Source: Candidatus Woesebacteria bacterium GW2011_GWF1_31_35 (GTDB lineage Bacteria; Patescibacteriota; Microgenomatia; UBA8517). From it: DNA of 64,000 bases. Under the pieces are notes generated by a model. The model made no database searches. It saw only the letters and a list, made by a program, of their open reading frames with translations, and was not told where the DNA came from. The translations under genes were made by a program, and so were the position numbers. Shown one piece after another: positions 1 to 64,000 of the stretch. The stretch is from assembly GCA_001029755.1 (NCBI GenBank), contig CP011214.1:1754-65753 (forward strand), read 5' to 3'. Each line of letters starts with the position of its first letter. Position 1 is the stretch's first letter.

Positions 1-607
1 AAGTTCCACCCAACCATGCTTTTATTTTTTCTTCAGGTTGACTATCATAAACCCTTGTTTTAGTATATCCAGGAGCAATCGCATTTACTAAAATCTTTGG
101 TGCAACAATCTTTGCAAATGTACGAGTAAAACTATTTACTCCAGCTTTAGAAACAGCATAGCCGACACTTCCCCCACCATATTCCCAACCTTTAATAGAA
201 GATGTATTAATTATTTTTCCTTCATCCATTATTTTTACAGCCATTTTAGAACACATCATTACCGAAGTTGTGTTTACATGTAGAAGTTTAAGTAGATCTT
301 CACTAGTTGCTGTTTCAAATGGAACGTATTCTGAAGGATTGGCTGCATTGTTAATTAAAATATCCAATTTACCAAATTTGCCTTTTACAAAATCAAATAG
401 GTTTTTTATTTCTTCATCTTTCTGTAAATCAACTTTAAATTTAAATCCGTTTTCTCCTAATTTACTTAAGGTTTCATTTGATCCGTCCTCATTTATGTTA
501 TAAGTAAAAACGATTTTACATCCTTCTTTCGCAAGAGCTATACATAAAGCTTTACCTATTCCACTACTACCACCGGTAACTACTGCAATTTTATTTTTTA
601 AATTCAT
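1..607 (-). CDS. Short-chain dehydrogenase/reductase (FabG-like SDR), 3' end outside window
   Basis: Read by hand from the reverse strand: MNLKNKIAVVTGGSSGIGKA (TGxxxGIG), LINNA, INTSS, YAVSK (YxxxK), VNAIAPG. Absent from the ORF track because it is truncated by the window edge. Confidence 0.9.
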   Translation of the reverse strand, partial: MNLKNKIAVVTGGSSGIGKALCIALAKEGCKIVFTYNINEDGSNETLSKLGENGFKFKVDLQKDEEIKNLFDFVKGKFGKLDILINNAANPSEYVPFETATSEDLLKLLHVNTTSVMMCSKMAVKIMDEGKIINTSSIKGWEYGGGSVGYAVSKAGVNSFTRTFAKIVAPKILVNAIAPGYTKTRVYDSQPEEKIKAWLGGT

Positions 608-614
608 CTTTACA

Positions 615-623
615 ATAATAACA
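615..623 (-). promoter_or_regulatory. Extended -10 promoter (TGtTATTAT) 7 nt before the SDR start
   Basis: Minus strand reads TG-t-TATTAT-tgtaaag-ATG; no SD. Confidence 0.55.
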
Positions 624-637
624 TTTTTTAAATTATA

Positions 638-889
638 TTATTTATAAACTTCTTTTCTATGACCAAGTAATAGAATAGTTATCATTTTACCATCAATATC
701 ATATATCAAACGATAATCACCTATTCTTAATCTAAATGAACCCAATTTAAATTTTGTTAATCGTTTATTACTAAATAGAATTTCCTCTTTAGATATTAAA
801 TCTAATCTTTCAAGAATTTTCCTTTGGGTAGATTTATCTAATTTTTTTAATTGTCTTAATGCTTTTGTTTTGAATTCGTAAGAATACAC
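638..889 (-). CDS. relE: Type II toxin, RelE/StbE family mRNA interferase
   Basis: 83 aa, basic; ALRQLKKLDK and FRLRIGDYRLIYDI...LGHRKEVY are RelE signatures. Confidence 0.9.
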   Translation of the reverse strand: MYSYEFKTKALRQLKKLDKSTQRKILERLDLISKEEILFSNKRLTKFKLGSFRLRIGDYRLIYDIDGKMITILLLGHRKEVYK

Positions 890-896
890 AAATTAA

Positions 897-1178
897 TTAT
901 ATACCCAACATTTCTTTAACCACATCTGAAGAATAAGATCTTTTAGATTTTCTAGAAGAAGCAATAGCTTTTAAATAACTTGGACTAGAAAGAGCTTCCA
1001 TGTCCTCAATTAAAGATTCCCATATGTTATTTGGGATCAATACACCAAGAGGTTCCTGATTTCTCATCACTCTTACAAATTTACCTTTATCTTTTGCTCT
1101 TGCAAACAATTTTGTTATTCCTGCTTGAGCTTCCTGAACGGAAGCAAAAGATTCCATCCTAATTAATTGTTGAGTCAT
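897..1178 (-). CDS. Type II antitoxin, Phd/YefM-like
   Basis: 93 aa directly upstream of relE; Phd-like pattern SVQEAQ...LF..A...VRVMRNQEPLGVLIP...WESLIEDMEAL. Confidence 0.75.
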   Translation of the reverse strand: MTQQLIRMESFASVQEAQAGITKLFARAKDKGKFVRVMRNQEPLGVLIPNNIWESLIEDMEALSSPSYLKAIASSRKSKRSYSSDVVKEMLGI

Positions 1179-1206
1179 ATGTCATAATTATGACATAATT
1201 ATGACA
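1178..1206. promoter_or_regulatory. TA autoregulatory operator (perfect 20-bp palindrome plus tandem half-copy)
   Basis: tatgtcataattatgacata (1178-1197) is a perfect palindrome; cataattatga repeats at 11-bp period (1183, 1194); abuts the antitoxin start codon. Confidence 0.75.
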
Positions 1207-1210
1207 GGTG

Positions 1211-2050
1211 TCAAGAGGTTGTATACTTAAAGTAGGCAATGGGAAAATGAAGACTAGATAGAAAGCTCCAAAGGAATCCATTTACACCATCAAGTATCCC
1301 CAAGTGTCTAAAATATAAATTAAAAAATGTAAAAGTTGGTTTAATAAATATATAACTCAAAAATTCAGCTAAACCTTTTGAAACTTTTTTATCTTTTAAT
1401 TCTTTTGCATGTAAATCTGTATAACGATTCATTCTCCAAAAATATTTTTTTAAAGTTGGAGAATCAAAATGTAACAAATCATTATTTAACCAGCCTACTT
1501 TCCCATTAATTTCTATTTGTTCATGCACTGATTTTTGAGGAAACTTGGCAAAACCATTTTTAACAAGTCTTATTACCCCATCAGGATAAACACCTGCATG
1601 AATTAATGGTTTCCCTAAAAACATATTCCTTCTTGGTATAAAATACCCAGTTATTTCACCCCTATCTCTTCCTATTTTTCCATCTCTTTCTTCAATTAAC
1701 ATTTGGTGTCTTAAAAAAAGTTCGGAAGGTTTATTTTGTTTTAATTTATTAGTTATTACATCCTTTATTTCTTTTGAAAGTTCTGGAGTTAATGCTTCAT
1801 CAGCATCCATTTGTAAAATCCATTCATTTGAAGCTTTTTCTAATGCAATTTGTTTTGTTATATGAAAAATATCATGATGTGGTTCAAGATATACTTTTGC
1901 TCCAAAACTTTCTGCAATCTTTTTTGTTTTATCTTTAGAATATTCATCAACAATAATTATTTCATCTGCAATTGTCTTTACAGATTCTAAACATCTCCCA
2001 ATATTTTCTTCTTCGTTTCTTGTTGCAAGTACTACAGATAGTTTATTCAT
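1211..2050 (-). CDS. GT2 glycosyltransferase (WaaE/KdtX beta-1,4-glucosyltransferase-like)
   Basis: LSVVLATRNEEENI, IVDEYSKD, MDADE, VHE motifs. Confidence 0.85.
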   Translation of the reverse strand: MNKLSVVLATRNEEENIGRCLESVKTIADEIIIVDEYSKDKTKKIAESFGAKVYLEPHHDIFHITKQIALEKASNEWILQMDADEALTPELSKEIKDVITNKLKQNKPSELFLRHQMLIEERDGKIGRDRGEITGYFIPRRNMFLGKPLIHAGVYPDGVIRLVKNGFAKFPQKSVHEQIEINGKVGWLNNDLLHFDSPTLKKYFWRMNRYTDLHAKELKDKKVSKGLAEFLSYIFIKPTFTFFNLYFRHLGILDGVNGFLWSFLSSLHFPIAYFKYTTS

Positions 2051-2052
2051 AT

Positions 2053-3372
2053 TTATTTAGCTATAATTCCTTTGATTTTAAAATAATCTGCAATTGACTT
2101 ATTAATCCAATCACTTTGATCTGATTTTGTTTGTGCATTAGCAACCAATCCAGCTTCTGGTAATTTATTTATGACAACTAATTCATCTTTACCAGAACTT
2201 GAAGCTTCTTTAATTTTTAAAATCATTTGATCAAAAGCTAAACTATAATTTCTTGCAATATAGACATCTCCACCTAAAGTAGAAGTTAAACTAAAAGAAG
2301 AAATAAAAAGAATAAATGAAAACAATAATGTCAATAATTTATTTTGCATTATACCTCTTGCATGCCAAGAAACAATAAAAACAGACATTAGTACTAAAAA
2401 CATTAAAGTAATATCTGACCTATCAGGTGGGAGCCTACCTAATGTTTTAAAGGCAGGGAAAACATAAAGAATACTTGCTATCACCAATAAACTTAAAATT
2501 GATCCTATGTTTAAATATATCTTTTCTTTATCAATATAAATCCTTTTATTAAATTGGCTAAATACGTACGATAAAACTGCAGTTAATGATGAAAGAAAAA
2601 TAATATTTTTAATAATTAAATAATAAAGTAGTTTTGGACCTTCTTGAACAGAATAAAAGATACTTCCTAATATATTCATCGAATCAGATCCTCCACCAAC
2701 TGCTCTTATACTATTTCCAGGTGACAAATAAACTATTAACAGAGAAGTTATTGATGAAATAAACATAATAAGTAAATATTTCTTCGATTTTTTGAAGATG
2801 AATACATAAACTAAACTTCCCAATAGTATTAAATTAACCATTAAACCAAATGTCTCATTTCCTCCGACCGCTAATAATGTAAATAAAAATACTAATAATA
2901 ATTTCTTTGAAGAAAGAGCCAGTAATATAAAAATAATTGGCCAAAGATAAGTTATGGTTCCTGAAAGCCAGTACCAAGTTTCCATTTTGTTAGGTGTAAT
3001 AAAATAAAGAGAAACTAAAGCCATGGATGATAATATATAAAGATAAACATTCTTTAATTTAAGATTTAAAAATGACCTGAAAAATGACAATAATGCGAAA
3101 AATAATAAAGAGAGAGTAATAATTGAAAAAAGAGAGGAATTTCCAGAATTAGAAGAATATGCTCCAAAGAAAGTTTGTAAAAATGTTGAGGTAAATCTTC
3201 CACTCCAAGACAGATACCAACTTAATTGCGCTTTCCAGAAACCTTGACTAAAAACCGTTGATCCATAGGCAAAATCATCAGCAGACATTCTATTAAATGG
3301 AATTATTGAAAAAATTTTTAAAAATCCCATTAAGGCTAATACTGACATTGAAAACCAAGCATATTTTTTCAT
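2053..3372 (-). CDS. Polytopic membrane protein, DUF6056-like GT-C-fold glycosyltransferase
   Basis: About 11 TM segments; N-terminal ADDF.Y and WSGRF motifs; SPGN..R. Confidence 0.6.
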   Translation of the reverse strand: MKKYAWFSMSVLALMGFLKIFSIIPFNRMSADDFAYGSTVFSQGFWKAQLSWYLSWSGRFTSTFLQTFFGAYSSNSGNSSLFSIITLSLLFFALLSFFRSFLNLKLKNVYLYILSSMALVSLYFITPNKMETWYWLSGTITYLWPIIFILLALSSKKLLLVFLFTLLAVGGNETFGLMVNLILLGSLVYVFIFKKSKKYLLIMFISSITSLLIVYLSPGNSIRAVGGGSDSMNILGSIFYSVQEGPKLLYYLIIKNIIFLSSLTAVLSYVFSQFNKRIYIDKEKIYLNIGSILSLLVIASILYVFPAFKTLGRLPPDRSDITLMFLVLMSVFIVSWHARGIMQNKLLTLLFSFILFISSFSLTSTLGGDVYIARNYSLAFDQMILKIKEASSSGKDELVVINKLPEAGLVANAQTKSDQSDWINKSIADYFKIKGIIAK

Positions 3373-3377
3373 ATTAG

Positions 3378-5036
3378 TTAATTAGCTACTATTCTAAAGT
3401 ATTTAAAACTATTTGATCCATATATTTCTTTTACAATATTAGCTTCATTTGAAATTTCTTCAGGAGTCCCTACTAAAAGTGAGTTTGGATAAATTGGTCT
3501 CATCTCATCATATTTAATACTTAAAAAGTGATATTTGTCAAAATTTTTAACTGTTGAAAATCCATATCCATCTCTCGCTGTCAAAGTATGATTTTTTTGA
3601 AAAGTTAAAGGATCATACTTTGTATAGAAAAGAAATAGTATGTACGGTTGGTCATATCTATCAGTAACCACTATATTTTTATACTTATCTTTGTTTTCAT
3701 TAACATAAGTAACCAATTCTTTTAAACCATATTGACTAGAATATGGATATTCTTTTGCCATATGAACCCAATACATATGTTCATATCTTAAAAATCCCAA
3801 AATAGTAGCTACAGATATTAAAACTAACAATAAAATTCTTATTATTTTATTTTTATTTTTTGTTATTAAACCAATAATAGTCAGCAGTCCCAGGCTACTT
3901 ATAATAGTTAATGGTATTACCATGTTTTGAGCTCTAAGTGCGTGCGGTGATTGAAAAGTTAAAGCAGCTGCCATTGGTGCGATAATTAACCAATAAAATA
4001 TAAGTTTAATCGGCTTTTCTTTGAATCTTTTAATTAAAACTATAATTCCAACAGCTAAGAATAAAATATCGGTTAAATACATTTCCCCTGTTTCAGGAAC
4101 TTTATTTCTTTGAATGTCATCTCCTGATAAAAACAAGAATAAACCATGGAAGTGTTCACCCCAATTATCCATAAAAGCTAAACCATAATTAACTACTTTA
4201 TTATGAATTAACTTTGCAGGAAGACTCCTAAAATCACCATGTTCAGTTCTCTGTTCTTCAATTCTTGAAAGTGGTCCTGGATCTGCAAAAAGTCCTACCC
4301 CAGTGACTCTAGAAGATACAGCTCCCTTTGTGAAATCTAATATAAGAGGTATTAATAGTAAAAATGATACAGACAGGCTTATTATTATTACTTTAAGGTT
4401 CTTTTTAACAAATAAATCTCTAAAGTAGATTACCAACAGTCCTAAACCCAGTAGTGGAACTACAATTCTTGCAGCATGATATGTATATAAAGATAATATA
4501 AATGAAAAAAAGCTAAGTATTAAATAGTAAGCTTTTTCCCTGGTATTTATAAACTTAATAAATAACCAGGTTCCCAAAACTATAAAAAATGTAGCCAGAT
4601 TTACTTCCCAACCACCTCTACTAAAATGAATATGCCAAGGTGAGATTGCAAGCATACCACTTGTAATAAGTGCCAAATTTTCGTTTTCTTTAATATTTAA
4701 ATACTTTTTAAAAATCTCTAAAGTAAGATAATAGAGAACTAAAACTGTTAATACACCAGCAAAAGCTCCCGGAATTCTTACAGCCCACTCATTTAAACCT
4801 AATAATTTTACGAAAGGAATAACTGTATAAAAATAAAGCCCTGGTTTATAGTCATTAAATGATTGGAAATGGATAGGCCAAGAATTTCCATGTTCATCCA
4901 TTCCTGTTTTAATTAAAGAATATGCATTGTATCCAATAGCTGCCTCATCAGCGTTAAAGGCGGGGTAGGAATCAAGCCTCCAGAATCTTAATCCAAAAGC
5001 TAAGACAATAATTAAAATAAATAATAACTTTTTCAT
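3378..5036 (-). CDS. ArnT/PMT-like (GT83/GT39) GT-C glycosyltransferase
   Basis: NADEAAIGYNAYSL, GMDEHG, DYKPGLY, SPWHIHFSR; many TMs. Confidence 0.85.
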   Translation of the reverse strand: MKKLLFILIIVLAFGLRFWRLDSYPAFNADEAAIGYNAYSLIKTGMDEHGNSWPIHFQSFNDYKPGLYFYTVIPFVKLLGLNEWAVRIPGAFAGVLTVLVLYYLTLEIFKKYLNIKENENLALITSGMLAISPWHIHFSRGGWEVNLATFFIVLGTWLFIKFINTREKAYYLILSFFSFILSLYTYHAARIVVPLLGLGLLVIYFRDLFVKKNLKVIIISLSVSFLLLIPLILDFTKGAVSSRVTGVGLFADPGPLSRIEEQRTEHGDFRSLPAKLIHNKVVNYGLAFMDNWGEHFHGLFLFLSGDDIQRNKVPETGEMYLTDILFLAVGIIVLIKRFKEKPIKLIFYWLIIAPMAAALTFQSPHALRAQNMVIPLTIISSLGLLTIIGLITKNKNKIIRILLLVLISVATILGFLRYEHMYWVHMAKEYPYSSQYGLKELVTYVNENKDKYKNIVVTDRYDQPYILFLFYTKYDPLTFQKNHTLTARDGYGFSTVKNFDKYHFLSIKYDEMRPIYPNSLLVGTPEEISNEANIVKEIYGSNSFKYFRIVAN

Positions 5037-6697
5037 TTAACTTCTATAATTCTAAATGCCGTATCCCTATTATTAAGATATTTAATTTCCTTAATTAGCC
5101 TAAACTCCTTTTCATCATTTGAGTCAGCTGGCGGAATACGAAGTGTATCTGCAACAAAAAGAGTTCCCCTATCTCCCCTATTTATAGACCAATCAATTGG
5201 ACCAAATTCAATATTGTCTAATTTTGTAATATAACCAACATCTCCAATGTACTCACTATTTACAAAACTTGTATTTTTTTGATATTTAGAAGGATCATAT
5301 TTTTGAAAAAATAGAAAGAAAATATATGGCTGTGCAAAACTTTGCTGAACAACAATTTTTTTGTAATTTCCTTGTATTGGTGTAATTGTCTCTACAACTT
5401 GTGAATAGCCATATGACCAAAGTTTGGAGTTGTGTGCTGAAACGTGTACAAAATAAGAATCTAAAAAGTAAGTTATGCTAACTAAATAAACCAAAAAGAC
5501 TATTGAGTAAAAATAAACTTTATATTTATTTTTGTTTATAAAGGTAATTAAACCACTAAGTCCAAATGTACAAATTATTATTAAAGGTATTGCCATATTA
5601 AAACTTCTAACTGCATGCACCTGATCACGTGACAAGACAGCAGGAAGAGGAGCTAATATTAGCCAAAAAAGAAAAAACAAATGTTCTTTCTTAAGCTTAT
5701 TTTTAAATATTTCAAAAAATCCTAAAATTAAAATTATTAAATCAGATAAAAGTAACATTCCTTGATAAGGTGCAGAATGCCTTAGATTTGAAAAATCTCC
5801 TTCGAAAAATAAAAACCTTCCTGAAAAATGATTAAACCAGCGTCCCATTATTCCCCGTTTAAAATTTAGATCTTCTGAATGGAATAGGTAATAACTTAAA
5901 CTTCCAATTTTCTCTTTTCCTTCATCAAGCATACTTTGTATGTATTCTTTAGGCCTTGGGTATGAAAAAACACTAAATACTTCAAGTCTTCCTGTTAAAC
6001 CAGTAAACATACTAAGAATTATTGGAGATGAAATTAATAGACCTAAAAGAAGCGATTGTGTTAAATATTTTTTTGGAAACTTAACTAAATCTTTAAAATA
6101 AAAAATTAATAAAAGTACTACCACCAAACCAGATGAAAGCTTTGCACCTTGGTAAGCTAAGAGTGTAAGAGCAAAGAAAAGAGAACTTATAATTAGGAAT
6201 TTATTCTTTTCTAGTGATTTAAGGAAAAAATAAATTCCTGCTAAAGTTAAAGTAAGTGACAAATTTACTTCCCACGCTCCACGAGAGAAATAAATAAGCC
6301 ATGGATTAAAAGCTCCTATAAAACCTGTAAATATGGCAAACTTTTTTCCAAAGAATCTATTTGCAATTAAATATATTAAATAAATTGAAATTACTCCAAA
6401 AATTGCAGAAGGTAAACGAACTGAAAATTCACTTAGACCTAAAACAGCAACAAATGGAACTGTCGTATAAATATATAGTCCAGGTTTATAATCCCCAAAT
6501 GATTTAAAAATTAAAGGCAAGGTTTTTCCATATTCATCTTTTCCTGTTTTCAAAATTGAATATGCGTTATACCCTAAGGAAGCTTCATCTGGAGTTAGAT
6601 GTGGAGGGATATTATCTAGGTTCCATACTCTAATAATTGCTGCCAATAAAATTATTAGCCACAATATATTTTTATTTAAAAGTTTAATTATTTTCAT
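5033..6697 (-). CDS. ArnT/PMT-like GT-C glycosyltransferase
   Basis: TPDEASLGYNAYSI, DEYG, DYKP motifs; start placed at MKIIK (ORF track extends to 6721). Confidence 0.85.
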   Translation of the reverse strand: MKIIKLLNKNILWLIILLAAIIRVWNLDNIPPHLTPDEASLGYNAYSILKTGKDEYGKTLPLIFKSFGDYKPGLYIYTTVPFVAVLGLSEFSVRLPSAIFGVISIYLIYLIANRFFGKKFAIFTGFIGAFNPWLIYFSRGAWEVNLSLTLTLAGIYFFLKSLEKNKFLIISSLFFALTLLAYQGAKLSSGLVVVLLLIFYFKDLVKFPKKYLTQSLLLGLLISSPIILSMFTGLTGRLEVFSVFSYPRPKEYIQSMLDEGKEKIGSLSYYLFHSEDLNFKRGIMGRWFNHFSGRFLFFEGDFSNLRHSAPYQGMLLLSDLIILILGFFEIFKNKLKKEHLFFLFWLILAPLPAVLSRDQVHAVRSFNMAIPLIIICTFGLSGLITFINKNKYKVYFYSIVFLVYLVSITYFLDSYFVHVSAHNSKLWSYGYSQVVETITPIQGNYKKIVVQQSFAQPYIFFLFFQKYDPSKYQKNTSFVNSEYIGDVGYITKLDNIEFGPIDWSINRGDRGTLFVADTLRIPPADSNDEKEFRLIKEIKYLNNRDTAFRIIEVK

Positions 6698-8360
6698 ATA
6701 GTTCAAAGGCAACACTTCCATCCAAAAAATTAATTGTCTTTATTTTACTCCAATCTGCTGGAGCGTTTTTGGGACTTGTTACAAGAAGGCATTTTGCTTG
6801 CCTACAATCCACTATTCTTTTACTTTCTTGAATAAACTTATAACCTTCTTTAGGTATCTGCCAATCATTAACAAAATAGTATTTATCAAATCCATCAACC
6901 CAATACCAACCTGCTTGATAAAACCTATTTAAATTTTTATCATTCCTATACCAATTAGAATTAAATGCACTATAGAAAAGAATAAATTCATGCGGTTCTC
7001 CATATTTTTTAGTAATTATTATCTTTGCATAATTATCATTATTCTCTTTTATGTAACTAACTACTTCTAAATATCCATATTGCCAACTTTCGGAATATTT
7101 ATTTTTATAATCAGTAAAATATTTCATTAAATAATTTTCAAAAAATAAAAATAATATAACTACATATAAAAATATGAATAATAATCTATTTTTTCCTTTA
7201 ATTTTTTTAATAACATAGTTAACACCAAGCGAAGTTAAAATCATTGGTATTGGAAGCATAGTAATTGCACGTAATACATGTGGGTCTTCTCTAGTTAAAC
7301 TACTAGCAATTGGTCCTAATAAAATCCAAGATAAAAGTAAATAACTTTCTTTGGTTTTTAGTTTCAATAAATAAATAAACCCAATTATTAAAAATGGAAA
7401 ATTAATTAAATAAATAAGACCATTTTTTGGAAGACTAAATTGATAATTTGATCCACCTTCTAAAATCAAAAACTTCGGGGAAAAATGGCTAAAATAATTT
7501 TTAATAAATTCTTTCGAAAAATACGTAATTTTATTTGATAGTATTCTAGGGATTGGGTCAGGAGCCTTTATTTTTTTTCTTAATTCAATTATTTTATTTG
7601 TTGCCCCTTCATCTAATATTGCCACCTTAGAATACCTTGCAGATCCTGAAGAACTAACAAGTTGATAAAACATTGGAACAAAAAAAATTGCTAAGAAAAT
7701 TAGTATTTTTTTGGCTATAATTTTATTTCCTTCAAAAAAACCTTTAAATTCATTTTTATAAATTAATAATAAAGATAATAAAAATAACGGAGTAAAAATA
7801 CGATATGAGTTATATGTCCAAACAGTTAAGCTAAAGAAAAGCGTAGAAAATATTAAATACTTAACTTTTAAACTATTAATAAATTTAATAAGGAAATAAA
7901 CCCCTAAAATAAATAAGAATAAGGCTAAGTTAGCCTCAAAAGCAGGTCTTCCTAAAAAGAAAGTCCATGGTTCAATTGTAACCAAAAAAGCAGAAAACAA
8001 AGCTATCCTTTTATAACTTTTTACAAATTTAAGATTATCTTTTAAAAGTTCTACCATTAATAAATACGTTACCCAGATAGTTCCAATCCCAGCTAAAACT
8101 GAGGGTAATCTAACAGCAAAAGAATTAATTCCAAAGAAAAATTCTGAAATTGAAGTTAAATAAATATAAACAGGTAATTTAAAATCCCCATAAGCTTTAA
8201 AAATTAAAGGCATTATTTTCCCCCACTCATCTTTTCCTGAAGTTAGAATTGAAAAAGCATTATAACCATGACTAATTTCATCCCAATTTAAAGAAGGAGG
8301 GTTGGAATTTATAAACAAAAACCTTGTAACAACAGTTAAAATTAAAATTAAATAAATCAT
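6684..8360 (-). CDS. ArnT/PMT-like GT-C glycosyltransferase
   Basis: NWDEISHGYNAFSI, DEWG, DFKLP; many TMs. Confidence 0.85.
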   Translation of the reverse strand: MIYLILILTVVTRFLFINSNPPSLNWDEISHGYNAFSILTSGKDEWGKIMPLIFKAYGDFKLPVYIYLTSISEFFFGINSFAVRLPSVLAGIGTIWVTYLLMVELLKDNLKFVKSYKRIALFSAFLVTIEPWTFFLGRPAFEANLALFLFILGVYFLIKFINSLKVKYLIFSTLFFSLTVWTYNSYRIFTPLFLLSLLLIYKNEFKGFFEGNKIIAKKILIFLAIFFVPMFYQLVSSSGSARYSKVAILDEGATNKIIELRKKIKAPDPIPRILSNKITYFSKEFIKNYFSHFSPKFLILEGGSNYQFSLPKNGLIYLINFPFLIIGFIYLLKLKTKESYLLLSWILLGPIASSLTREDPHVLRAITMLPIPMILTSLGVNYVIKKIKGKNRLLFIFLYVVILFLFFENYLMKYFTDYKNKYSESWQYGYLEVVSYIKENNDNYAKIIITKKYGEPHEFILFYSAFNSNWYRNDKNLNRFYQAGWYWVDGFDKYYFVNDWQIPKEGYKFIQESKRIVDCRQAKCLLVTSPKNAPADWSKIKTINFLDGSVAFELYENN

Positions 8361-9937
8361 GGTTCAATTAATAGAAACGCTTCTTTTCCGTTTAAATAAT
8401 ATATTGTTTTTACAATTTTTCCCTTTTCTCTTGTCCCATCTAAAAAGTCCCAAGGAGAACCAATTAATAATACATTTTCTTTATTCATATAATCTTCTTG
8501 ATTTGGTCTTCTGAATTTAATCTCTGATCTATGATTTCCAGTCTCTAAAAAGAAATCCCTATCCCACTTACAATAAATTAAAACATAGAGATAAGGTAAA
8601 CCAGTATTTAAAGGCCCTTCTTCCCCAAAAGTATCTGTAATTACTATTTCTTTATATTTATCTATATTTTCACAAGCGTAAATAACAGCATCTTTATACC
8701 CATATTGCCAAGACTCAGAATAAAATCTTGGAAACTGTTTTGTGTAAATATCAAATAAATAAATAAAATTAACCAGAACTAATACAAAATAAATCAAAAC
8801 TACCTTTTTAAATTTAAATCTATTCAATAAGTATTCAAAACCAGAAGCCATAACTATTCCAAAAAAAGGAATCCATACCAAAGCTCTTAGGGGATGTTGT
8901 TCATTCATGGTTAGGGAAGCAGGAAACGGTCCTGCAAAAAACCAGAACAGGGCAAGTGATTTTAATTTGTTATTCTTTGATTTAGCTAAGTAATATATCC
9001 CTACTAAAAATAAGGGTAAATCTATTATCATTAATAAACCCAAATCAGGATATCCTGGAGGTGTAAATTGCATTCCTTTCCAAAACAAAAATCTTAAATC
9101 GTAGTAATTTAGATATTTACTCAACCAGTGACTGTAAACTAAATAGATATCATTGTTAAATAGCCTTTCACCCAAATTTTTATAATTTCCGTTGTGCATT
9201 ATTTTTACTAAAGAACTTTCTCTTAATATTGATGTTGAAAAAGCTCTTTGACTAATCGCAGGAGTGAAAAATGCGAGTTTAATAAAAGGAATTGCAAAAA
9301 TTAAAGTTATCAAAATAAACGTTATTATTTTTTTCTTGGGTTTAAAAATAAAGAAAAGAAAAATGACAATAAGTGGAACAAATAATCTTTCTGCATGATA
9401 TGACCAAACAGAAAGACTCATAAATACCGCTGCTAAAATTGCATTTAACATATTTTTATTTTTAGACCAGGAGATAAAAACTGTAGTACCCAAGACAAGA
9501 AAGAAAAGAGCCGTAACTGCCTCAAAAGAAGCTCTTGAAAAGTGTATATGCCAAGGTAAAATTGCTAACCAAAAACCTGCCAAGATAGAAGATTTAAAAG
9601 ACAATCCTAGATTAATTAACAATAAAATAAATACAACAACAGTTAGAGATCCTATCAGTGCTACTGGAAATCTAATTCCAAATTCATTTAAACCAAAGAC
9701 GGCAATTGATGGTACAGTTAAATAAATATTAACTGGTGGTTTATAATCACCCGCTGATCTAAAAGCTAAGGGTAATAACTCACCAAACTCGTCTCTGGCA
9801 GTTTTTAGGATTGAATATGCATTGTAACCAATAGCCACCTCATCCATTGAAAAAGACACTGGATATTTAGTTAAATTCCAAGTTCTTAAAAAGAATGCTA
9901 ACAGAAATATACTAATAATTATTAATTTTTTAGCCAT
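8357..9937 (-). CDS. ArnT/PMT-like GT-C glycosyltransferase
   Basis: SMDEVAIGYNAYSI, DEFG, DYKPP, PWHIHFSR. Confidence 0.85.
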   Translation of the reverse strand: MAKKLIIISIFLLAFFLRTWNLTKYPVSFSMDEVAIGYNAYSILKTARDEFGELLPLAFRSAGDYKPPVNIYLTVPSIAVFGLNEFGIRFPVALIGSLTVVVFILLLINLGLSFKSSILAGFWLAILPWHIHFSRASFEAVTALFFLVLGTTVFISWSKNKNMLNAILAAVFMSLSVWSYHAERLFVPLIVIFLFFIFKPKKKIITFILITLIFAIPFIKLAFFTPAISQRAFSTSILRESSLVKIMHNGNYKNLGERLFNNDIYLVYSHWLSKYLNYYDLRFLFWKGMQFTPPGYPDLGLLMIIDLPLFLVGIYYLAKSKNNKLKSLALFWFFAGPFPASLTMNEQHPLRALVWIPFFGIVMASGFEYLLNRFKFKKVVLIYFVLVLVNFIYLFDIYTKQFPRFYSESWQYGYKDAVIYACENIDKYKEIVITDTFGEEGPLNTGLPYLYVLIYCKWDRDFFLETGNHRSEIKFRRPNQEDYMNKENVLLIGSPWDFLDGTREKGKIVKTIYYLNGKEAFLLIEP

Positions 9938-10515
9938 ATAACTCTTCCTATTATAAATAACATATACAAAACCGCCAATATTAAATATTTTCGATTTACA
10001 GATTTAGAAGCAATGTTAATATATATTAATAAAACAGGAAGAAGGAAGGCTAAATTTCTTTTACCAAGTAAAAATGTAAATAAAGATATTCCCAGTGTCC
10101 AAAAAATAAGTTTAAAGTTTCTATTTTTTATTAAGCTTATTAAACCCAAAACCCAAAATGGGAAAAGTATTCCTGCTATTGGTTCTACGCCAGAAGGTGA
10201 AAATCTAGTTCCATCTCCTGCCTGGAAATAAGGTCTAGGTGAGGTGTAACTTAAAAATGAGAAAAAGTTATCAAGCATTACATAGACTTTGTTATAATAA
10301 ATTTTTGATAATAAGTCTTCTTTTTCATTTCCAAAAGCATTCCACCTAACTTCTTGGATTTTCATAAGATTATCACTAGAAAAAATCGAACTAATATTTT
10401 TTTTGAAATATGAAGGTGCCATTTTCCATTCGAGTACTATACTTTTTAAATTAAATAAATTCCACCAAAATCCTGCTGTCAATATTATTAGTAATAGTGT
10501 TTTTTTATTCTTCAT
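9922..10515 (-). CDS. Short membrane protein resembling the middle/C-terminal part of the neighbouring ArnT-like paralogues
   Basis: KIYYNK...NFFSFLSYTSPRPYFQAGD aligns by eye with HNK...NYLQYFSP.FL..GD of the paralogues; lacks the N-terminal DE loop. Confidence 0.55.
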   Translation of the reverse strand: MKNKKTLLLIILTAGFWWNLFNLKSIVLEWKMAPSYFKKNISSIFSSDNLMKIQEVRWNAFGNEKEDLLSKIYYNKVYVMLDNFFSFLSYTSPRPYFQAGDGTRFSPSGVEPIAGILFPFWVLGLISLIKNRNFKLIFWTLGISLFTFLLGKRNLAFLLPVLLIYINIASKSVNRKYLILAVLYMLFIIGRVIWLKN

Positions 10516-10527
10516 TTTTAAAAAAAA

Positions 10528-11979
10528 TTACTTGAATACGAACTTTCCAAGTTTATATTTTGGCATTTGATCCACCCAATTAACTCCAATTTCTTCAAAC
10601 TTCCAAAGTTTAGTTTCCTCTTGATAGAACTTGGGGTCAATCTTTCCTGCAAATGCAATATAAATATGAGGCTCTGAAAGTGTTTTAGAAACTATTATCT
10701 CATCAAATTTATCAGAATTATTAGTTATCTCAACTGCTTTTTCTAAATTACCTGAAAGCATACCGTCGGCTGATTTAGTTGGACTTTCAATTAAATATTT
10801 TTGAAAAAAGACAATAAAACCAAATAGAACAACTAGACCTAATAAGTATTTGACATTTTTGTTACTTTCTATTAATTTATAAATCCCTAACCCTGCTAAA
10901 ATTTGTAAAACAGGAATCATTGATATTGCTCGATTAGCAGCATAGCCTACTCCTGTTGATAAACTTGCTGGAAGTGGTGAAATTAAAAGCCATAATATTA
11001 AAAAATAAATAATTTTTTTGTCTTTAAATTTTTTAAAATTAATAATTAAAAAAAATAATCCAAATATTTCAATATAAGATAAAACTCCAAAACCTTTAAC
11101 CATTCCATAAGTTGTTTCGGCTGGACCATCTAAAATCAAAAAACTAGGAGAAAAGTATTGAAGATAATTATTTATAAATCTACTTATAACGACTTGGTAT
11201 TTATTATGAAGTAACTTTGCTAGAGTTGGGTTCATTCCATTTTGAATTAAAACAATTTTTGCCTTAGCACCATCTTCTAATGCACCACTGGTAATACTTC
11301 TTTCCGCGACTCTTGCACCAGCTCCTAGATTAAAGGTATAAATTGTTAATATTACAAACAATCCAAAAACTAATAGTGGTTTAAGTATTTTTTTAGATAA
11401 ATTGTTTTTAAAAAATACTAATAACAAAATTATTATTAAAGGTGTAATTAACTTGGCTGAATGATAAGTAAACATATTTACACCAAAGACAGTCATGGAT
11501 AAATAGTATTTTTCTACTAAAAATAAATAAATTCCCAAAGGAAGAAATAGTGTAATTAAATTGGCTTCAAACGCTCCTCTACTCATCATAATATGCCAAG
11601 GACTAATAGTTAGTAAAAACGCAATTAAAATACCATATTTTTTATCGGAAAAAAGTTTATTTGAAAGTAAGTACAAAACATAAACAGCTAAGGTACCAAT
11701 TAAAGCATTTGGAAGCCTTACTGCAAACTTAGTTAATCCAAATATAAAAACAGAAGGAATTGTTAAATAAGCATAAATAGGTGCTTTATAATCTCCAAAG
11801 GATTTTAGAACTAAAGGAAATGCATTCCCCCATTGGTCTTTACCTGTTTTTAAAATTGAATAAGCATCATATCCAAAAGAGGCTTCATCAGGCGTAAATC
11901 CTACTGGATATTTATCAAGTGCTACAACACGAAGAAGAAAAGATAAAGCTAAAATGAGAGGTAATATCCACTTTTTCAT
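10528..11979 (-). CDS. ArnT/PMT-like GT-C glycosyltransferase
   Basis: TPDEASFGYDAYSI, DQWG, DYKAP, SPWHIMMSR. Confidence 0.85.
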   Translation of the reverse strand: MKKWILPLILALSFLLRVVALDKYPVGFTPDEASFGYDAYSILKTGKDQWGNAFPLVLKSFGDYKAPIYAYLTIPSVFIFGLTKFAVRLPNALIGTLAVYVLYLLSNKLFSDKKYGILIAFLLTISPWHIMMSRGAFEANLITLFLPLGIYLFLVEKYYLSMTVFGVNMFTYHSAKLITPLIIILLLVFFKNNLSKKILKPLLVFGLFVILTIYTFNLGAGARVAERSITSGALEDGAKAKIVLIQNGMNPTLAKLLHNKYQVVISRFINNYLQYFSPSFLILDGPAETTYGMVKGFGVLSYIEIFGLFFLIINFKKFKDKKIIYFLILWLLISPLPASLSTGVGYAANRAISMIPVLQILAGLGIYKLIESNKNVKYLLGLVVLFGFIVFFQKYLIESPTKSADGMLSGNLEKAVEITNNSDKFDEIIVSKTLSEPHIYIAFAGKIDPKFYQEETKLWKFEEIGVNWVDQMPKYKLGKFVFK

Positions 11980-13232
11980 TTAATCTCATTATATCGCGTG
12001 TAGAGCTTCAAGAGAAGGATAAACAATAAAAATCCTAAAATTCTTGGCATTAATCTGTCTCCAAATGATAAAAATGAAATAATTATATTTATCTTTGGAG
12101 TAAACCAAAAGTTATACATTCCTAATAAACTAATAGTTGTAATTAACCAATACTCCCAATTAGCTACAACGCCTGTTGTTAACAAAATGGTTAAATATGG
12201 GAAAAGTGGATAAAGATATCTTTCATGCATATTTGTCAAAAGCACAAAACTCGCAAAAGCTGTTAAAGCTAGCGTCCATGCAACTACTTTTAAATCACTA
12301 TTTTTATAAACTTTAAAAAGAAGTGGTATATAGGAAATAGTAAATAAAATATAACCCCAGATTTGATAGGTAAACCCAAAGAAAGGTAGAAAGTCTTTGA
12401 TTTCAACCGCAGAGTCCTTCACCCCAAAGATAGTTCCCCATAAATTAAATGCATTAGCAGTAACCACGTGTAATTGATCAATAAAAACTTTATCCTTATA
12501 AAGATAATAAAGCCAAAAGAAAGGTTCACCCTGTGAGAAAGGTAAGGTTATTAATGCAACCACAGTCAAAGACAACACTAATGACAAAATATACTTTTTG
12601 AAAGAATACTTTTGACGTATTGCAATAATTAAAAATATAGGAGCAAAAATTAAAAGGGAAGCTTTAATATAAATTGATAATACAAAGGCAATAATTGCAA
12701 ACAATAACTTTTTTTTATTGAGTAGATAAAATGCAAGAAGAGCAAAAAAATTAATCACTGAGTCATACTGTCCCCAAACTGATGAGTTATACCAAATAAC
12801 TGGGTTTATTAAAAAAATTAAACTTGCCCATTTTTTATTTGTCCATTTATAAATTAAATAGGCAATACCAAAATCCGCTAGAATGGCGGGGAGTTTAAGT
12901 ATGGCTGGATATAAATTTGTTTCAAAGAAAGTAATTACAATTGATGGAAATGCAGGAATTTTTGTATTAATTATCCAAAAGATGCCAAAGATAAATTCAA
13001 AAAATTTTCTAATCCCTGCAAACATATATATCGTCCCAGGAGGTTGATTTGGCCAAGTAAAATTCCAAACATTTTCTGTATAAAACTTTGCGGGACCATA
13101 CTGCCAAAACCTAATACCCCAATCAAAATGATTATTTAAATCAGGATGCCAAATTAAAAAGGATAATATAAGTCTAAAACAGAAAGCTACAAAAAAAATC
13201 CAAAATATCTTCGATCTAATTAGTTTTCGCAT
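11976..13232 (-). CDS. GT-C glycosyltransferase (ALG6/8- or GT87-like, MHERY motif)
   Basis: HPDL..H..W, NQPP, KLPAILAD, NSSVWGQYD, NAFNLW, MHERYLYP. Confidence 0.75.
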   Translation of the reverse strand: MRKLIRSKIFWIFFVAFCFRLILSFLIWHPDLNNHFDWGIRFWQYGPAKFYTENVWNFTWPNQPPGTIYMFAGIRKFFEFIFGIFWIINTKIPAFPSIVITFFETNLYPAILKLPAILADFGIAYLIYKWTNKKWASLIFLINPVIWYNSSVWGQYDSVINFFALLAFYLLNKKKLLFAIIAFVLSIYIKASLLIFAPIFLIIAIRQKYSFKKYILSLVLSLTVVALITLPFSQGEPFFWLYYLYKDKVFIDQLHVVTANAFNLWGTIFGVKDSAVEIKDFLPFFGFTYQIWGYILFTISYIPLLFKVYKNSDLKVVAWTLALTAFASFVLLTNMHERYLYPLFPYLTILLTTGVVANWEYWLITTISLLGMYNFWFTPKINIIISFLSFGDRLMPRILGFLLFILLLKLYTRYNEIK

Positions 13233-14472
13233 AATCTTTTAAAAATAAATAGATTAGATAAATAAAAAATATCAGATTCAATGTTAGTAGAATTTTTTCA
13301 AAAAAATGATTCGAAAATATGCTAACCAATATATCAATTTTTGGTACCCACCAAAAATGATATAGGTTCAATAAATGCATTGTAGAAAAGAAGTAAAAAA
13401 GTTTCCTAATTTTTTTATCAGCTACAGCTACAGGAATCAAAAGAACCAAAACAGGGTAAAAATATCTTTCATGCATCCTTGGTAAAAACATGAATGCGAT
13501 AAATGATAAAATCGTTGCCATCAATAAAATAGACTTCGTTCCAAAATTCTTTTTTAGTAACAAAATAAATGGTGCAATAGCAGAAATGATATAAACTCCT
13601 TTTCCTAAAATATTTGCAGGTATTCCCAAAAATAGAGACGTATCAGGCCTATTATCAAAACCAAAAAATAATGCCCAAAAATTAAAGGCGTTGGCAACCA
13701 TATATCCAAGTACACCATTCAAACTTCTTAAATAAAATGATATTACCCATGTTAATAATCCATTTGGATGGAAAGGAAAATATAAACTAAGGATAAGAAT
13801 TAGAGAAAACAGCATACCAATAAATATTTCTTTAATTTTACCTTTCCTAAAAAGCCAATAAACAAATACAGGGAAAGCAAAAAACGCTGTTGGCTTAGTC
13901 AATAATGCCAAAGTATAAATAAGCATCGAACTTTTTAATTTTCCTTTATGAAGTAAATAAAACGCACCAATCATTGGAAGCGCAAAGATACTTTCTGTCT
14001 GTCCCCAAAGACTGGAGTTGTACCAAAAAACAGGAAAAAAGGCAAATATTTTGGCAGCCAAAAGTCCGGCTTTTTTATCTTTAAGATCTTTAGCAAAAAG
14101 ATATAAAACGTATATTATTCCTAAATCAGAAAATATTGCAGGTAGTTTGTTAAAAACATACCACCCCTGAGGTGATTCTAACCAGAAAATCAAATTTGAA
14201 GGGAAAATTTTAATGTTTACATTTAAAAACCAGACAACTTGCCAAAAGATATTGTGTAAAATACCTGTAAACCAAAAAAGATATGACGTCACTGGTGGAT
14301 AAATCGGTTGCGTGGCATTAGCAATATTATGATCATAAAAACCAGTTAATCCATTGGAAACTAGATCTCTTGTCCACCAATAAAAATCATTGACGTCTCC
14401 ATGATACCCTAAGAAAGAAACAACAAGTCTTAATAATAATGCCAGTAAAATTATCTTAAATATTTTTTTCAT
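13216..14472 (-). CDS. GT-C glycosyltransferase (ALG6/8- or GT87-like, MHERY motif), paralogue of the adjacent gene
   Basis: HGDV..F..W, IYPP, KLPAIFSD, NSSLWGQTE, NAFNFW, MHERYFYP. Confidence 0.75.
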   Translation of the reverse strand: MKKIFKIILLALLLRLVVSFLGYHGDVNDFYWWTRDLVSNGLTGFYDHNIANATQPIYPPVTSYLFWFTGILHNIFWQVVWFLNVNIKIFPSNLIFWLESPQGWYVFNKLPAIFSDLGIIYVLYLFAKDLKDKKAGLLAAKIFAFFPVFWYNSSLWGQTESIFALPMIGAFYLLHKGKLKSSMLIYTLALLTKPTAFFAFPVFVYWLFRKGKIKEIFIGMLFSLILILSLYFPFHPNGLLTWVISFYLRSLNGVLGYMVANAFNFWALFFGFDNRPDTSLFLGIPANILGKGVYIISAIAPFILLLKKNFGTKSILLMATILSFIAFMFLPRMHERYFYPVLVLLIPVAVADKKIRKLFYFFSTMHLLNLYHFWWVPKIDILVSIFSNHFFEKILLTLNLIFFIYLIYLFLKDYAKTN

Positions 14473-14499
14473 GAAATATTAAATCTACTTGATTAATAA

Positions 14500-16218
14500 T
14501 CATTTTGCTTTTGTAAATAAGTAAAAAGCTGGTTCACCTGATGGAAATGCTATTGATTTAATCAAGGTCAGTCCATTTGGTTTTTTAGTAGGATCCATAA
14601 TCAGGTTCCAAGGAATTTCTTTTGCAGAAGCTAAATATAAATCTTTTTCTGTAATTACTTTTTCTAACCCATAAATTCCATTTTCATCTTTATTCGGAGA
14701 CCCAAAATAAAATTTACCGGTATGAGAAATTTTTCCAAAACCGGCAACTTCTACATCATTTCCTATAGGAAACTCTTTTTGCCAAAGAGAAGGTGGATAC
14801 TCATACCAACCAGCAAAAAATATCCAAGCAGGTTCATCTGCCATTGTAATTATTACTTTATCGTAATCTTTTTCAATTCCTTTAATGGTTTGGATTGATT
14901 CTTTCCAACCTGTGTGCCACCAACGTTCAGAATCCCAAGGATAGTGAATATAATATAAATGTAAGTAACTTCCAAACTCTAAAATTAAAATAGCAAAATA
15001 AATAATTATTACTATTTTTTTCATTTCAAATAACTTTTTAACTCCATATGAAATTAAAAATATTAGTGGTGGAAGAATCAAGATAAGACGAGTGGCATGA
15101 TTTCCGCCATCACGTGTTATGGAAGCCGGAATAATTCCTGCAATAATCCAAAATAGAATAAATAACTTTAATTTGAAATTTTGATTTTTGTCTGAAATAA
15201 ATAGAATTAAACCTAATATTATTGCAATAAATTCTACTTTATAAAATTCTCCTACCCCAGTTGACGAATGTCTTGGATTAGGATCTCCCTTGGCAAACAA
15301 AAATTCAACTGAAAGGCTTTCTAAAAAATTATTTGAAATAGTATTTCCCCAAAATACAAATTTATTATGCATTATCCTATCTAATAGTTTTGGAGATAAG
15401 CCAGTTCCAGTTTCACCTCTAAACCTACTATCTTGTAATCTTAATGTCCCCACTTCAGGTTCCACAATTGGATCTGAAAAAACACTTATATAATTAAATC
15501 TTTGTCCTCCACCAGAAAATAAAACTGCATAAGAAGTAATTCCGCCTAAAATTAAAAGAGTTATTAATGTATTTATTAAATATTTTTTTGGAAGAGAAAA
15601 TATTTCTTTCTTAAAAAAAATAATTAAAAATACTAAAAGAAAAGGAGTAAATAATTTCGCAGTACTATAAATTAATGGTGTTAAAACTAAAAGTCCTGCA
15701 GAAAGCCATAAATATTTCCCATTCTTCAAACTTTTAAAGAAGATATAAAGTCCAAAAAGTAAAAACGTTAATAACATTGTAACTTCAAAGCCAGTGCGGG
15801 AATATTGTAAATGCCAAGGATTAATTGCTAAAATTGCTGCTGAAATTAAACCCAAATTTTTATTATCAGTTAATTCTTTAATTAAAAGATAAATTCCTAA
15901 AATTCCTAATATCCCAAAAATGGCAGCAGGTAGACGAACACCTAAGGCGTTTATTCCAAAAATTGCTACGGTTGGAACTGCAGAGTATAGATATAAAGGT
16001 GTCCTCCATTCAGCTAAACTTTGAAAATGCAGTGGCATAAAATTTCCTGAATAATCTTTCCCTGTTTTTAAAATAGAATATGCATGATATCCAACATCTA
16101 ACTCGTCCCCAAAAAGTGAGACAGGATCAGAAGAAATCTTGTATAACCTCAAAAATGAAGCTACTAATAAAATTACTATTAATATGACGTTTTTAAAAAT
16201 TATCTTTTTCAAATTCAC
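14500..16218 (-). CDS. ArnT/PMT-like GT-C glycosyltransferase
   Basis: FGDELDVGYHAYSI, NPWHLQYSR; GTG start. Confidence 0.85.
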   Translation of the reverse strand: MNLKKIIFKNVILIVILLVASFLRLYKISSDPVSLFGDELDVGYHAYSILKTGKDYSGNFMPLHFQSLAEWRTPLYLYSAVPTVAIFGINALGVRLPAAIFGILGILGIYLLIKELTDNKNLGLISAAILAINPWHLQYSRTGFEVTMLLTFLLFGLYIFFKSLKNGKYLWLSAGLLVLTPLIYSTAKLFTPFLLVFLIIFFKKEIFSLPKKYLINTLITLLILGGITSYAVLFSGGGQRFNYISVFSDPIVEPEVGTLRLQDSRFRGETGTGLSPKLLDRIMHNKFVFWGNTISNNFLESLSVEFLFAKGDPNPRHSSTGVGEFYKVEFIAIILGLILFISDKNQNFKLKLFILFWIIAGIIPASITRDGGNHATRLILILPPLIFLISYGVKKLFEMKKIVIIIYFAILILEFGSYLHLYYIHYPWDSERWWHTGWKESIQTIKGIEKDYDKVIITMADEPAWIFFAGWYEYPPSLWQKEFPIGNDVEVAGFGKISHTGKFYFGSPNKDENGIYGLEKVITEKDLYLASAKEIPWNLIMDPTKKPNGLTLIKSIAFPSGEPAFYLFTKAK

Positions 16219-16224
16219 ACTTAA

Positions 16225-16233
16225 ATAATACCA
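16225..16233 (-). promoter_or_regulatory. Extended -10 promoter (TGgTATTAT) 6 nt before the GTG start
   Basis: Minus strand reads tggTATTATttaagtGTG. Confidence 0.6.
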
Positions 16234-16280
16234 CTATTTTAGTAGTTTAATAATTTAAAGTTAAAAAATTTTAATAAGTT

Positions 16281-17171
16281 TTAAGAAAACATAGAAAGGA
16301 TTGCCTCATCACTAACTTTCCCTTCCTTAATCTCTTTCTTTCTAGCCTTTAAAACAATCTTAAGACGCATCAATGCCATGAAAACTACTCTTAAGTAACC
16401 AGGGTGTTTTAAACTTCTACTTAATAATCCTACAATGTGTTTTTTGATTAAATTTTTACTGTGAATATTTTTCCAAATTACTAATAATTGATTTCTTTCC
16501 TTTACTCTTCCAACATATTTTTGTGGAAGTTTTGATATTGTTGACTCATGATGATGGATACAATTACCATTTGGTTCCCAAAGATTAATATAGCCTCTTT
16601 TGATTGCTCTATAACCTAAATCTACATCTTCCCAATAAAAAGGAGATAATAATTTTTCATCCATACCACCTAGTTCTTTCCATAAAGATTTTCTAAATAA
16701 TCCACTTCCACCGCTAACATAAAGGCAGGGATGAAGTGCATTATCCTCTTTTCCCATGGCAAGTTGAATATATCCGTCTCCAAAATATCCTTTTTCATAT
16801 CCATAATCTTTTTCATGCAAAGAAACCGCAAATACTTTCTTATTATCAAAATGGGGCAAAGAAGACTCCAAAAAATTAACTTCTGGAATTACATCAATAT
16901 TTATAAGAAGAATCAAATCTCCAGTGGATGCTCTAACTCCTGTATTTACACTAGCTGAAAACCCTCTATTTTTGGTATGTTTTATAAGTTTAATTCTTCC
17001 TTTAAAATTTTGAGTTAAAAATGAAACACTATCATCCCAAGAACCATCATCAACAATAATAATTTCACAAATATTATTTTTAGGGTTATTAGAGGCAGCT
17101 AAAAGTATTGGAAGATTTTTCTCCAAGATAGTTTTACCGTTTAAACTAGGCATTACAACAGATACTTTCAT
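16281..17171 (-). CDS. GT2 glycosyltransferase (rhamnosyltransferase/WbbL-like group)
   Basis: VDDGSWD, NRGFSASVN.G, LINID, GGMDE...YWEDVDLGYR. Confidence 0.85.
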   Translation of the reverse strand: MKVSVVMPSLNGKTILEKNLPILLAASNNPKNNICEIIIVDDGSWDDSVSFLTQNFKGRIKLIKHTKNRGFSASVNTGVRASTGDLILLINIDVIPEVNFLESSLPHFDNKKVFAVSLHEKDYGYEKGYFGDGYIQLAMGKEDNALHPCLYVSGGSGLFRKSLWKELGGMDEKLLSPFYWEDVDLGYRAIKRGYINLWEPNGNCIHHHESTISKLPQKYVGRVKERNQLLVIWKNIHSKNLIKKHIVGLLSRSLKHPGYLRVVFMALMRLKIVLKARKKEIKEGKVSDEAILSMFS

Positions 17172-17176
17172 ATTAT

Positions 17177-17848
17177 TTATTTTCTAACCTTTACCAAGTG
17201 TAACATTTTTAAATGAAATTTTTTATCCACTTCCACCTTAAAACCGGCTTTTTTACAAAGTGTAGGAAGAAAGTTTTCTCTATATGTTTGAATATGAGTA
17301 TCTTTCCATACCCAACCTCTTGGATAAAAGGTTAACCATAACCACCAAACTATTTTAAATAAATCATTATCAGAAGGAACTAAAAATACCCCAAAACCAT
17401 TTTTCTTTAATACTCTTTTAACTTCAAGTAATACTTTTAAAGGATTCTCAACATGTTCTAATACTTCCATAATATAAACAGCATCAAATTCATCTGATTT
17501 AAATTTGAGTTCCTGTGCATCCCCCACTATAAATTTCATTTTTTTATTTTTCTTCCAATGTTTCTTTGCCCAATTAATTGAAGTCTTAATTACATCAATA
17601 CCAATTAAAGAAGAAGCATTAGTTGCATCCAATATTACTTTTGAAAACATTCCATCTGCACATCCTATGTCTAAAACTTTATCGACAGGTTCTGATATTT
17701 TGGTTACTTCCTCAAACCTTCTTTTGTGCCAATATCTTTGAAAAATATCTACCTTTAAAGACTGATAATACCAATCAGCAGGAACATTCTCATGAAGTTC
17801 AACAGCTTTTGATTTTTTTTTAATTTTATTCACTTTAATATTTGACAT
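17177..17848 (-). CDS. Class I SAM-dependent methyltransferase
   Basis: VLDIGCADG, GDAQEL, FDAV...EVLEHV, VKRVLKKNG. Confidence 0.85.
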   Translation of the reverse strand: MSNIKVNKIKKKSKAVELHENVPADWYYQSLKVDIFQRYWHKRRFEEVTKISEPVDKVLDIGCADGMFSKVILDATNASSLIGIDVIKTSINWAKKHWKKNKKMKFIVGDAQELKFKSDEFDAVYIMEVLEHVENPLKVLLEVKRVLKKNGFGVFLVPSDNDLFKIVWWLWLTFYPRGWVWKDTHIQTYRENFLPTLCKKAGFKVEVDKKFHLKMLHLVKVRK

Positions 17849-18867
17849 ACATTTTTTTTAAAAAACTCATAACTATATTTTAAAGATGATTTTTTAGCTT
17901 CTGTTGAAATATCTTTATAAAGTCCACCTGTTTTTGTGATTTTTTCTGTAATCCTTATTAAATCTTTCTTATTTTGCCACAAAAAACCATTTTCACCACT
18001 AGTAATTATTTCTTTATAACCACCGGCATTATAAACAACAGGAACACATCCTGCTGACATGCTTTCAATTAAACTAATTCCAAAATGTTCTACTTTTTCA
18101 GGACTACTTGTTTCATTCACCTCGTAACCAGCAGCTGACCAAAAAAATTTGGATTTCCCATATATTTCTTTTAGTTTATTAAAATCAGGACTTTCTACAA
18201 ACTCAATATTAATATTTTTATTTAAAGTCTTTAATCTATTCAAATAGTTTCCAACACCAACTTCAATTCCACCTGCTAAAATTAATTTCCAATCAGTAAA
18301 ACCTTTCTCTTTTATTAAGTTTTTAAAAACATCAATTAAAATTTCATGACCTTTATTCTGAACAAGATTTGAAAATCTTCCGACATATAAAATTATATTT
18401 TCTTTTCTTTTAGATTTAATAGAAAGAATATCAACAGGTGGGTAAATAACCAAGCTATTAACTCCATATTCTTTATCAATCACTTTCTTTGTAAAATTTG
18501 AATTACAAATTATTTTATTAATCCTAAAAAGTTTCATCTTATTTAAAAGTGTTTTTCCGTTAACATTTTTAAAAGGAACTTGAAAATGAAGAAAATTAGT
18601 TCTAGCTCTTAATGTTGGAATACTTCCATCGCTTATCCAAAAACAAATATCATAGTTTTCACCCCTTTTGATATCATCAACAAAATTGATATTTTCCGAT
18701 AATTTAATACCGAATCGATTTTGTATTTTTTCTTTCATTGATTTATCTTTCCACTCAATATCAACGACATACCCCTCATCTGCCAAAACTTTAGCAAAAA
18801 ATATTGTGTATCTTTCCCCACCCCCAAGTGTATCTAGATACGGGTTGAAAATTGCTGCTTTTCCCAT
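17830..18867 (-). CDS. GT4 glycosyltransferase (ALG11-like)
   Basis: GGGERY, NSNFT, IYPPVD, VGRF, EHFGISLIESMSAG. Confidence 0.85.
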   Translation of the reverse strand: MGKAAIFNPYLDTLGGGERYTIFFAKVLADEGYVVDIEWKDKSMKEKIQNRFGIKLSENINFVDDIKRGENYDICFWISDGSIPTLRARTNFLHFQVPFKNVNGKTLLNKMKLFRINKIICNSNFTKKVIDKEYGVNSLVIYPPVDILSIKSKRKENIILYVGRFSNLVQNKGHEILIDVFKNLIKEKGFTDWKLILAGGIEVGVGNYLNRLKTLNKNINIEFVESPDFNKLKEIYGKSKFFWSAAGYEVNETSSPEKVEHFGISLIESMSAGCVPVVYNAGGYKEIITSGENGFLWQNKKDLIRITEKITKTGGLYKDISTEAKKSSLKYSYEFFKKNVCQILK

Positions 18868-19547
18868 AATTTAGAATATGAAATTAACCTGCTGTAAACT
18901 TGATAGAATGCATATATTACTCCTAATGAACCATCCATAAAAGCCCTTTGTTTAAAAAATCTTAAATAAAATTCGCGACACCCTGCTGAAAAGAATCTAA
19001 AAATATTCATTTTAGGATGATTTGCGCTAAACATTAACTGTCCTTCAATTTCGGACCAATTATTTGTTTTATCTAACATTTCACTAATTGTTAGATCTTT
19101 ATGATGAATTATAGAATTATCAATTTTACCTAATTTTCCCTCAAATTCAGGTGTCTCATGAAGATCACCTTGCCATTTTTTAAAATTCTTCTTTAAAAAA
19201 AGTCTCTTTTGATAATCAGGATATTGTCCGCCATATTTAAATTCTTTACCAAAAATAATATTTTTCCTAGGTATTTTAAATCCCGTAAACATAATTTTTG
19301 GATTATTAATAATATTATTAATTTCTTTTTGTAAACTCGTGGTTACTTCTTCATCAGTATCAATGTAAAGAATCCAATCACCAATTGCTTTTTTATGTCC
19401 TAAGTTTCTCCATTCAGAAAAACTTCCCTGTTGGTTTTTTGTTTCAACTCGAACTATTTCGTCAGCCCATGAAACTGAATTTAGACATTTTTTAAATAAA
19501 CCATCATTAATTTTTTCTCCTACTAAAATAATTACTGAAATTTTCAT
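18834..19547 (-). CDS. GT2 glycosyltransferase
   Basis: WILYIDTDEE, IPRKN, YPDYQKRLF, LHE; start chosen at the ATGA overlap with the upstream gene. Confidence 0.85.
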   Translation of the reverse strand: MKISVIILVGEKINDGLFKKCLNSVSWADEIVRVETKNQQGSFSEWRNLGHKKAIGDWILYIDTDEEVTTSLQKEINNIINNPKIMFTGFKIPRKNIIFGKEFKYGGQYPDYQKRLFLKKNFKKWQGDLHETPEFEGKLGKIDNSIIHHKDLTISEMLDKTNNWSEIEGQLMFSANHPKMNIFRFFSAGCREFYLRFFKQRAFMDGSLGVIYAFYQVYSRLISYSKLWEKQQFSTRI

Positions 19548-20494
19548 TTTTTGCTGTTTAGCCATCTACCTGAACCAAATCGATGAAGATAATAATCAGT
19601 TACACCTTTTTTCTGCCATTCACGACCTGTAAATAAAAGTCTAATGCTATCTCTTAAAAGTGCAAACTTAGTCCTTAAACTTGAGTATCGAGATCCAAAG
19701 ATAAGTCTATTTCTAATTAAAAAATAATCATTTGAAGGACTTCCGGAATTTCCTGTACTTACTGAAACCATATGCCAAAGCTTTGTTTCTGGAGTATAGA
19801 CTACTCTGAAACCAGCTTTTTTAACTTGTTCTGAATAATCTGCATCTTCCCAATAAAGAAAAAATGTTTCATCCATTGTTCCAATTTTTTTAATAACTTC
19901 TTTAGTAATTAACATACAAGCCCCATTTGCAAAGTCTGTATCTTCAATTTTTTCATATTGACCTTTATCTACTTCATCAACTCCCCTATGTGATGAGTAA
20001 ACATTGTTTCTATCTAAAATTCCTCCTGCATACCAAATCACTTTCCCTTTTTCACTTTCCTTGTATCTATCCTTATGAAATTCAAACCCTGGAGCAAAAT
20101 ACATCTTGGGGGAGATTAATCCTATGGTTTTGTCTTTCTCAGCTAAAGAAACAATTTTAGTTAAAATATCTTCAGATAAGATCAAATCATTGTTCATTAA
20201 AATTACATAGTCAGCTCCACGTTTTATTGCATCTTTAATTCCATAATTATTTCCCCCAGCAAAACCCTTATTTGACCCAGTCTCGATAAATTTATAACCC
20301 ATATTGGAAAGTGTGTATTTTGAAAGTTCCTCTATAGTTTCATCCGTCGAACCATTATCAACAATAATCGTTTCAGCAATTAAACCTTTTGTATCAAGCT
20401 TGGATACATCTTTAAGTTGATCTTTAGTCATCTTGAGGGCATTCCAAGTTAAGATTACTATCGATACTTTAGGGATTTTGTTATTTTTAGCCAT
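19544..20494 (-). CDS. GT2 glycosyltransferase (rhamnosyltransferase-like)
   Basis: VDNGSTD, GFAGGNN.G, MNND, GACML, YWEDADY. Confidence 0.85.
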   Translation of the reverse strand: MAKNNKIPKVSIVILTWNALKMTKDQLKDVSKLDTKGLIAETIIVDNGSTDETIEELSKYTLSNMGYKFIETGSNKGFAGGNNYGIKDAIKRGADYVILMNNDLILSEDILTKIVSLAEKDKTIGLISPKMYFAPGFEFHKDRYKESEKGKVIWYAGGILDRNNVYSSHRGVDEVDKGQYEKIEDTDFANGACMLITKEVIKKIGTMDETFFLYWEDADYSEQVKKAGFRVVYTPETKLWHMVSVSTGNSGSPSNDYFLIRNRLIFGSRYSSLRTKFALLRDSIRLLFTGREWQKKGVTDYYLHRFGSGRWLNSKK

Positions 20495-21369
20495 AATTTT
20501 TTAAAAAAGTTGGTACTTTCTAATATTTTTGAATTAATTATCCACCAAGAAAAATCTTTGTAAGATTTTTCAAATATTTCATGAACTTCGGTGATATCTA
20601 GTTTTTTCTTTTTAAAATCCTGTTTTTGCCACAGTTTTGAATAAAGAACGATTTCTGAAAATGCCTGTAATAGAGAAAGGTTTAACCCATGAAGACCATC
20701 TTTAAAGCCTTCCTCTGCAAAATATCTTCTTAAAAATTCTGCAGTTGGTTTAATTATTAAATCTTTCCAAGAAAACTCCACTCCTTTTTTATTTAATTCT
20801 CTTGCCTGAATGGTAGTATATCTATTCATCCTTGTAATATATTCTTCCAATGATGAATAGGTCTTATGTTTAATTGCTAATTCCTCACTACAGTCAATAT
20901 CCATGCCTTTCCCAGAAGTTACGGGGACAGAATGAATTATTTCGTTCCAAGAAACAGTTCCTTTTTTAAAAAACCTAATATTAAGGTCAGGCCACCAACC
21001 AGTATGCTTCATCCATTTACCAAAAATTATGTTACGACGAGGAATTCTATAGAAATTGGCCTGTGGCTCTTTAATTTCATTTTTAAGATAAATTTTTAAT
21101 GTTTCAGGTATTTCTTCATCAGCGTCTAAAATAAAAACCCATTCATACTTAGCCTTCTCAATTGCAAAATTTCTAGCAGGCTCAACATAACCTATTTTTT
21201 TATGCTTAAATACTCTTGCTTTAAATTTTTTAGCAATTTCTCTAGTTTGATCCGTTGACATCATGTCAACCACTACAATCTCATTTGCAAAGCCTTTTAG
21301 AGAAGAAAGGGCACGAGATAGCCTCTTTTCCTCATTATAAGTGTTAACTACGACAGAAATCTTAGCCAT
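20458..21369 (-). CDS. GT2 glycosyltransferase
   Basis: ISVVVNTYNEE, LDADE, WWPD..IRFF. Confidence 0.85.
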   Translation of the reverse strand: MAKISVVVNTYNEEKRLSRALSSLKGFANEIVVVDMMSTDQTREIAKKFKARVFKHKKIGYVEPARNFAIEKAKYEWVFILDADEEIPETLKIYLKNEIKEPQANFYRIPRRNIIFGKWMKHTGWWPDLNIRFFKKGTVSWNEIIHSVPVTSGKGMDIDCSEELAIKHKTYSSLEEYITRMNRYTTIQARELNKKGVEFSWKDLIIKPTAEFLRRYFAEEGFKDGLHGLNLSLLQAFSEIVLYSKLWQKQDFKKKKLDITEVHEIFEKSYKDFSWWIINSKILESTNFFKKLWLKITKSLKYR

Positions 21370-21376
21370 ACCCTTA

Positions 21377-21385
21377 ATTGTATCA
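21377..21385 (-). promoter_or_regulatory. Extended -10 promoter (TGaTACAAT) 7 nt before ATG
   Basis: Minus strand reads tgaTACAATtaagggtATG. Confidence 0.65.
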
Positions 21386-21397
21386 AAGAAGCCAAAA

Positions 21398-23008
21398 CTA
21401 TTCGACTTGGAATATATCTACAGAAGAATTTTCAAATATTTTAGTTATACCCAATTGTCCTTCTCCATAGAATGCCCTTTGGCCCTTTAACCAGTAAACA
21501 TATTTAATATTATTTACTTTTAAAAAGTTTTTAGCTTTTACTAAATCGGTTTCTTTATACCAACCTTGAATTTCTAAAAGTCTTTCTTTCCAGTTATATC
21601 CTAATATATCTAAATTGACTTCATCTTCTAAAGATACAGGTTTATTTGTATAGGCTGAAACATATGATGTTGAATCATATAAATAAAGTGGTCTTGGAGG
21701 GTTATTTATTGCATCTTTGGCTTTTTGACTATCAAAAGGATAAGTTAAAACAACACCAGTCGGTTTTTCTCTTAAATAACTTAAAGCAGAAAGTTCTTCT
21801 GGAGAAACTTTGGCAGGAGGTCTATTTGGAATATAAACATCTTTTAATGTTAAAAGGGTTGTTGGAATAGTTAAAAGAATAATTACTAACACAATATACT
21901 TTTTAGCTTTTGAGAGAACTATTCCAGATAAAATACTTGAAAAGAATAAAGAATAGTAAAAAAATTGAATAGTATTCCATGGAGTTCCCTTTTGCACAAA
22001 GAATGTAGGTATTAAAATACCGGCTAAAATAACGGAATAGAAAAATAGATCCATTTTCGTTAATTTAATTTTTCGTTTTAGTAGATTAAATAGAAAAATT
22101 ATTCTAGTTCCAAAATTTCCAACAATAAAAATTGTAAATGCTAAACCATAAGCTAAAATTCCTTTAATCCAAATATGTCCGGTTTTATATGTTGTCATTG
22201 CAGAATAAAATTTATCCCAACCTAATCTATCACTATAACTGGCCATTGTTTCTAAAAACCAAAATGGTTGCCAGGAAATCGAAGAAGTAGCTTCTTTATT
22301 AAAAGGAATAAATATTAAACTTGATATTAATAATGCTCCTATAAATATTTGAAAATAACCAGAAACAAGTAATGCTCCTAATACTAATAGCCCAGCATAA
22401 ACTTTAATTTGAATCAAAAGTCCAAAAAAAACAATTGCAAGTATTTTTTTATCTTTCAAAATAGCAATTAATCCTAATAAAATAAATATTAAAGACAGGG
22501 CAAACGGAGGATTTATTAAAGTTGAAATCCCTTGTTGTGACCAAAATGTTGATTCCCCTTTTCCTAAAATCCAAGATAAAGATCCGCCGAAATATACAAA
22601 GAACATTGAAAGAGTAGCCGATAACTTATTTTTTATCCAAATATTCACAAACTTATAAGTCAAAAGTCCAATTAATAATGCAAAAATTGGTGGAAGAATT
22701 TGAAAATATATTAAACTTATCGGAATTTTGGTTAATTTATTTATCAATACCAAAAGTAAATCAAAACCTATATGATAATTTTTTAAAAGCTCTCCAGAAA
22801 AAACAGAGTTTTCGAATGAACCTCTCGCTAAACCTTGGGAAAGAGCAATATGCCAAATTCCATCATGTCCATTTGGCCCCCAAAAACCTTGACCGAAGGA
22901 ATAATTAAGGCCACTTTTAACCATTGTCAAAGACAATGATAAAGATCCTAACAAAAGAATTGTTAGAAATAATATATTTCTTTTAATTTTCTGGCCAATA
23001 GTTTCCAT
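21398..23008 (-). CDS. Polytopic membrane protein, probable GT-C-fold glycosyltransferase
   Basis: N-terminal external loop GHDGIWHIAL...YHIGFD; about 11 TMs; soluble C-terminal domain (FLKVNNIKYVY). Confidence 0.6.
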   Translation of the reverse strand: METIGQKIKRNILFLTILLLGSLSLSLTMVKSGLNYSFGQGFWGPNGHDGIWHIALSQGLARGSFENSVFSGELLKNYHIGFDLLLVLINKLTKIPISLIYFQILPPIFALLIGLLTYKFVNIWIKNKLSATLSMFFVYFGGSLSWILGKGESTFWSQQGISTLINPPFALSLIFILLGLIAILKDKKILAIVFFGLLIQIKVYAGLLVLGALLVSGYFQIFIGALLISSLIFIPFNKEATSSISWQPFWFLETMASYSDRLGWDKFYSAMTTYKTGHIWIKGILAYGLAFTIFIVGNFGTRIIFLFNLLKRKIKLTKMDLFFYSVILAGILIPTFFVQKGTPWNTIQFFYYSLFFSSILSGIVLSKAKKYIVLVIILLTIPTTLLTLKDVYIPNRPPAKVSPEELSALSYLREKPTGVVLTYPFDSQKAKDAINNPPRPLYLYDSTSYVSAYTNKPVSLEDEVNLDILGYNWKERLLEIQGWYKETDLVKAKNFLKVNNIKYVYWLKGQRAFYGEGQLGITKIFENSSVDIFQVE

Positions 23009-24638
23009 TTAAGTTAATTTTACTTGGTTCTTCATTCCATTCCAATCTTTTTGGAAGTGGACCAAATTGTTTTTCATTAAAATCAACTAAAATAATTGCA
23101 GGAAGACCATCTTTGTATCTAAAAACTTCAATAATTCTTCCCGCTTTCGGTACTTTATAACCAAAACAAACGTAAAGAGTGTTTTTTTGTCCAGTTGGAG
23201 GGCAATCATATGGCATGTTAAATATTAGTTTTTCAAATATGCCTTTTTTATTTATAAAATCGTTAGGATTTTCTTTTCCATAAAATAAAAATGGAACATA
23301 ATGACCTCTTGAAACAACAATCTTTTGATATCTATCTTTATAAGTTTTGTTAATAGATAAAACCATTTCTTTAAGTCCCACATCATTGTTCCACGGATGA
23401 TGATAAATTTTATGAACCGTGTATTGGTGAAAGAAAAAAATAAAATTACCAACATATAAAAACGCCAAGATTCCGATTACATATTTTTTGAACTTTTTTT
23501 GTTCAAATAAAAATCCAAAACCTACTCCGATTATTAGCGACAATGCATAAACCAAAAATACAGACCTTGTTATACTTCTTACTCCAACTATTGTTGCTGA
23601 AGCAAGTGGAGCCGAAAAAAGCATAATAAATGGCACTAAAATTAATTTATTTTTCTTAAGTTTTGAAAAAGCGTAAATTGAAATTAATAAAATTGGCAAT
23701 TCAATTAAAAAGATAAGACCTACTTTTGGTATCGAATGTCTTTCAGATGTAATACTTGTTTCCAAAAATAAAAAACTTGGATCAAAATATGAAAAGTATC
23801 TATTTGCAAAATCAAGGGAAAAAGAAGTAATTTTATTATGAATAATACGAGTAAGTAATAAATTAGTTCCAGCACTATTGTCTTCGGCTGCGTTTTCAAA
23901 AAGAGCTGGTTTATCTATAATTGTTAATATACTCTGAGACCTAGCTCTAGACTCAACAGGAACAAAAGAAATTATTACTGTAGTAAGTACTATTCCAAGA
24001 AGCATTAACAATTTTTTTGAAAACTGTCTATATAAAATAATTGTTAAAGTTAAAAATATTACAGGGATTAATATTCTATATGCTTGATATGAAAAAATTG
24101 CCAAAACAAATGGAACTAATGTTAATATGAAATTTCTAATATTTTTAGACTTAATAAATTTTAAGAAAAATGTTATTGCAAGAACTGTAAAAAACGCTCC
24201 CATTATGTTGCCATAGGAAACTCTAGAAAAATGAATGTGTGTTGGGTTAATTGCCAAAACAAAAGATGAAGCTAGTGCATAGGTTTTATTATTAAATATA
24301 GTCAGCGCTAAAAAATATATTGCTATTATTGATAAAGCACCGAAGACGGCAGAAGGAAATCTTGTAGTAAAAGTGTTTAACCCAAAAATTTTAACTATTG
24401 GGGCTACTGCATATGAATAAAGTCCATATTTATAATCCCCCACAGATTTAAAATAAATTGGAAATTTATTCCCATATTCATCTACACCAAAATTTGAAAG
24501 AGAATAACCATAATAACCTAAAGCCATTTCATCTTCATCAATTGCTTCAGGGTAAGTTTCCAGTTTCCAAAGTCGAAAAAATAGAGCTAGTAAAAATATT
24601 AATATTAAAATCCAATTTTTTTTCACTTTTGTCCCCAT
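22983..24638 (-). CDS. ArnT/PMT-like GT-C glycosyltransferase
   Basis: DEDEMALGYYGYSL, DEYG, DYKYG, PTHIHFSR. Confidence 0.85.
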   Translation of the reverse strand: MGTKVKKNWILILIFLLALFFRLWKLETYPEAIDEDEMALGYYGYSLSNFGVDEYGNKFPIYFKSVGDYKYGLYSYAVAPIVKIFGLNTFTTRFPSAVFGALSIIAIYFLALTIFNNKTYALASSFVLAINPTHIHFSRVSYGNIMGAFFTVLAITFFLKFIKSKNIRNFILTLVPFVLAIFSYQAYRILIPVIFLTLTIILYRQFSKKLLMLLGIVLTTVIISFVPVESRARSQSILTIIDKPALFENAAEDNSAGTNLLLTRIIHNKITSFSLDFANRYFSYFDPSFLFLETSITSERHSIPKVGLIFLIELPILLISIYAFSKLKKNKLILVPFIMLFSAPLASATIVGVRSITRSVFLVYALSLIIGVGFGFLFEQKKFKKYVIGILAFLYVGNFIFFFHQYTVHKIYHHPWNNDVGLKEMVLSINKTYKDRYQKIVVSRGHYVPFLFYGKENPNDFINKKGIFEKLIFNMPYDCPPTGQKNTLYVCFGYKVPKAGRIIEVFRYKDGLPAIILVDFNEKQFGPLPKRLEWNEEPSKINLNGNYWPEN

Positions 24639-25489
24639 GCTTCAATTTCTCCTGTATATGCCTTAAAGGCAAAATCCTTTAATTTACTTCCATTTATAAT
24701 TTTAAGTAAATTTTCAAAAATAAATGGAGAATAATATTTAAGTCTATTTAATACATATTCGATACTTAATACATTGTAAGTTTTTCTAGTTTCTATATTT
24801 TTAAAACCAGCTTTCTCTAAAATTAATCTTAAAGATTTCTGGGAAAAATACATGATATGTTCTCCTGGTTTATAGTGATACCACAAAGGTCCAAGTAATT
24901 TATGCCATAAACCCCCAACATCCGGTGTAACAACTAAAACTAAACCATCCTTTTTTAAAACTTTGTGAACTAATTTCATTTCTATTAAGGGATCTTTAAT
25001 ATGTTCTATGACGTCTTGATAAGTGACAGCGTTAAAAGAATTAGGTTTAATGGTAGTTTTATCTAAAGTAGAATTTATTACATCTAAACCTCTTTTTTTT
25101 GCAAAATCATATGCAAATTTAGAAACTTCTAAACCCATTATATTTTTCCAACCTAATTTTCTTGCCCCATCTAAACAATCTCCCAAAGCAGAACCAACAT
25201 CTAATAATAATTCTTTTTTACCCAATTTTTTATATAATTTATTTAATCTGTCTGAAAAAGTTTTTCTATTTACTTTCATTCCTTCAAAATAATTTGCATA
25301 ACCCCCTTTTGGATTTTCATTTTGAAAATATGATTTATCGTATTGAGCTATGATATTCTCTGCAGGGTAAAAATCCCAAACCATGCTGCACTCATTACAT
25401 TTTGCTAATTTGTAACCACTCATGGCCCAATACTCAGAAGAGTTATTGTTTCCACATATCGGACAGGTATGTTTAATTCGTTTTACCAT
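24623..25489 (-). CDS. Class I SAM-dependent methyltransferase with N-terminal Zn-ribbon
   Basis: CPICG...CNEC; LLDVGSALG; DVIEHI; HYKPGEHIMYF. Start set at MVKRIK (ORF track 25519). Confidence 0.85.
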   Translation of the reverse strand: MVKRIKHTCPICGNNNSSEYWAMSGYKLAKCNECSMVWDFYPAENIIAQYDKSYFQNENPKGGYANYFEGMKVNRKTFSDRLNKLYKKLGKKELLLDVGSALGDCLDGARKLGWKNIMGLEVSKFAYDFAKKRGLDVINSTLDKTTIKPNSFNAVTYQDVIEHIKDPLIEMKLVHKVLKKDGLVLVVTPDVGGLWHKLLGPLWYHYKPGEHIMYFSQKSLRLILEKAGFKNIETRKTYNVLSIEYVLNRLKYYSPFIFENLLKIINGSKLKDFAFKAYTGEIEAWGQK

Positions 25490-27224
25490 TTTGTATCCAT
25501 CTAGTACAAAAATCATCATTATTCATTTTCTCTATATTATAGTCTGACACCAGATGATTTCTGCGATATGTTGTCAGATTAGATTCTTCGCACAATTTAT
25601 CGTTATAAATTCTAAAAACTACACCAGAATCACTTTGATTTTGTATAACTACATAATTTTTGCCATTAAAATTACAATTGACCTTACTATCGAACATATA
25701 CGTTCCTTCTAAACTAGTTATTGGACAATTTTTGATGATAATAATGTTCCCAACAAAATAACTGTCTTTTTCCTTTGATAGTAATTTTTCTGTTTCTAAT
25801 ATTTTGTTTGAATAAAACAAATATTCATTAAATATTGAATATGGAGACGTTGTCACAACTACAACCTTTTGATTTAAATTATTTCTGGCTAAATAACTTG
25901 CAACAATTCTACCATTTAAAAAATTATTATCCTGTTGTTTTACTGGATATCTAAAAAAATAAAAAATCAAGAAATTAACAAATAAAGAGAAATAAATTAG
26001 AAAAACTGATATTGTAATAATTGATTTGTAATTCTTTTTTAAATTTTTGTACATGTATGTTAAACCTAGAGAGATTAGAATAATTAAAGCAGGAATTAAT
26101 AAAAATCCTCTATAAAAAAATGAATCTCCATGAAGACTTAATGCGGGAGGTATAGAAGAAACAATAAAAAGAGTAATTAGTAATGGAATGAGTTTTTTAT
26201 AATTGCTAATTCCATATATTCCAATAACGATAAATAAAAGATCTAATACATATATTAAACCATGGTCTTCAAATGTATACATTCCTCTAGCATCACCCTT
26301 CCAAAATAGAAAATCTGATGAAATCCAAGACATATATTTTTTGGAAAACTCTAATAAAGTAACTGTATATTTATTTATTAATACGTTTTTTAATGGGTAA
26401 TCAATCGAGGCTCTTCTGTATTCATTAACCTTATCTGAAAAATAATCTGCATTTAAAATTAATATCTCATCTTGGCTTCTGGCAGAAAATGTATTGAGGT
26501 TCAACTTTTTAGATACCCCAAAATAAATTCCTGCAAAAAGTATAAAGGAAAGCAAAAAAAAGATATAGATTTTTATATTACGTTTATTATTAATAAAATA
26601 ATGTATTATCAAAAGGACAGGTACTAATAATAGTAGTAATGGTTTCGCCCCAAAATACGAATAAAATGCTCCAACAAAAAATAATAACGAATAGAAAATT
26701 TTATATCCTTTAAATTTAAATAAGAAATACATACCTACAATAATTAGTAATAAAGAAAAAGGTGCTTCAGTAGGAACTCTTGAATATGCAAACATCCATG
26801 GATTAATAAAACCTATTAACAGAGTAAATATAATAATTATTTTTTCTTTAGTTAATTCAAACACCAAAAGAGACAAAAATATAATAGTAATAACATTTAT
26901 TATTACAAAAGGAATCCTAATATTTGTCAGATTAAGTTTACTAAAATAATAAAGGGGTGAAATCATTATTGATGGTAAACCCGCAATCCCAGCTTTTGTA
27001 TTATTACCAAAAATCATAGTTTTCCAACCAGTACCAGAAGAGTCGACCCCAAATAAACCAATCGTTTTTGCACTTAATGAGACTTCAACTTGATCTGCAT
27101 CCATTCCACCTGGAAATCTATCAATCCAAGTAAATCTTAATATTAATGAAAACAGAATTATTAATAACGGTATTATTAATAACTTATTTTTTACTAAATA
27201 TTGTTTTAAAACTTTTTTTAACAT
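25473..27224 (-). CDS. ArnT/PMT-like GT-C glycosyltransferase (DQ variant)
   Basis: MDADQVEVSLSA, NPWMFAYSR; many TMs; start uncertain. Confidence 0.75.
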   Translation of the reverse strand: MLKKVLKQYLVKNKLLIIPLLIILFSLILRFTWIDRFPGGMDADQVEVSLSAKTIGLFGVDSSGTGWKTMIFGNNTKAGIAGLPSIMISPLYYFSKLNLTNIRIPFVIINVITIIFLSLLVFELTKEKIIIIFTLLIGFINPWMFAYSRVPTEAPFSLLLIIVGMYFLFKFKGYKIFYSLLFFVGAFYSYFGAKPLLLLLVPVLLIIHYFINNKRNIKIYIFFLLSFILFAGIYFGVSKKLNLNTFSARSQDEILILNADYFSDKVNEYRRASIDYPLKNVLINKYTVTLLEFSKKYMSWISSDFLFWKGDARGMYTFEDHGLIYVLDLLFIVIGIYGISNYKKLIPLLITLFIVSSIPPALSLHGDSFFYRGFLLIPALIILISLGLTYMYKNLKKNYKSIITISVFLIYFSLFVNFLIFYFFRYPVKQQDNNFLNGRIVASYLARNNLNQKVVVVTTSPYSIFNEYLFYSNKILETEKLLSKEKDSYFVGNIIIIKNCPITSLEGTYMFDSKVNCNFNGKNYVVIQNQSDSGVVFRIYNDKLCEESNLTTYRRNHLVSDYNIEKMNNDDFCTRWIQNGKTN

Positions 27225-28647
27225 CCTGAATTAAAGATAACCCCATCATTGATACCATGGAAGTAGAATAAACAATTAAACCTACAAGAGCTAAAGTAAG
27301 CATAGAATTAATATTTAATGGTAGGTATCTTCTGATAATCAAGAGTGTTATACCCATGACAAAGGATCCTACAATTGGTTTAATCATGGAATTCATAATT
27401 GAAAAATTTACATATTTTTTTGCAACAATAATTGCAACCACTGATGAAAAACCAACTAAAGAGTAGCCTACTGATGCTCCAATTACTGAATATTTAATAG
27501 CTAAAAATGGAATAAAGGCCCAGGTTAAAACTGTCCACATAATCATTAAGTAAAATGTTATTTTGATTTTTCCAATTGCATTTAAAAGATTTGTCAATTG
27601 AGTTGTAGCTGCAGCAAAAAGAAAGTTAATTGAAATAAAAATTAGAGGAACAAGTGCTGGAATCCATTGATTATATCTAGGAACTATCCTAACTAAGATT
27701 GGAGCTAAAATTACTATTCCAACTAAACTTGGAAAAACTAAAAGACAGATAAAAAATATTGACCTTGTTACACTTTTTTCAAGGTCGGTTTTATGATCCT
27801 GCATTCTTGAAAATGCAGGAAAAGTCACACGAGTCACCGTATCCATAAAAAAGGTCAAAGGAAGTCTTGCTAATTTTTGAGCAAAGGAAAGTATTCCAAT
27901 GCCAACTGGACCAATTATTCCCCCTAGTATAATTGTCATCCCATCATCTTTAAAGGTTGCTAGAAATGTATTAATTTGAAAAGGAATACCAAATTTGAAA
28001 AGCCCCTTTAAAGTGTTTTTTGAAAAAGCAAGACCAGGTTTCCATGGTTGAAGTGCATAAATTGCAACAAGTCCTACCAATCCTCTTAATATTACTGCAA
28101 CAGTAAAGCTTTTTAATCCAAAACCTTTCATTGCTAAAATTACTAAAACAACGTTATATACAATTTGTTCCAGAATTTGTGGAAACACTAATTTAACAAA
28201 TTCAAGTTTTCTTTCAAGCAAAATTGAGGGAATACTTTTTAAAGAAGAGAAAATAAGTGATAAAGAAAGAGCATAGAGAAGTATTTGTCCATCATGAGTA
28301 AGTGAGTATTTTTGTACAAAAAATGGAGTTAAAAGAAAAACTATTCCAATTATTGTAAAGATTAATATTTGTTGAACAAAAAAAGTTGTCTTTAAATCAG
28401 TTTCTGTGGGGGTTTCTTTTTTCTGGATCAGTGCCGCAGCCAAACCAATGTCAGAAAAATAGACCAAAAAATTAATTATTGCACTAACAATTGCAAAAAC
28501 TCCAAATTCATATCCACCTAAATAGGCAAATAGAAAAAACTGTGCAACAAGACCAATAATCTGAAGTAAAAACGTTCTGCCAGTTAAAATGACAACTCCA
28601 CGTACAGATCTTTCTTTAACTGTCTCAATGCCTATTTCTTCTTCCAC
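27184..28647 (-). CDS. wzx: Wzx/PST-family oligosaccharide flippase
   Basis: EFGVFAI...FSDIGLAAALIQ, LERKLEF, VTFPAFSRMQ; about 13 TMs. Confidence 0.85.
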   Translation of the reverse strand: MEEEIGIETVKERSVRGVVILTGRTFLLQIIGLVAQFFLFAYLGGYEFGVFAIVSAIINFLVYFSDIGLAAALIQKKETPTETDLKTTFFVQQILIFTIIGIVFLLTPFFVQKYSLTHDGQILLYALSLSLIFSSLKSIPSILLERKLEFVKLVFPQILEQIVYNVVLVILAMKGFGLKSFTVAVILRGLVGLVAIYALQPWKPGLAFSKNTLKGLFKFGIPFQINTFLATFKDDGMTIILGGIIGPVGIGILSFAQKLARLPLTFFMDTVTRVTFPAFSRMQDHKTDLEKSVTRSIFFICLLVFPSLVGIVILAPILVRIVPRYNQWIPALVPLIFISINFLFAAATTQLTNLLNAIGKIKITFYLMIMWTVLTWAFIPFLAIKYSVIGASVGYSLVGFSSVVAIIVAKKYVNFSIMNSMIKPIVGSFVMGITLLIIRRYLPLNINSMLTLALVGLIVYSTSMVSMMGLSLIQDVKKSFKTIFSKK

Positions 28648-30362
28648 TTCTTAAATTGTAGCATTAAATAGGCTCCAAGTCCTAGCCACGAAACAAGAGA
28701 GATTAAATTTGAAACTGTCCTTACAGGAGTATTTACAAATTTAGCTTCAACTGAATGTTTCCCACTAGGAACCTCTATCCACATTCTTCCCCATGTTTCT
28801 TCTTTTGGTACAAAATAATCTACCTCTTTTCCATCTATATATACTTTCCAGCCTGGAAACTTAAATATATTAATTCTGACTATTGATCCTGTTGTTTCAA
28901 TTTTAAATTTTGCAAAATTAGTTTTTTCTTCTGTATTGGTAATTTCACCCATACCATTAACTATTTCAGCTACTACCTTTTGGGGTTCTTTAGGAGCCGT
29001 TTCAGCCCAAATAGGTAGGTAATCATAAATTCCTGCAGTTTGCTGCATATCCCAAGCTACTCCCGAAAGTTTTTCCTCATCAGTTAACTTGCCCAGTTTC
29101 CCATGCTCTGGTAGAAAATAGTTCCAATTAAATAATATTACAAAAAATATTAATGCCGAAAGAAAATATTTATTTTTTACAAAGATAGTAATTGCACCAG
29201 CTAAAAATGAGAATGAAAAAATAACTATAGTTAGAAATCTCCAAGGAAATTGAACTAAAGCCAAAGGTGAGACCAATTTATAAATTGGTGTTGATTTATT
29301 GTGTGTCATAAAAACAGCAAACCAACCAACCAAAAATAAAAACAGTATCAGGTAGTCAGTAGTTTTTAAATTTTTTAATTTTATTTTTTTGTTTTTAACT
29401 AGATAAAAACCAATAAGCCAAAGAGCTAGAATTACTAAGGTAATAACCCAATGAACATGGCCAACCTGAAAAGGCATTCCGTCATCCTTTACTCCCCAAA
29501 CAGAAGGACCATATCCCCAAAACCTGGTTATTAAAAGTTGTTTGATACTTACAAAATGTGCAATGTATTCATAGTATCCAGTAAGTTGGGATTTTACTTG
29601 TGTAAATTTATTTTCAAATATTGCAGGTAATGAAAAATAAGATGAAAGACCTAAAGCTAAAATTCCACTTATTATTAGCTTAGGAATTATTTTAAAATTT
29701 TTCTCTTTCCACATCCAAAGAAGACACCAAAACCCAAATATTGGTGTAAAAATAATAACCATCAAGTTATGTGTAATTAAAAGTCCAAACCAAGAAAGAG
29801 CAAGTAATATTAACCACTTAATAGTTTCGTTTTTTTTCTTACTAATTAACTTATATGAGTATAGAAATATTAACGGAAAGAAAATTAATGCCCAAGCCTC
29901 ATTCATTGCTCCTCTCACATAAACATCAACTGAGTGGTATGGTGCCCAAATATAAAAGATTGCTGAAATAATTCCACCAAAACGATCAAAAAATTGTTTT
30001 GCTAAATAATACATTCCAATACCACTTGCGATTAAAGATAGTGCAAAAGTTAGTTTTACAGTTACAATAAATGAAAACCCTAATAATCTAAATATCTCCC
30101 CCACTAGATAGGGAAGTGGTGGATAAAAATTATAAAGTGGAAATCCAAAACCATATCCCATATCTGGTACCCATCTACAAGGAATTTGGAAATCTTTAAA
30201 ACACTTCTCCATTTCAAGTTGTCTCATTATTTGAAGGTCATCATGCATATTAAAATAACCTTTTTGAAAAAGAAGAGTACGAGATGCTAATAATCCGGCG
30301 ATTAAAACTACCATTATAGCTAAAAATTCTTTTGATTTAAATAAATTTTTAATAAATTTCAT
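28632..30362 (-). CDS. YfhO/PTPS-related membrane protein, GT-C-fold glycosyltransferase
   Basis: MHDD, RWVPDMGYGFGFPLYNFYPPL, QFPWRFL, C-terminal FPGWKVYIDG. Start set at MKFIK (ORF track 30449). Confidence 0.75.
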   Translation of the reverse strand: MKFIKNLFKSKEFLAIMVVLIAGLLASRTLLFQKGYFNMHDDLQIMRQLEMEKCFKDFQIPCRWVPDMGYGFGFPLYNFYPPLPYLVGEIFRLLGFSFIVTVKLTFALSLIASGIGMYYLAKQFFDRFGGIISAIFYIWAPYHSVDVYVRGAMNEAWALIFFPLIFLYSYKLISKKKNETIKWLILLALSWFGLLITHNLMVIIFTPIFGFWCLLWMWKEKNFKIIPKLIISGILALGLSSYFSLPAIFENKFTQVKSQLTGYYEYIAHFVSIKQLLITRFWGYGPSVWGVKDDGMPFQVGHVHWVITLVILALWLIGFYLVKNKKIKLKNLKTTDYLILFLFLVGWFAVFMTHNKSTPIYKLVSPLALVQFPWRFLTIVIFSFSFLAGAITIFVKNKYFLSALIFFVILFNWNYFLPEHGKLGKLTDEEKLSGVAWDMQQTAGIYDYLPIWAETAPKEPQKVVAEIVNGMGEITNTEEKTNFAKFKIETTGSIVRINIFKFPGWKVYIDGKEVDYFVPKEETWGRMWIEVPSGKHSVEAKFVNTPVRTVSNLISLVSWLGLGAYLMLQFKKWKKK

Positions 30363-30372
30363 AGAAAATAAA

Positions 30373-31749
30373 TTATATACCCTGCCAAATAAGACCAATA
30401 CCATCAATTTCTTTGTAAGAGACAATTCCATCAAATCCAGCAGGGACAATGACTGAAAATATTTTTGTCTCTTCTTTTTTAGGTGGAACGTCAGCTTTAA
30501 TTTTCAAATAATCAAAAATATATTTAAAACCAAACGCATCACCTAGTTTTGTTGTTAATGAAATTCCATAACCTTCTTTACCACCTTTTTCTATTATAAA
30601 TTTAGTAATCTCTTTTTTAGCACTTAAGTTATATAGCCTCTTTTGATCTTTTAAAGAAATAAGGTTTAGAAACAAAGCAATAATCAAAACAGTTATTATT
30701 AAAAATTTTCTTTTTAAGATTTGTTTAATAAATATGCCCAATAATAATATTAAAGAAGGAACTGTCATCATTAAATAGTATTCTGAGAATTTCCCCTGTT
30801 GAACATAAAAAAATATTGCTGGAATAGTAATTGTAAATAATAAAAGGAGTGAAAGATTTCTTTCTTTTTTGTTTAATAAAAGTTTAATACCGCTAACTAA
30901 AAGTAAGGCTAAAAATCCTTTTGAAATTATACTGTCTAATAAATTTATTTGTCTTGGATAAACAATTGAAGAAACATTATATGCAATAGTTTTTATTATC
31001 TTTCCAAGACCAGTAAAGTAATCTAATCCATCTCCTTTAAAAATTAATATAAATCTTTTAAGGTTTGTAAAATTATTAAATACATCAAAAGTAATATTTG
31101 GTAAAAGGCCTATAAATAAAATACCTAAAGACATCAATAGTATTTTAAGACTTGGTTTTTTAGGTTTTATAAGAATATAATAAATTAAAATTGATAATAA
31201 ACTTAAAAATATTCCAAAATGTGACTGGAATCCAACAATAAAACCTACAGCTAAAAATAAATAACCTAAATCATTTTTTATCGAAAGATATGCACCAGCT
31301 AAAAGAATTATTTGGGAAAGATAAAAAAGTGATGGAGCCCAAGGTATCTGGTCCCAAAAAATAAGTGATGATGAAATAGATACTAAAAATAAAAGAATAA
31401 ATGCTACTTTTTCATTTATAAAGTATTTGGCAAAAATAAAAATTGCTAAACAAGTTAAAATTCCTAAAGATACTGAAAGGTATACTCCAGAAACAGGATT
31501 GCCATGAGTTAATAATGCAAAAAAACTCCAAAGATAAATAAATCCTGGACCTATTGAAAAATTTCCAACAGAAGTAACAGGTCCTAATAAAACTAAATCT
31601 CCACTTAAAATATCTTTTGCTCTAAATGCTAACCATTCCTGATCAGCATCAAATAATGTCTTTGATTCAAGATTGTTAAGTCTTAAAAATAATCCAACAG
31701 TTAAAAGAAGTAAGACCAATAAAGTTTTATAATTTAGAAATCGTTTCAT
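30373..31749 (-). CDS. ArnT/PMT-like GT-C glycosyltransferase (DQ variant)
   Basis: FDADQEW...LLGPVTS.G.F.IGPGFIY; start set at MKRFL (ORF track 31761). Confidence 0.75.
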   Translation of the reverse strand: MKRFLNYKTLLVLLLLTVGLFLRLNNLESKTLFDADQEWLAFRAKDILSGDLVLLGPVTSVGNFSIGPGFIYLWSFFALLTHGNPVSGVYLSVSLGILTCLAIFIFAKYFINEKVAFILLFLVSISSSLIFWDQIPWAPSLFYLSQIILLAGAYLSIKNDLGYLFLAVGFIVGFQSHFGIFLSLLSILIYYILIKPKKPSLKILLMSLGILFIGLLPNITFDVFNNFTNLKRFILIFKGDGLDYFTGLGKIIKTIAYNVSSIVYPRQINLLDSIISKGFLALLLVSGIKLLLNKKERNLSLLLLFTITIPAIFFYVQQGKFSEYYLMMTVPSLILLLGIFIKQILKRKFLIITVLIIALFLNLISLKDQKRLYNLSAKKEITKFIIEKGGKEGYGISLTTKLGDAFGFKYIFDYLKIKADVPPKKEETKIFSVIVPAGFDGIVSYKEIDGIGLIWQGI

Positions 31750-33253
31750 TTGTAATCTCAAATAACATTAATGATTGATATGATCCATCTGGTCTAATTG
31801 CTTTTGGGTAAGCTGTAATAAGTTTTAAATTTAGATCTTTGTAATTTGCATTCATCCGTTCATTATTGGCAACTAAATAAGTTAAGTTACCAAATTTTCT
31901 AGATTCAATTAGTTGTGTTGGTACTTTATTTAACTCTAATCCAATACCTATGACCAAAACATTAGGATTTTTCTCAAAATTAATTTGCAATCCATCAGGT
32001 AATGTTCCAAAGTACCCTTCAGTTCCTACAACTATCTTACTACCAGGGTTATTAACTACCTCATCTTTTAAATATTTTGTAATTTCAGAAATTCCTTGTC
32101 CAGCAGTCCATCCTTCTAGATATTCTGCTCTCTCACCTCTAGGTAAATTTGCTTTTTCGGGGCTTACAAATAGCTTAAAATCAAACCAAATGCTATGAAA
32201 GGTAAAAATAACAAAAAGTAAAATCGCTAATTTACTTAATATTTTATCTTTGTTTAAAAATAATGATGAAACCAAAATTATAAAATATGGTAGGGTAAAA
32301 TAAACATATCTTGCAGTCATTGTCTTACTAAACTCGGCTGAAACAAATATTGGAAATAGCATCCAAATAGATAATATAAGTGCCTCTTTTTTGTATTTTT
32401 TCCAATTTGTAAAGTAACTTAATAACCAAGTGACAAAAATTGCCCATCCTCCATAAATAACGTAAAACTGTCTGATTCTATCTAAAAATGGTTTTAATGG
32501 ATCAAAAAATGAAGTTAAAATATGACTTACTGGATAAACATAATCCAAGTTCCTAATTGCTATCATTTGAAAGTTAGGACCAAGGCGAAGTATATTGTAA
32601 ATTCCAAAACCTATTAAATAAGTTGGAATTAAAAGTAAAATAAGTTTTACTAATTCTTTTTTAGATTTTGCAAAAATTAAACCTAATGGGACCATTAAAG
32701 AAAAGTAAAGAGCGGGAGATTTGGTGAGCCATGCTCCCCCAAGGAAAAAGCCTGTAATCATAGCAAGGTCTAATCTTTTAAATTTAACAGTTAATATTGA
32801 GAAAAATAATATCCAAACTCCAAAGAAAGATAGCATAGAATCAGCAAGAGCTATCCGATCATAAAATACACTGAAAGGAAAAATTGCATAAATAAAAGAA
32901 GAAATTAAAGAAACTTTAAATGATTTAAATAATAGATGTGATAATGCAAATATTCCAACTAATGTTCCAATTCCAAAAAAAACTGACACTATTCTTCCTG
33001 CAATTAAAGGGTTTGAAAATACTTTCAAAAAAGGAATCATAATCCACATAAATAAAGGTTGTTTTCCATCAGACAGTGGTAAGAATCTTAAAGTAGATTC
33101 TGATCTCATTACTTGTGCCCACCTAATATAAATTGCCTCATCGCAAAAAATAGGTAAACTAGTTAAATTGTAAATTCTGATTCCAAACCCAACCGCAATA
33201 ATTACCAAGAGTCCCAATATCACCCATCTCCATTCTTTAAATATTTTCTTCAT
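31727..33253 (-). CDS. ArnT/PMT-like GT-C glycosyltransferase
   Basis: FCDEAIYIRWAQ, DGKQPLFMW, YDRIALAD, LTKSP. Confidence 0.85.
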   Translation of the reverse strand: MKKIFKEWRWVILGLLVIIAVGFGIRIYNLTSLPIFCDEAIYIRWAQVMRSESTLRFLPLSDGKQPLFMWIMIPFLKVFSNPLIAGRIVSVFFGIGTLVGIFALSHLLFKSFKVSLISSFIYAIFPFSVFYDRIALADSMLSFFGVWILFFSILTVKFKRLDLAMITGFFLGGAWLTKSPALYFSLMVPLGLIFAKSKKELVKLILLLIPTYLIGFGIYNILRLGPNFQMIAIRNLDYVYPVSHILTSFFDPLKPFLDRIRQFYVIYGGWAIFVTWLLSYFTNWKKYKKEALILSIWMLFPIFVSAEFSKTMTARYVYFTLPYFIILVSSLFLNKDKILSKLAILLFVIFTFHSIWFDFKLFVSPEKANLPRGERAEYLEGWTAGQGISEITKYLKDEVVNNPGSKIVVGTEGYFGTLPDGLQINFEKNPNVLVIGIGLELNKVPTQLIESRKFGNLTYLVANNERMNANYKDLNLKLITAYPKAIRPDGSYQSLMLFEITNETISKL

Positions 33254-34077
33254 TTAAGTAGTTTATCTTTTTTTTCTTCAAAACGATATTTACTAATAAC
33301 TTTCCTTCTTGTTTTTCCTTCAATCTGTCTTCTCGCACTTCCAGCAATCCCCCCGCCTTCTCTTGCTACAATCCTATTTTGACTAAAATTTTGCGGTTTT
33401 TTACTTTCTGATATCTCAGTTGTTGCTGTTTCTGCTAACATATTTAAAACTAATTCTAAATTGGTCATATTATCTCTCAAATTCTCTTTCTTTAAACTTT
33501 TATATTTTTTATAATCCTTCGTTCGAAGTCCGGCCCAAGCAAATGTAATATCATCAGTTAATATTGCATATTCGTTTGAATTTTTAACACCTCGTTCATC
33601 CCATTCATTAGTCAAGTCTTTCCTAATTTCAATACTTTTAAGTCTTAAATCAACCCATGACTTTGTATAACCTTTTTTAAGATATGTAGCTAGAGCTCTT
33701 TGAATTGCTTTTTCTGGATCTTCTGTTTCTTCAATTCTTTCATAACCAACTCTTGCAAGCCACAATTTGAAAGGCTCTGCACTTGGAGAAGGAATTGATT
33801 GAATTAATCTTAGAATTATTTCAGTGTCTGCAACATCAGTAACACGCATTTTTCCATCAGACGCTATCATTTTCAAACCGTTACATTTTGTAACGGTTTC
33901 ATTGGACCCTTCGTTAAGCAATCTTTTTTTTAAAACTCTCCAATAAACTTGAGGATTTGAACTTGAAGTTAGAGCTAAAACAACATCTACAACAGAAAAA
34001 TACCATTTTTCTTTCTTCTCATTCCAATGTCTACGAATTTTATTTTGTTTAAATAAAACGACCTTATTTTTTTTCAT
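33250..34077 (-). CDS. Bro-N domain DNA-binding protein (phage antirepressor-like family)
   Basis: IRRHW...WYFSVVDVV, YWRVLKKRL, ASDGKMR.TD, LIQSIPSPSAEPFKLWLA, LRDNMTNLELVLNMLAE. Confidence 0.8.
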   Translation of the reverse strand: MKKNKVVLFKQNKIRRHWNEKKEKWYFSVVDVVLALTSSSNPQVYWRVLKKRLLNEGSNETVTKCNGLKMIASDGKMRVTDVADTEIILRLIQSIPSPSAEPFKLWLARVGYERIEETEDPEKAIQRALATYLKKGYTKSWVDLRLKSIEIRKDLTNEWDERGVKNSNEYAILTDDITFAWAGLRTKDYKKYKSLKKENLRDNMTNLELVLNMLAETATTEISESKKPQNFSQNRIVAREGGGIAGSARRQIEGKTRRKVISKYRFEEKKDKLLK

Positions 34078-35396
34078 CTTTTGTTTAATATCAGAATTTT
34101 ATCTCTATCTTTTGCAATTAAAGTATATTCCTTTGCATTGATTTTTTCCTCAGTTAGTCTCCAATCTCTGGTAATTAATAAAAATTCTTTTTGGCTATTA
34201 AAGGTCATCCTGATACCATCTCTACCCATAATTCTTTCTACTCTATCTTTTCCACTATAAAAAATTGCTTCTGGAACTGCATCATCATCAAGATATAAAG
34301 GCAAATTATATTCTTTTGATTTTGTAGAAAGTATATTTATATCTGAAATATATGCAGGTACATTAATTATTTCATACCAATTTCTTTTAATTTGATTCCA
34401 TGAAATTAACATAAACAAAATAAACATAAGAATATATTTGTATTTTTTTACAGTTAATTCGATTAAACCAAAAAAAACTAAAATCCAAAATGGATGTAGA
34501 GGTATTAAATGCCATATATGACCCTTATTAGAAAATGCGAAAGGCAACAAAAAAGTAATAATAAAAACAATTATTGGGAAATATTTTTTTCTAAAGAGTA
34601 AAAGACCAAAACCAAATGACAATATTCCCCACCAAAACCAATTTCCAATACCATTGTGTAAATATATTTTTGTTAACAAAATATTCTGCCAAATATTTGT
34701 ACCACTTTTATTACCCGGATACCCAATTGCAAAATATCTGCTAATCAAATCTGGGTTATTAAAATAATTAACAACAAACCAAGGCAAAACTATTATTAAA
34801 AATAATAAAAATGGAAAAAATAAATTCTTTAAAGTCACTTTCTTCCAAAGTATAATTATTAATGCTGGAATAATTGTAAATGGAACTAAAGTCTTAGTTA
34901 AGAAAAGAAACCCCAAGCTAACTGATAAAGGAATTAAATATGTAAAGTTTTTACTAGCTTTAATGCATAAATAAAATGAAAGAACAAATAAAAAGGTTAG
35001 TGGTACATCTAAGTTTCCCGATCTTGCTCTAAACAAAAACCAAGGAGAAGTAGCTAAGGAAATTGCAGCAAAAAAACCAGCCGATTTACCAAAGATCTCT
35101 CTTCCCAAAAGATAAAGAACAATTATCGTTAGAAAACCTAAAATTGCAGAGGGAAACCTTACTGAAAAATCACTTATTCCAAATATTTTATAAGCGATAT
35201 CTTGTAGCCAAAAACCAAACGGTGGATGGTCATAAAAAGCTCTTCCATTAAAACTTAAATTTAGTAAATCACCTTTTAAATAGATGTTTCTTGCAATAAC
35301 TCCATACCATGCTTCATCCCACGAAGAAAGAGATACAGCACTTAATTTATAAAAAAATACTGGTAGTAAAAAAAATAAAGAAAATAAGAGTATCAC
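34074..35396 (-). CDS. ArnT-like GT83 glycosyltransferase
   Basis: WDEAWYGVIAR, DHPPFGFW, VRFPSA, FLTK. Confidence 0.85.
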   Translation of the reverse strand: MILLFSLFFLLPVFFYKLSAVSLSSWDEAWYGVIARNIYLKGDLLNLSFNGRAFYDHPPFGFWLQDIAYKIFGISDFSVRFPSAILGFLTIIVLYLLGREIFGKSAGFFAAISLATSPWFLFRARSGNLDVPLTFLFVLSFYLCIKASKNFTYLIPLSVSLGFLFLTKTLVPFTIIPALIIILWKKVTLKNLFFPFLLFLIIVLPWFVVNYFNNPDLISRYFAIGYPGNKSGTNIWQNILLTKIYLHNGIGNWFWWGILSFGFGLLLFRKKYFPIIVFIITFLLPFAFSNKGHIWHLIPLHPFWILVFFGLIELTVKKYKYILMFILFMLISWNQIKRNWYEIINVPAYISDINILSTKSKEYNLPLYLDDDAVPEAIFYSGKDRVERIMGRDGIRMTFNSQKEFLLITRDWRLTEEKINAKEYTLIAKDRDKILILNKR

Positions 35397-36148
35397 TTTA
35401 TTTGATATTTTCCTGAAACCGCATTTAATTTTACTTTTAATAAATCTCTAAATCCTTCATATGAATCTTTAATTGGATTTACTTTTGTTCCCTCTTTATG
35501 ATGCCAATCAACAGGAACATCGCAAATTTTATATCCCAACTTATTGGCTACATATAAAATTTCCAAATCAAATCCAGCAGACACTGAAGCTCCTTGCATT
35601 TTTCCATTTTCTTTAAAAACTTTTAATCTTTTAAATATTTCTCTACTAGCTTCATTTTTAAAAGCTTTAAAACCACATTGTGTATCTTTGTATGGAAGTT
35701 GTAAAAATAAATATCTTAACAAAGAAAAACCATAAGCCATGATTTTTCTTACAATTGGAGCTCCCTCTCTTCCACTTCTAGAACCAATTACTACCTCGTA
35801 TCCTTCTTTAACTTTATTAATTACTTTTTCTACTTGATCAATCGGAGTTGCTTGATCCATATCAGTAAAAAGAACTATTTCTCCTTCTGCTTTAAGCATT
35901 CCTGTAATTACTGTTCTCCCTTTTCCTCTATGGGGTTCTTTTAGTACTTTAAACCCTACATGTTTTCTTGAAAACTCTTCTGCTATTTTCACTGTTTCAT
36001 CCATTGATCCGTCATCAACAACTATTACCTCCCAAGTATATTCTTGGCTTGATAAATAATCATGAACACTATCCAATACTCCTGTACGAAGATTGTATTC
36101 TTCGTTGTATGAAGGTATGACTACACTTAAATATGGTCTATTATTCAT
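35393..36148 (-). CDS. Polyprenyl/dolichyl-phosphate beta-glucosyltransferase (ALG5-like GT2)
   Basis: LSVVIPSYNEE, VDDGS.D, GKG, FTDMDQATP, DTQCGFKAF, FDLEIL, VPVDW.H. Confidence 0.8.
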   Translation of the reverse strand: MNNRPYLSVVIPSYNEEYNLRTGVLDSVHDYLSSQEYTWEVIVVDDGSMDETVKIAEEFSRKHVGFKVLKEPHRGKGRTVITGMLKAEGEIVLFTDMDQATPIDQVEKVINKVKEGYEVVIGSRSGREGAPIVRKIMAYGFSLLRYLFLQLPYKDTQCGFKAFKNEASREIFKRLKVFKENGKMQGASVSAGFDLEILYVANKLGYKICDVPVDWHHKEGTKVNPIKDSYEGFRDLLKVKLNAVSGKYQIK

Positions 36149-37629
36149 ATTCTAATTCTTCTTTGGACTATTATTCCTCCAAACTTAATTTCTTTTTCCA
36201 CCTTACCAATTCCTTTTTGCCTTGCTAGCCAAGCTTCAAGCCTATCAGGGTGTGGCGGATCCACCTCATATAAAGTATAGAGTAAATCAAACTTTTCTGT
36301 AAATTTAAGATTATCATTATTTCTAATATTTTTTTCCCATAAAAATAAGTAGTCATATGAGTAAGGAATTACAGGTGGAACATAGACATCAACATTAAAA
36401 TTATTACCAATTGAATCTTCATAAATCCAATTTATTGCTTCTAGCTGATTTTGAATAAATATTTCGTTAGAGTTATTAACGTTGGTTGTTAGTTTAATTT
36501 TTATTTGAATTAAATTTAATAAAATTAATAAGATGAACATTAAAACAATTCTTTTTGGACTAATTTTAAAAAAATAGGAAATTCCCCAAGAAAAAAATAG
36601 TACGAAAATTAAAAAATATCCTGTTAAATAATAATTATATAAATTTCCATAATTTCCTCTATATAATAAGTAACCTATTAATGGAATCCCTAAAAAAATT
36701 GCAAAAAGTTTACTAATTTCATTATTCTTTTTCAATTTTAATATTCCAAATAATGAAATAGTTAAAAATATACTAGCTATTAATATATTATTGTTAAATA
36801 TTAATGAACTTATAATATCCCATATTCTTTTTATTCTAGTTTGTAAAAATTGTAAGAAGTTAATTTCTATTTGACTATCCTTATGATTAGTAATTTGAAG
36901 CAAAATATTATTAAATAAAATATTTTCGTGTCTAAAATTAAAAATTACTTGTGGAAGAAAAGTTGTAATTAATAAACTTAATGATAAAACTGCAGTTAAT
37001 TTATTTAATTTTTTCTTTTGCCAAAAGCTAAAAATTAAAAGTATAGGTAAATAAAATATTGCACTAGCAAGTTCAAAGTGAAATGAAATCCCAACTAATA
37101 AAAACATTAATATCCAAAATATTGGTTTATTATCTTTTTCTTTTATAATTTTAATCATTAAATAGAAAATTAAAATTGATGTTAAATAAATCGGAGTAGG
37201 GTTTGATAACCACCTACTAGATAAAATTAAATAATTTGAAAATGATCCAATTAAAAGTGCTATAAAACCAACCACCTTTCCACCTATCTCTTCCCCTGAC
37301 TTATAAAGAAAAAATAAAGAAATTGTCACCAAAGATGATAGAAATATTGATGGAATTGCCGGATTTCCGTTGCCAATAAAATAAAATGGGGCAATTAAAT
37401 AATAATAAAATGGACCTAGAAATACTCCTTCAAGTCCAGTAACAGGTCCTATTAGAAAAAATTTATGGTTTTTTATTAATTCCCAAATAATTAACGCGTC
37501 TCTTCCTTGATCATAATGAAAATCCAACAAGTCTCCTATTCTATAAATTCTTAAGATAAATGCAAAGAGCAAAATTATTAGAATTAATAAATTCCACGGA
37601 GTAAATTGTTTTCTAAGATTTTTTAGCAT
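36145..37629 (-). CDS. ArnT/PMT-like GT-C glycosyltransferase
   Basis: HYDQGRD, LIGP.TG...FLGPFYYYLIAPF, SRWLSNP. Confidence 0.8.
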   Translation of the reverse strand: MLKNLRKQFTPWNLLILIILLFAFILRIYRIGDLLDFHYDQGRDALIIWELIKNHKFFLIGPVTGLEGVFLGPFYYYLIAPFYFIGNGNPAIPSIFLSSLVTISLFFLYKSGEEIGGKVVGFIALLIGSFSNYLILSSRWLSNPTPIYLTSILIFYLMIKIIKEKDNKPIFWILMFLLVGISFHFELASAIFYLPILLIFSFWQKKKLNKLTAVLSLSLLITTFLPQVIFNFRHENILFNNILLQITNHKDSQIEINFLQFLQTRIKRIWDIISSLIFNNNILIASIFLTISLFGILKLKKNNEISKLFAIFLGIPLIGYLLYRGNYGNLYNYYLTGYFLIFVLFFSWGISYFFKISPKRIVLMFILLILLNLIQIKIKLTTNVNNSNEIFIQNQLEAINWIYEDSIGNNFNVDVYVPPVIPYSYDYLFLWEKNIRNNDNLKFTEKFDLLYTLYEVDPPHPDRLEAWLARQKGIGKVEKEIKFGGIIVQRRIRI

Positions 37630-38608
37630 ACTTTCTCACAACATCCAATACTTTTTCTGAAGCTTTTTCAAAAGACAATCCTTCTATTTTTGCAGCTGAT
37701 GCAATTTTATGACCTCCTCCACCAAGTTCTTTAGTAATAGCTGATGTATCAAAATCTGTTCGTCCTCTAAAACTAATTGTCATATATTTAGGTCGTTCTT
37801 CTACTCCTATAAATCCAAAATCTGTTCCTTTAACAATCGGAGCAAAAAGACTTGAAGATTTAGCCTTTACATCTTCTAAATCTCCACCTGTTTTATAGAC
37901 TTCATAAGGCACAAAAGACCAAACAAATCTTCTTTCTTTATCTATTTCCATTCTGGAAAGTACTTTTGAATAAAATTTCAAAATATCAAAATTTTCACTT
38001 CGATAAATTTTATTTACTACCATATTCTTATCAGCTCCAAGCTCCATAAGTTTAGAAACTATTAATAAAGTCTTAGAAGTAACGTTTGGATAAGCTAATG
38101 CGCCAGTATCTCCAATAATTGATGTCAATAAACATTCAGCAATTTTTTTGTCTAGTAATATTCCCCAATCTTTATATATATCAAAAAGAATTTCTCCTAC
38201 TGACGTAGCTTTACTATCTAAAAGTTTTATATCTCCAGTTAAAGTACTTATAAAATGATGGTCTATTACTATTGTGAAAATATCAGCTTTAAAAAAAATA
38301 TCTTTATCAATTAAGAGTGATAGATTCGGGGTATCTAAAGTAATAAATAATTCATATTCAGAAAAATCAAATTTTTCAAAATCAATTCCGACCTTTATAT
38401 CTTGATAACCTTTTAGATAATCTACTTGTCTAGTTACTTTTTTTGAAGGACAAATTACATCAACCTTTTTTCCCATATCTTCTAAAACCAGTTTCAACGA
38501 AAGAGTACTACCAATCCCATCCGGGTCTGCTCCTCTATGACAATTTAATAAAATTGTATTTGCTTTTTTTATTTTATCTAGAATTAATATTGATTCTTCG
38601 TAGTTCAT
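37613..38608 (-). CDS. nrnA: DHH/DHHA1 phosphoesterase (NrnA bifunctional oligoribonuclease/pAp phosphatase family)
   Basis: H..ADPDGIGS, TLD, IDHH, GDTG, SFRG, GGGGHKIAS. Confidence 0.85.
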   Translation of the reverse strand: MNYEESILILDKIKKANTILLNCHRGADPDGIGSTLSLKLVLEDMGKKVDVICPSKKVTRQVDYLKGYQDIKVGIDFEKFDFSEYELFITLDTPNLSLLIDKDIFFKADIFTIVIDHHFISTLTGDIKLLDSKATSVGEILFDIYKDWGILLDKKIAECLLTSIIGDTGALAYPNVTSKTLLIVSKLMELGADKNMVVNKIYRSENFDILKFYSKVLSRMEIDKERRFVWSFVPYEVYKTGGDLEDVKAKSSSLFAPIVKGTDFGFIGVEERPKYMTISFRGRTDFDTSAITKELGGGGHKIASAAKIEGLSFEKASEKVLDVVRKYAKKS

Positions 38609-38628
38609 AATTTATTTTTTAACTATGC

Positions 38629-40101
38629 TTATTTTGTATGAATTAACTTATATATTATAACTCCATCAACTTCCCACATACTATCAATCTTGCTCCAACC
38701 AAAATTAGCTACTTCTGCTTTTGACGAATGTGTTGGATCGCATTTTTTCTCCTCCATCTCACAAACTACGAAAAGTTGAGCTTTAACACTTTCTGGAATT
38801 TGTGGATCAATCTCAACCATCTTTGAATTTTCTTTTTCTAGAAAATACTGATATCCATCTTCATAATTTCTTTCAGCAACAACCGCGAAATTAAAAGCTT
38901 CTCCTAAAGATTTATTAATAATATCTTTAGAAACATTTTCACTTCTTTGAAGTTGTCTATTAGGACTAAATAGTATTGGACTATTTTTTAAATTAACAAA
39001 GACTAATATTAAAAATATTAAAATTGCTAATATTTTAAATTTAGTTTTATAAACAAATTGCAAAATAAAACCTAATAATATAAATAGTGCCGGAAATATA
39101 AATCCAAAATAATGATCATAAATGTGTTGTTTATATAATGCCAAACCTAAAAGTGCAAAGCCTAACCATATTATTAAAACCAGTAAGGGTTTATTAAATT
39201 GTTTTATTCTTTTTCTGACTGCAATAAACCACGCCAAAGATAAGATGATTAGAGGTGTAATAATTTTGCCAACAAGTAGATTTTTTCCTGTTAGAAGTGA
39301 TGTATTAATATCAACAAATATTGGATATACATTAGGTATAGCCTTCCAGGGTTTTATAGAAACAGTTTCTTGTCTTACTGTCAAAAATTTATAAAAAGCC
39401 TTGGTATTCATCCAATCATGTCTAATATCAAAAATAAAAAGGGGACTCATTAAAAATAAAAATACTGATCCGGCAATTAAAGTGTATTTAACCGGAACTT
39501 TAGAAATTAGCCAAAAAATAAATAGTACTGGAGCAAGAAGTAAACCTAAGTAATGGGATTGTAAAACAAAAGCATATGAAATCACTGTAACTATTAACCA
39601 ATTGTATTTTTTTTCTTTCCATACTTTCCAAATTGAATAAATAGAGAACAGTGCAAAAAAAGGCATAATATTAGGATTCCAGGATGACCTTGAATAAATA
39701 ATTACTACTGGAGAAATTGCATAAAGTATTGAAGAGAAAATTGAAGCAGTCTCTCCAAACCATTCTTTAGATACTTTATAAATTAGAAAAATTGTAATAA
39801 CACCTAAAAATGCAATCTCAACTGCAGGCCCAACTGGAGAAAAATTAAAAAGAAATAAAAAAGGTGCTATAAAATAATAATAAAGTGGGCCTAAGTACAT
39901 ACTTCCAATTGATGTTCCAGGACCTATTAAAATAGGGTCAGCCTTAACTAATAAATTCCTAACAACTATTACATCACGTCCTTCATCTCCTAAAAAGGTC
40001 ATAAACTCATTTATCTTATAAAGCCTTAAAAAGGCACCAACTAATAAAATTAATACCAATATCCAATTATTTTTTAACCAACTAATAATTCTTTTTTTCA
40101 T
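38629..40101 (-). CDS. ArnT/PMT-like GT-C glycosyltransferase
   Basis: LGDEGRD, LIGPGTS...YLGPLYYYFIAPF, SRSSWNP; start at the ATGA overlap. Confidence 0.85.
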   Translation of the reverse strand: MKKRIISWLKNNWILVLILLVGAFLRLYKINEFMTFLGDEGRDVIVVRNLLVKADPILIGPGTSIGSMYLGPLYYYFIAPFLFLFNFSPVGPAVEIAFLGVITIFLIYKVSKEWFGETASIFSSILYAISPVVIIYSRSSWNPNIMPFFALFSIYSIWKVWKEKKYNWLIVTVISYAFVLQSHYLGLLLAPVLFIFWLISKVPVKYTLIAGSVFLFLMSPLFIFDIRHDWMNTKAFYKFLTVRQETVSIKPWKAIPNVYPIFVDINTSLLTGKNLLVGKIITPLIILSLAWFIAVRKRIKQFNKPLLVLIIWLGFALLGLALYKQHIYDHYFGFIFPALFILLGFILQFVYKTKFKILAILIFLILVFVNLKNSPILFSPNRQLQRSENVSKDIINKSLGEAFNFAVVAERNYEDGYQYFLEKENSKMVEIDPQIPESVKAQLFVVCEMEEKKCDPTHSSKAEVANFGWSKIDSMWEVDGVIIYKLIHTK

Positions 40102-40808
40102 CTTAATTTTCTCCAAAGTTTAAATAGATCTAAAAAACTTTTAATTATTACCTTAATATTTCTTCCCGTACCTTTTCCTTTAGTTCTTGGATAATGAGTT
40201 ACTGGAATTTCAATAATCTTGTAATTTGCTCTCTTTACTTTTATTAAAAACTCACTTGAAATAAAAGCTCCTCTTTCTGATTCTAATTTTGGAATTTTAT
40301 CAATTACTGATTTTGAAACTAATTTAAAACCACAATCAATATCATGAACATGAAGTCCAAAAAGAATCATAACAGCAAGTTCCCACATTCTAGAAGTTAT
40401 TATTTTAAACTTAGAAACCTGTCTTTTTTTATAATAACCAATAACTAAATCTGCATTTGTTTCTTTTTGTTTTTCTATAAACTTGGTAATCTCATTAAAA
40501 TCAAACTGTCCATCTGAATCAGTAAAGGCAACCCAAGAATATTTTGCATTATAAAAACCACTTTTAAGGCTCGCTCCATAACCTTTATTTTCATTGTGAG
40601 TTATTACTTTAATTCGAGAGTCCTTTGCTAGATTATTACTAATTTCTCCAGTTCTATCAGAAGATCCATCATTAACTATAATTATTTCCCAATTTTTAGC
40701 CACTTTTTCTAAGATTTTTTTAGTTTTTTCTACAGTTTCTTCAATACTACCTTCTTCATTAAAAGTGGGGAAAAAGACTGATAATTCATCAATTTTATAA
40801 TCATTCAT
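40098..40808 (-). CDS. GT2 polyprenol-phosphate glycosyltransferase (DPM/DPG synthase-like)
   Basis: PTFNEE, VNDGSSD, NKGYG, FTDSDGQF, DIDCGFKL, EIPVTH; start set at ATG 40808. Confidence 0.85.
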   Translation of the reverse strand: MNDYKIDELSVFFPTFNEEGSIEETVEKTKKILEKVAKNWEIIIVNDGSSDRTGEISNNLAKDSRIKVITHNENKGYGASLKSGFYNAKYSWVAFTDSDGQFDFNEITKFIEKQKETNADLVIGYYKKRQVSKFKIITSRMWELAVMILFGLHVHDIDCGFKLVSKSVIDKIPKLESERGAFISSEFLIKVKRANYKIIEIPVTHYPRTKGKGTGRNIKVIIKSFLDLFKLWRKLR

Positions 40809-40817
40809 AGATATCAA

Positions 40818-40851
40818 ATTCTACCACGAAAAGGTAGTTTTGTGATATGAT
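40818..40851. promoter_or_regulatory. Back-to-back extended -10 promoters in a 49-bp divergent gap
   Basis: Minus strand TGgTAGAAT (40826-40818) 9 nt before ATG; plus strand TGaTATGAT (40843-40851) 6 nt before GTG. Confidence 0.6.
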
Positions 40852-40857
40852 TTAAGC

Positions 40858-42018
40858 GTGCAGAAGAAAATTTTAAAGATAACTATTTTAATATTATTAA
40901 CCATAATTCCTACTTTTTTGATCTGGATTCCATTTTTTGCCAGAGTTAAGTCTTTTTGGACTATTCCACTTCCCCAACAAGGAATGGCTACAATTGTCTC
41001 TAACTTTGATGGTCCACTTTATCTTATAATAGCCAAGACTTTTTATAACCCAGATTTAATTGGAGCAAATTATCAATTTCCACTATCAAATGAATACTAT
41101 TCAGCCCATTTTCCACTTTTTCCAATTTTTATTAAAACTTTTGCAATTTTTTTGGGACACCCCTATTCAATGCTTTTTGTAACCTTAATCTCCTCATTTT
41201 TAGCATTGTTTTTCTTCAACAAACATGCAAGAAAATTATTAGATAAAAATAATGCCATGTGGTTAACCTTTATTTTTGCGATTTTTCCTGCAAGATGGTT
41301 AATAGTAAGGTCGGTTGGTTCTCCTGAACCATTTTTCATTGCAGCAATCCTGGCTTCTACATATTTTTTTGGAAAGAAAAAATATATTTGGGCTGGAATT
41401 TGGGGAGCTTTAGCTCAAATGACCAAATCCCCTGGAATACTTTTATTTTTAGCTTACCTTATTCAAATTTCAATCCCGCATTTTAAAGAATTAGCCACAG
41501 GTGGAATAAAAAAATTTATATTAAAGCTGGATCTTAAAAATACCTATCCAATATTTTTTATACCACTAGGCCTTTTGGTTGTGTTTACAATTTATGGATT
41601 TACCTATGGCGATTTTTTCACCTATTTTAAATCAGGGGATAATATTCATCTTTTCTTCCCACCTTTTCAGATTTTTAATTTTTCAGCTCCTTGGGTAGGA
41701 ACTTTTTGGCTTGAAGAAATAATATTTATCTACACGATAGGAGTTTTAGGAGTTTATAAACTTTATCAAGAAAAATTATTTAATTATTTTTACTTTTCAT
41801 TAATATTTTTTATATCTTTACTATTCGTAGCTCACAGAGATTTATTAAGATATGCCCTTCCATTAATCCCTTTTTTAATTTTAGCCTTTAGAGAAACATT
41901 AATTAAAAAGGAATTTAAGATCGCTATGGCTGTTATTATAATTCCAATTTATCTTTATTCACTTGCTTTCATATCCCAAAATGCTATGCCAATTGCAAAT
42001 TGGGCTCCATTCCTATAA
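40858..42018 (+). CDS. GT-C mannosyltransferase-like protein (PIG-V/GT76-like)
   Basis: NFDGPLYLIIAKTFY...AHFPLFP resembles the WD..Y..IA..GY...AFFPLYP motif; E..F; polytopic. Confidence 0.7.
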   Translation: MQKKILKITILILLTIIPTFLIWIPFFARVKSFWTIPLPQQGMATIVSNFDGPLYLIIAKTFYNPDLIGANYQFPLSNEYYSAHFPLFPIFIKTFAIFLGHPYSMLFVTLISSFLALFFFNKHARKLLDKNNAMWLTFIFAIFPARWLIVRSVGSPEPFFIAAILASTYFFGKKKYIWAGIWGALAQMTKSPGILLFLAYLIQISIPHFKELATGGIKKFILKLDLKNTYPIFFIPLGLLVVFTIYGFTYGDFFTYFKSGDNIHLFFPPFQIFNFSAPWVGTFWLEEIIFIYTIGVLGVYKLYQEKLFNYFYFSLIFFISLLFVAHRDLLRYALPLIPFLILAFRETLIKKEFKIAMAVIIIPIYLYSLAFISQNAMPIANWAPFL

Positions 42019-42064
42019 TTCGATAGTGTTTGAGAGGAAAAATACTTTTAAAATATGCTCTTAT

Positions 42065-42274
42065 ATGGAAATTCCTAGGCATTGGAGACTAAAACAATCA
42101 AGGTACAATCTTTTGGGGGAAATGTGTCCCAATCCTGATTGCCAAGAATTTATATTTCCTCCTAGAGATGTCTGTCCAAACTGTAAAGGTGAGGCAAAAA
42201 TTAAACCTAATGAAATCAGTGGAGCAATATATGATAGAACTCTTAGATTAGCTGGTAGTACCAAGCAAGGCTAA
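42065..42274 (+). CDS. DUF35_N-like rubredoxin zinc-ribbon protein (no OB-fold domain)
   Basis: MEIPRHWRL..RYNLLGEMC....C..FIFPPRDVCPNC is the DUF35 N-terminal signature; start set at ATG 42065. Confidence 0.75.
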   Translation: MEIPRHWRLKQSRYNLLGEMCPNPDCQEFIFPPRDVCPNCKGEAKIKPNEISGAIYDRTLRLAGSTKQG

Positions 42275-43105
42275 ATTTAATTCTGATACTTGTTCATATA
42301 TTTTGTCTTCATCTTTTATATATTCATTATATTTAGTAATTATTTCTTTTACCCCAGATCTAACAACTTCTTTTGATAATAAAATTTCTTTAGAAGAAAT
42401 AAACGAATGGTCTTTGACCTTAAAACTTGAAAAATCATTTGAATTTAAAAAATTATCAGAAATTTCCAAATGATATACAGAAACTTTAATATCAGCGATA
42501 GAAAGATGCATAAAAGGCTTTGGATTTTCAGGAATAATCTCAGTTGGGATATTTTTATTAACTGCCAATTCTGAATATACTTCTTGTTGAAGCACTCTTA
42601 ATATTGACGTCTTTGGATCTTCACTATCACTTGAATAGGTCATTGGTAAAGTTTTAGATCCTGTAGGTTTTCCTAATTCTATCTTTGGTGGAGTTATATC
42701 CTCACCCATTAAGATACTGTTTTTCTGATTCTTAGGTGTAATTACTAAAGCTGTACCAAATCTTCTGGTTACTCCAGTTTTTACATTATGTAGGATTCTA
42801 TGCATTGTAGAAAGAGAAGTTTTAAATGATGGAGGAAGCTTTTTAAAAAGTCTTTCCATTGGAATTTGATTGTCTGAAAGAAGTGTTAAAAAAGTTAAAG
42901 TTTCAGATAATTTACTATTAGGTCCTGCTGATTTAATAATCCCCCATCTTTTAATTAAATGGTGCATTCCAGGATATGATATTGGTAAATCATAATTAGT
43001 AACCCTAAAAACTTCATCAACCGAACCATATTTAAGATAAAGTCTAATTATATTTTTGTAAAAATCATTTTCTCTTTCTCTAATTTCTGTTTCTTGAAAC
43101 ATCAT
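42248..43105 (-). CDS. Hypothetical protein: N-terminal HTH-like region + degenerate Nudix-like domain
   Basis: ISYPGMHHLIKRWG and SLSTMHRIL look like recognition helices; TLPMTYSSDSEDPKTSILRVLQQEV resembles a decayed Nudix box. Confidence 0.5.
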   Translation of the reverse strand: MMFQETEIRERENDFYKNIIRLYLKYGSVDEVFRVTNYDLPISYPGMHHLIKRWGIIKSAGPNSKLSETLTFLTLLSDNQIPMERLFKKLPPSFKTSLSTMHRILHNVKTGVTRRFGTALVITPKNQKNSILMGEDITPPKIELGKPTGSKTLPMTYSSDSEDPKTSILRVLQQEVYSELAVNKNIPTEIIPENPKPFMHLSIADIKVSVYHLEISDNFLNSNDFSSFKVKDHSFISSKEILLSKEVVRSGVKEIITKYNEYIKDEDKIYEQVSELNLALLGTTS

Positions 43106-43121
43106 ATGAGTGAAGATATTA

Positions 43122-44243
43122 CTACTTTTTCTTCCAAATTACCTTTGTATACATAAGGTAGTTATATGGTAAGACTAGAAATGCAACAACAAAAGCAAGA
43201 ACTAAAAAGTCGTACTTTTCTCCAACTAATTTTGTCCCAATTGGTCCTGCAATTGATTGAATAATTAAAGCCCCTGCTGAAGTTAAATTAAATTGTAAAA
43301 ACTTTAAAACTATCGCCTTTACGCCTTTAATTTCACTATCTTTAAATGTCCAAATATTATTAAAAATATAATTGTTAAAAATTGCAAGCTCTGTTGATAA
43401 AAGCCAAACTAAAACTTCTGTTAATCCTAAATTTCTAAATACTCTTAAAAATATAAAATTAACAATAAACCCAGTTCCTCCAACTATTCCAAACTTTATA
43501 ATTTTTTGTTTATCTTTTATTCCTAAAATAATTGCAACTTTAAAAGTTGAAATCATTTCTTTAGGATTAAACTTTGATTTTTCCATTGTACGAGGTGCAA
43601 ATTCCAAAGGAACTTCAACTGTTTTTTTAGAAAGTTTTATTGATTGATATAAAAGATCTACTTTATAAGCAAATCTAGTAGGTTCCATTAATTTTTCAAG
43701 CTTAATTTTATCAAGCACCCCTTTTACTCTAGTTAGTCTAAAACCAGTAGTTAAATCATGAAGAGATGGTTTAAGTAAAACTAACCTAATAAAAAGATTA
43801 CCAAAAAAACTTACAGCTTTTCGAGATAGCGCCCATTCTTTTGGAACAGATCCTCCTTTAACATAACGGCTTCCAATACAATAATCAGCACCACTTAAAT
43901 ATGCCTCTACCATTGGTTTAACAAATCTTGGAGGATGTTGAAAATCAGCATCCATTTCCATTACAGCATCAGCATTGAGTTTTTCCATTGCAAATTGCAT
44001 TCCTCTAATATAAGCCCAACCTAATCCTTCCTTTTGTTTTTGAAGTAAATGTAAGTTTTTATATTTAGATTGATATCCTTCTACCTTTTTTCCTGTTCCG
44101 TCTGGAGAATAATCGTCAACTATCAAAAGATGCATATCAGCATCTTTTATCTTTGGAAATTCTTCTCCAAAAAGAGCTTCAATCATCCTCCCAATATTTT
44201 CTGCCTCGTTATAGGCAGGCATTACTATTACTATCTTTTGCAT
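43122..44243 (-). CDS. Polyprenol-phosphate mannose synthase (Dpm1/Ppm1-like GT2) fused to a GtrA flippase domain
   Basis: PAYNEAENI, VDDYSPDGT, GLGWAY, MDADFQH, GSRYV.GG, DLTTGFR; C-terminal IKFGIVGG...NYIFNNIWTF (GtrA). Confidence 0.85.
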   Translation of the reverse strand: MQKIVIVMPAYNEAENIGRMIEALFGEEFPKIKDADMHLLIVDDYSPDGTGKKVEGYQSKYKNLHLLQKQKEGLGWAYIRGMQFAMEKLNADAVMEMDADFQHPPRFVKPMVEAYLSGADYCIGSRYVKGGSVPKEWALSRKAVSFFGNLFIRLVLLKPSLHDLTTGFRLTRVKGVLDKIKLEKLMEPTRFAYKVDLLYQSIKLSKKTVEVPLEFAPRTMEKSKFNPKEMISTFKVAIILGIKDKQKIIKFGIVGGTGFIVNFIFLRVFRNLGLTEVLVWLLSTELAIFNNYIFNNIWTFKDSEIKGVKAIVLKFLQFNLTSAGALIIQSIAGPIGTKLVGEKYDFLVLAFVVAFLVLPYNYLMYTKVIWKKK

Positions 44244-44253
44244 ATTAAATTAA

Positions 44254-44279
44254 ACTTTATCATCTTAAACTGGTAAAAT
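44254..44279. promoter_or_regulatory. Back-to-back extended -10 promoters between the dpm-gtrA gene and trmD
   Basis: Minus strand TGaTAAAGT (44262-44254); plus strand TGgTAAAAT (44271-44279) 9 nt before the trmD ATG. Confidence 0.6.
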
Positions 44280-44288
44280 ACAAGAGAC

Positions 44289-44939
44289 ATGTTAAAAATC
44301 GATATAATTACACTTTTTTCAAAAATGTTTGTTGGTCCATTAAATGAATCAATTATGTGGAGAGCGCAAGATAAAAAATTTATTGAGTTAAACATAGTTG
44401 ACCTAAGACAATTTGGAATAACAGAAAGAAAAACTGTAGACAATAGACCATATGGGGGTGGTGCTGGAATGATTTTAAGAATTGATGTAATTGATAATTG
44501 TCTTAAATCAATTAAGGCAAAACCAAAAACTAAAGATACCAAAATTGTTCTTTTAGATGCTGGGGGAGAAAAGTTTACCCAAAAGAAAGCTTATGAATAT
44601 TCTAGTTTAAAAAGACTGATTTTAATTTGTGGCCATTATGAAGGAATTGATCACAGGGTTCATGAAAATTTAGTAGACGAAATAATATCAATTGGAGATT
44701 ATGTTTTAACAGGTGGGGAAATTCCTGCTATGGTTGTTGCAGATACAGTAACAAGATTGGTTCCTGGAGTTATTAAAGAAAAATCTTTGAAAGAAGAATC
44801 TTTTTCAGATTCTTTAGAAGAAGTGACTGAATACCCCCAATATACTAGACCAGAAATATATAAAAACTTAAAAGTACCGAGTGTTCTATTAACTGGAAAT
44901 CATAAAAAAATTGATAAATGGAGAAAAATAAAGAAATAA
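44289..44939 (+). CDS. trmD: tRNA (guanine37-N1)-methyltransferase
   Basis: DNRPYGGGAGM, ICGHYEGIDHRV, SIGDYVLTGGE, EYPQYTRP, LLTGNH. Confidence 0.97.
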   Translation: MLKIDIITLFSKMFVGPLNESIMWRAQDKKFIELNIVDLRQFGITERKTVDNRPYGGGAGMILRIDVIDNCLKSIKAKPKTKDTKIVLLDAGGEKFTQKKAYEYSSLKRLILICGHYEGIDHRVHENLVDEIISIGDYVLTGGEIPAMVVADTVTRLVPGVIKEKSLKEESFSDSLEEVTEYPQYTRPEIYKNLKVPSVLLTGNHKKIDKWRKIKK

Positions 44940-44944
44940 ATCTT

Positions 44945-45856
44945 TTAAACTTTACTTCTTTTTATAAACTCATCAACCATTTCTCTCCAGGTTTTAAATT
45001 TAATTCCTAATTTTTCTTGAGTAATTTCAGTCTTTAAACCTCCAAGTCTTGAACGTGGAGTTCGTCCTTCTACTTTTAAAAATTCTTCCATTGATCCTTT
45101 TTGAACAACATTAGTAACTCCCCTAGCTTTTTCAAGTAAATAACTAACAAATTCAAATGGAGTTGTAGTATCAGATGAAACAACATGATAAATTCCAGTT
45201 TGTTTAATTTCGATAATTTTTTCTAATGCCGGAGTTAAATCGTCAATCAAAAGAGGTGTTAAAATTTGATCTGTAAAAATTGGGAATAATTTTCCTTCAT
45301 CAAAGAGTTTTAAATAACTTTTTGCGTAATCTAACTTCAAATCACAATTTTCTCCATAAAAAGGATATGCGATTCTAACAATTGCATACTTACATCCTGA
45401 ATTTCTAACTACAAACTCAGATCTATTTTTAGTCCATCCATACCAACCCATTTTTTCAGTTAATTTGTCAGGTGTTAATGATCTTTCGGAATATGGACCA
45501 GGATAATCAGAGGTTCCATTGAAAACAAAGTCAGTCGAAATTTGTATTAAAAATTTATTATATTTTTTACATGCTTTTGCTAAATTTTCAGGACCATCCA
45601 CATTTAATCTATAACAAAAACCATTTTCATCTCCTCTTTCTTTTTCAGCTACATCAACATTAGTAAAACCAGCAAAGTTAACAACTGCATCAAAATTATC
45701 TTTTTCCATTTCAAAAAAATCATTAACTATCTTTTCATCAGTTATGTCTAATTCAATTTCATTTGGAGCCACCTTTCTATTAGATAAAATAGATGAAGCA
45801 AATTTAGAACCCACTAAGCCGGAAGATCCAATTATAAGTAACTTTTTCATATTCAT
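44945..45856 (-). CDS. rmlD: dTDP-4-dehydrorhamnose reductase
   Basis: GSSGLVG, LDITD, TNVDVAE, ISTDFVFNG, YGWTK. Confidence 0.85.
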   Translation of the reverse strand: MNMKKLLIIGSSGLVGSKFASSILSNRKVAPNEIELDITDEKIVNDFFEMEKDNFDAVVNFAGFTNVDVAEKERGDENGFCYRLNVDGPENLAKACKKYNKFLIQISTDFVFNGTSDYPGPYSERSLTPDKLTEKMGWYGWTKNRSEFVVRNSGCKYAIVRIAYPFYGENCDLKLDYAKSYLKLFDEGKLFPIFTDQILTPLLIDDLTPALEKIIEIKQTGIYHVVSSDTTTPFEFVSYLLEKARGVTNVVQKGSMEEFLKVEGRTPRSRLGGLKTEITQEKLGIKFKTWREMVDEFIKRSKV

Positions 45857-46431
45857 TTAAATTTATCTGGAAAAAGTTCTCTTAATTTAGGATTGTTTTG
45901 ATCACGTTCTGAAAGAATTGGGTTATCAACTGGCCATTTTATAGCAAGGTCTGGATCATCCCATGCAACCCCTTTGGCTTTTGCATCGTCCCAATATTCA
46001 TCAATTAAATAAAAATAATGCATCATCTCGTTCCCAAGTGTACAGATTGAATTACCAATTCCACCAGAAGGCAGGAATAATGCCTGCCTTGGGGAATCTT
46101 CTTTTGTATTATCAATTGTTATATATTCTACTTTTCCAAAAGTAGAAGATTCTGGTCTCAAATCCACAATTGGAGCATATAGAATTCCAGTTACAGGATA
46201 AATTAATTTATTCCAATCTTCACTATGAACTGCCTTAATTACTCCTGGTTTTATATAGGCATGTGTCCACTGGACAGGATTAAACTCAATGCCTGTTGCT
46301 GCCTTTAATTCTTCTTTATTATAAGGCTCATGAAGAAATCCTCGACTATCACCCAAGATTGGTCTTTGAATCAAAACAACCCCATCAATTGAAGTCTTGA
46401 TAATATGTTTCTCTGGATCAAATCTCATCAT
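45853..46431 (-). CDS. rmlC: dTDP-4-dehydrorhamnose 3,5-epimerase
   Basis: DSRGFL, VH...KL, VDLRPESSTFGK, WDDPDLAIKWP, ILSERD. Confidence 0.85.
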   Translation of the reverse strand: MMRFDPEKHIIKTSIDGVVLIQRPILGDSRGFLHEPYNKEELKAATGIEFNPVQWTHAYIKPGVIKAVHSEDWNKLIYPVTGILYAPIVDLRPESSTFGKVEYITIDNTKEDSPRQALFLPSGGIGNSICTLGNEMMHYFYLIDEYWDDAKAKGVAWDDPDLAIKWPVDNPILSERDQNNPKLRELFPDKFK

Positions 46432-46447
46432 ACTTATAAATATGATT

Positions 46448-47035
46448 TTAGTTTAAATTGGTGTTAATTTCAACGAGGTTATTAGTTTTTTCTAATAAAT
46501 TTTGAAAATATTCTTTACCATCATCAGTATTTTCCTCAGGTGCCCAACTGGCAAACTCCTTATCAGTTTCTGCTATATATCCACCCTTTGCCTGCCTTTT
46601 TGACTCCAATATTACAAATGGCTCATCAGATATGATAGTATGCCAAATATTTGGTCTTATTGTAACAATGTTTTTTCCCACTTCTGACAACTTAACAACT
46701 TTATTAACTTTTCCATCATCATCAAACATGACAACTGAAGCTTTTCCTTTTAATAGTCTAAAAGATTCTGTTTTTTCAAGCTCATTATGTTTATGGGGTC
46801 TAACATAGTTCTCGGTAGAAATTGCATTAATCATTAAGTGTTGTTCTGCCTTAAGTGAATCATGAATTCTAAAAATAAATCTTCCTCTTTCAGAAACCTT
46901 GGCAATTCCTAATGCTAAATTTGCTAAATCTTTTGAAAGATAATCGCCTTTGTGTGATTTAATATATTTATCTAAATCAACAGCAGAAGGTATTGATCCA
47001 TCAAAATCTTTTTTAATTGAATCCAGAGGTTCCAT
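46448..47035 (-). CDS. WbuC-family cupin-fold metalloprotein
   Basis: SERGR....H, YVRPHKH, KTESF..LKG, FDDDG, WHT, E, FASWAPEE. Confidence 0.8.
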   Translation of the reverse strand: MEPLDSIKKDFDGSIPSAVDLDKYIKSHKGDYLSKDLANLALGIAKVSERGRFIFRIHDSLKAEQHLMINAISTENYVRPHKHNELEKTESFRLLKGKASVVMFDDDGKVNKVVKLSEVGKNIVTIRPNIWHTIISDEPFVILESKRQAKGGYIAETDKEFASWAPEENTDDGKEYFQNLLEKTNNLVEINTNLN

Positions 47036-47051
47036 TTTTAAATTAAAGAAA

Positions 47052-47930
47052 TTATTTACCAGAACGAATTAAGCCTAATTCCTCACGAGCAAAATTAACT
47101 GATTCAGCAACCATTGCATCAGGAGTTCTAAAAACATCTATCCGAACTGCCATTTTGCCAAAAAGTTTCTCACCTTCCTGTTTTATTTCATCCCCCACTC
47201 TTTCAAATTTTGAAAAACCTACTCCTACCAAACTAGCAACACTTGCCCTATTAAACGATTTTTTATCAAAAACAGGTTTATCTATGGCTATTCCAGCTTC
47301 TTCCATTGCCTCTCTTTTTGCAACATCTTCAGTTGTATCTCCTACAAATTGTGCAAAACCACCAGGTACTGTTAAAAACCACATACCTGTTTTCAATGCT
47401 TTGTATTCTTCAATTTCTTTAGGATCAGTTAGATTATCTGGAATGATTATTTTTGCATCCCAAGCAGCTGGTCTCCATTGCCAAAAACAATGGACATAAT
47501 AGTCATCATTAATTTTTTCAATTGGGGCAACTAAAGATCCTGGAGTTGCAATACCTGTTCTTGTGTCTAACTTTCCATCTTGCCACAAAAGACCATCATT
47601 AAGATAGTTGATAAGATTTCCCTCAGTATCATACTCTACAACGGCGTAGTGTTGTACTGAACCAAAGTTTGGATTTTTTAATCCAGAGTTATCAATATTC
47701 CAACCAATACCCTTTTTCTTTTCATTTTCAGAATTATGATTGTCAATAAAATCATTAATCCAATCCTTTATTAATGTAACTGGTAGTAAAGTTTGCCTTG
47801 GTCTTTCTATTGGCTCGGAAGGAAGAACATCATAATATGAAACCTCCCCAATTTTAAAATTAGGCTCAATAGAAATCGTTTTCCTATTTTCAGAACTATA
47901 TTTTTCAATAGGTAATTTAACTTCTACCAT
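47052..47930 (-). CDS. Nudix hydrolase
   Basis: PGGFAQFVGDTTEDVAKREAMEEAGI contains the REUxEExG Nudix helix. Confidence 0.75.
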   Translation of the reverse strand: MVEVKLPIEKYSSENRKTISIEPNFKIGEVSYYDVLPSEPIERPRQTLLPVTLIKDWINDFIDNHNSENEKKKGIGWNIDNSGLKNPNFGSVQHYAVVEYDTEGNLINYLNDGLLWQDGKLDTRTGIATPGSLVAPIEKINDDYYVHCFWQWRPAAWDAKIIIPDNLTDPKEIEEYKALKTGMWFLTVPGGFAQFVGDTTEDVAKREAMEEAGIAIDKPVFDKKSFNRASVASLVGVGFSKFERVGDEIKQEGEKLFGKMAVRIDVFRTPDAMVAESVNFAREELGLIRSGK

Positions 47931-47938
47931 ATTTGTGT

Positions 47939-47967
47939 ATTTTACTTAAAAAAATGAATCTAGTCAA
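47939..47967 (-). promoter_or_regulatory. Sigma70-type internal promoter TTGACT-17bp-TAAAAT
   Basis: -35 at 47967-47962, -10 at 47944-47939, 8 nt before the Nudix ATG. Confidence 0.7.
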
Positions 47968-47986
47968 GACTACAGGGTGTATTTTA

Positions 47987-49903
47987 TTAAAGTTTCAACC
48001 CTTTAATTTCCATGAGATTAAGGCGTGTTAATGCCGAAAGAAAGTATGCATCATCACATTTATTAATTAAATCAGAAAGTTTTTCAATAGGCCAAAGAAC
48101 TATTCCCTCATCTTCTTCAAATTTATCTCCTTTTTTGACATCTGTATAAAGTTCATTTGAAAGATCAACAACAATTGCATATAAATTAGGTTTATTGTTT
48201 GTCATACCGGAATCAGGGTTGAGTCTTCCTAAAGAAATTATTTGATCTAAAACAGCATCATTATTCGCAACACTTAAATTTAAATCTTTTTGTAAAGACC
48301 TAACTATAAAATCCAAAACTGACTCATTTAGGGTTGGAAGTCCTCCTGGAAGAGTGTATTCAATTGCTCCTGTTGGAAATTTTAATTCTCTTTGTGTCGC
48401 CAAATGTGTAATTTCTCCCCTTCTTTTAATCAAAACTAATAGTTTTGCACCTGATTTGGGTCCCCAACCCCAAGAATAGTACCCTTCCATTCTTTTCTCT
48501 TTCTTGGTATTTTCAACTTCAAACCAAGATCCAATACCATATATCCCATATTTTGGATCTCCATGTTCAATTTTTTCTAGGCTTAGGATAGTGTCCCCAT
48601 CTAAATGGTCTTCTCTTCCTGCTAAATCTTCAACATAACCAAAAGTTGAAGGGTTAATTCCTAGAGATTTAATTTCCTTTTTAATTTTCTCTGAACTATT
48701 TTGGTACCATTTTTTACTTTCCAGATTTCTAATAACAATTTCATATCTAATTAGATTTTGTTCAACAAAATGTTTCTCGGTATCAATTTTTCCTACAGAA
48801 CTAGCTACACCCTTGCTATCATCATTTTTTTCAACTTTTCCGAAAACAAATTTAGTTTTACCCGATTCTCTATCAAGAGAGATATAGGCTGAAATAGTCT
48901 TTGAAGAATCCATTATCATTGCTTTCCTTTTAAGAAGAGGTCTCCACCAATCTTGGTTTTCCCTATACCATTTGATTGTTTCTTTTAACCCTTCATTAAA
49001 ATCATCTCTTCCAATTTTTGGCTTCCAACCTAATTCTTCTATAATTTTTGTAGCATCAATTGCGTATCTTCTATCATTACTATGGCGATCAGAAACGTTA
49101 CGAATCATATTTTCATTAGCACCATATAGATTAACTATCTTTTTAGCAATATAACCATTACTTCTGTCATTATTAGATCCCACTAAATATGTTTCTCCCT
49201 TTTTACCTTTTTCTAAAATTAATTCAATTGCAGAGGAATGATCTCTGGTATGAATCCAATCTCTGACATTTCTACCATCTCCATGAAGTGGAACTTTAAT
49301 ATTGTCAATTAGATTACAAATAACTATTGGTGCAAACTTTTCAGGAAATTGAAATGGTCCATAATTATTTGAACAGTTTGAAATTGTAATATACATTTTA
49401 GTTTTTTCATAAAAATCCATAACAATCCTATCTGCTTCAGCTTTTGACAATGCATATAAATTATCAGGTCTTGGAGAATATGGAGTTTTTTCAGTAAATT
49501 TAAGATCTGAATCTAAAGGAAGTTCTCCGTAAACTTCATCAGTTGATATTTGATGGAACCTGGTAACTCCTGCTTTTTCTGCTTCTTCCAGTAAAGTTAA
49601 TGTTCCATGAACATTTGTTTGCCAATAAGTTGAAGGATCAAAAACAGATCTATCAACATGACTTTCAGCAGCAAAATGAACCAAAGTGTCAACCCCCTTT
49701 AAGCTTTCTGAAACTATTTTTCTGTTATTGATATCTCCTTCAATAAACTCAATTTTTTTTGAAATTGGTCGAAGTGTTTCAAAATTTCCAGCATAGGTTA
49801 ACGAATCCAATACTTTAATTTTATCTTTAGGATGTTTTTCTAGCCAATAATAGGTAAAATTTGAACCAATGAATCCTGCACCCCCTGTTATTAAAATATT
49901 CAT
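47987..49903 (-). CDS. rmlB: dTDP-glucose 4,6-dehydratase fused to a C-terminal degenerate Nudix-like domain
   Basis: TGGAGFIGSNF, FAAESHVDRS, STDEVYG, YALSK, SNNYGP.QFPEK, RDWIH, DRRYAID in the first ~325 aa; extra ~310 aa contains YTLPGG...ES...RSLQKD...LGRLNPDSGMT. Confidence 0.9.
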   Translation of the reverse strand: MNILITGGAGFIGSNFTYYWLEKHPKDKIKVLDSLTYAGNFETLRPISKKIEFIEGDINNRKIVSESLKGVDTLVHFAAESHVDRSVFDPSTYWQTNVHGTLTLLEEAEKAGVTRFHQISTDEVYGELPLDSDLKFTEKTPYSPRPDNLYALSKAEADRIVMDFYEKTKMYITISNCSNNYGPFQFPEKFAPIVICNLIDNIKVPLHGDGRNVRDWIHTRDHSSAIELILEKGKKGETYLVGSNNDRSNGYIAKKIVNLYGANENMIRNVSDRHSNDRRYAIDATKIIEELGWKPKIGRDDFNEGLKETIKWYRENQDWWRPLLKRKAMIMDSSKTISAYISLDRESGKTKFVFGKVEKNDDSKGVASSVGKIDTEKHFVEQNLIRYEIVIRNLESKKWYQNSSEKIKKEIKSLGINPSTFGYVEDLAGREDHLDGDTILSLEKIEHGDPKYGIYGIGSWFEVENTKKEKRMEGYYSWGWGPKSGAKLLVLIKRRGEITHLATQRELKFPTGAIEYTLPGGLPTLNESVLDFIVRSLQKDLNLSVANNDAVLDQIISLGRLNPDSGMTNNKPNLYAIVVDLSNELYTDVKKGDKFEEDEGIVLWPIEKLSDLINKCDDAYFLSALTRLNLMEIKGLKL

Positions 49904-50781
49904 TTTAAATCGAGAGTTTTTAGATACTCTCTAAAATCACCATTTAGATCTTTGTGTTTTAGAGCGAACTCAACAACAGTTTTTAGATATTCCAATTTAT
50001 TACCTGTGTCATAGTAAACTCCGTTTTCAATTTCACAAGCATATATTGGAATTCCTTGTTTTCTTAAGACATTAATTGCATCAACTAACCATATTTCTCC
50101 ACCCTTGGAAGGTTTTAGGTCTCTTAATGCTGGAAAAATTTCGGGAGGTAAAATATAGGCTCCATGTGTAGCTAAATTGGAAGGAGCTTCTTCAGGAAGT
50201 GGTTTTTCAATTATTTCTTTAATCTTAAAGACTCTATCCTCAACTGGTTCCAAGTCTGCAATGCCATATCTTGATAGTCTATCTTTAGACTCAATCCTAA
50301 CCCCAGAGATAACAACTCCTCCATATTTTTCATATACTTTCATCATTTGTTGTAGTCTTGGAGGATTAGAACTAATAAATTCATCGCCCCAAAGGACTGC
50401 AAAACTTTCCTTCCCTATAACAGACTCAGCAGATAAAACTGGGGTTCCATTACCATAAAGGCCTTTCTGTCTTACATATATAAAATTAGCCATTTCAGCA
50501 ATTCTTTTAACTTCTTCCAAGAGCTTTTCTTTGCCACCTTGAATAAGATTATTAATTAAATCGGCATTTGGCATATCGAAATGATCTTCAATTGCTCTTT
50601 TTGAAGAACCAGTAACAATTACAATGTCTTTAATTCCACTCTCAACAGCTTCTTCAACAACATATTGAATAACAGGTTTATCTACGATTGGAAGCATTTC
50701 CTTTGGCATAGCTTTAGTTTGGGGTAGAAATCTAGTTCCAAAGCCTGCTGCGGGTATTACTGCCTTTGTTACCTTTTTCAT
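49900..50781 (-). CDS. galU: UTP--glucose-1-phosphate uridylyltransferase (GalU family)
   Basis: KAVIPAAGFGTRFLPQTKAMPKEMLPIVDKP, KRAIEDHFD, EKP...APSNLA, GGEIWLVDAI. Confidence 0.9.
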   Translation of the reverse strand: MKKVTKAVIPAAGFGTRFLPQTKAMPKEMLPIVDKPVIQYVVEEAVESGIKDIVIVTGSSKRAIEDHFDMPNADLINNLIQGGKEKLLEEVKRIAEMANFIYVRQKGLYGNGTPVLSAESVIGKESFAVLWGDEFISSNPPRLQQMMKVYEKYGGVVISGVRIESKDRLSRYGIADLEPVEDRVFKIKEIIEKPLPEEAPSNLATHGAYILPPEIFPALRDLKPSKGGEIWLVDAINVLRKQGIPIYACEIENGVYYDTGNKLEYLKTVVEFALKHKDLNGDFREYLKTLDLK

Positions 50782-50827
50782 AAGCTTAGCTTGTCTTTCA
50801 TATAGGGTACTTGTGATTATACAGAAC

Positions 50828-51088
50828 CTAACCTCTTAAAATCAATGATAGGATCATAACAAGACCTAAAATTGCAACAGCTACGTATTCTAAAATTACG
50901 GAAAGGTATATATCTTTATGAATTACATGATGAATTATTCCCCAAGAAACATATGATCCGGCTAATGCAATAGCTACTCCAATTTGAAAACTTTTATCAT
51001 ATGAGAATAAATAAAATCCTAAAACTCCTGCAAAAAATATTGCAAATAAAGAAATATAGTGAGGTATATGTTTTTTAAATGATTTCAT
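50828..51088 (-). CDS. Small 3-TM hypothetical membrane protein
   Basis: 86 aa with three hydrophobic helices; YVSWGIIHH...LEY. Confidence 0.7.
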   Translation of the reverse strand: MKSFKKHIPHYISLFAIFFAGVLGFYLFSYDKSFQIGVAIALAGSYVSWGIIHHVIHKDIYLSVILEYVAVAILGLVMILSLILRG

Positions 51089-51120
51089 ATTAATTTTTAA
51101 AAAATTTTATTTATAAATGT

Positions 51121-52080
51121 TTATAATATTTTACCTGCTTTTAAGATTAAAATAATTGCCATAATCATACCTAAAAATGATACATGAGCAAAACTTCTGC
51201 CTGCAATTCTAGCAATACCTTTTTTTGATACAAAAAAACTATCAACCAAAAATACCACCACCAAAAGTCCCACAACACTTAAAGATATTGCCCTAGTTGT
51301 TGCAAATGGAGATATTATAAATTGTTGTATTTTTGATGTAGTAAAAATAGCCTCAACAGTAGAAACAGGTGAAGCTATTGCAATAATCGGAATTGGAGAA
51401 CTAGTTGGAGAAATAGTCGCAGCAATAGTAGGCTTTATTGTTGGTTTAATAGTTGGATTATCATTTATAGGATTGTTGGCAGCTACAGGCTGGGCAATAT
51501 TATCAACATAGGTTGATCCAAAAAATTGAACTATTATAGTTGTATCAACTCCAGCTAAATCTCCTTCAACTACCCCAATCCCAATTTCTTTGTATTTTGA
51601 ATTTAAAATATTTTCCCTATGAGTTGGGGAATTCATCCAAGCATCAACTGCAGAAGAAGCACTACTAAAGTCTCTTGCTAAATTTTCACCAGCGTATCTA
51701 TATCTATAACCAGCACTTGTAAAAAAACTCCAAGGCTGTGTTCCATCTGGAGCTATATGTGCCCAATAATCCTTTATAATCATATCATTTCCCTTAGATT
51801 GGGCAGCTACAGAAAGTGTTCCATTTAATGTTAATGAAGGTAAGCCTGCTTGGGCTCTTTTTTCGTTTGTAAGCCTTATAATTTCATCAGGTGAGATCTG
51901 GGAGGCATATCCTAAGATAGATGGACCCAATTTAGGTATAAAATTTAAAACAGCTTGGAAAAGAATAAAAAATGAGGCTAAAACTAATAAACCACTTGGA
52001 TGTAAAATTTTAGCCTTGTGGTTATTACTTGCTCGAGGCAAAAATAAATGAAGTGTTTTTTCTATAAAATCCATACACAT
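51121..52080 (-). CDS. Membrane-anchored CAP/SCP domain protein
   Basis: LTNEKR, AAQSKG.DM...YWAH, GENLA, WMNSPTHRENIL, EIGIG; Pro/Thr-rich linker; C-terminal TMs. Confidence 0.85.
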   Translation of the reverse strand: MCMDFIEKTLHLFLPRASNNHKAKILHPSGLLVLASFFILFQAVLNFIPKLGPSILGYASQISPDEIIRLTNEKRAQAGLPSLTLNGTLSVAAQSKGNDMIIKDYWAHIAPDGTQPWSFFTSAGYRYRYAGENLARDFSSASSAVDAWMNSPTHRENILNSKYKEIGIGVVEGDLAGVDTTIIVQFFGSTYVDNIAQPVAANNPINDNPTIKPTIKPTIAATISPTSSPIPIIAIASPVSTVEAIFTTSKIQQFIISPFATTRAISLSVVGLLVVVFLVDSFFVSKKGIARIAGRSFAHVSFLGMIMAIILILKAGKIL

Positions 52081-52129
52081 TCATCATATCTTTTCGATTA
52101 GGAGAATTCAATCATTCTTCAATGAAAGT

Positions 52130-53509
52130 TTAGTTATTTTCAAACAAAATTGTTGGAGATGGTTCAGGACTTGGAGACGGACTTAGTGTCGGTGTTGGAA
52201 AAACTTCTGGAATAGGCGTAGGTGATGGACTTGAACTTGATTCAGATTCTACAGTTTGTGTAGAAAAAGAAGAAATTAAATCTTCTTCTGAAAGATTTGT
52301 ATATCCTGGTGTTCCATAATTATTTCCTTCAATATCCCAATATTTAGTACTATTGCAAGCAATATTTGTACAGGTATGCCATCCAGATGATAGATCACTA
52401 TTTCTTTCCATAGACTGTTCGACAGTTGCCGGCGAAGTATGTGTACCAGCAACCCATGACCCCATAGGGGTTTGGTCAATAATATTACCTGAAGCATCCT
52501 TAAGTATTAATTGCTCCCCAGGACTTTTAGTCAAATGTAGACTACTATCAATTTGATCTACTACCAATGAATGACTCAACGCAGATTTATCATCTATTGA
52601 TGCATAATGACTTAGAAGAAAATAACCATTAGCTTCAATCTTTCCATTTAAAATTATTTCGTTAGGGCCAGGACCTGCACCATAAAGTTTCCAGCCCGTT
52701 ATATCAATAACTTCATTAGTAGTATTTCTTAGTTCTATCCATTTATCTAATTCATGTACAGTTGAACCCATCCACATTATTTCATTAATAACAACACTCC
52801 CTATAACATCAGGTGTTGACCAATTACTAGTCGCTGAAAAAGTACTACCCCCAATTACAGCCACATCAGAAAAATAAGCATTTATAGGTTTGATTTGAAA
52901 AAGACCGAATCCTAATAAAAAGTAAATAAGTAACAAATCAATGGGTTTGTTTTTATGCAATTTTTCAGATTCTTCATATTTTTTTTCTACTTCTTTTTCA
53001 ATTGTCTTTTTAATATTTAATAATTCACTAATAATAATGAGAAGGGCAGGTAAAACCACCAAAAGACCAAAACCTAAAGGTTTTTTTATCCAAACAGATA
53101 AATAACCTAAAAAGGGTAAGGAAAAAATAACTTTACCTTTTATTTGAAATGAAGAAATTTCAGCAATATCTTCAATACTATTAGCATCCCCTTTTGTTTT
53201 AAAGACAGTCTCACCATTCTTCTTTTCAACTGCTACCAATCGGTGAGTAATTGATACGTTTGGATCTTCTGCTGAAATATATGTAATAATCTCTCCTTTT
53301 TTTAAAATTTCAGGATCAACTTTTTGAGTAAAAACTACTGAACCTACTTTGATTGCAGGTTCCATCGAACCGGACATGACTCTTAAAACTTGAAAGCTCT
53401 TAATTGGGTTAAAAGCAGTAAAAACCAACAATAAAACTATCGAAATCAAAACAACAGTTAATAACCATTGAAAAATATTAATTATTTTTTTTAATATATT
53501 TTTAAGCAT
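52130..53509 (-). CDS. sipW: SipW/archaeal-type signal peptidase I fused to an internal SipW-type signal peptide, lamin-tail domain and Pro/Ser/Thr tail
   Basis: VMSGSMEP, ITHRLV, TKGDAN...D (Ser/His S26B type); then LLLIYFLLGFGLFQIKPINA/YFSD; VVINEIMW...WIELRN..DITGWKL (LTD); ...GTPG..N; PSPTPIP tail. Confidence 0.85.
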   Translation of the reverse strand: MLKNILKKIINIFQWLLTVVLISIVLLLVFTAFNPIKSFQVLRVMSGSMEPAIKVGSVVFTQKVDPEILKKGEIITYISAEDPNVSITHRLVAVEKKNGETVFKTKGDANSIEDIAEISSFQIKGKVIFSLPFLGYLSVWIKKPLGFGLLVVLPALLIIISELLNIKKTIEKEVEKKYEESEKLHKNKPIDLLLIYFLLGFGLFQIKPINAYFSDVAVIGGSTFSATSNWSTPDVIGSVVINEIMWMGSTVHELDKWIELRNTTNEVIDITGWKLYGAGPGPNEIILNGKIEANGYFLLSHYASIDDKSALSHSLVVDQIDSSLHLTKSPGEQLILKDASGNIIDQTPMGSWVAGTHTSPATVEQSMERNSDLSSGWHTCTNIACNSTKYWDIEGNNYGTPGYTNLSEEDLISSFSTQTVESESSSSPSPTPIPEVFPTPTLSPSPSPEPSPTILFENN

Positions 53510-53526
53510 ATTTAAAACCTTTTATA

Positions 53527-53571
53527 AGTTACCCAAATCAGACCTATATTCTAGGCCCTTTCTGGGTAACC
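53527..53571 (-). terminator. Stem-loop between the tasA-like gene and the sipW fusion (partial terminator or mRNA stabiliser)
   Basis: gttaccca (53528-35) pairs with tgggtaac (53563-70); inner ccta/tagg stem; no clean U-tract on the minus strand. Confidence 0.55.
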
Positions 53572-53591
53572 TAAAAAACCTCAAACATAGT

Positions 53592-54227
53592 TTAAGGTGT
53601 TTGTACAAGGCCAAATACCGCATTCATGGTAACACTATCTCCTTGTATACTATTCCCTGCAGTAGTAGGAATTGACCACTCAATTTTAACACTGGCTGTT
53701 GTATTCATTTCCCCAACACTTTCACCAATCATTGGACCAAGTGTATAAGGACCATTGAATTGATCAACAGTACCATTTAAACCAGTATCTACAAAAAAAC
53801 CATTATGATCACCATCATAATAAACACGGAAATTTAAAACTCCAGCAAGATCACTCCAACCAGAAGTTCTATTTAAATCAATTGTTGCATTGCCATTAAT
53901 AGTACCATCATTCGCAATGTCTATTATTTGTACTCTAGTATCACCTGGTTTTAAATTATTTAGACCTGCCTGAGCCATAAAGTTATCATAACCTATCCCA
54001 ATTGTTGTATCCAAATAAGTTCTATAATCAGTACTAGAAATATCAAATCCATCAACCCAATTATAAGTGGCTGATCTTGGATCTTGATCTATCTTAAGAT
54101 CCATAGTTCCAGAAGAGAAAGTGGTTCCAAGAATTGACGCTGTATCACTAAAATAAGCAACTGTAGCAGTTGTTACTCCAGCGATAACCAAAGCAATCAT
54201 TGTTAGACTTAATAATATTTTTTTCAT
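53592..54227 (-). CDS. TasA/camelysin-like secreted protein with SipW-cognate signal peptide
   Basis: MKKILLSL...AGVTTATVA/YFSD...TFSSGTMDL, NLKPGD...I.NDGT, W......GNSIQGD....F.L.Q: TasA-family N- and C-terminal signatures; adjacent to sipW. Confidence 0.8.
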   Translation of the reverse strand: MKKILLSLTMIALVIAGVTTATVAYFSDTASILGTTFSSGTMDLKIDQDPRSATYNWVDGFDISSTDYRTYLDTTIGIGYDNFMAQAGLNNLKPGDTRVQIIDIANDGTINGNATIDLNRTSGWSDLAGVLNFRVYYDGDHNGFFVDTGLNGTVDQFNGPYTLGPMIGESVGEMNTTASVKIEWSIPTTAGNSIQGDSVTMNAVFGLVQTP

Positions 54228-54240
54228 GTTTTTTAATTAT

Positions 54241-54250
54241 TCACCTCCTT
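54241..54250 (-). promoter_or_regulatory. Strong Shine-Dalgarno (AAGGAGGTGA) for the tasA-like gene
   Basis: tcacctcctt on the plus strand, 13 nt from the ATG. Confidence 0.8.
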
Positions 54251-54311
54251 TCATATATCCAAAAGAAATATGGAGAATTTTTAAAAAAAGAGTAATATCC
54301 TGAAGAAAAAC

Positions 54312-54365
54312 AGGCTTTTCATCAACTGACAATGTATTTAACATACCAGTCATGAAACAAAGCCT
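54312..54365 (-). other. Long imperfect hairpin in the putative 5' leader of the tasA-like gene
   Basis: aggcttt/aaagcct, ttcat/atgaa, actg/cagt and gtat/atac nested complementary arms. Confidence 0.5.
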
Positions 54366-54440
54366 TTTGGGGACAGTCAAAAAGTTAATTACAATATACA
54401 CTAACCATTAGAATAGTTGTCAAGTAGTATCCGTGTTATG

Positions 54441-54965
54441 TTATTGTAATCTATATGAAATAAATTGTCTGGGTTCACCAAACATTTGAACAATTACAGT
54501 ACGTGTCTGACCATTTACTACTCCAGTTGCTAAAGCTATTCCAGTTTCTTTGTAACGATTAGAAAGAAGGTTTTGTTTATGAGTAGGTGATGCTAACCAC
54601 GCACCTATTAAAGATCCAGTATCACCATAATCTCTCCCTAAATTTTCTCCAGCTAATCTACCTCTATATCCTGTTGCTAATATAAATTTCCAAGGAGTAG
54701 CCCCAGTTGTTGGATTATTATGAGCCCAATAACCATAGGAAATTAAATCTTGTGCTTTTCGTTGTGCAGCTAAAGTTAATAAATTATTTTTCTTTAAAGC
54801 TAATTGTCCATTTTGGATACGTGTCTGATTTACTTCATTATAAACATTTTCAACAGAAAGACCTGAAGCCTTTACTAAATTGGGTATAGCTAAAAATACA
54901 AATGCAAAAATAAAAATAGCACTTGAGATAATTATGCTTTTAAAAAAGTTATTCTTGTTCATCAA
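54441..54965 (-). CDS. Secreted CAP/SCP domain protein
   Basis: Signal peptide (VKA/S); EVNQTR, AAQRKAQD...YWAH, GENLG, WLASPTHKQNLL, ETGIA, VQMFG. Confidence 0.85.
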   Translation of the reverse strand: MMNKNNFFKSIIISSAIFIFAFVFLAIPNLVKASGLSVENVYNEVNQTRIQNGQLALKKNNLLTLAAQRKAQDLISYGYWAHNNPTTGATPWKFILATGYRGRLAGENLGRDYGDTGSLIGAWLASPTHKQNLLSNRYKETGIALATGVVNGQTRTVIVQMFGEPRQFISYRLQ

Positions 54966-54971
54966 TGTAAG

Positions 54972-55028
54972 TGTGAAGATTAGTGAAGTAGCTTGCGTGA
55001 TGAGATAACTGACAAAAATATGTCAAAA
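54972..55028. promoter_or_regulatory. Conserved 57-bp regulatory motif, copy 1
   Basis: TGTGAAGAT-N12-TTGCGTGAT-N5-AACTGACAAAAA-N3-GTCAAAA, directly upstream of the CAP gene. Confidence 0.7.
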
Positions 55029-55062
55029 AATGCAAAGTTTATTACTATCTATTTGTCCTTTT

Positions 55063-55158
55063 TTACTCTCCCAACATGTTTGGCTTAGATGGAATAATTG
55101 CCAAAGCAGCAAATACACCTAAAATATAGCCAACTGTAACCAATGCAAAATAAATCAT
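55063..55158 (-). CDS. Unannotated 31-aa hydrophobic peptide
   Basis: Hand translation MIYFALVTVGYILGVFAALAIIPSKPNMLGE*; single TM; lies downstream of motif copy 2. Confidence 0.45.
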   Translation of the reverse strand: MIYFALVTVGYILGVFAALAIIPSKPNMLGE

Positions 55159-55189
55159 AATAATTATATTTTTTCTAACTTACTACTAT

Positions 55190-55246
55190 TGTGAAGATAA
55201 TTAAAATAGGTTGCGTGATAAACAAACTGACAAAAAATAGTCAAAA
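55190..55246. promoter_or_regulatory. Conserved 57-bp regulatory motif, copy 2 (overlaps the regulator's promoter)
   Basis: Same four blocks and identical spacing as copy 1, 218 bp away; followed by a further TGACAAAAAAT at 55248 and TGaTACCAT at 55258-66. Confidence 0.7.
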
Positions 55247-55276
55247 TTGACAAAAAATGATACCATATGCTCCTAA

Positions 55277-56476
55277 ATGTCAAAACTTGAAAAATTAGTA
55301 GTCACCAAACAATATCTTGATGCCGAAAATAAGTGGGGACAAATACTTAATAATGGAGAAAGTCTTTCAATCCTATTTCCCCCTGTTTCAGATTGCCAAC
55401 GTAGAATTAGCCAATTTATTAGTGAACACAACAATGAATTTCTATTCTCAGAAGTAAACCCCCTTGATCTAGCTACTGAAGAATTAATTGACCTTGAAGC
55501 AAGTTTACTGATTCAAGCTAGGTTATTGTCTGAATTTAAAAAATTCCAAAGTTTTGAATCTTTAATTCATCATTTAGATAAAAACAAACGGCATTTAATA
55601 ATAACCTGTCCACTAGCTGATTTTTTGTTTACTCAAAAAGGCAAACAATATCTATCTTTAATTCAAAAAATTATTTTTCAATATACACCAACTCTTACTT
55701 GTTTTTTAGCATTTGAGACTGACATTATTCACCCTGATAATGCTGAATTGGTACGTAATTACCACATGCTTTTTCAACATATTGGTTATTACCCACTTTA
55801 CTCATCTACTGATACATCCACCTTTATTAATTATCTATGTCTAAAATGGGAAATTAAAATAAAAACAAAGGTTAAACAAGAAATTATTGAAAAATGTGGT
55901 GGATATTTTTGGTTAGTAAAAGAGGCTTTAAGACAAATTCGTGATAATGGTTCTTGGGAGATAAACTCAGAATCTTTCCAATATCGTTTGCAAACAATCG
56001 CCCAATCTTTAAAAGAGAGTGAATATATAACTATCGCCAAAATCTTAAGTAAAAGCCGTGGATTTGATGATGTTCAATTACACAGCAGAAAATATCTACA
56101 AAAGATAGGATTATTAGATAATAAATTCAATTTAACTGTCCCACTTTTAAAAGATACAATAATTAAGCTTGGAGCAAGTAAAAGAAAACTTATACTTATC
56201 AAAAATGAAATCTTTTTAAACCAAGTGCCTGTTAGTAATTTCTTTTCTCGAAAGGAATTCCGCATTATTAAATTACTTTTATCTCGCGAAGGAGAAACTG
56301 TCACTCGTGACGAAATTGCAGATGTAATTTGGTTAATGGATGTTAAGGAAAAATATTCAGAATGGGCAATTGATCAATTAGTTAAAAGATTACGAAATCG
56401 TTTGTCAGAACTTTTAATACCAAAAACAGTATTACGTTCTGTTCGTGGAAAAGGATATTGCTATGTTCAATCATGA
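55277..56476 (+). CDS. Transcriptional regulator: degenerate STAND/AAA-like N-terminal domain + C-terminal OmpR/PhoB-type winged helix
   Basis: FSRKEFRIIKLL..REGETVTRDEIA..IW...AIDQLVKRLRNRL...SVRGKGY (Trans_reg_C); CGGYFWLV resembles STAND GxP; Walker A decayed (FPPVSDCQ). Confidence 0.8.
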   Translation: MSKLEKLVVTKQYLDAENKWGQILNNGESLSILFPPVSDCQRRISQFISEHNNEFLFSEVNPLDLATEELIDLEASLLIQARLLSEFKKFQSFESLIHHLDKNKRHLIITCPLADFLFTQKGKQYLSLIQKIIFQYTPTLTCFLAFETDIIHPDNAELVRNYHMLFQHIGYYPLYSSTDTSTFINYLCLKWEIKIKTKVKQEIIEKCGGYFWLVKEALRQIRDNGSWEINSESFQYRLQTIAQSLKESEYITIAKILSKSRGFDDVQLHSRKYLQKIGLLDNKFNLTVPLLKDTIIKLGASKRKLILIKNEIFLNQVPVSNFFSRKEFRIIKLLLSREGETVTRDEIADVIWLMDVKEKYSEWAIDQLVKRLRNRLSELLIPKTVLRSVRGKGYCYVQS

Positions 56477-58457
56477 AATAGAAATAAATATTGACCAAAA
56501 TAAAGAATCGCAAAATGATAGGGGTAATCTTTTTTCTTTATTAAAAAGAAATATATTAATAAATACAATTAAAGAAAACCCTGGCAGTTGTAATTTACCA
56601 GAAGTCGTCGAAAACATATTAAAAGAAACTCTAATTTTTCCCCAAACTGAAAAGGTAGAATTAACAGGAAGTTTGGCCAGATTTGCGATTGGATTTGGTT
56701 CAATGGAAAGACACAATCAAGGAAAAGATGGTGCGAGTAAATTACTAAGAGAGGTTAATATTTCAACAAATAAAAATAATTTTGAAAACAATCCATGGAA
56801 AAACATTATTACTGATCTTTCTGAAAGTGATTTGGATATGGATACTTGTTTTTATTTTAGACCAGGTTATTCATTATTGGATTTATATAATTCATTGGAA
56901 GAAAAACACAAAGATTCTAACAATTTAAAGGTAGAAAAAACAGATATTATTAGCACTTTTTCATTTAATCTAATGGATAACTTTCAACTAGCCATTACTC
57001 ATGAACCAATTATCACTAACCCTGGACTTAATAAATTAACTATTGATATATCTTACAAACCAGTAAATGAAGATTATAAACAAATCATGCATATTGATGT
57101 TAGTGAATCCCCGATAGATGCAGAAAAAGCAAGAAGACAAAAAAGACATGGTGGCAGAACTACAAAATCGCAAGATAGAGGTCGTCTAACATTAAAAATA
57201 GAAAATAAAAAAATAATTTATGAGGTAACAAATGAAGCTAAAATGGCACTTAAGGGGAGAGAGAGAATTAGTACTTCTGGAAAAAATATGAAAGATATTT
57301 TTGAATTATCACTGCGTTCCTTGCGAATAAGATTAATTCATACACCTGATGATCTTTCTATTAAAATAAATCATCTTTTCCCACTTTTCGATTCTAAAAG
57401 TTTATTTTCAATTAGAAAAAATGTTCAAGAATATGTATCAACAAATAATAACAAGTTGACTACAAAAGAAATGTCTCTTCCTTTAAAAGACTTAATTTTA
57501 TGTTTTAACTACGATCCATATATCACATTACATTTCTTGCAAGATAGTAATTTTTATTTATTATTTCCAGGACTAAATAATATTACTTCCAAGGGTTGGC
57601 GTAATTTATATTTGAGCGATTGGTTAAATCTAACAACCGTTGATGGTAATTTTTTAGAACCTGACAAAAGATCGTTAAATAGTTTAGTTAAAGATCAAGA
57701 TGAATATAGTAAGAGAAATTTATCCAATGGATTCATTTCAATACTACACGCAATTAGTGAATTAAAATATCCTAAAAAAGAATTTGATTTAATGAATTCT
57801 TTTAATTACTTTGATACATCAAAGATAGTTGAATTTAATCAAGAAAGAATAAAATCAAATAAACCTACTAAAGCTATTTCTTACCTTTTAAATTTCTTTA
57901 ATGGTGGTCTAACTGAAATAGAAATTCAAAGACTTTATAATTTATATTCAGATAAAAAAATTGAGACTGAAGAATTTAGAAAAGTATTGCGTGAACTTAA
58001 ATTGGAATCAAAAATAGATAAACAATTACGTACAGTAAACATCCAAGGAAGAAAAAGATCAGTAATCTTATATGGTTTAAGAACTGTAAAATCACAAAAC
58101 CCGTTACAATTAGATAATTTAATAGATAAAACTAGTGAAGTTACAAAGCATCCATGTTTAGATCGTGCTAATGAATACTTGATTAAAAACTTTAAAAATT
58201 TAGAATTTAATGATAAAACCATAACTTTAAAAAGTATTCATAACTTTCTAAAAAGTAATGGAGTATTAACCTTAGAAGCGCTTAGATCATTTTCTTACAA
58301 AGATTTTTCAGATTTTTATAATAAATATAATAACGAAGAAAAAAATAAATTAAATCAAGGAAACTTTCAGATTTATTGCAGAGGCCTTCAAATTATTTCT
58401 GAAGATGTTTTAAGATATCCACTATTTTCAAATTATTTACGTTTAGATAAAAAATAG
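56463..58457 (+). CDS. Hypothetical protein: divergent CCA/poly(A)-polymerase-like nucleotidyltransferase + winged helix
   Basis: ELTGSLARFAIG...SDLDMD, FELSLRSLRIR, FLQDSNFYLLFPGL; wHTH-like GGLTEIEI...FRKVLRELKLESKI...ILYGL. Start set at MFNHE (ORF track 56445). Confidence 0.55.
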   Translation: MFNHEIEINIDQNKESQNDRGNLFSLLKRNILINTIKENPGSCNLPEVVENILKETLIFPQTEKVELTGSLARFAIGFGSMERHNQGKDGASKLLREVNISTNKNNFENNPWKNIITDLSESDLDMDTCFYFRPGYSLLDLYNSLEEKHKDSNNLKVEKTDIISTFSFNLMDNFQLAITHEPIITNPGLNKLTIDISYKPVNEDYKQIMHIDVSESPIDAEKARRQKRHGGRTTKSQDRGRLTLKIENKKIIYEVTNEAKMALKGRERISTSGKNMKDIFELSLRSLRIRLIHTPDDLSIKINHLFPLFDSKSLFSIRKNVQEYVSTNNNKLTTKEMSLPLKDLILCFNYDPYITLHFLQDSNFYLLFPGLNNITSKGWRNLYLSDWLNLTTVDGNFLEPDKRSLNSLVKDQDEYSKRNLSNGFISILHAISELKYPKKEFDLMNSFNYFDTSKIVEFNQERIKSNKPTKAISYLLNFFNGGLTEIEIQRLYNLYSDKKIETEEFRKVLRELKLESKIDKQLRTVNIQGRKRSVILYGLRTVKSQNPLQLDNLIDKTSEVTKHPCLDRANEYLIKNFKNLEFNDKTITLKSIHNFLKSNGVLTLEALRSFSYKDFSDFYNKYNNEEKNKLNQGNFQIYCRGLQIISEDVLRYPLFSNYLRLDKK

Positions 58458-59347
58458 AAATAAAGAACTGGGAGAACAATTATTAGAGTAATAATTCCAA
58501 GTGTTATTTTAGTTCTATCCTTCGCAAATTTAACTACCTTTCCAATAATTCCATTGGGAGTTTCTGTTGCAGATGGATTATTAATAGTTTCAAGATTTGC
58601 TTCCTCACCCAACACCTGTCCAGTACCTTCTTTAGGAAGTACTGTAACCTTACCAGATCCATTTTGAGATGGAACAGGTGTTATAACTGTAACAGTTGTA
58701 CTTCCATCCCCTACTAAACTTGATGAATTATCTGCTTTATCTAAAGCTCTTAATGCATAAAAGTAAGTTTTGTTAAAATCTGGTGTATGTTCATCATAGG
58801 TCATATCAGAATTTGAAGATCCTGATATTCTAGCAATTTCATGTTGGTTATCTGCTGAAAAGTCTACAGTCTCTCCTCTATAAATAACTACTTTTGAAAA
58901 ATCAGTGTCATTAGGATTTATCCAATGAATTTTAAAATCATCACTATCAATTGTATCTTTATAATAACCAGTTACAGGTGATGGTCCTGAAATATCATAG
59001 AAAGAACTTGTTTCATCTGTAGCACCAGAAATTTCTACTTTAAAATAGTATTTTGTTTGATCACTAACTTGTGAACTTGTAACTTCAACTTGGCCAGAAG
59101 CTCCATTTATAATTGGACCTAATGTTACATAACTTCCACCCTCTTTTCTGTAATAAAACTGAGCTGAAATACTTGTTGGATCACTAGTTACTGCAGAATA
59201 TGAAAGTTTAAAATTATTTGTATTAAAGTAACTTGGAAGTTTACTTATTGAAACCTCAGGTGTTATTTCTGCAACAGCTGGTCTAACCAAAAGTCCTAGA
59301 CCTAATAATAAAGAGATTAAAAATGTTATAACTTTACTTTTTTGCAT
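58433..59347 (-). CDS. Surface protein: signal peptide, Ig/FnIII-like domains, C-terminal TM anchor
   Basis: AVA/E signal; IHWINPNDTDFSKVVIYR...YFYALRALDKADNSS (FnIII); GQVLG; TM + KRK. Confidence 0.7.
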   Translation of the reverse strand: MQKSKVITFLISLLLGLGLLVRPAVAEITPEVSISKLPSYFNTNNFKLSYSAVTSDPTSISAQFYYRKEGGSYVTLGPIINGASGQVEVTSSQVSDQTKYYFKVEISGATDETSSFYDISGPSPVTGYYKDTIDSDDFKIHWINPNDTDFSKVVIYRGETVDFSADNQHEIARISGSSNSDMTYDEHTPDFNKTYFYALRALDKADNSSSLVGDGSTTVTVITPVPSQNGSGKVTVLPKEGTGQVLGEEANLETINNPSATETPNGIIGKVVKFAKDRTKITLGIITLIIVLPVLYFYFLSKRK

Positions 59348-62300
59348 ATTTTCTATTTATATAAATCCCTATACCCAACATTGTAAGTGCCATTATAATC
59401 CATAGAGTATCACTTCCTGTATCGGGTAATTCTATAGAAGCTCCTAAAACTTGTCCCAATAGATTTCCACCATAACCTATTCCTGTTCCTATAACTACAC
59501 TTGAATTAGCTACATTACATTCAATAGTTTCTAAACTTTCTTCTCTTTCTTCTGACCCAATTGTTCCTTTACAAGTTGCAAAGTTTTTATATGATGATCC
59601 TTGAAATACACTTGATAACACTTTTGCTTTGTAGGTAATTTTAATTTCCTGACCACTTATTATGTCTCCAATACTCCATTTCAAAACGCCTGAGGTTATT
59701 GTCGGATCTGAGGTTGACACATCATTTATTAAGCTAGATCCTGAAACATATTCAAAACCACCAGGTAAAATATCAATTACTTCCAAGTTATTAATTGTTA
59801 CATTACCAGTATTTTTAACTTTTAAAGTATAAATTACTTCATCGCCAATTCTTGCTCCAAATAATTTATCATTACTTTTTTCAATCTTAACCTCTTTTGA
59901 TGGTACAAATCCAAAATCTGCTGCATCAAAGTTTGCCCCAGAGACAACTGCAATTGGACCATATGGATCGGTTGTAGTTGGTGCATATCCTGTAGGTACT
60001 GTTAAATCAACAACATCAACCCAATAATTACCTGGTAAAAGATTGGTAAATAGATATATACCTGATCCATCCGTTGTAGTTGATCCTACTAATATATCAG
60101 CCTCACCTAAATCTTGAATTCCATCACCATTATCTAAATAAAGATCAGTCTGAACTCCAGAAATTCCAGGTTCTCCAACATCTTGAATTCCATTACCATT
60201 ATAATCAGTCCAAACAAAGTCTCCAATTTCTGCAAGTTTGAAATTACCAAAATTTTGCACTACATTGTTATTATTTTGAGGTACATTAACAAAGTGACAA
60301 TTAGGATCTGTTGGATATGTTTGTGTCCAACCTGTCTTTAATTCCTCACAAACTTTATATGTAGCTGGGAATAGATGATTAAACCAATACCATCCTAAAT
60401 CAGAGCCAATAGTTGTGTCAGTTGTGGTTGTTTTTACTAACTTTGTATAATCGTTTGTCCCATTATCCCAACCATATAAATTAATAGCCCAATTACCAAG
60501 TGGATTGTCATCAATATTTTCAATTCCATTTCCATCTTTATCTTCCCATTTATATCCGTGAATTGAACCATTTGGAGTATTTATAAATGTACAAATTATA
60601 GTTTCACCTTCTCCTAGAATTATTCCATTTACACTATCTAAATTATCATATGTACCTTTAAAAGTTTCTCCTAATTTACAATAAGCGGTAACTAAATCGT
60701 ATCCATCTTGTTTAGATTCAATTGCCAAATATTCTCCAGTTTTAATATCATCAGTTATATTTTCTCCATTCAAATCAGTTGTAAGTGGAGATGGATCTTC
60801 TGTGTCAGTACTGTTTCCATTTATATCAATAACCCAACCAACACCCGGTGTTTGATCTGAAGTAGTAGTAATATAACCATCTTCATCAATAATTTTCTTT
60901 ACTTCAATTTTTCCTAAATCTCTCGTATTTGTAACTGTACAAGTTTTATTTTCTCCCAAAGCTATGGATCCATCGCAATCATCTGAGAATGATGATGTAT
61001 ATCCTGTGACAACATCCTCGGAAACAATATAACTTCCTACATCCAAAGAAGCTGTTGTTCCAGCTGAAGATCCTGGGAAAGAATCCTCACTTACATTGTC
61101 TCCATCTATATACATTGTAAAGTCGCCAGATACTTTTGCACTACTTCCTACAACATTTTTGACAACTGTTAAATGTGGAGTTTTGTCATCATTATGAATT
61201 GTACAAGTAACATTTTCTCCTTCATCTAGTGTTAAACTTCCACCTAATACACTAGGACACTTACTATCACCTGTAATATTTACAAAATTATATCCTTCCA
61301 AAACTGTCTCATTTAGAGAGATTGAAGTATTAGCATCAACTGTAGTTGTGGATCCTGAAAGTACCAAATTTCCTCCAACCATTAAACTAAAATCATCTGG
61401 ATTTGCGTCCCCACCATTGTCATTTGTTACATCTTTAATAAGTGTAATTGTTGGGGCTATATCATTATTAGTTATCGTGCATGTTGCAGTTCCACCATTT
61501 GGAATAACTACATCAGTACAGTTATTATATCCGGTTGAATATCCTGAAACTGATGGCTCAACTACTGAATATGTTCCGGCATTAACATTTAAATCATTCT
61601 GACCGTCAGATTCAAATGCAACAGCTGTTCCACCATTTACTTTAAATGTAAAATTACCATATGTTTCATTTCCACCATTATCTTTTACGAGAACTTTTTT
61701 AACAATTAAGGTAGCTGATTGATCATCATTTGTAATAGTACAAGTTACATTACTATTAGCAGAAAGGGTTAAATTATCATTTACTAAATTTCCACCAGTA
61801 CATGACCAAGAACTTGCAGAATATCCAACTGGACCTGATTCTGAAAGAGAATATTGTTTATTTGCTAAAATTTTACCAGTAATTGAAGGTCCATTTCCTT
61901 GAACTTTTAATGAGTTAGAATCATATATTGCAGAGAGTTCCCAATCAGAAGGTTCTTTGGTTCCACCACTATTATTGTTTACAACTTTTTCTAAAGTTAA
62001 AGTTGCTGTGTCAATTGCATTACAAAGAGTAATGTTAGTATCAACATCTTTATTTACTGTGACTGTTACGGGAAGCGTAATTCCTTCAGGAGTATTACAA
62101 GAATATCCTGTACTCCCTGTAGTAAACCATCCAACAAAATGATAATCAGAAACATCATCATTCTCGGTAACAGTGTGGGTTACTCCAGTTATAGTAGTTT
62201 CAATGCCACTTACAGTAGAGCCCATGCTATACGCTTGACTTGTGTCAACTTTAAAAGAAAAACCTAAAGTATTAGCTTGACTATTACCACCTTCAAATGT

Positions 62301-64000
62301 GTTGTCTCCATCACTATCAACTTTTTTATTAACTGTTACACTTCCAGTATCTCGAGTATTTGTAAATGTACAAGTTCCACCACTTTCTGTAACATCTAAA
62401 GAAGCAGTTGAACCTACAAATGTAGGACAAACTCCACCAGTTGAAGTTAATGTGTATCCTAATACAGAACTTGTTTCCTCAACTGTATATGATCCTGTAT
62501 TAAGTAAGGCACTATCTTCATCATGTAAACCACCTTGAACAAGATTTGTTATATTTTTGAAAATTGTAAATGTCCAATCAGAATCATTTGCAGTGCCTCC
62601 AATAAATATTTTATCAAAGAAAATATTCCCTGTTTTTCGAGTATTGTAGATTGTACAAGTAACATTATCTCCTGCAGAAAGATTTACTTCTCCATTAGCA
62701 CAATTTGAAGAATATGATATGTTGTAATCAGAAAGGCTTGTATCAGTTCCGGCAGTTTCACTAACTTGATATTGACCGGCGTTTAATATTAATGATCCTG
62801 TTGTACCTCCATCACCAACATTGGAAGCATAAACAGTAGATCCTATTAGAAGATTGAATTTACCAGGATCATTTGATGGAGTTAAATCTTTTATCACAGT
62901 TAATTTTGGATATTTAAAATTATTGAATGTACAAGTTACTGTTTCTCCCAAAGAAAGTGAAATATTATTAATAGAACTACCATCATTACAGGTTGCTGAT
63001 GTTAAATCCCAACCAGTGAGTTCATCTTCAACCAATGAATAATTCCCCGCTGAGAGTGGGCCACTATCATATGGTGTATCTAAATCATTTAATTGAAATG
63101 AATCAACTAAATTAGTAGATTTTGAGAGTGTAAAATCAAATTTTTGAGGATCTTCCAAAGGATTTGTCACTTTATCTACAATTATTTTTCCTGGAATATC
63201 ATCATTTGTAATAGTACAAATAATATCTTGTCCAGGATTTAAAGTAACTGTTCCACCAAGACTAGTTGGGCAACCAGTTCCTGCAATAGAAGTGAAAGAA
63301 TAACCAGCAAGTCCTGCCTCATTAATAGCATATTCCTTATTTGCATCAACTGAATACTTTTGTCCAGAATTTGCAGCTACCCCACCAATAGTTAGACCAA
63401 AATCATTAACTCCTGCAGTTCCACCATTATCTTTAATTACATTTTTAATTAAAGTAATAGTTGGGGCAATATCATCATTTGTAATAGTGCATGATTTAGT
63501 ATCTCCTAATCCAAGAGTGATTGATCCATTAGAAGCACAATTACCACTAATTGTCCCTGTATATCCTTCCTGATCTGTTTCAGAAATAATATAGGTACCT
63601 ACATTAAATCCATTTTCAATTCCACTTATTACACCAGTGTTATCAACAAAAAGTGGGAAATCACTAATTTCTTTGTTTCCACCATTGTCATTAACAACAA
63701 CTTTTATAACCGTCAATTTTGGTTGAATGTCGTTATTTGTAATAGTACAAGTTGTTATTTGATCAGTAACCACAGTAACATTTGTACAATTATCATAAGT
63801 AGTTGCATAACCAGAAACACCCGGTTCAATCACACTATAAGTTCCAGGAACAACTGTTAAATCATTTGTTCCACCTGTTTCAAATGCAATTAAACTTCCT
63901 CCATTTACTTGGAATGAAAAATCAGAGGCAACTTTTGTACCCCCGTTATTATTATTAACCACTTTAGTAACTCTAAGTGTTCCTTGACTATGTTTATTGT
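59334..64000 (-). CDS. Giant repeat adhesin (SpaA/prealbumin-like CnaB repeats, SdrD-B domains, DUF11, LPxTG-type anchor); 5' end outside window
   Basis: Frame is open to the window end. At least 12 ~85-aa repeats (TxxK...Y.v.E...GY...C...CTITN), 2 SdrD-B-like domains (IGDFVWTDYNGNGIQD), DUF11 (GDEVIYTLKVKNTG..DILPGGF), then LPDTG-TM-RKYAKK. Confidence 0.85.
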   Translation of the reverse strand, partial: NKHSQGTLRVTKVVNNNNGGTKVASDFSFQVNGGSLIAFETGGTNDLTVVPGTYSVIEPGVSGYATTYDNCTNVTVVTDQITTCTITNNDIQPKLTVIKVVVNDNGGNKEISDFPLFVDNTGVISGIENGFNVGTYIISETDQEGYTGTISGNCASNGSITLGLGDTKSCTITNDDIAPTITLIKNVIKDNGGTAGVNDFGLTIGGVAANSGQKYSVDANKEYAINEAGLAGYSFTSIAGTGCPTSLGGTVTLNPGQDIICTITNDDIPGKIIVDKVTNPLEDPQKFDFTLSKSTNLVDSFQLNDLDTPYDSGPLSAGNYSLVEDELTGWDLTSATCNDGSSINNISLSLGETVTCTFNNFKYPKLTVIKDLTPSNDPGKFNLLIGSTVYASNVGDGGTTGSLILNAGQYQVSETAGTDTSLSDYNISYSSNCANGEVNLSAGDNVTCTIYNTRKTGNIFFDKIFIGGTANDSDWTFTIFKNITNLVQGGLHDEDSALLNTGSYTVEETSSVLGYTLTSTGGVCPTFVGSTASLDVTESGGTCTFTNTRDTGSVTVNKKVDSDGDNTFEGGNSQANTLGFSFKVDTSQAYSMGSTVSGIETTITGVTHTVTENDDVSDYHFVGWFTTGSTGYSCNTPEGITLPVTVTVNKDVDTNITLCNAIDTATLTLEKVVNNNSGGTKEPSDWELSAIYDSNSLKVQGNGPSITGKILANKQYSLSESGPVGYSASSWSCTGGNLVNDNLTLSANSNVTCTITNDDQSATLIVKKVLVKDNGGNETYGNFTFKVNGGTAVAFESDGQNDLNVNAGTYSVVEPSVSGYSTGYNNCTDVVIPNGGTATCTITNNDIAPTITLIKDVTNDNGGDANPDDFSLMVGGNLVLSGSTTTVDANTSISLNETVLEGYNFVNITGDSKCPSVLGGSLTLDEGENVTCTIHNDDKTPHLTVVKNVVGSSAKVSGDFTMYIDGDNVSEDSFPGSSAGTTASLDVGSYIVSEDVVTGYTSSFSDDCDGSIALGENKTCTVTNTRDLGKIEVKKIIDEDGYITTTSDQTPGVGWVIDINGNSTDTEDPSPLTTDLNGENITDDIKTGEYLAIESKQDGYDLVTAYCKLGETFKGTYDNLDSVNGIILGEGETIICTFINTPNGSIHGYKWEDKDGNGIENIDDNPLGNWAINLYGWDNGTNDYTKLVKTTTTDTTIGSDLGWYWFNHLFPATYKVCEELKTGWTQTYPTDPNCHFVNVPQNNNNVVQNFGNFKLAEIGDFVWTDYNGNGIQDVGEPGISGVQTDLYLDNGDGIQDLGEADILVGSTTTDGSGIYLFTNLLPGNYWVDVVDLTVPTGYAPTTTDPYGPIAVVSGANFDAADFGFVPSKEVKIEKSNDKLFGARIGDEVIYTLKVKNTGNVTINNLEVIDILPGGFEYVSGSSLINDVSTSDPTITSGVLKWSIGDIISGQEIKITYKAKVLSSVFQGSSYKNFATCKGTIGSEEREESLETIECNVANSSVVIGTGIGYGGNLLGQVLGASIELPDTGSDTLWIIMALTMLGIGIYINRKYAKK

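Follow-up and report, generated by a model that had tools for sequence, protein, structure and literature searches.

The locus lies on the minus strand of the window (the whole 64,000-nucleotide stretch of DNA analysed), which belongs to an ultra-small groundwater bacterium with a single-contig, 97% complete genome. It consists of a TasA-like gene and, downstream of it, a gene in which a SipW-type peptidase is continuous with a second, predicted exported half. Its features are as follows.

54240..54249 (-): strong Shine-Dalgarno-like sequence before tasA, by direct reading of the sequence
53592..54227 (-): TasA-superfamily major subunit, 211 aa, signal peptide at residues 1-24
54111-54155 (-): predicted donor strand of the 211-aa protein, residues 25-39
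53510..53598 (-): spacer between tasA and sipW, containing a strong hairpin and, at 53598-53578, a terminator-like site
52130..53509 (-): fusion gene, 459 aa (SipW-type peptidase, internal signal peptide, donor strand, lamin-tail domain [LTD] and P/S/T tail)
53411..53482 (-): peptidase TM1, about residues 10-33, from hydropathy and an AF2 helix at 2-32
53105..53401 (-): catalytic domain, residues 37-135, matching TIGR02228; best PDB matches SEC11C/SEC11A
53366-53368 (-): catalytic S48, invariant in 76/76 aligned rows
53243-53245 (-): catalytic H89, invariant in 76/76 aligned rows
53186-53188 (-): catalytic D108, invariant in 76/76 aligned rows
53168-53170 (-): catalytic D114, invariant in 76/76 aligned rows
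53018..53080 (-): TM2, about residues 144-164, from hydropathy and the AF2 model
52940..53017 (-): charged linker, residues 165-190, with 8 K/R and 6 D/E, predicted to be cytoplasmic and to act as n-region
52877..52939 (-): h- and c-region of the internal signal peptide, residues 191-211, with a predicted cut after A211
52832..52876 (-): predicted donor strand, residues 212-226, 10/15 identical to the TasA-like strand
52295..52804 (-): lamin-tail (Ig-like) domain, residues 236 to about 405, by PF00932 and Foldseek matches to lamin Ig folds
52133..52264 (-): low-complexity P/S/T/E tail without a TM helix, the C terminus of the fusion

The preliminary description of this DNA had taken the 459-aa ORF for a Ser/His SipW-type peptidase followed by a membrane helix, a charged linker, a second hydrophobic stretch, a lamin-tail domain and a P/S/T tail, and each part of this anatomy was borne out. 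In profile searches, TIGR02228 matched residues 10-162 with 113.8 bits (cut-off 51.85) and the LTD model PF00932 matched residues 236-347 with 48.9 bits (cut-off 34.3), while the score against the Bacillus SipW equivalog NF046067 (105.9 bits) fell below its cut-off of 190. By hydropathy three stretches are hydrophobic (about residues 8-36, 143-166 and 189-206), and an AF2 model built with 76 sequences placed helices at 2-32, 144-181 and 191-204 beside two well-folded domains (pTM 0.49). Residues 209-233 were disordered (pLDDT below 50) and lay outside the LTD in this monomer model, which is silent on cis geometry. The best Foldseek matches were human SEC11C/A, with lamin Ig folds for the second half, which we call the cargo. 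S48, H89, D108 and D114 align to the SEC11 motifs, with His replacing Lys in the catalytic set. The alignment in which they are invariant (A1; 76 rows, being the query and 75 of the 120 matches listed) left out LTD-only, identical, N-terminally incomplete and long-insert matches; the four residues were also invariant in 58 of 58 fused peptidase domains. From its sequence, then, the peptidase half is of the SipW/SEC11 type with an intact Ser-His-Asp-Asp set and is predicted to be active. We infer from its position that TM2 is the equivalent of the SEC11 C-terminal (CTS) helix.

The adjacent protein had been called TasA-like, and this too held. PF12389 matched it above cut-off (31.4 bits), over residues 2-48 only. 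A profile of its 50-member family found AbpX (9SJ2/9RHP) and TasA (5OF1/8AUR) with E values from 1.6e-9 to 1.1e-6; the lowest was that of AbpX, and profile positions 31-191 matched both 5OF1 and 8AUR at about 1e-6. Its Atlas neighbours were camelysin-domain clusters, at TM scores of 0.61-0.71 for an Atlas model with a pLDDT of 0.63. Against the Bacillus TasA equivalog NF046066 it scored 19.6 bits, far below the cut-off of 450. These matches assign the 211-aa protein to the TasA superfamily without making it the Bacillus TasA equivalog.

The hairpin between tasA and sipW has a folding energy of -32.5 kcal/mol (z -5.9). Such a hairpin followed tasA in 50 of 77 loci; of the 77 controls, all taken inside genes, 5 had one. 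The spacer is predicted to act as an expression step-down, and we infer that the hairpin fits an abundant shaft with scarce enzyme and cargo. A promoter scan gave results at chance level (16 versus 17.5).

A SipW-cognate signal peptide had also been proposed inside the fusion. The curated model for such signals, TIGR04088, had no match anywhere in the 459-aa protein, and on the TasA-like N terminus it gave 17.4 bits, below its cut-off of 19. Because the curated model misses the internal site, we trained a lineage-specific HMM on 149 N-terminal signal peptides, all of them from non-fused neighbours in other genomes. By this HMM the internal site ranked second among the 1071 ORFs of the genome, with 17.0 bits (TasA, 54.0; next, 10.7), and a position matrix run over 670 proteins scored no other internal site as high (26.1; next, 12.3). 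The site shows the h-region, small P1, aromatic P1'/P2' and acidic +4 residue of the lineage-specific profile. The proposal thus stands on the lineage HMM and the position matrix, although TIGR04088 is silent.

Comparison across relatives agreed with a processed site in most respects. P1 was A, S, T or G in 76/76 rows of A1, and conservation was 0.53 over the strand versus 0.35 in the linker, 0.34 in the h-region and 0.35 in the spacer after the strand. Phe occupies P2' at this site, as it does in 32 of 43 fusions; the linkers of the 43 range from 11 to 51 aa. P3 is Ile here and Thr/Ser in most, which counts against processing. LepB is reported to cut aromatic P2' poorly, and its block for TasA has been placed, in the available part of the same source (PMC10269814), on a P2 Trp; that residue is absent at the internal site here, which counts against the LepB-exclusion argument.

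The internal strand and the predicted N-terminal strand of the neighbour are identical at 10 of 15 residues. The same codon is used at 5 of those 10, and 27 of 45 nucleotides are identical. Since the codons differ between the two strands, the likeness is at the protein level, and a recent DNA duplication of the strand was ruled out. The preliminary description had called the two N termini nearly the same, which amounts to 10/15 residues and 5 shared codons; the resemblance is above chance. The motif positions given there, 52865-52879 and 54144-54158, do contain the sites but span only A/YFSD; the full motifs occupy 52832-52879 and 54111-54158.

We looked across the class Microgenomatia for the same arrangement. 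TIGR02228 had a match in 103 of 251 genomes, a tally that includes the source genome and one unpublished genome (G068) used for the tally alone; at a stricter threshold across the phylum, 53 of 301 genomes had one. About 6 kb on either side of the class matches was taken for locus comparison, and twenty-odd weak S26-like proteins, which scored below 70 bits on our own SipW profile, were dropped before counting. The retained set comprised 103 SipW ORFs from 90 genomes, 52 long and 51 short. Among the long ORFs, 36 had an internal site above the null, 1 more was recognized by HMM, 13 had diverged sites (a class judged by eye) and 2 were not fusions. There were therefore 37 clear fusions among 103 SipW genes, in 37 genomes of 17 families; adding the diverged ones gives 50 genomes and 21 of 29 families. 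Seven of 14 long SipW ORFs from other classes were also above the null. The closest relatives among the matches listed carried the Atlas labels Microgenomates/Woesebacteria. Beyond Patescibacteria the comparison covered 25 plasmid-collection records, no one of which matched over 80% of residues 1-230; the 5 inspected were unfused.

On a quick tree of 122 peptidase domains, in which 18 of 119 branches had support of 95 or more, the fused state requires 15 changes, at least 3 of them forced by well-supported branches. Fused and split forms occur in similar numbers and have changed into one another several times. The fusion is optional: about half of the SipW genes are unfused, so it is not needed. 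The preliminary description had proposed a search of other CPR genomes for the fusion beside a TasA neighbour, and had allowed that homologues might always be split; the fusion was found elsewhere, conserved beside tasA, and the homologues are not always split.

The order of genes around the split forms points to what was fused. The usual order is tasA, sipW, a cargo gene with signal and strand, and a fourth gene, which has an ordinary signal and is TasA-like but lacks the donor strand. After a split sipW, which overlaps the next gene in 37 of 51 loci, a protein with signal and strand came next in 39/51 and the strand-less gene then followed in 22/51; after a fused sipW, the strand-less TasA-like gene came next in 30 of 37 loci. 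These positions identify the fused tail as the third gene of the operon, the cargo. Cargo strands also resembled the TasA strand of their own locus: in 31 fused loci the BLOSUM score was 43.9 versus 32.4 +/-1.5 when shuffled, with 0 of 5000 shuffles as high, although this test overstates independence because kin share strands. With one fused locus per family (n=15) the values were 47.5 versus 36.1, and in 33 split loci 33.0 versus 17.4. Operon position, strand and P1 together give comparative support to the earlier view that the enzyme is joined in one chain to a substrate of the SipW type.

Fused cargos are diverse. They range from 28 to 944 aa, some with FN3, Big_13 or RTX repeats; an LTD was found in 20/36, a TasA body in 2/36 and a TM helix in 0/36. 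A C-terminal TM helix was present in 18 of 56 fourth genes. In L096 the strand directly follows the catalytic domain, without TM2 or h-region. In L189 SipW is joined to a fourth-gene-type protein instead of cargo, which suggests that any next gene can fuse. The junction between sipW and the next gene appears to be the only one in the operon at which fusion keeps topology. If so, fusion would recur without needing a special advantage, and L189 fits this.

The part assigned to the cargo in the preliminary description was that of a TapA-like primer or tip adhesin. A TasA-like donor strand that co-varies within the locus is consistent with this, but the body is an LTD, and a TapA family domain is absent from the cargo: Pfam found the LTD only, the NCBIfam TapA model had no match and Foldseek returned lamin Ig folds. 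The cargo may work like TapA without being a member of its family.

We give a probability of roughly 0.6 to the reading that the fusion is a polyprotein which processes itself and so frees the subunit that forms the tip of a TasA-type fibre or initiates it. TM1 would run in to out, leaving the catalytic domain outside; TM2 would return out to in, the linker would be cytoplasmic and the h-region would again run in to out. With this topology the cut site would face the active site, and the linker would let the internal h-region occupy the substrate-binding place of a signal peptide. In the SEC11A-substrate structure, as reported, the h-region of the signal is packed against TM1 and the CTS helix (PMC13385932). 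SipW, rather than the two LepB-like peptidases of the genome, would cut after A211, in cis or via a sister copy, and free a 248-aa end subunit. Its new N terminus would donate its strand to the first TasA-like subunit, so that the cargo would cap or start the fibre. Lacking an acceptor domain, the cargo could sit only at one fibre end, probably the distal tip. The same enzyme would mature the far more abundant TasA-like precursors. Against tip placement count the model of the CPR Pam pilus, in which, in the text available, a donor-only protein is the base terminator (PMC13278184), and the low proportion of fourth genes with a C-terminal TM helix (18 of 56), which leave the polarity unsettled.

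The fusion would hard-wire a coupling that split operons gain from gene overlap. The preliminary description had proposed a 1:1 stoichiometry of enzyme and primer. This is not peculiar to the fusion: split loci, in which the two genes usually overlap, are already coupled in translation, so that a coupling near 1:1 is ancestral.

A possible but doubtful alternative to the self-processing tip is that coupled genes fused neutrally: the chain would be cut, but the cargo would be a soluble chaperone or matrix protein that aids assembly and does not remain in the fibre, as has been proposed for TapA. The repeated fused/split changes on the tree (at least 3, up to 15), the overlap of most split sipW genes with the next gene, the joining of SipW to another kind of protein in L189 and the cargos of only 28 aa in some loci all fit such a history, and TapA is reported to be dynamic in NMR while filaments grow (PMC10151520). 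However, cargo is often large, with variable Ig/FN3/LTD/RTX domains typical of exposed tips, and the C-terminal TM helices of fourth genes imply a directed order from tip to anchor, as in the Tafi model.

It is unlikely that the fusion stays uncut, as a three-TM SipW whose LTD is a permanent extracellular substrate-binding accessory and whose strand is a relic. Fusions of signal peptidase to DUF5305 have been reported (10.64898/2026.01.04.697558; PMC11821415), and both L096 and the 13 fusions with diverged sites would suit such an enzyme. Yet P1 is small in every row of A1, conservation is higher over the strand than on either side of it, and the strand co-varies with the TasA of its locus. 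One additional N-terminal residue is reported to block B. subtilis TasA fibres, and a TasA whose N terminus is blocked cannot donate (10.1101/188995).

It seems very improbable that translation of the cargo begins independently, at a start codon inside the linker, with the read-through chain incidental. There is an in-frame TTG (L184) just before the h-region here, and in 13 of 43 fusions an ATG lies no more than 20 codons from the h-region, but a start codon with an SD-like motif occurs in only 3/43. Such a motif is absent before the TTG here, whereas tasA has a strong one. Finally, an assembly or sequencing error joining two genes is ruled out by the recurrence of clear fusions in other genomes and by the contigs of 4 runs, which show zero substitutions and zero indels (a stop or frameshift in the linker being what the preliminary description had named as evidence against the fusion); X17, X19 and X20, runs unmarked as possible sources, each bridge linker and site.

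Within the self-processing reading, the fusion might also serve as an ordering device, the tethered tip being cut in cis before TasA precursors enter the substrate window. We regard this extension as tentative and rather unlikely.

The locus in this genome differs from its relatives by a missing gene. A profile search of the whole genome found no fourth gene; the best non-TasA match reached 14.6 bits, whereas top-scoring fourth-gene-type proteins in held-out loci reached 55-242 bits. This match, G000:C1:417129-418043, covered the N terminus only and was rejected as the fourth gene. In L033, L035 and L036, which are close loci, the fourth gene comes after the fusion, and orthologues of the CAP gene and the 86-aa gene of the window come next, directly or within two genes. 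In the window the CAP gene begins 49 bp after the fusion with no fourth gene intervening. The simplest reading is that the anchor gene has been lost, and the locus here may be reduced or decaying. The fusion beside tasA is conserved, but the two-gene unit looks reduced because the usual fourth gene is absent. The fibre here would then be released or held in some other way.

Several characterized systems share parts with this one. Like this locus, B. subtilis tapA-sipW-tasA (8AUR, 5OF1) sets a Ser/His SipW-type peptidase beside a TasA-family subunit, and, in the accounts available, has a minor protein with a TasA-like N-terminal strand and a sipW coupled in translation to the minor gene. The tapA gene is reported to overlap sipW, and TapA, which like SipW is of low abundance, has been proposed as donor of the first strand (PMC9674648, PMC10151520). 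In B. subtilis, however, the minor protein is separate and has a TapA domain, whereas here an LTD body lies downstream in the SipW chain, and Microgenomatia relatives carry the extra strand-less TasA-like gene.

Haloarchaeal Tafi (TafA/E shaft, TafC tip, TafD peptidase, TafF anchor) has, as described, the same parts as the four-gene Microgenomatia operon: a dedicated peptidase, a shaft, a variable initiating tip and a terminating acceptor with membrane helices, as modelled in the Tafi papers. In that model the tip initiates and a TM-anchored acceptor terminates, and unanchored chains are suggested to be released (PMC11821415, PMC12337348). Tafi differs in its Tat export and in a peptidase separate from the tip (PMC11821415, PMC12337348); at our locus no DUF5305 partner was seen, and the anchor gene is missing from the source genome.

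The Pyrodictium AbpX and Pyrobaculum AbpA/AbpB filaments (9SJ2, 9RHP) include in AbpX the best profile match of the 211-aa family. Their donor strand is reported to have an aromatic residue 2 and an acidic residue 4, as here, and AbpB has been proposed as an initiator with adhesin domains (10.64898/2026.01.04.697558, PMC9245690); the peptidase fusions reported there join the accessory DUF5305 rather than a substrate. Eukaryotic SEC11A/C (7P2P, 7P2Q, 9RJB; PMC13385932), the closest solved structure to the peptidase half, is described with two membrane helices flanking the signal peptide, as here, but works in a multi-subunit complex on separate substrates only. The Pam pilus is a donor-strand pilus from the same superphylum but differs, in the published account as available, in its membrane-anchored chaperones and its acceptor-only tip subunit; the available part of that text names neither TasA nor SipW nor any signal peptidase (PMC13278184). 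TasA homologues in Patescibacteria appeared only as a Pfam distribution in the available part of PMC9245690.

No signal peptidase fused to its own substrate was found in the literature searched, which largely excluded subscription journals and did not extend to supplements. Within that literature the earlier statement that the fusion was not known to have been described was borne out, the known fusions, in the sources as available, being of the DUF5305 type. The fibre system is thus of a known type, and the fusion is real, widespread and apparently undescribed.

Surface structures of Microgenomatia are thought to mediate host contact. The present findings suggest that a large share of the class carries a TasA-type fimbria whose tips vary. 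The fusion offers a natural one-gene test of the coupling between SipW, primer and TasA, hinted at in Bacillus only by the tapA/sipW overlap, and with a peptidase that carries its own substrate, cleavage in cis can be told directly from cleavage in trans by experiment. Were the fusion an ordering device, the primer would be the first product at each assembly site and each fibre would start with exactly one variable tip; the stub of signal left behind might then gate later turnover. Roughly a fifth of Microgenomatia genomes would in that case encode a third type of pilus, a fimbria timed by its protease and free of chaperones.

The peptidase of the fusion (window 52130-53509, minus strand) clustered in a quick tree of 122 peptidase domains with the copies from G111 and G152, two genomes of other families (support 88), and not with the sampled members of its own family. 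Because of this grouping, the sequences hint that the cassette has moved laterally.

Unusual forms of SipW were found in two relatives.

L096:5983-7722 (genome G024), SipW with a strand-like motif
L189:4887-6215 (genome G355), SipW joined in one chain to a protein of the fourth-gene type

In the first, the strand-like motif follows the catalytic domain immediately, with neither TM2 nor an h-region, and the protein is possibly a permanently tethered or degenerate form. The partner in the second has a TasA-like body and an ordinary signal and lacks a donor strand; the cargo gene was absent from this locus. Six further loci (L090, L108, L112, L119, L128, and L137) have two sipW genes flanking a substrate of ~190 aa, whose predicted strand starts with Asp rather than an aromatic residue. 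The P1' preference of the second peptidase might differ there.

We also noted other genes in the genome carrying the fusion.

Window 50828-51088, 86-aa membrane protein gene
Window 51121-52080, CAP-domain gene
Window 54441-54965, second CAP gene, upstream
Window 59334-63962, gene for a large surface protein that contains SpaA-type, SdrD-B, and DUF11 domains and ends in an LPxTG-like motif
Window 1211-44243, extended series of genes for glycosyltransferases and multi-TM transferase-like proteins
G000:C1:417129-418043, 304-aa secreted protein with a C-terminal anchor

Of the 113 Microgenomatia loci, 23 have a CAP orthologue no more than 6 kb from sipW. Speculatively, the products of the transferase series could act on the cargo, adding glycans to its P/S/T tail. 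The 304-aa protein matched the fourth-gene profile weakly and only N-terminally, and probably belongs to a different pilus locus.

Outside the class, two counterparts were identified.

L224:1282-6750 (Acetoanaerobium noterae), sipW and TasA-like locus
L223:3217-5544 (Miltoncostaea oceani plasmid), split tasA, sipW, and secreted gene

Judging from translations, the former comprises an adhesin-like gene, sipW, two TasA-like genes, and a strand-less LPXTG-type anchor gene, a Bacillota counterpart of the tip/shaft/anchor layout. On the plasmid, the secreted gene overlaps sipW and gene order is as in split tasA-sipW loci; M. oceani being a cultured actinobacterium, this locus is a possible tractable model.
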